This document shows positions 1-20,000 of a stretch of DNA of 20,000 nucleotides, in pieces (position 1 is the stretch's first letter; every line of letters starts with the position of its first letter). Below the pieces are notes generated by a model. That model saw only the letters and a program-made list of their open reading frames with translations. It searched no databases and was not told the DNA's origin. The stretch is from an uncultured virus (IMG/VR IMGVR_UViG_3300028384_001589) (lineage: Duplodnaviria > Heunggongvirae > Uroviricota > Caudoviricetes). Location: the IMG/VR virus record IMGVR_UViG_3300028384_001589. One strand, 5' to 3'. The translations under genes were made by a program, and so were the position numbers.

Positions 1-3000
1 TTCAGTAGCATCTGTGTCACTACTTGCACCTTTAATACCTGTGTATTGACCTTCTGCTAATGTTGGGTCAGCGGCACTTGTTACGTTCCAGCCTAATACA
101 CCACCGTTGTTCCAATCATAACTTGTGATAATACCGTACTGCCCTCTACCTTCACCTTCAACAATGGTAATAAGTTTATCCAAATAATATTCTTCATTGT
201 TTACATCTTGGTTAGCAATTTGAATTTCAGTTGCATTACCGCCCTGTGCTCTGTTGTTAGCATAGGTATAGTTGTCACCGCCTGGTGTTGATGAGTCGCC
301 TGGATCAGTAATTCTAATTTCAGTTACTGAACCGTTTCTAAATTCTGTTAATTTACCTGCGGCATTTTCACCCGAACCTGTAATTGTTACAGTACCTTGT
401 GTATAATGATTACCAGTGTTGGTATATCCTACAGCAAATAATTTATTTTCATCGTTGTAAACTTTTCCAATTTCTGCTTCTTTAGAATAGTTGTTTACTT
501 TTGCAGTAATTGGTGTTTCGTCATTGTTAAAGCCGATTGCTACAGAACCATATTCACCGTATGAGTTGTTACCATTTGTTGCACGTACTTTACCGCCTTC
601 TGTACACAGATAACCTACATAACAGTAGTATGTAAACACTGATACAAGTTCTGATAAGCCATCTGCATTACACCAGTAACCGATACCGTCTTGGATAATC
701 TGTGTAAAGTCGTTAGCAACGATAGATTTATTACCGCCGTTGTGTAGTGTACCATCAACTTTCATACCAACACACTTGTTACCAAATGTTGAAACGTTTT
801 GTACATAAGTTGATTTGGTTGTAATCCAAACAGTTTCGTCGTCTGGGCCTTCACCTGGATCAAGTGCTACGAACGCACCGCCTGTTACCCTTTTAATTAA
901 ATATTGATCTGGATCTGTAAATTCACCCTGTAGACCCGATAGTGTCATATTTCTAATACCACACCCGTTTCTTACACGGAACATATCTTGGTCATTTGTT
1001 TCTGGTGTAGGCTCAACAAATGTTGAACGTAATTCGTCACCAACAATAGCAACGTTAGCAGGTACACTGATAGGACAAATTTCCTGATAGCGGCCAGTTT
1101 TTACAAGAATAGTTGCTGGCGCTCTTGTACCTTCATCTTCTAAAATGTACTGTGTTGCATACTTAATTGTTTTAAATGGAGCAGTAGGAGTTAAACCTCT
1201 GCCTGCTGAGTTTGCATCAACACCGTCTGGTGAAACATAGTAAACATTTTCTGTTTGTTCTAAAGATTCCCATGCAAGGTCGTCATTTGCCATAACTTTG
1301 AACGAGTCACCTGGGTTACCAATTCCAACCCTTGCATGATCTGTTCCGTCATGTGTTCTAATATCACCTCTGTATTGTAATACATTATTGACACCACCTT
1401 CTGCAACAGTTACCCAGAAATTTTCCTGTGTGTACTCTATATCTAAATCTGGTCTTGATCCAGAATTAGATGCTTCGTGACGTTTGATACAACGATATAG
1501 TGTACCGTTGTATGTAACAATGTCTCCAAGGAAATATGAATTAGTTTCCGGAGACGCATTTACAATTACTGTTTCTTTCCAGTTTCCTCTAAACCTATCA
1601 CCGTCAATTAATGTTAACCATTGATTGTTACTGTAGATAGTTGTTAGTGTGCCATCGTTACCTTGATCATCTTGATACATAGCACTGTGATTGTAACAAA
1701 CAAGATAGTTTGCTTTGTATGCATCTCTTGGAACAATATACTGAACATACCTTTCGGTTGCCGCACTAAATCCTGAATCGTATGCCGCGGCATCAGCAAC
1801 CTGTACACCATCTAACCAGTATGTTACACCGTTATCTAAGTAATTGTATTGACCACCGTCATGGTGTCCATCAATTGATGTACTTAGATACAACGGATGT
1901 GTTAGGTTTGATGAATCATTCTGTAAAAATCTATATGTGTTTCCTTCGTATAAATCAATGTTCCCACCAACTGTACCATTAACATAATATTTGTTACCGT
2001 TGCCAGGATTACCTACTGTAATTGTTACATCAACAGTTGAACTTTGATCATCTGGTTCTGCACCTGTATTATCACGTAATGCAATATACAAGTAACCACC
2101 AAATCTTACAACATCACCAGTTTGGTATGATGTACCACTGTCCCAATATGATGCTTCTTCTTGTAGATCAGGATTTTGATTTATTTGGCCACCCATTCTG
2201 TAGCCTTGTGTTAGTAACTCCCAATCGCCAGTATCTTGTGTAATACCATTTACGCTCGGAATACTGTTTGTATTAATTGTTAAAGATGTATAACTGTATC
2301 CTCCATACTTAACAATATCACCAGGTTGATATGTTGCACTTTCTACCCACTGTTGTTCGTATTCGTATCCAGGCAACCAAATATCAAAGAAACTTTCTGC
2401 AAAAGTTGTTCCACTGTTGTGTCCTGTGTTACAATACCATATAGTTGGTCCGTATCTTAGAATATCACCTTTTTTGTATTTTTCTTTTTTAACAAAAATT
2501 TCAGTGCCGTCACCTGCTTCTGCTTCTAAATTACTTCTATCAGCAAGTGCATCATTCAAACGTCTGTATAATTTAAATGTATCTACTGTTACATTTCTTA
2601 CATAATAATAAGTGTTATCACTTAATCCATCTCCGTCTGTTCCAGTTGTTGTATACTGAACTAAATCACCTGTTGTTAAACCATGACTTGTTACTGTTAC
2701 TATGCCGCCTGTAATTCCTTCTGATGTAATATCTCTACTTGCTACCCAATGTCCTTTGTAATCAATGCCGTCAATTAAAATTTCCCATGCATTGTTAGGT
2801 GCTCCGGGCATATCTTCTTCAAGACCAAGTGCGTCATCATTTGCACTTAAATGACCAATTACACAACGATATATAATACCACCATAACGTACAACATCAT
2901 CTGCTACATATCTTGTTCTTGGCTTCCAATAATCTTTCCACTGATCTGATCTTGTAACAACTGTCCACTTAGTTGAATCTAATTCAAGACCTGTAATAGT

Positions 3001-3930
3001 TGTTGATGACGTGTGTTCAACTGTACAACGATAAACAATACCGCCATACTTAACAACATCACCAATTCTATAAATTACTTGAGGTAACCATTCATAGCGC
3101 CAATTTTGATCTGAAACAACTAATTTCCAATTACCAAAATCATCAATTCCAATTTCGCCTGGAGTTTCAATATTTAGATATGCACCTTTGTCTTTTGAAT
3201 CTGGTGTGCCATCAAAGTAATAAATTTTGTCTGGTGCATCTGCTGGAACTGTAAGTCTAATTTTTCTATCACTTGCTGTTGCAAACGAACTTAGGTAAAC
3301 TGACTCTGTTGTTTCAATGCCGTCAATAAAGTAAACAAGATTTGTACCAATGTCCCAATAGTCAATAAGAGGAGTATCAGGATTTACACCGTCTTCGTAT
3401 ACACTAAATCTTAGTGGATGTTCTTGTCCTCCAAAATCTACGTTTGATTGATCTGTTTGATCAAAAAGGTATGTGTGTCCTTTACGTATTGTAATAATAT
3501 TTCTTTCAGTTCCATTTAAGAAAATTGCACCAGTTGAAGTGTTAGCACGACCTGTGTCAGTAATAGACCCGCTGTCTCTATCAACTGTTACTGTAATAGT
3601 TGTTGATCCTTCCGGAACTGTATACGGATCTGCTGTATGACCTACAATAGCCGCATAGACTTGACCGCCATAGCGTACAACGTCATTTACTTTGTAATAT
3701 GTACCCGGAGTCCATTGGTCTACCCATTGTACACCGTCTGTCATTTGTGTCCACTTAGGCAGTGTTTGATTTAGATAGTCAATGTAAAAGTCTGGATCTG
3801 ATGTGTGACCATTCAAACAAACAAAGGTTTTACCACCATAACTTACAATATCATCTTTAATATATTGCTTAGAAGTCTGCCAAGCACCAGTCCATCTAAA
3901 TCGGATTCTGTCAATTTTAAATTCAGCCAT
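1..3930 (-). CDS. Very large virion fibre/structural protein (>1310 aa, 3' end outside window): about 8 CBM5/12 (ChiC-like) repeats, two cupredoxin-like inserts, then a pectin-lyase-like beta-helix region
   Basis: ATG at 3930 (MAEFKIDRIRFRWTGAW...). The frame stays open to position 1 (...GASSDTDATE), which explains its absence from the ORF track. Repeats W-x5-Y-x2-(G/N/D)D(I/V)V-x-YGG-x2-Y-x-C-x3-H, e.g. YKVNDVVRYGGQVY, YRIGDVVKYGGIVYRC. VYYVSPDG...PFKTIKYA...GDELRS motif near 1245-1025. Confidence 0.9.
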   Translation of the reverse strand, partial: MAEFKIDRIRFRWTGAWQTSKQYIKDDIVSYGGKTFVCLNGHTSDPDFYIDYLNQTLPKWTQMTDGVQWVDQWTPGTYYKVNDVVRYGGQVYAAIVGHTADPYTVPEGSTTITVTVDRDSGSITDTGRANTSTGAIFLNGTERNIITIRKGHTYLFDQTDQSNVDFGGQEHPLRFSVYEDGVNPDTPLIDYWDIGTNLVYFIDGIETTESVYLSSFATASDRKIRLTVPADAPDKIYYFDGTPDSKDKGAYLNIETPGEIGIDDFGNWKLVVSDQNWRYEWLPQVIYRIGDVVKYGGIVYRCTVEHTSSTTITGLELDSTKWTVVTRSDQWKDYWKPRTRYVADDVVRYGGIIYRCVIGHLSANDDALGLEEDMPGAPNNAWEILIDGIDYKGHWVASRDITSEGITGGIVTVTSHGLTTGDLVQYTTTGTDGDGLSDNTYYYVRNVTVDTFKLYRRLNDALADRSNLEAEAGDGTEIFVKKEKYKKGDILRYGPTIWYCNTGHNSGTTFAESFFDIWLPGYEYEQQWVESATYQPGDIVKYGGYSYTSLTINTNSIPSVNGITQDTGDWELLTQGYRMGGQINQNPDLQEEASYWDSGTSYQTGDVVRFGGYLYIALRDNTGAEPDDQSSTVDVTITVGNPGNGNKYYVNGTVGGNIDLYEGNTYRFLQNDSSNLTHPLYLSTSIDGHHDGGQYNYLDNGVTYWLDGVQVADAAAYDSGFSAATERYVQYIVPRDAYKANYLVCYNHSAMYQDDQGNDGTLTTIYSNNQWLTLIDGDRFRGNWKETVIVNASPETNSYFLGDIVTYNGTLYRCIKRHEASNSGSRPDLDIEYTQENFWVTVAEGGVNNVLQYRGDIRTHDGTDHARVGIGNPGDSFKVMANDDLAWESLEQTENVYYVSPDGVDANSAGRGLTPTAPFKTIKYATQYILEDEGTRAPATILVKTGRYQEICPISVPANVAIVGDELRSTFVEPTPETNDQDMFRVRNGCGIRNMTLSGLQGEFTDPDQYLIKRVTGGAFVALDPGEGPDDETVWITTKSTYVQNVSTFGNKCVGMKVDGTLHNGGNKSIVANDFTQIIQDGIGYWCNADGLSELVSVFTYYCYVGYLCTEGGKVRATNGNNSYGEYGSVAIGFNNDETPITAKVNNYSKEAEIGKVYNDENKLFAVGYTNTGNHYTQGTVTITGSGENAAGKLTEFRNGSVTEIRITDPGDSSTPGGDNYTYANNRAQGGNATEIQIANQDVNNEEYYLDKLITIVEGEGRGQYGIITSYDWNNGGVLGWNVTSAADPTLAEGQYTGIKGASSDTDATE

Positions 3931-3953
3931 TTATTTTTCCGTTTCTATTACTG

Positions 3954-3959
3954 TATTTA
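3954..3959 (-). promoter_or_regulatory. T4-like late promoter core (TAAATA)
   Basis: Minus strand ggtTAAATAcag in the intergenic gap, 23 nt upstream of the ATG at 3930. The T4 late consensus is TATAAATA. Confidence 0.65.
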
Positions 3960-3963
3960 ACCA

Positions 3964-4332
3964 TTATGGTGATACCCCATCTGGAAAATCATAATCTTGA
4001 TTAATTCTAATTACTAAGTTTCCTTCATCGTCTATGTAATAAACTAAGTTTCTATCGTCCCATCTAAACTGTTCGTAGCGTAAGTTTTCAAATGAAATTT
4101 CATGCTCTTCGTCTCTACCTTCAAAAAACTCAATTCCTCTTTGAAAGTCTGGATAGTTTTGTACAGGATCTCCGGGTTGGTTAACTTGTACACCATCCGA
4201 ACTTTTCATTTGATCTGATTTTACCAAGTATAGTTCGCCGTCTTGTGTTCTTCGTAGGCCATAAAAGTATCTACTACCCTTAACTGTTTTAAGGATTGTT
4301 CCTACTTCTGTACCTTGATAAAAACTTGCCAT
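3964..4332 (-). CDS. Small virion-associated protein, paralog of 5824..6285
   Basis: 122-aa ORF with AAGGA SD. Shares RYFYGLRRT.DGEL, FFEGRD and YEQFRWDD.NL.YY..DEG.LV.RINQ with the 153-aa ORF. Confidence 0.85.
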   Translation of the reverse strand: MASFYQGTEVGTILKTVKGSRYFYGLRRTQDGELYLVKSDQMKSSDGVQVNQPGDPVQNYPDFQRGIEFFEGRDEEHEISFENLRYEQFRWDDRNLVYYIDDEGNLVIRINQDYDFPDGVSP

Positions 4333-4342
4333 AATCTATTCC

Positions 4343-5806
4343 TTAACTTACAATATTAATTGTATTCCCCATATTACTATGTGCTGAACATTGATAGTAC
4401 AAAGTACTTGGTGCATTCATTGGCACTGTGAATACAATGTATCCATTTCCTGCATTGTTGTTAACAACGCCTGTGTTATATGCCGCACCGCCATTTGATA
4501 CTCTGATTTCAAATGGGTGTGAACCACCACTGTTATTATTAAAATAATAAGTCATTCCACGCATCAAGTATAAAACCGGATCGTTTGTGGTTGTTGGAAA
4601 TCCTGGGCCAGTAAATGTATAATCACTTGATCCATTTGCTCCAAGTGTCCAAGTAATACTTGCACCATTTAATGGAGCATAACTTGTACCATTAAATCCA
4701 ATATACGATCCTCTAACTGCATTTGCTGTGGTTACATCACTTAATTCATTTAACGCTGTTGCACCAGTTGTGCCATTAAAATTAATTGTTAATGTACCTG
4801 CATCCATTTCAGTTACAATATCAGTACCGCCTGCAATAGTTAATGTATCTGTTAAACCACTTGCTGTTGTTGAACCTGTATCACCTGCTACTGTTGCAAA
4901 CAAGTTTTGGTCTGTTGATTGATCAACAACAAATTCTAATCCATCACCCGCTGAGTTCACTTTAACAAATCTATTTGCCGCGCCAGTAAATGCACTTGGA
5001 GTATCTGTTAAGTTTAAGAACGCTCCGCCAAATAATGTTGGAGTGTTTGTAAAGTTTGTGTAATCTAAAAAGTGTGCAGAGTCAAATCCATCAAGTGTAT
5101 CAGCATCTAATCCCGAACCACCTGATGCAATATCAGCACCTGGTGCCCATTGTGATCCGTCCCACTTAAGAACATCACCTGTGCTCGGAGACGAAGTTGA
5201 AACATTACTTAATGCGCCAATTGCAATATTGCCGACTTCTGCCGCTGTAACAGCATCACTAAATTCAAGTCCTGTACCCCCCGAATTAACTCTAACAATT
5301 TTTCCATTTGCACTTGTATAATTTGTTGGGGAATCAGTTAAGTCTGTAAATGCAGACGCACCGCCGCCACCACCGGATACTGTGCCTGGTCCCCATTGTC
5401 CTGCATCATTATCCCAAACAAGTGCTTGACCATCTGTTGCCGCTGTAGCAGATACATTACCCAAGTCACCAAGGTCACTTGTTGTATCTAACATTTTATT
5501 CCAGGAGTTGTTGTGAGCGTAATATACTGCCGCATCAGCAGTTACTTTTGCCAACATACCATCATAAGTTGTAGGATTAGGTAGTGCACCAAATGTAGGA
5601 TATAGGAAAGTGATTTTGTTACTACCTGTTGATGTTGGTGGAAAACTATTTAAAACGTTATTAGAAATAACTGTTAATTGATCTCCGTCTCCTAATGCTG
5701 TGTACAACTCATTAAAGTTGTTATTAATTTTTGTAGCACCTGCCCTTAGGTTATCACCTTGACCATCGTTGGGCAAAATTCCTACGTTTACTACTTGTTT
5801 TGTCAT
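4343..5806 (-). CDS. Fibre/baseplate-associated protein with T4 gp9/gp10-type N-terminal domain, fibre repeats and C-terminal cupredoxin-like domain
   Basis: N-terminus MTKQVVNVGILPNDGQGDNLRAGATKINNNFNELY resembles the T4 gp9/gp10 N-terminal motif (DGTGDxLR...KINxNFxELY). Internal repeats L.DL.NV...GQ.L.WD..W.PG and F..LTD.P...V.VNS.G.GLEF. C-terminal HPFEI...TVPMNAPSTLYYQCSAHSNMG. Confidence 0.85.
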   Translation of the reverse strand: MTKQVVNVGILPNDGQGDNLRAGATKINNNFNELYTALGDGDQLTVISNNVLNSFPPTSTGSNKITFLYPTFGALPNPTTYDGMLAKVTADAAVYYAHNNSWNKMLDTTSDLGDLGNVSATAATDGQALVWDNDAGQWGPGTVSGGGGGASAFTDLTDSPTNYTSANGKIVRVNSGGTGLEFSDAVTAAEVGNIAIGALSNVSTSSPSTGDVLKWDGSQWAPGADIASGGSGLDADTLDGFDSAHFLDYTNFTNTPTLFGGAFLNLTDTPSAFTGAANRFVKVNSAGDGLEFVVDQSTDQNLFATVAGDTGSTTASGLTDTLTIAGGTDIVTEMDAGTLTINFNGTTGATALNELSDVTTANAVRGSYIGFNGTSYAPLNGASITWTLGANGSSDYTFTGPGFPTTTNDPVLYLMRGMTYYFNNNSGGSHPFEIRVSNGGAAYNTGVVNNNAGNGYIVFTVPMNAPSTLYYQCSAHSNMGNTINIVS

Positions 5807-5823
5807 ATCCTACTCCTACTCTC

Positions 5824-6285
5824 CTATGTTTGGTCGTATGTAATATTGTTATTGTCTAATGTAAGGTTAGTGTTATCCCATTCTCTATCACTGTCTGTAA
5901 TAGTGATTGTATCACCTGCATATGTAACTGCACCATCATTAGGCCCTTGGTTAATTCTTACAACAAGTTCACCTTCGTCATTGACGTAATAAAATAAATT
6001 TGCATCGTCCCAACGAAATTGTTCATAATTTAAATTCTTGTATGTTAGATTATGTGCAGAATCTCTTCCTTCAAAAAATTCTGCGCCTTCATCAAATTCT
6101 GTAAAGTTGTCAACTGGATCACCTTCTTTATTAATTGCAATAGTGTCAGTCAAACTTAACTGATCAAGTTTTCCTAAAAATAGTTCACCGTCATCGGTTC
6201 TACGCAAACCATAAAAATATCTTTCGCCAAGATTATCTTCAATAGTCTGTGTAATTGTTTGACCTGTGTACCATTGATTTGACAT
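5824..6285 (-). CDS. Small virion-associated protein, paralog of 3964..4332 with an extra C-terminal tail
   Basis: 153-aa ORF starting 1 nt after the upstream stop. Clear motif identity with the 122-aa ORF. Tail WDNTNLTLDNNNITYDQT. Confidence 0.85.
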   Translation of the reverse strand: MSNQWYTGQTITQTIEDNLGERYFYGLRRTDDGELFLGKLDQLSLTDTIAINKEGDPVDNFTEFDEGAEFFEGRDSAHNLTYKNLNYEQFRWDDANLFYYVNDEGELVVRINQGPNDGAVTYAGDTITITDSDREWDNTNLTLDNNNITYDQT

Positions 6286-6286
6286 A

Positions 6287-6616
6287 TTATACTATCTCCA
6301 CAAAACTCATTACGCAGTCAAGACTTCCGTCAATGTCTGCTTGTACATACAAAATATTTGTTGCGGCTAAAATAATTTTCTCACCGCCGTTTAAAACTTT
6401 AAGTGTTGAATTTGGTGGAATCAACACATCTTTTAAGTAGTATCCTGTTACAGAAGTGTCATCTGCAATTAAAACATTTGCACTAACCACTGACGAGGTT
6501 AAGTTTGCTAAACTCAAACCAATTACAGTTGCCCTTGTACTTGGACCTACTTCATAGATCGGTACTTGAACTGTTCCTATTTCTTTTACTACTTTATTTT
6601 TAAAAAACGTTGCCAT
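6287..6616 (-). CDS. Small beta-rich virion protein (putative fibre adaptor)
   Basis: 109-aa ORF tightly packed after the large fibre gene. Pattern resembles the 115-aa ORF at 13883..14230 (VIGLSLAN vs ILTLVVCN; EKIILAATNIL vs EKMVLSAGDRI; ending SFVEIV vs SYLEV). Confidence 0.8.
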   Translation of the reverse strand: MATFFKNKVVKEIGTVQVPIYEVGPSTRATVIGLSLANLTSSVVSANVLIADDTSVTGYYLKDVLIPPNSTLKVLNGGEKIILAATNILYVQADIDGSLDCVMSFVEIV

Positions 6617-6620
6617 TCTA

Positions 6621-9600
6621 TTATCCTATCGTCACTGCCATTTTAATTGCAATTTCTTCTGCGTCCTGTGCTGATACAGCACCTGAACTACCTGCAACCG
6701 AAACCCACTGACCAGTATTGTCATAAAGTTCAACCCTGTCATCCTGTGTGTTAAAACGCATCATTCCTGTTTCTGGTGTTGGATGTCTATTTGACAAATC
6801 ACCAACTGGAATAACAAACCCGCCTGTTCCTTCAATTTTGAAGTAACCATTTCCTGTTTGGGCAAGGGTTGTAACTGCACCGGCTACAGTATTAGTTATC
6901 GAATTTTGATTGAAACCAAAATTTTCAACAAGAACTCGTCCTGTTCCATTTGCTCTAAGGTTCAAATCAGCGTTTGTAGTAACAGTTCTTACAGTATTTC
7001 CTTCAATTTCAATGTCATCTACTGCTAATTTTTCAACATTGAAACGTGTTTGATTAACGTCTGCAACCAATTGCCCACCAGCATAAAAATATAATGTATC
7101 GTCGTCTGCACCTGGTGTTTGCTCTGCTAAAATATATGTATCTTGATCAACATCACGAACTCCGTTAAGTGTAATCCATTGTCCGTCATAACCTTCAAAC
7201 ACATCTGTGTCTGTGTTATAACGTAGCATACCAACTGCTGGAGTACCTGGACGTTGTGCTGTTGTACCTCTTGGTAATGTTAAACTACCAGTTGAATTAA
7301 TGTCAACCGTTTCACTGCCTGGATCAAGAATCATATCTCCTGTTGATGAAATAATATTTGTTTTAAAACTTAAATCGTCAACTTTAATTGATCCTGTACC
7401 ACTTGCACGTAATTCTAAATCTTGGTTTGTGTTTGTAGTTTGAATTACGTTTGTGTTAATATTAATGTCGTCAATTTGTGCTTCGCCAGCATACAATTTA
7501 CGCCATTCGTTTGTTGCTGTACCTAAAGTAAATGTTCCATCTTCACTTGGTACAAGATTACTTGCAATACCTGCAACAATTTCAATACTATCAGTTGCTT
7601 CGTCACCTATTGTAATATTACCGCCAATAGTAACATCACCTGTTACATCAAGGTCGCCTGTAATATTAACATCGTCTGAAAAATTAACTATTCCGCTTTG
7701 TGCATCAATGTTTAAGTCACCACTTAAACTTTCAACAGTATTACCGCTTAGTCTAATATTGCCTGTTTGAATTTTGTCTCCGTCGATAATTGTAGTCGAC
7801 GAACCTGTGCTAAATCTTACACTTTGTAATGTATCAATGTTAAAGTTTGCATTTGTAAAGTTGACTGTACCATCTGCTTGATTAACATGGAAAACATCAC
7901 CTACTCTAAAATCACCTTTATGGTCAACTGAACTAAAGTAAACATTTGCTTCGTTTAGTTTTGTAACTTCTTGACTTTGAATTACTGTTGTTGGATCGTT
8001 ATCAACTTCTTTACCGTTGCCAATGTATGCAAGGTTTTGAGAGATAAGATACATAACAACACCATTACCATCTCCGTAAATACCATAATTACCGTAAACA
8101 CAAGCACTACCTATTGAACGTATTTCACAACCAAAGTCTGAAAAGTCTGCTAATTCAATTCCTGTAGCATATGCTCCGCCACCAAAGCCAATGTTTTGTA
8201 ATACAATAACATCATCTTCAAAAGTGCTTGAACTATCTACACCATTAAATCTTAAAAGTATTCTTGAATCTGTATCATTTGAAACTTCATTTAATGGCGG
8301 TGTGTAAGATCCTAATGTATATCTTGCAACTGCTGATAGTCTAAAGTCGTCAACGTGTCCGTCCCAGAAAGATGATGCATTGAAAGCCGAGCCAATTAAT
8401 AAAGGTTTGCTTGATCCTATGTCTGAACTAAATGCATTATCAGAATCAACTCTTGTACCATTTACATATAAATTTATTGTTGACCCTGTTCTTGTTACAG
8501 CAACGTGTGTCCACGTTGTTGTTGATAATAATCCACCACTTAATAGTTCTGCACCATTGTAATAAACTTTAACAACACCAGCATCTGCATAAAGATATAA
8601 ACCAGTGTCAGTTGCAGTACCTGCTCTCATGTCAACAAGTGCTCTTGTTCCTGTTACACTATTTGCATAAAACCAACCTTCAATTGTAAAGTCGCCTGTG
8701 CCAAATCCAAAGTCTGGATCTGTAGCAACTGAAATGTAATCACCTGTACCATCTAATAATAAAGAACCTGTACCAAACTTTTTAATTGCTGTATCAATTT
8801 GTGCATTGTCTACTGCAACAACAGTTTTTCCGCCACGTTCGTATTTTGTTTCTAATCCTGAAACGTTATTATTTAGATAGATGTAATTTCCATCAACTTC
8901 ATTTACTGTTGCATTAACAACTGTACCTTGTGAATCTGTATATTGAAATACTTCTCCTGCTGTTGGTGTTCCTACAAGTCCACTTAATTTAACTTTTGTA
9001 CGTCCAGTACCTTTTAATCCATTAGTACCGTTTTCGCCAAATATTGCTTTGTCAGCAAAGTATACAAATGAGTTAAGCCATTCTATTCTTGCACCATTTG
9101 TTGCATAAAGGCCAACTGCTCCTGGTGTAATAAATGTTACGCTGTGGAACAGCATACTTGCTTCTCTTGAGTTTGCTGTTGCTTGTTCACCATCAAGTTT
9201 TGCACCTCTACCTGCATCGGCTTGGTCAAATCCTCTTGGATCACTTGCTGATGTTACACTACCTTTTGTAATTACGCTAACATTTTTAATGTAAGGTGAT
9301 CTTGATGTTACTTCAAAATTATTTGCAAAACTAAATGCCCAGCCTGTATCATTTATACTGTCATAGTAAAAATCTGCAACAGTTAAATTCATTATACTTG
9401 ATTCACCTTGTAGCACAAAAGCGTTGTTGTTATTTGTACCTGATGTTGGTATAACTTTTACTGATCTAATCCCTTCACCAATAATTGTAACACCTGCTGG
9501 AACATTTAGTGGAAATACTTCTTCGTACTCACCAGGATAAATGTGAATTGTGTCACCTGTACTTGCTACACTCAATGCTTGAGCAATAGTTAAGTATGGA

Positions 9601-10331
9601 TCTTGTGGATGTTCTCCGCTGTGTGCATCGTCACCGTTTTTAGCAACATAAAAAACATTTCCTGGAGTTAGTGTTAGATCTAAATCTCCAATAGTAAGAC
9701 CAGCAGTTGTAATACTTGTTGCTGTTAAATCATTAAAATAACCGTGTGCCCACTTCTTAGTAGAATTACCAATTGTGTATGTATTTGTTACGTCTGGAAT
9801 TAAGTCAGACGCAATGTCTGCATTAATTGTAACTGTGTCAGTATCTTGGTCACCAATGGTGATATCACCATCTGCACTGATGTTTCCAGTAGCGTGTAAA
9901 TTACCTGTAACGTTTGTGTTACCATAAAAATTAATTGTACCTGTACCATTAGGACGAAACTCTAAGTTTTGATTAGTTCCTAATGTACGGATTACACTAC
10001 CGTCAATTTCAATATCATCTACCTGTAATCTATCCTGATAAATTACACTGTTTGGTGTAGCAATATTGAATATTGATTGTGTAGTAGAAATAGTATTAGT
10101 ACCACCGTCAATAGTAATATTACCGATAGGTAATGTGGTATCTAAAATATCTAATGTTTGAATTCTTGCTGATCCGTTAACGTCTAATTCCGCTTGTGGA
10201 GATGCAGTCTTAATTCCTACTCGGCTATTATTAACATCTAAGTAAAGTAGATCCGTTTCAAATGCTAAATCCACGCCTTGACGCAGTAGATTTGCCTTTA
10301 AGAGCGGACCAGATATACGACCAACTGCCAC
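6621..10331 (-). CDS. Large virion fibre/spike protein (1236 aa): beta-helix region, LamG/ConA-like lectin domain, C-terminal PxG...RP...GMxR(Y/F)N repeats
   Basis: Start reassigned to GTG at 10331, which has AAGGAG upstream and gives MAVGRISGPLLKANL, aligning with the paralog's MSLGRISGPLLKANL. LamG signature GDFTIEGWFY...WTHVAVTR...LYVNG...GHVDDFRLS at about 8830-8230. VFYVAKNGDD...PYLTIAQAL motif. Confidence 0.88.
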   Translation of the reverse strand: MAVGRISGPLLKANLLRQGVDLAFETDLLYLDVNNSRVGIKTASPQAELDVNGSARIQTLDILDTTLPIGNITIDGGTNTISTTQSIFNIATPNSVIYQDRLQVDDIEIDGSVIRTLGTNQNLEFRPNGTGTINFYGNTNVTGNLHATGNISADGDITIGDQDTDTVTINADIASDLIPDVTNTYTIGNSTKKWAHGYFNDLTATSITTAGLTIGDLDLTLTPGNVFYVAKNGDDAHSGEHPQDPYLTIAQALSVASTGDTIHIYPGEYEEVFPLNVPAGVTIIGEGIRSVKVIPTSGTNNNNAFVLQGESSIMNLTVADFYYDSINDTGWAFSFANNFEVTSRSPYIKNVSVITKGSVTSASDPRGFDQADAGRGAKLDGEQATANSREASMLFHSVTFITPGAVGLYATNGARIEWLNSFVYFADKAIFGENGTNGLKGTGRTKVKLSGLVGTPTAGEVFQYTDSQGTVVNATVNEVDGNYIYLNNNVSGLETKYERGGKTVVAVDNAQIDTAIKKFGTGSLLLDGTGDYISVATDPDFGFGTGDFTIEGWFYANSVTGTRALVDMRAGTATDTGLYLYADAGVVKVYYNGAELLSGGLLSTTTWTHVAVTRTGSTINLYVNGTRVDSDNAFSSDIGSSKPLLIGSAFNASSFWDGHVDDFRLSAVARYTLGSYTPPLNEVSNDTDSRILLRFNGVDSSSTFEDDVIVLQNIGFGGGAYATGIELADFSDFGCEIRSIGSACVYGNYGIYGDGNGVVMYLISQNLAYIGNGKEVDNDPTTVIQSQEVTKLNEANVYFSSVDHKGDFRVGDVFHVNQADGTVNFTNANFNIDTLQSVRFSTGSSTTIIDGDKIQTGNIRLSGNTVESLSGDLNIDAQSGIVNFSDDVNITGDLDVTGDVTIGGNITIGDEATDSIEIVAGIASNLVPSEDGTFTLGTATNEWRKLYAGEAQIDDININTNVIQTTNTNQDLELRASGTGSIKVDDLSFKTNIISSTGDMILDPGSETVDINSTGSLTLPRGTTAQRPGTPAVGMLRYNTDTDVFEGYDGQWITLNGVRDVDQDTYILAEQTPGADDDTLYFYAGGQLVADVNQTRFNVEKLAVDDIEIEGNTVRTVTTNADLNLRANGTGRVLVENFGFNQNSITNTVAGAVTTLAQTGNGYFKIEGTGGFVIPVGDLSNRHPTPETGMMRFNTQDDRVELYDNTGQWVSVAGSSGAVSAQDAEEIAIKMAVTIG
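7392..7423. repeat. 32-bp exact direct repeat, copy 1 (copy 2 at 11216..11247)
   Basis: tcctgtaccacttgcacgtaattctaaatctt occurs in both paralogous fibre genes and extends to 38/39 identity. Confidence 0.9.
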
Positions 10332-10443
10332 CTTATTCTCCTTTAAGCGGGGATCATTTTGTCCCTCTAACCTGTTTTGACCTTCCCAATCGCTGGTTAA
10401 CCACGGTTTGTCCTGCAACGGCTTGGTCGGCCATTGTTGCATT
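10332..10443 (-). promoter_or_regulatory. Putative structured 5' leader of the 1236-aa fibre gene
   Basis: About 110 nt between the TAAATA core and the SD/GTG. Hairpins UGCAAC/GUUGCA, UGG-UUAA-CCA and GGGA/UCCC. Three GG(A/U)CAAA motifs. Confidence 0.5.
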
Positions 10444-10448
10444 AATAG

Positions 10449-10454
10449 TATTTA
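10449..10454 (-). promoter_or_regulatory. T4-like late promoter core (TAAATA)
   Basis: Minus strand cgcTAAATActatt, just after the stop of the 951-aa gene. Confidence 0.7.
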
Positions 10455-10468
10455 GCGTTTTTTGGATA

Positions 10469-13324
10469 TTACCCGAGTATTATGTTCCAAAGGAAGTTCA
10501 CATCTTCGGCGTATTCTTCAGTAACAGACTCACCGCCACCAGCCGCTAAAACCCACTGTGTTCCGTTCCAACTTTCAAGGTATCCTCTGTCTGTGTTATA
10601 ACGTGTTGCACCTGTTTCTGGGTTGCTTGGACGTTGGCTGTCATCACCAAATGGAACAACAATACCCATAGTTTGATCAAACTTCAAGTATGAATATATG
10701 TCTGCTAATTGGAATGTAAATGCACTGTTTAGTGTGTTAGTAATTGTGTTATCTTTGAAAACAAGATCTTCTTGTCCAATAGAACCCAATCCATTAGATC
10801 TAAAAGAAATATCTGCATTAGGTGTAGCACTTGTTATTGTATTTCCGTCAATACTAAGTGTGTTTTGTGAGTCAAATCTGTTTGTTTCAAGAATTTGACC
10901 ATTTAATAATGTATTGGTTGCTCCGCCTGTCACAAATCTAAATTCATTGTTTTGTAAATCAAAGAACGTGTCTCTGTCAGTGTCGTATACTCCAGGGAAA
11001 CTTACATTACCTCCACTGTATCCTTCAAAAATACCAATCGAACTGTTGTAACGTATATCACCTACGTTATCTTTTCGTTGTGCATTTGTACCCACAGGAA
11101 GTTGAATACGTGTTGTACTGTCTATAGTAAGTTTTGTATTAGGTTGTAACTGCAAATCGTCTATGTAAGATCCTAAAATATTACTTCGAGCAGTAATATT
11201 ATCAAAAACTACATTTCCTGTACCACTTGCACGTAATTCTAAATCTTCGTTTGTATTGTTTACTTGAATATAGTTTTCATTAAATGTAAAACTGTCAAGT
11301 TCTAAACCATTTAGATAAGAGTTTTTCCATCTTTTTGTAGATGTTCCTAAGTCATATGTGTTTGTAACATTAGGATACAAATCTTGATCAAACGGTGTAT
11401 TAAAATCTACCGTATCACTTGCTTGATCACCAATTCTTACCAACGATCCGCCAATTGTCAAACTTCCGTCAAGTGTAAGTTGATCCATTCTAACATTTGT
11501 AGGAATATTATGTACATTAGAAGGTGAAGCAAAATTAATTGGTCCTGCAACAGATTTAATTGTGTTAGGTGCAATAATTCTTATAGCACCAGTTTCAACA
11601 TTGCCGCCATCAATAAATGAAGTTTCACCGCCCGGAGTTGTTACACGTAAACTTGATATTCCACTTGCATCAACTGTGTCGGCATCAATACTTGTTGTAC
11701 CGTCTTTTAGATTTACAAAGAAGTTATCACCAACTTTGAAGTTACCTAATTGATCCTGTGATTGAAAATAAACAGTACCATTATTAATTTTTACAACTTC
11801 ATTTGCTGAAACATTTAAGGTATTGTCATTGGTTACATCTTTGCCTACGCCAATGTAAGCAAAGTTATGTGAAATTAAATATGCAAGTGTTTCATCACCG
11901 TCAGCAACAATACCGTAATTACCATAGATACTTGCTGATCCAATTGAACGCAATTCTCCACCTTTGATTAGTACACTGTCACTTCTCCATCTTCCTGGAC
12001 CGTTAACAATATAGTACGATCTGTTAGCAAAATATGTAAAGGAATTTAACCACTCTACTCTAACACCGTTAGTCATTGTAACAGCATCTACTCCAGGTGT
12101 AATAAATGTTACACTATGGAATAGCATACTTGCTTCATTTGTGTCGTGATCTAAAACACTTCCATCAATATAAGCGCCGCGACCTGCGTCTCCACTTGCA
12201 AACCCTCTTGGATCTGTTGCACTTACTGCACTGCCTTGTGTAATTACTGTTACGTTTCTAATGTAAGGTGAACGTGTTGTAACTCTTGCATCTCCGGCAA
12301 ATCTAAAAGCATGACCTTTATTGTTTGCACTGTCATAGAAAAAGTTTTTGATTGTTAAATTTTCAACTGTACTTTCACCGTTTAGTAAAAATGCATCTTC
12401 GCTTTGATTATCTGTAGTAGGACGTATTTCTACGTTACGAATATCTTGTCCTTTTACTGTAACTCCTGCAGGTACTTCTAAAGGAAATTCTTCTTCGTAA
12501 TCACCTGCATTAATGTAAACAGTATCTCCTGCTTGTGCTCGACTTAGAGCATATTTAATTGTACCTAAAGGACCTTGTGGACTTGTACCACGTCTTGTAT
12601 TGTCGCCATTAACAGCAACATACCATATTTTACCCTGTGAAAGTGTAACTTCAATTCCATCAATGGTTACATTTTCTGCACTAATAACATTATCAACACT
12701 GAGTGCAGTTGATTCTAAATTAAATCTTTTTAGGTTTGCACCAATATTAAATGTATCTGTAACATCTGGCATTAGGTTGCCGTCGATGTCGCCCCTAAAT
12801 CTTACATTATCTTCATCGCCATCACCACCGATAAAAATATTTCCATCAAATGTAATATTACCAGTAGCATGAATGTTACCATCTGCTGTTACAGTTTTTG
12901 CCGCGGTAATTAATTCAATAGTTCCTGTACCGTTTGTTATAACATCTACATCTGCATTTGTTGTGTGTGAGCCAACATAATTGTTTTGTATGTCAACCGA
13001 CGATGTTCTAATACCGCCAACAACTACTCCACTGCCTGCGCCGCCAGCATGATTAATATTAATATTTCCTGCAAGTGTGCTTATACCGTCTGGTCCAAAC
13101 GTTAAGTCACCTATGTTTAGTTTATTTGTAATTGTAAGATCTTGTCCACTACTTCTTGCTCTAAGTGTACCGTCAACTGTAAATTCTCTTGGGCGTGTAA
13201 GGGTATTAATACCAATTTTTCCATCGGTATGGCCTATGTACAGTAAATCTGTTTCAACTGCAAGGTCTGCTTCTCTTTGTAGATTTGCTTTTAAAAGCGG
13301 TCCGGAAATTCTTCCAAGGCTCAT
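10469..13324 (-). CDS. Large virion fibre/spike protein (951 aa), paralog of 6621..10331 lacking the LamG insert
   Basis: AAGGAG SD. Shares GRISGPLLKANL, RSPYI.NV.VIT.GS, EASMLFHSVTFITPG, EWLNSF.YFA, E.RSIGSA..YGNYGI and the C-terminal P.G....RP..P.TG..R.NT motifs with the downstream gene. Confidence 0.9.
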   Translation of the reverse strand: MSLGRISGPLLKANLQREADLAVETDLLYIGHTDGKIGINTLTRPREFTVDGTLRARSSGQDLTITNKLNIGDLTFGPDGISTLAGNININHAGGAGSGVVVGGIRTSSVDIQNNYVGSHTTNADVDVITNGTGTIELITAAKTVTADGNIHATGNITFDGNIFIGGDGDEDNVRFRGDIDGNLMPDVTDTFNIGANLKRFNLESTALSVDNVISAENVTIDGIEVTLSQGKIWYVAVNGDNTRRGTSPQGPLGTIKYALSRAQAGDTVYINAGDYEEEFPLEVPAGVTVKGQDIRNVEIRPTTDNQSEDAFLLNGESTVENLTIKNFFYDSANNKGHAFRFAGDARVTTRSPYIRNVTVITQGSAVSATDPRGFASGDAGRGAYIDGSVLDHDTNEASMLFHSVTFITPGVDAVTMTNGVRVEWLNSFTYFANRSYYIVNGPGRWRSDSVLIKGGELRSIGSASIYGNYGIVADGDETLAYLISHNFAYIGVGKDVTNDNTLNVSANEVVKINNGTVYFQSQDQLGNFKVGDNFFVNLKDGTTSIDADTVDASGISSLRVTTPGGETSFIDGGNVETGAIRIIAPNTIKSVAGPINFASPSNVHNIPTNVRMDQLTLDGSLTIGGSLVRIGDQASDTVDFNTPFDQDLYPNVTNTYDLGTSTKRWKNSYLNGLELDSFTFNENYIQVNNTNEDLELRASGTGNVVFDNITARSNILGSYIDDLQLQPNTKLTIDSTTRIQLPVGTNAQRKDNVGDIRYNSSIGIFEGYSGGNVSFPGVYDTDRDTFFDLQNNEFRFVTGGATNTLLNGQILETNRFDSQNTLSIDGNTITSATPNADISFRSNGLGSIGQEDLVFKDNTITNTLNSAFTFQLADIYSYLKFDQTMGIVVPFGDDSQRPSNPETGATRYNTDRGYLESWNGTQWVLAAGGGESVTEEYAEDVNFLWNIILG
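11216..11247. repeat. 32-bp exact direct repeat, copy 2 (copy 1 at 7392..7423)
   Basis: Same 32-mer, encoding DLELRASGTG in both genes. Confidence 0.9.
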
Positions 13325-13343
13325 AGTTAATACTCCTTAACTA

Positions 13344-13349
13344 TATTTA
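13344..13349 (-). promoter_or_regulatory. T4-like late promoter core (ATAAATA)
   Basis: Minus strand caATAAATAtagttAAGGAGtattaactATG. Confidence 0.7.
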
Positions 13350-13355
13350 TTGGAT

Positions 13356-13883
13356 TTACTTGTCGAAGTTATGTAGGACTGTTACTGCTTTGCCGTTTGG
13401 CACTGGTGAAAGGAATTTAATGTAATAACCGTCTGCATAAGGACTGTTAGGTCCTGCAAGATTACCACTTGAACTTTGTTCAAGTGTGTAGTTAGTTGTT
13501 GAAAGTTGTAGAACGTTTTCTACAACAACAAATACGCTCTGTGCTGAACTTGGTACTGGATATGAACTGTCGTTTGCATCAAGAGGACCAAAGACAGTTT
13601 CAACTCCGTCGCCTGTTCCTAAACTTTGTTGTGTAATAGGTGTAGGTTCTTTAAGTCTAATTTCTTTCCATACACCGTTATCGTAAAATTCAACACTGTT
13701 GTTGTCGTTGTTAAAACGCATTTGACCAAGTGCAGGATTTGAAGGACGATCAGCGTCGCCTCCTACAGGAACTCTCATAGCCGCTTTTGATCTAAATTCA
13801 AACACACCGTTTGTATTATAGAAAGCACCCTGGCCTCTAAATACACCTCTGCGATTTGTTGTTTGTGCTTTTAAAAATCTCAT
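13356..13883 (-). CDS. Virion structural protein (175 aa)
   Basis: Contains the VPVG...RP.NP..GQMRFN...EFY...W motif also found at the C-termini of the large fibre genes, plus a GDG..T.F...V.VENVLQ...YTL module. TAATG stop/start overlap with the upstream gene. Confidence 0.85.
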   Translation of the reverse strand: MRFLKAQTTNRRGVFRGQGAFYNTNGVFEFRSKAAMRVPVGGDADRPSNPALGQMRFNNDNNSVEFYDNGVWKEIRLKEPTPITQQSLGTGDGVETVFGPLDANDSSYPVPSSAQSVFVVVENVLQLSTTNYTLEQSSSGNLAGPNSPYADGYYIKFLSPVPNGKAVTVLHNFDK

Positions 13884-14230
13884 TACACTTCCAAGTAACT
13901 GACTGTAGCACTTAAATTATATGGTGCTTGTCCTGTTAAGATAATTCTATCTCCTGCGGATAATACCATCTTTTCAGTATCAAACGTAAAACTATCAGAA
14001 CCAGCAACTTTAACTGCTTTTGCAATTTGTGTTTGTGCACCTACTGTAATTGCTCCGTTTGCCGCGTCTGCTGGAACAAAATAAAGATCAAATGTTGCAT
14101 CGTTTGCACCTGTTAAATCTTCTGCGGCATGGTTACAAACAACTAATGTAAGAATTGCGTACTGTTTATCCGTTGGAACAGTTACTATTGCTTGTTGTGT
14201 GTTATCTACTAAAATATTTGCTATTGCCAT
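13883..14230 (-). CDS. Small beta-rich virion protein (putative fibre adaptor), distant paralog of 6287..6616
   Basis: 115-aa ORF with AAGGA upstream, translationally coupled to the next gene. Motif similarity to the 109-aa ORF. Confidence 0.8.
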   Translation of the reverse strand: MAIANILVDNTQQAIVTVPTDKQYAILTLVVCNHAAEDLTGANDATFDLYFVPADAANGAITVGAQTQIAKAVKVAGSDSFTFDTEKMVLSAGDRIILTGQAPYNLSATVSYLEV

Positions 14231-14235
14231 CGTAA

Positions 14236-14241
14236 TATTTA
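14236..14241 (-). promoter_or_regulatory. Possible late promoter core 5 nt upstream of ATG (leaderless start)
   Basis: Minus strand aaggaTAAATAttacgATG. Could instead be merely the SD spacer. Confidence 0.4.
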
Positions 14242-14244
14242 TCC

Positions 14245-15216
14245 TTACAATAGATACCCATAAAGTAGGGCTCTATTTTTACTAATTAGTTCATCGTTTG
14301 TATTATTTGTATTTACAAAATATAAGCCGGTATTACCTACACCTTCTGACTTAGAATACAGTTTAATTCCGTCTGTTGGTGCTAATGGATCTACAATTGG
14401 ATCATCAGTTCCTGGAGTTTCTGTAATTTGTAATACATCATTGATTTTAACTGTACCAGTCCCTGGTGCATCTAATACAATATCTCCATTACTTACAGTT
14501 CCTGAAATTGTTTGACCTGCAATTCTTAAATCATTAAGTTCGATTCTGTCTGGAAAATATGTAGCAATGACAGAACTATCCATCATAAAGTCTACTCTAC
14601 TTAATCCTACGCCATCAGTTGCATCTGTTGCTTCAACCTGTGTATTACCATCTGCAATTTTTCTAATTTGCAAGTCTGTGAGTGTTTGATCAATAGCACC
14701 GTCTACATATGCTACGTTTGCTAATGCTTCGTCTACACCTATAATAGCATTTCCATAAGCAGTTGCAGATCCAACTATTGTTACCGGTCTGCTATTTGTG
14801 TCAAGAAATAGTTCACTACCACCTGTTTGAATGCTTGGTGCTCTTATACCTAAATAATTTCCTGCTGTATCTTTGAATGTAAATGTACCAAATGCTTGAA
14901 CTGCTGGAGCATTTGGATTCACATATTCTAAACTTTCGTCAAATAATATCTGTGCATCGTCTAAAGTACCTCTATCAATTCTAATACCTGCTGTAGTTTC
15001 TCCAACACCTGCGCCAGTTTCGCCTCTGTTGATTAATAGGATATTATCTTCAATTTCTAAATTAGTCGAACTTACTGTTACAGTTTCACCTTCAACTACC
15101 AAATCACCCGTAACTCTAACTTCACCAACACCTGCACCTGTGTCAAGTCTAATAGATCCGTTGTTTTGAACTTTTACTGTAAAGTTACCATTTGGTACTG
15201 AAACATATTTTGACAT
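14245..15216 (-). CDS. Virion structural/fibre-like protein (323 aa)
   Basis: AAGGA SD. Gly/Thr/Asp-rich, with VTGDLVVEG...LEIEDNILLINRGETG...AGIRIDRG and GDIVLDAPGTGTVKI motifs typical of phage fibre proteins; the latter is shared with neighbouring genes. Confidence 0.82.
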   Translation of the reverse strand: MSKYVSVPNGNFTVKVQNNGSIRLDTGAGVGEVRVTGDLVVEGETVTVSSTNLEIEDNILLINRGETGAGVGETTAGIRIDRGTLDDAQILFDESLEYVNPNAPAVQAFGTFTFKDTAGNYLGIRAPSIQTGGSELFLDTNSRPVTIVGSATAYGNAIIGVDEALANVAYVDGAIDQTLTDLQIRKIADGNTQVEATDATDGVGLSRVDFMMDSSVIATYFPDRIELNDLRIAGQTISGTVSNGDIVLDAPGTGTVKINDVLQITETPGTDDPIVDPLAPTDGIKLYSKSEGVGNTGLYFVNTNNTNDELISKNRALLYGYLL

Positions 15217-15234
15217 TTTAAATCCTTAAACTAA

Positions 15235-15254
15235 GTGGGGGATTGCTCCCCCAC
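15235..15254 (-). terminator. Strong hairpin with weak U-tract (leaky terminator or mRNA stabiliser)
   Basis: GUGGGGGA-GCAA-UCCCCCAC, a perfect 8-bp stem with GNRA loop, followed by UUAGUUU, directly after the stop at 15263. Confidence 0.7.
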
Positions 15255-15262
15255 CAATGTTA

Positions 15263-15712
15263 TTATGCATCATCTGTGAAATCGTCGTCGTCAGTTCCTG
15301 CAAGATCGTCATCACCTGCTTCTTCAACTTGTACGCCGCCGTCTGTTAAGTCTGCATCAAAGTTCCATGCAGTTGACTTACCGTCTAATGCGTTAGTACC
15401 TGTTGCACTTGGAGCCGCTAATGTAACTTTGCGTCCTGAAATTTTAGATACGCCATAAGTTTCACCGTCGTCACCTTTTACTGAAATAGACATTTGACCT
15501 GCTGTCAAAGCCGCTGGTAAAACACCAGTTTGTAGAACACAAGTGTATTCTGTATCTGTTGCTCCAATTTCAGCAACAACAAAACGCTTTGATCCTTTTT
15601 GTCTTACAATATGACCTTCAACAACTGATGTACCGTTGTGAAAGTTAACTTTAATTTCGTTTCCTCCAGCAGTTGGTTCGCCGAAGTATCTTTTATTAAG
15701 TGGTCTTCCCAT
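15263..15712 (-). CDS. Hypothetical late protein (149 aa, MGRPLNKRYFG...), possibly an abundant virion/head protein
   Basis: Start reassigned from 15739 to the ATG at 15712, which has the SD TAGGAG. Acidic C-terminus. Has its own late promoter and downstream hairpin. Confidence 0.85.
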   Translation of the reverse strand: MGRPLNKRYFGEPTAGGNEIKVNFHNGTSVVEGHIVRQKGSKRFVVAEIGATDTEYTCVLQTGVLPAALTAGQMSISVKGDDGETYGVSKISGRKVTLAAPSATGTNALDGKSTAWNFDADLTDGGVQVEEAGDDDLAGTDDDDFTDDA

Positions 15713-15733
15713 TTGTTTTCTCCTATATAAGTA

Positions 15734-15802
15734 GTCCAATGCGGGTTCTATCCGCTACGCTGTGGGTACAGCATAAGTCCGCCTTGCGGCTCGCTATTTG
15801 AC
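15734..15802 (-). promoter_or_regulatory. Putative structured 5' leader (multi-stem junction)
   Basis: Closing GUCAAAU/AUUGGAC (one mismatch) encloses GCC-GCAA-GGC, UAUGCUGU-ACCC-ACAGCGUA and GCGG-AUAGAAC-CCGC. Confidence 0.62.
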
Positions 15803-15807
15803 ACAAG

Positions 15808-15813
15808 TATTTA
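15808..15813 (-). promoter_or_regulatory. T4-like late promoter core (ATAAATA) overlapping the upstream stop codon
   Basis: Minus strand agaTAAATActtgtgtc. The predicted +1 coincides with the start of the structured leader. Confidence 0.7.
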
Positions 15814-16230
15814 TCTAATTGTATAGAATGGTGATTTTTTCGGGGTTACAGTTAAATTGATAAAATGCCTAATAAAATCAAAACGTGTGGCAAGTAATCC
15901 AAATAATTCGGTATTCATTCCTTCGTTGATCATAGTATAACTGCTTTTACCTATATTACTATAATAATCAATGCTTATACCGTATTCAGGAAATACACCC
16001 GTAACAAACAAACAAGTATCACCCAATTCTTTGGCAGATAATCTATAAGGTTGTTTTAATGCTAAGAGTTCTTCTGCGAATGTAGTTTCAGGTAGGAAAT
16101 TTGGTTTGTCAATTTTATCTGCAAGAAGCATTACTACGTAGGATTCAATTTCAATAGGTAATTGATATCCTGTAGTCTCGGATGCCTCCTTGACAATATC
16201 ATAAAAGGCCGTTGTATATTCGTCCTTCAT
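15811..16230 (-). CDS. Hypothetical protein (139 aa), globular and apparently non-structural
   Basis: Intact ORF with motif-like blocks ESYVVMLLA, KELGDTCLFVTGVFPE and YYSNIGKSSY. No SD; TAAATA lies 5 nt before the ATG. Confidence 0.8.
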   Translation of the reverse strand: MKDEYTTAFYDIVKEASETTGYQLPIEIESYVVMLLADKIDKPNFLPETTFAEELLALKQPYRLSAKELGDTCLFVTGVFPEYGISIDYYSNIGKSSYTMINEGMNTELFGLLATRFDFIRHFINLTVTPKKSPFYTIR

Positions 16231-16235
16231 ACAAA

Positions 16236-16241
16236 TATTTA
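16236..16241 (-). promoter_or_regulatory. Late promoter core giving a probably leaderless mRNA
   Basis: Minus strand gacTAAATAtttgtATG, immediately downstream of a terminator. Confidence 0.65.
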
Positions 16242-16247
16242 GTCATT

Positions 16248-16280
16248 AAAAAAGGTTTATCCAGTCTCCCGAATAAACCT
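16248..16280 (-). terminator. Rho-independent terminator closing the candidate ncRNA
   Basis: AGGUUUAUUCGG-GAGA-CUGGAUAAACCU (12-bp stem with 2 GU pairs, GNRA loop) followed by a U-tract. Confidence 0.85.
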
Positions 16281-16507
16281 CTTTTAGGCATAAGCAAAAT
16301 AGGGAGGACTCGGTTATACCTCCAACCCCTCGCCGCAGATACCATTCTGAAACCAGGGAGCCTGTAGCCGCTCGGTAGAGCGATGTGACTCAGCGTATTT
16401 CTACTACCAAGCCTGGGTACCACCCCTTTACAGCCAAGTTCGACGCTCTGGTAAACGCCTCTTCCTTGCACTATATACATCGGACCGCTAAATCCTTTGT
16501 AACTTAT
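16248..16507 (-). ncRNA. Candidate structured non-coding RNA (about 260 nt with terminator; folded core about 16470-16294), family not recognised
   Basis: 53% GC over 16301-16480 (96/180, hand count) in an AT-rich window. Nested helices and several hairpins. Flanked by a sigma70-type promoter and an intrinsic terminator. No convincing CDS. Confidence 0.72.
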
Positions 16508-16513
16508 AATACT

Positions 16514-16542
16514 AATATAACAAATCTTTGTGAAAAAAGCAA
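16514..16542 (-). promoter_or_regulatory. Sigma70-type promoter driving the candidate ncRNA
   Basis: TTGCTT (16542-16537), a 17-nt spacer ending in TGt, then TATATT (16519-16514): an extended -10 plus -35 with optimal spacing. Confidence 0.65.
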
Positions 16543-16581
16543 TGGTTAGGTTAACCAAAATAGATGTTTTGAATAGTCAAT

Positions 16582-16610
16582 AAAAAAGGGCGACATAAAG
16601 CCGCCCTTTT
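16582..16610 (-). terminator. Rho-independent terminator of the major capsid gene (potentially bidirectional)
   Basis: AAAA-GGGCGGC-UUUAU-GUCGCCC-UUUUUU, 17 nt after the MCP stop. A T-tract is also present on the plus strand. Confidence 0.9.
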
Positions 16611-16627
16611 CGTTTTTGTATAATCTC

Positions 16628-17791
16628 TTATGAGAAAGATACGTTTGCTACAGACACACGTGCCAAGTAGTCAGCCGCATTACCAAGAGATGATGCAGTG
16701 TTGTTTAACTCTACATAACCATATCTTGTCATGAACGAAACTACTGGTTCGAATGTACCTGGATCAAGTACAACACCTGAAGACATTAGCGGAATGTATG
16801 GGCAATAGAATGCCGCCGCATCTGATTCTGATGTTCCTTTGTATCCAACAAGTACGTCTGTTGTGTCAGCCGCATAAGCGTCGACATATACTTTCATTGC
16901 ACCATTTAAAGTACCTACTAATTTAGTATTAGTTGGAGCCTCAAAAGTACCTTCAGTTGTTCTTGCGAACGCTGAAGTTGTTGCAGACTGAAGTACTGTT
17001 AAAGTGTGTGGTGATACCACAGCAAAGTTACCAGCACCACGTCTTGTACGCTGTGCAATTTTGTTAGCCGCTCTGTTAATCATAACAGCAAGTGCCGCGT
17101 GTTCGTCACCGACGAATGTTGCAGTACCTGATACAGCATTTTGATCATACTGTACGTCTGATTCAGCAGTACCAGCAAGGTTTCTTAAAGAAGCAAGAAC
17201 TTCTTGGTCGATTTCAGCAGTAATTTCTTGTGCTAAAGCCGCCATAATTTCTGCCTCAACATCGATACCTTGTTGTGCTTGAGCGTCTTGTGCAGATTCA
17301 AACGTCCAACGAGCACTTAACTTACGTGTCTTCGCTTCGACTGTTTGCTTTAAGATCTGGATTGACATACGCTTTCCTGCTGTACCTTCTAAGGTTGCAG
17401 TAGCATCTGCTTTATCCGTAGATCCGCCACCTGAGTAACCAACACCAATTTGGAATGGTGAAAGTGCCTCTTCGCCTGCTGTTACGTCATCGAATGTATC
17501 CGCATAACGTACTCTTAATGTGTGGATTTGACCCACAGGGCCTGTCATTGGCTGTACACCTACGATTTCATTCGCGATGACAGTTGGCATAACCCTTCTG
17601 ATTACCGGTAGGATAACTCTGTTTAAAGTTGCAACGTTACCTGCTGAAGTAGCCCCTGCTGTTGCTGTCTCTGCCAAATACTTTTTAGTATTTTCAAGAG
17701 TAGCAGACATCACAGACTTCTTGTTGCCTTGTAGGCCTTCAAGTAATGCGCTCTTAGTTTCCTGCCAGCGACTTTCTAATAGTTCTGACAT
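16628..17791 (-). CDS. gp23: Major capsid protein, T4 gp23-like
   Basis: Motifs LPVIRRVMPTVIANEIVGVQPMTGPVGQIHTLR, TVEAKTRKLSARWTFESAQD, YCPYIPL and FEPVVSFMTRYG. Follows protease and scaffold genes. AAGGAG SD. Confidence 0.97.
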   Translation of the reverse strand: MSELLESRWQETKSALLEGLQGNKKSVMSATLENTKKYLAETATAGATSAGNVATLNRVILPVIRRVMPTVIANEIVGVQPMTGPVGQIHTLRVRYADTFDDVTAGEEALSPFQIGVGYSGGGSTDKADATATLEGTAGKRMSIQILKQTVEAKTRKLSARWTFESAQDAQAQQGIDVEAEIMAALAQEITAEIDQEVLASLRNLAGTAESDVQYDQNAVSGTATFVGDEHAALAVMINRAANKIAQRTRRGAGNFAVVSPHTLTVLQSATTSAFARTTEGTFEAPTNTKLVGTLNGAMKVYVDAYAADTTDVLVGYKGTSESDAAAFYCPYIPLMSSGVVLDPGTFEPVVSFMTRYGYVELNNTASSLGNAADYLARVSVANVSFS

Positions 17792-17801
17792 TATTTTCTC
17801 C

Positions 17802-18902
17802 TTATTTTAATCCTGCAAGTCTTCTAATGTCTACAACATTATCAGTTGCAGAATTACTTGCGCCACTAACGTTAGTTTCTTCTTTATTGCCTGTTACTTC
17901 AGTTGCCTCGGTGAGCGTTGCCTTCTTCTTCTCTGGAGTATTACCGTCAATTACGGAAGGTAGATACTTGTCAAACTGTTTTTGAATATTGTCAGTTTGT
18001 ACAGACTCCAGTAAGTCCATCATAATCTCTTTCTGATCTTTGCTCAATGGAGCAGTTAATTCAGAAATGATTTCTTTTCTCTTAGCAGTATCTGCCGCAG
18101 ATTTAATCTCTGCGTCTTTTGATTCAACTAATTTTGCTTTTTCTTCAGCGATTGCTTTAGATTCTGCAAGTTGTTTGTCTTTTAACTCAACTACTTTCAT
18201 TAATTTTGCAGTTTCAGACTTTTCATTTAAGTATGAATGCTGATACTCATCTGCAAACGTTTCAAATAGTTTACGTCCAAAGTCATTTTTACGTGCCGCA
18301 TCAATGTCTTCCTTAAGAGCAGTAATCTCTTTAGAAAGTGTTTTAGCAACAGTTGATTCAACAACTTTAGCGCCTTTCTTAATGAAAGACTCTTTAACAG
18401 TATCTAAGTGTTTTTTCGCTTCGCGAATTAGTCGAACTTTTGTTTCTGCAAGATCTTTTTTATCTTCATGAAACTCTGCAATTTCTTTTGCTAAAGCCTC
18501 TACAACAAATTCCTCAAGTTTGCCAAATTTTTCTGACATTGCTTTTTGGTCTTCGTGTAGTTCAGAAACTTCCTTGCCGAGTTGTGCAACAACAAAGTTT
18601 TTAAGTAGGTCTGCGTTTTCACGCATTGCTACATGGTACTTTGCTCTTGCTTCTGCAAGTTTGGAACGATCGTCTGCAAACTCTGCAATCTCTTCACTTA
18701 ATTTGTCATCAAGCATTTTTTCCACGGCTTCAACCATTACAGCCTTGTCGTGTTCATACTTCTGTGCAAATTCTTCGCGAAGTTCTGCTGTGGCTTGCAT
18801 TTTGTTCTCTTGAACTTTATTGTTCCACGCTTCTTCGATGTCGGCTTTAATCTCTTCCGAAATAGCATTGTTCTCAAAGAGTGATTTCAGTGCTTCCAAC
18901 AT
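17802..18902 (-). CDS. gp22: Prohead core scaffolding protein, T4 gp22-like
   Basis: 366-aa Glu/Lys/Ala-rich coiled-coil protein located between the protease and MCP genes. AAGGAG SD. Confidence 0.85.
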   Translation of the reverse strand: MLEALKSLFENNAISEEIKADIEEAWNNKVQENKMQATAELREEFAQKYEHDKAVMVEAVEKMLDDKLSEEIAEFADDRSKLAEARAKYHVAMRENADLLKNFVVAQLGKEVSELHEDQKAMSEKFGKLEEFVVEALAKEIAEFHEDKKDLAETKVRLIREAKKHLDTVKESFIKKGAKVVESTVAKTLSKEITALKEDIDAARKNDFGRKLFETFADEYQHSYLNEKSETAKLMKVVELKDKQLAESKAIAEEKAKLVESKDAEIKSAADTAKRKEIISELTAPLSKDQKEIMMDLLESVQTDNIQKQFDKYLPSVIDGNTPEKKKATLTEATEVTGNKEETNVSGASNSATDNVVDIRRLAGLK

Positions 18903-18912
18903 CTTGTTCTCC

Positions 18913-19530
18913 TTATTTCAACCCTTGTATAATATTAACAAGTGATTCTTTCAAATACTTCTGTGCCTTTGCATCGCCTTGAACTTCGCGAGCCATATTA
19001 AATGCCTGCATACCGCCTCGGGTATTCATCAAATGCTCGTAAATTGGTGTTGGATATGCACCAGGAGCAGATGGTTGAGCAACAATATCAACTGTGATAA
19101 TTTCGAAATCACTCACATTGTTGTCCTCGTTTACGTTTCCACTACCACGTGATGAGACTCCAAGTTTAACTCCGCTTTCAAGCATTGTTTTAACAAGTTG
19201 TCCCATCGGTGTTGGTAATATTTTTAACTTTCCATAACCGTTAGGTCCATCCATCCACATTTCTTTAATCATGTGGGACACACGGTCAAGGTTAATGTTG
19301 AGTCCTTCTGGGTGATCCACTTCTCCAAGAACTGAATATCCACCGCTGATTTGATCGTTGAGAGTATTGACAGCCCTACTGATTTCATTAACAGGATACA
19401 CACGCTGGTTTGCGTTACGTACTCCGCCTTGGATACAAATACCTTTTAAATGAAGGTCTTTGCCGTCTTCAGTAGATTCCAGAACGATCTGCGCCTGGTC
19501 GAATGTCAAGTTCTCACGTAAGTTAATCAC
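18913..19530 (-). CDS. gp21: Prohead maturation protease, T4 gp21-like
   Basis: Motifs NANQRVYP, LGEVDHP (His), LGVSSRGSG (Ser) and DIVAQPSAPGAY. GTG start with GAGGA SD. Confidence 0.95.
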   Translation of the reverse strand: MINLRENLTFDQAQIVLESTEDGKDLHLKGICIQGGVRNANQRVYPVNEISRAVNTLNDQISGGYSVLGEVDHPEGLNINLDRVSHMIKEMWMDGPNGYGKLKILPTPMGQLVKTMLESGVKLGVSSRGSGNVNEDNNVSDFEIITVDIVAQPSAPGAYPTPIYEHLMNTRGGMQAFNMAREVQGDAKAQKYLKESLVNIIQGLK

Positions 19531-19547
19531 TTATAAATCCTCAACTA

Positions 19548-20000
19548 TTATGAACCAATGATGCTTTTACCATCGGCTCCGCTTTCGCCTGCGCCTTTTT
19601 TCTCAGCGCCGTGGCCTTTGCCGTTGTTAGACATTGACTTAGATGCTTTACCACCTGGTACGTTTACGTTACCTGCATTATCTTCTTTTGCAGACATCGC
19701 TGAACCTTTAGTGTCGCCTTCTCCGCCTTTTGCGATGTTAGCAGTTGTTCCACCCATGTCATTTTTGCCAGCAACTGGTGATTTCGCTTTGTTATCTTCG
19801 CCTTTTGGCTCAGCAACTTTTTCTACGTACTCACGCATTTGCTCTGTGTCCGACTTTTTACCTTCAAAAGCAGGTACTTCGTCTACAGCAAGTTCGGAAG
19901 CAGGCTCAAATGCCTCGTCTTCCTTCTCTTCGTCACCCATGTCGTCCATTGGTGCTTCTGAGTCTTCTTCACCATCGTCGTCGCCTTCTTCCTTATCGCC
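19548..20000 (-). CDS. Acidic low-complexity protein, 5' end outside window; putative prohead core/internal protein
   Basis: The frame is open from 20000 (GDKEEGDDDGEEDSEAPMDDMG...), so the tracked Met at 19949 is internal. It lies upstream of the protease, where T4 has core genes 67/68 (positional inference only). Confidence 0.75.
   Translation of the reverse strand, partial: GDKEEGDDDGEEDSEAPMDDMGDEEKEDEAFEPASELAVDEVPAFEGKKSDTEQMREYVEKVAEPKGEDNKAKSPVAGKNDMGGTTANIAKGGEGDTKGSAMSAKEDNAGNVNVPGGKASKSMSNNGKGHGAEKKGAGESGADGKSIIGS

What the first reader, a model, noticed from the sequence alone, without database searches (positions are those of the whole stretch)
16248..16542. Stand-alone, highly structured phage ncRNA directly downstream of the major capsid gene
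Seen: after the MCP terminator there is a complete transcription unit with no credible CDS: a sigma70-like promoter (TTGCTT-17-TATATT), about 180 nt at 53% GC, then an intrinsic terminator. By-eye fold on the minus strand: outer helix GCAAGG(16469-64)/UUUUGC(16299-94); ACCAG-AGC(16452-45)/GCU-CC-CUGGU(16361-52); CUGUA(16433-29)/UACAG(16366-62) closing a junction of three hairpins, GGGU-GGU-ACCC, GGCUUGGU-A-GUA-GAAA-UAC-GCUGAGUC (GNRA-capped) and CGCUC-UACC-GAGCG; then CAGA-AUGGUA-UCUG and GGAGG...CCUCC. Two possible tertiary pairings: loop UACC with loop GGUA (kissing), and GGUU(16327-24) with AACC(16315-12) (pseudoknot). Inference: this complexity is typical of ribozymes or protein-binding/decoy RNAs. 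A host-type promoter among late promoters suggests early, independent expression. It lacks the hallmarks of tRNA, tmRNA, RNase P, SRP and the riboswitches I know.
Basis: partly seen in the sequence, partly recalled or inferred. Interest (0 to 1): 0.85.

Follow-up and report, generated by a model that had tools for sequence, protein, structure and literature searches.

The report
Known manA RNA beside capsid gene
The flagged stretch is a real, separately transcribed folded RNA of an uncultured aquatic phage, but it belongs to the already catalogued manA RNA family, whose members were recently reported to build RNA-only cages and whose role in infection is still unknown.

Summary
On the minus strand, between the gp23 terminator and the next late gene, lies a closed unit: an extended -10 sigma70-type promoter (TTGCTT-17-TGT-TATATT), an RNA of about 260 nt (about 16507 to 16248) and a strong intrinsic terminator. 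It is not a new class. Rfam's manA model (RF01745) matches it full-length at 45.3 bits (E 6e-9 for the window). That is below the curated cut-off of 55.2, but RNAs 85-89% identical to it pass the cut-off. In related IMG/VR phages the RNA recurs downstream of gp23 on the same strand: 23 of 80 loci, and 18 of the 49 loci with at least 1 kb of downstream DNA. 35 of 36 gp23-adjacent copies are followed by a terminator. Pairing covaries strongly: 92% of cells paired against 60-64% in shuffles, and 61-63 of 68 pairs show double changes. The overlapping ORF is not conserved. The best reading is a stand-alone, early-transcribed manA-family RNA. By homology to cryo-EM work it probably self-assembles through kissing loops; its function is untested. 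The scan had already noted manA-type stand-alone RNAs on other DNA. Verdict: new member of a known kind.

The parts
16628..17791 (-). gp23-type major capsid protein gene (387 aa), upstream neighbour
   Evidence: Pfam Gp23 9.2e-98, PHROG 138 major head protein
16583..16611 (-). intrinsic terminator of gp23 (12-bp hairpin plus U-tract)
   Evidence: fold -19 kcal/mol, z -5.6; conserved in L004
16537..16542 (-). -35 element TTGCTT (degenerate; TTGACA/TTGACT in relatives)
16514..16522 (-). extended -10 element TGT-TATATT
   Evidence: TATATT in 41 of 62 promoters, TGn in 50 of 62
16248..16507 (-). predicted RNA, about 260 nt, from the inferred start (7 nt after the -10) to the terminator U-tract; ends not mapped
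   Evidence: inference from the promoter and terminator positions
16293..16490 (-). match to Rfam manA RNA (RF01745), model positions 1-192 of 192
   Evidence: 45.3 bits, cut-off 55.2, E 1.6e-10 (531 nt searched) and 6.1e-9 (20 kb)
16290..16295 (-). 3' strand GCUUAU of outer helix P0 (pairs with AUAAGU 16502-16507); not part of the Rfam model
   Evidence: all 6 pairs show double changes, 84-86% of cells paired
16502..16507 (-). 5' strand AUAAGU of outer helix P0
16435..16468 (-). P2 (CAAG/CUUG) enclosing hairpin P3 (GGCGUUU/GAGCGUC) with loop L3 ACCA
16362..16433 (-). P4 four-way junction with P5 (loop GUGGUA), P6 (GAAA tetraloop) and P7 (loop UACC)
16326..16359 (-). P8 with loop L8 AUGGUA
16303..16323 (-). 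P9 (GGAGG/CCUCC) with loop L9 UAUAACCGAGU
16471..16474 (-). pseudoknot 5' strand AUAG (pairs with CUAU 16299-16302)
   Evidence: Rfam alignment; complementary variants in relatives
16299..16302 (-). pseudoknot 3' strand CUAU
16247..16286 (-). intrinsic terminator of the RNA unit (18-bp hairpin, GAGA loop, U-tract 16248-16253)
   Evidence: -21.4 kcal/mol, z -7.3; a terminator follows 35 of 36 gp23-adjacent copies
16235..16242 (-). late-promoter-like box CTAAATAT ahead of the next gene (GATAAATAC in L004 and relatives)
   Evidence: the T4-type late consensus TATAAATA is recalled, not tested
15811..16230 (-). downstream ORF, 139 aa, no family; not part of the RNA unit
   Evidence: synonymous third-position changes against L004

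Best explanation
The element is a gene for a divergent member of the manA RNA family (Rfam RF01745). It is carried as a self-contained unit between the gp23 terminator and the next late gene of an uncultured aquatic T4-like phage, probably a jumbo phage.

Shown: a sigma70-type extended -10 promoter; a core of about 215 nt closed by an outer helix P0 that starts at the inferred transcription start; helices P1-P9 plus a pseudoknot, supported by covariation; and a strong intrinsic terminator right after P0.

Inferred: host RNA polymerase makes a discrete RNA of about 260 nt early in infection, and this RNA acts in trans rather than as a leader of the next gene.

Inferred by homology only: like the manA RNAs studied by cryo-EM, it assembles into pentamer-based homo-oligomers through loop-loop contacts. 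In this RNA these would be L5-L7 (GGUA:UACC) and L8-L9 (UGGU:ACCG), or L3-L8 (ACCA:UGGU), together with the GAAA tetraloop L6. What the particle does in the infected cell is not known. My working guess is a multivalent binding or sequestering particle rather than a metabolite sensor.
For: Family:
- The manA model matches full-length, 45.3 bits, E 1.6e-10 and 6.1e-9.
- blastn hit to Pelagibacter phage Mosig, 75% identity, E 2e-24. That RNA scores 64 bits, above the cut-off.
- RNAs 85-89.5% identical to the window's score 55.5 and 56.4 bits, and more distant ones 79-80 bits.
- A near relative of the RNA (L098, 227 bits to my model) sits before a cytidylyltransferase/mannose-6-phosphate isomerase gene. 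Others sit before Hsp20. These are the classical manA contexts (Weinberg 2010 passages).

Structure:
- RNAalifold on 6 sequences recovers P0-P9.
- On 24 distinct RNAs 91.8% of cells pair, against 60.1% shuffled and 33-44% slid; 63 of 68 pairs show double changes.
- On 65 distinct RNAs 92.0% pair against 63.8%, with 61 of 68 pairs. Both alignments were fitted to the model.

Stand-alone unit:
- 23 of 80 gp23 loci carry the RNA downstream of gp23 on the same strand. That is 18 of the 49 loci with at least 1 kb downstream.
- A promoter is present in 62 of 69 distinct upstream regions.
- A terminator follows 35 of 36 gp23-adjacent copies, against 10 of 30 copies elsewhere.
- 10 relatives go straight from gp23 to the late promoter and the freshwater-2 leader, so the unit is an insertion.
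- In 2 relatives a tRNA-Gly gene starts flush at the RNA's 3' end.
- There is no cognate antiterminator signal.

Not coding: substitutions are flat over codon positions, indels are 1 nt, and all 5 homologues have at least 2 stops in every frame.

Loops: L8-L9 complementarity is kept through about 9 different sequence pairs (0 of 500 permutations reach the observed score). L5-L7 is kept through GGU:ACC and AGU:ACU types (0 of 500).

Cryo-EM preprint 10.64898/2026.07.01.735769 (passages and section 8 read): manA RNAs form decamers and a 60-mer through L5-L7', L8-L9' or L3-L8' kissing loops and an L6 GNRA contact.

Presence in RNA libraries: contigs of 2 of 4 laid runs (two studies) cover 16290-16458 and 16300-16427. 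One is identical over 100 nt.
Against: - The window's own score is below Rfam's curated cut-off (45.3 against 55.2) and the default Rfam run did not list it.
- No transcript ends are mapped. The RNA-library data are contigs, which show neither strand, ends nor level, and may contain DNA.
- The window's -35 element is poor (TTGCTT).
- The same RNA family also occurs without a terminator directly ahead of genes (Mosig rubrerythrin, gp32, peroxiredoxin). That fits a leader role there.
- Covariation cannot tell intermolecular from intramolecular loop contacts.
- L3 has only one complementary type, and it fits L5 as well as L8.
- In 3 close relatives L7 is UCCC and the L5-L7 contact shrinks to 2 bp.
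- The sequences of the cryo-EM constructs were not available to me (bioRxiv supplements closed), so I cannot say which structural subgroup this RNA belongs to.
- The preprint shows assembly in vitro at high RNA and Mg concentrations, not in cells.
Confidence: 0.8

Rival explanations
1. Cis-regulatory leader (riboswitch-type), as Rfam and Weinberg 2010 class manA. The RNA senses a ligand, and the hairpin at 16247-16286 is its expression platform, setting read-through into the 139-aa ORF.
For: Promoter, aptamer-like fold, terminator and gene is the standard layout of a transcriptional riboswitch. Rfam types the family as Cis-reg. Copies elsewhere lie directly before genes without a terminator: 20 of 30 non-gp23 copies. 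In Mosig the start codon comes about 25 nt after the RNA.
Against: In relatives the unit is followed by a late-promoter-like box and a different leader RNA (freshwater-2) with its own gene. The 139-aa ORF is absent from most of them. 10 relatives have the same downstream gene without any manA unit. Terminator sequences differ between relatives, and cognate pairs are no more complementary to the RNA's 3' part than non-cognate pairs (-6.28 against -5.83 kcal/mol, 77 of 1000 permutations as low; a crude test). P0 closes the fold before the terminator. Two relatives replace the terminator with a flush tRNA gene.
Confidence: 0.12
2. A new RNA class unrelated to any catalogued family, for example a ribozyme.
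For: No match at Rfam's gathering thresholds. An extra outer helix P0 is not in the manA model.
Against: Full-length manA match with E 6e-9. There is a continuous chain of homologues that pass the cut-off. The helices, the pseudoknot and the conserved stretches are the same.
Confidence: 0.02
3. A 3' extension or processing/stability element of the gp23 late mRNA.
For: It lies directly downstream of the most highly expressed late gene, on the same strand.
Against: A strong terminator (-19 kcal/mol) and a conserved promoter lie between gp23 and the RNA. The same RNA occurs far from gp23 in 31 of 74 loci with enough upstream DNA.
Confidence: 0.03
4. A small protein gene (ORF 16199-16558, or from ATG 16480).
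For: In the window the frame is open for 119 codons.
Against: No Pfam or PHROG hit. Substitutions are not biased to third positions, indels are single nucleotides, and every homologue has at least 2 stops in every frame.
Confidence: 0.01

Closest known systems
manA RNA motif, Rfam RF01745 (Weinberg et al. 2010, PMC2864571; passages read)
   Same: Full-length match to the model. Same helices, GNRA-capped P6, GGUGGU-type L5 and ACC-type L7, and the pseudoknot that the 2010 paper marked with a question mark. Found in marine T4-like phages. Near relatives of this RNA sit before mannose-6-phosphate isomerase-type and Hsp20 genes.
   Different: Scores 45.3 bits, under the cut-off of 55.2. Has an extra closing helix P0. 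Here it is closed off by its own terminator and is not in a 5' UTR. The carrier is not a cyanophage: its capsid protein is nearest (about 70%) to those of cultured jumbo phages of Vibrio, Sinorhizobium and Pseudomonas, and those phages show no manA match.
Unannotated manA RNA of Pelagibacter phage Mosig EXVC030M (MT647606.1, 108164-108371)
   Same: 75% identical over 184 nt. Same promoter type TTGACA-17-TATATT. 64 bits to RF01745.
   Different: In Mosig there is no terminator. The RNA runs straight into a ribosome-binding site and a rubrerythrin gene next to gp32, in the replication module and not beside gp23.
Cryo-EM manA assemblies (Ren et al. 2026, bioRxiv 10.64898/2026.07.01.735769; passages and section 8 read, supplements closed)
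   Same: Same family. The window RNA has the loop complementarities named there (L5-L7; L8-L9 or L3-L8) and a GNRA L6.
   Different: Assembly of this particular RNA is untested. The construct sequences were not visible, so no direct comparison was possible. The preprint gives no biological role.

Membership tests
manA RNA (Rfam RF01745) | Significant full-length match to the family covariance model | tested here: met
   Model positions 1-192 of 192, 45.3 bits, E 1.6e-10 (531 nt searched) and 6.1e-9 (20 kb)
manA RNA (Rfam RF01745) | Score at or above Rfam's curated gathering cut-off (55.2 bits). This is a curation threshold, not a structural feature. | tested here: not met
   45.3 bits. Homologues 85-89.5% identical score 55.5 and 56.4, Mosig 64, and more distant relatives 79-80.
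manA RNA (Rfam RF01745) | Consensus architecture: P1 hairpin, P2/P3, four-way junction P4-P7, P8, P9 | tested here: met
   Independent RNAalifold consensus agrees with the Rfam structure line. 61-63 of 68 pairs show double changes.
manA RNA (Rfam RF01745) | Pseudoknot between the stretch after P1 and the stretch after P9 | tested here: met
   AUAG:CUAU in the window. Relatives keep it as GAUAG:CUAUC, UAUUAG:CUAAUA, CUUAG:CUAAG, GGGU:ACCC and GUGUAG:CUACAC. At least 4 bp in 62 of 63 RNAs.
manA RNA (Rfam RF01745) | Position in the 5' UTR of a protein gene (basis of the Cis-reg type) | tested here: not met
   A terminator at 16247-16286 lies between the RNA and the next ORF. 35 of 36 gp23-adjacent copies have one. 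The feature is met in other contexts of the same subfamily.
Self-assembling manA oligomers (cryo-EM preprint) | Complementary loops L5-L7 and L8-L9 (or L3-L8), and a GNRA L6 | tested here: met
   Window: GGUA:UACC, UGGU:ACCG, ACCA:UGGU, GAAA. L8-L9 and L5-L7 covary across relatives. L3 shows no covariation.
Self-assembling manA oligomers (cryo-EM preprint) | Formation of pentamer-based decamers or 60-mers | not testable with these tools
   Needs in-vitro assembly and SEC, native gels or cryo-EM
Riboswitch | Ligand-dependent alternative pairing between aptamer and expression platform | tested here: inconclusive
   Cognate terminator arms are no more complementary to the RNA's 3' part than non-cognate arms. 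The test is crude, and three terminators were mis-called inside P8.

The most novel reading that the evidence does not exclude
The manA unit is a self-contained, movable 'RNA moron': promoter, RNA, terminator. Its product, made early by host polymerase, assembles in the infected cell into RNA-only decamers or cages that act in trans, for example as a multivalent decoy or a small compartment. On this reading the Rfam label 'cis-regulatory' would be wrong for the family in general. The sister cassette in a 95%-identical phage (L004) keeps the outer helices but swaps the P4-P7 domain that carries the L5/L7 interface. That would then be a natural exchange of assembly modules.
Probability: 0.2. Interest if true: 0.8.

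Novelty: new member of a known kind. Interest (0 to 1): 0.4.

Why it matters
manA has been an orphan riboswitch candidate since 2010. A 2026 preprint reports that its members build RNA-only cages in vitro, without a biological context. This locus and its relatives supply such a context. In a large clade of uncultured aquatic T4-like phages the RNA is a closed unit driven by a host-type promoter: 35 of 36 copies beside gp23 end in a terminator and 2 end at a tRNA gene. In other phages the same RNA sits directly before genes. This argues that at least this branch acts in trans. It also gives concrete constructs, with natural loop variants, for testing assembly and function. For the scan itself, the result shows that the flagged 'novel' RNA is explained by a sub-threshold Rfam hit.

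Tried and rejected
- Rfam at gathering thresholds listed only freshwater-2. ARAGORN found no tRNA or tmRNA in the window.
- The consensus scan found no terminator and no excess of promoters, although both hairpins fold strongly.
- The window's own assembly is not held. The nearest record G001 has neither the RNA nor the region.
- A MAFFT-only alignment of 17 RNAs gave RNAalifold only 20 pairs, so a model-guided alignment was needed.
- The core alone is not unusually stable (z -1.65).
- The three cultured jumbo phages with the nearest capsid proteins have no match to RF01745 or to my model. The same tool did find the Mosig copy.
- The 139-aa and 149-aa downstream ORFs have no Pfam, PHROG or GenBank-phage match.
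- RNA runs: no contig of the four laid runs covers 15842-16267 or 16481-16551. Two runs (X2, X5) have none on the RNA. Holes in contig data prove nothing, contig depths cannot rank parts, and Illumina adapter sequence abuts the contigs at 16458 and near 16277 in X3, so no transcript end can be read from them.
- Antiterminator test: no signal.
- L3-L8 contact: only one complementary type (ACCA:UGGU), and L3-L5 scores equally, so L3's partner is open. In the smaller set the control loop pairs L3-L5, L5-L9 and L7-L8 also beat most permutations (1, 6 and 22 of 1000). The permutation test is therefore not specific by itself.
- L054 (14.9 bits) is a doubtful member and was dropped from the loop tests, together with the cut L006 and L037. 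RNAs under 200 nt were dropped.
- Earlier notes of this scan near this place: none.

Full report
**What is there**

All long ORFs of the window are on the minus strand. They form a T4-type structural module:
- prohead protease at 18913-19530;
- a scaffold-like gene at 17802-18902;
- the gp23 major capsid protein at 16628-17791 (Pfam Gp23, 9e-98);
- baseplate and fibre genes further down.

Reading the minus strand from gp23 towards the next ORF (ATG 16230), the 397-nt gap holds the following:
- a gp23 terminator hairpin at 16583-16611 (-19 kcal/mol);
- a GC-rich stretch, 0.53 against 0.30-0.44 around it;
- an 18-bp hairpin with a GAGA loop and a U-tract at 16247-16286 (-21.4 kcal/mol, z -7.3).

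The generic scan tool found no terminator. It picked another promoter-like site 8 nt downstream and found no more such sites than in shuffles. The promoter call therefore rests on homology, described below.

**What it is**

Rfam at curated thresholds reported only a freshwater-2 leader at 15710-15793. With E-value reporting, the manA model RF01745 matches 16490-16293 on the minus strand over all 192 model positions. The score is 45.3 bits against a cut-off of 55.2, with E 1.6e-10 for the 531 nt searched and 6.1e-9 for the whole window.

The only GenBank phage with similar DNA is Pelagibacter phage Mosig (75% over 184 nt, E 2e-24). That unannotated stretch scores 64 bits to manA, above the cut-off.

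Among 50 IMG/VR records chosen by capsid-protein similarity, 15 have a manA match at E <= 0.01 and 4 are over the cut-off. RNAs 85% and 89.5% identical to the window's score 55.5 and 56.4 bits. The window RNA is therefore a slightly sub-threshold member of a continuous homologous series.

manA was described in 2010 as a riboswitch candidate of marine metagenomes, T4-like cyanophages and two gamma-proteobacteria. It was reported in potential 5' UTRs of mannose/fructose, nucleotide, ibpA and photosynthesis genes (PMC2864571, passages). Rfam corrected its structure in release 14.3 (PMC7779021, passages).

**Structure**

RNAalifold on the window RNA and five close homologues, without any reference to Rfam, gives an outer helix P0 and P1-P9 in the manA arrangement. 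I built a covariance model from that alignment and ran two searches with it.
- Over the window and 84 loci it found 28 matches. On the 24 distinct RNAs, 91.8% of cells pair, against 60.1% in shuffles and 33-44% with slid partners. 63 of 68 pairs show changes on both sides.
- Over a second set of 80 loci, fetched with a short sequence pattern, it found 71 matches. On the 65 distinct RNAs, 92.0% of cells pair against 63.8%, and 61 of 68 pairs show double changes. P2 is invariant in this set because the search pattern fixed it.

Both alignments were fitted to the model, which favours the structure. The slid-partner control and the number of pair types still argue strongly for it.

P0 (AUAAGU 16507-16502 with GCUUAU 16295-16290) is not in the Rfam model. 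It begins at the position expected for the transcription start.

The manA pseudoknot is AUAG:CUAU here. Relatives keep it through at least five other complementary versions.

The outer helix GCAAGG/UUUUGC, the ACCAG-AGC/GCU-CC-CUGGU helix and the GGUU/AACC pseudoknot do not.

**Not coding**

Compared with five homologues, substitutions fall evenly on the three codon positions of ORF 16199-16558 (10/14/9, 7/10/12, 13/10/11, 18/16/13, 20/29/17). Indels are single nucleotides. Every homologue has at least two stops in every frame.

**A closed unit, and an insertion**

In all 15 relatives examined first, the RNA has the same surroundings:
- it is preceded by TTGAC(A/T), a spacer of 16-17 nt and TATATT or TATAGT, about 7 nt before the P0 strand;
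- it is followed within a few nucleotides by a strong hairpin with a U-tract;
- after that come a GATAAATAC box and the freshwater-2 leader.

In the wider sample, 62 of 69 distinct upstream regions carry such a promoter, and 50 of those have a TGn extension.

Of the 74 loci with at least 1.4 kb upstream, 43 have gp23 upstream on the same strand. Of the 36 gp23-adjacent loci with enough flanking DNA, 35 have a terminator after the RNA. Of the 30 loci without gp23 nearby, 10 have one. The terminator finder is my own heuristic; an earlier, stricter version missed several.

Among the 80 gp23 loci, 23 carry the RNA downstream of gp23. That is 18 of the 49 loci with at least 1 kb of downstream DNA, and three more show its start cut off by the contig end. 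Ten go directly from gp23 to the late box and freshwater-2 within about 110-150 nt. Others carry small protein genes behind sigma70-type promoters at the same place. The gp23-downstream gap is thus a variable slot, and the manA unit is one of its occupants.

Two particular relatives are informative.
- L165, with a 95% identical capsid protein, has the same arrangement as the window, including the 139-aa ORF.
- L004, also 95% identical, keeps the gp23 terminator, the promoter and the ORF but holds a different insert of about 230 nt. That insert has no Rfam match. It matches my model only weakly (13.4 bits): the outer helices are shared and the P4-P7 domain is replaced.

In two relatives a tRNA-Gly(UCC) gene begins flush at the 3' end of the RNA, in place of a terminator.

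**Other contexts of the same subfamily**

Away from gp23, the RNA lies directly ahead of several kinds of genes:
- gp32;
- rubrerythrin;
- a peroxiredoxin;
- Hsp20;
- a cytidylyltransferase/mannose-6-phosphate isomerase gene, behind a terminator and a late box.

These are the classical manA contexts. They keep the cis-regulatory reading alive for those loci.

For the gp23 context I looked for the hallmark of a transcriptional riboswitch, namely complementarity between the RNA's 3' part and its own terminator arm. Cognate pairs are no better than non-cognate ones (-6.28 against -5.83 kcal/mol; 77 of 1000 permutations as low). The test is crude.

**How it probably works**

Shown: the promoter, the fold and the terminator, and their conservation.

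Inferred: host RNA polymerase transcribes a discrete RNA of about 260 nt early in infection, and the RNA acts in trans.

A 2026 preprint (10.64898/2026.07.01.735769; passages and section 8 read, supplements closed) reports the following for manA RNAs:
- they form pentamer-based decamers, octamers and a 60-subunit icosahedral cage in vitro;
- the assemblies are held by intermolecular kissing loops, L5-L7' and L8-L9' in one group;
- in another group they are held by L5-L7', L3-L8' and an L6 GNRA-receptor contact.

Mapping the loop numbers onto the Rfam structure is my inference. It fits the GNRA at L6.

The window RNA has L5 GUGGUA, L7 UACC, L8 AUGGUA, L9 UAUAACCGAGU, L3 ACCA and L6 GAAA. This allows GGUA:UACC, UGGU:ACCG or ACCA:UGGU.

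Results of the loop tests on 63 distinct RNAs:

| Loop pair | Own score vs permuted | Permutations reaching own score | Note |
|---|---|---|---|
| L8-L9 | 9.30 vs 7.61 | 0 of 500 | about nine different complementary sequence pairs |
| L5-L7 | 9.21 vs 8.50 | 0 of 500 | GGU:ACC and AGU:ACU types |
| L3-L8 | 7.56 vs 6.67 | 0 of 500 | one type only; fits L5 as well as L8 |
| Control pairs L7-L8, L3-L9, L3-L7, L6-L9, L6-L7 | no signal | 195-499 of 500 | |
| Control pair L5-L9 | borderline | 38 of 500 | |

Covariation cannot say whether the contacts are within or between molecules. Self-assembly of this RNA, and any role of such particles in the cell, remain untested.

**Expression**

One search for runs and one laying were allowed. 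RNA-library contigs of two of the four laid runs (two studies) cover 16290-16458 and 16300-16427. One contig is identical to the window over 100 nt. This shows that the sequence is present in RNA libraries. It shows neither strand, ends nor level.

**Carrier**

The capsid protein is 78-98% identical to those of many IMG/VR fragments. Among cultured phages it is nearest, at about 70%, to jumbo phages of Vibrio, Sinorhizobium and Pseudomonas. CheckV rates related contigs of 160-176 kb as 44-49% complete, which suggests genomes near 360 kb. The three cultured jumbo phages have no manA match. The host is unknown.

**Verdict**

The element is nonetheless a member of a known family.

Earlier notes of this scan had already described manA-type RNAs standing alone on other DNA (e1-6017216, e1-5915231; parts of those notes later fell).

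I searched the library for 'manA RNA' with motif and phage, and for RF01745. I found no paper describing the gp23-adjacent, terminator-closed arrangement. These two searches do not prove that it is not in print.

Noticed in passing
window 15710-15793 (-): freshwater-2 RNA (RF02980), 68.1 bits, over its cut-off of 49.9. It ends in the start codon of a 149-aa ORF of no known family and is preceded by a GATAAATAC late-promoter-like box. In relatives this leader and gene follow gp23 directly or follow the manA unit.
   Followed up: partly
L004:3795-4045 (+): A phage with a 95% identical capsid protein keeps the gp23 terminator, the promoter and the downstream ORF but has a different insert of about 230 nt in place of manA. 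It has no Rfam hit, matches the manA-derived model only weakly (13.4 bits) with the central P4-P7 domain replaced, and is not unusually stable (z -1.31). It is unique among the loci fetched up.
   Followed up: partly
L032:3776-4073 and L081:3768-4063 (+): In two relatives the manA RNA downstream of gp23 is followed flush by a tRNA-Gly(UCC) gene instead of a terminator. RNase P cleavage would then define its 3' end.
   Followed up: partly
L105, L116, L138, L140, L098 (loci): The same manA subfamily lies ahead of gp32, rubrerythrin, Hsp20, a peroxiredoxin and a cytidylyltransferase/mannose-6-phosphate isomerase gene in other phage contigs. Ahead of gp32 the RNA is followed at once by a TATAAATA box and an A/C-rich leader.
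   Followed up: partly
L010, L064, L077, L079, L082 (downstream of gp23): The gap after gp23 is a variable slot. In these relatives it holds small protein genes behind sigma70-type promoters. In 10 others it holds nothing.
   Followed up: partly
L110/L171, L138, L152, L162 (200-400 nt after the manA RNA): A further conserved, structured-looking non-coding stretch lies between the manA RNA and the next gene (Hsp20 in L138 and L152). It was not analysed.
   Followed up: no
window 16230-16242 (-): The late-promoter-like box ends only 5 nt before the ATG of the 139-aa ORF, and no Shine-Dalgarno sequence is visible. This suggests a leaderless or very short-leader late mRNA.
   Followed up: no
window 16628-17791 (-) and related records: The capsid protein's nearest cultured relatives are jumbo phages (Vibrio phage 2.275.O at 71%, Sinorhizobium phage Phosso, Pseudomonas phage PA5oct at 69%). 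CheckV estimates for related contigs imply genomes of about 360 kb.
   Followed up: partly
window 1-3930 (-): A fibre-like protein of more than 1310 aa (open at the window's end) with seven CBM_5_12 carbohydrate-binding repeats.
   Followed up: no
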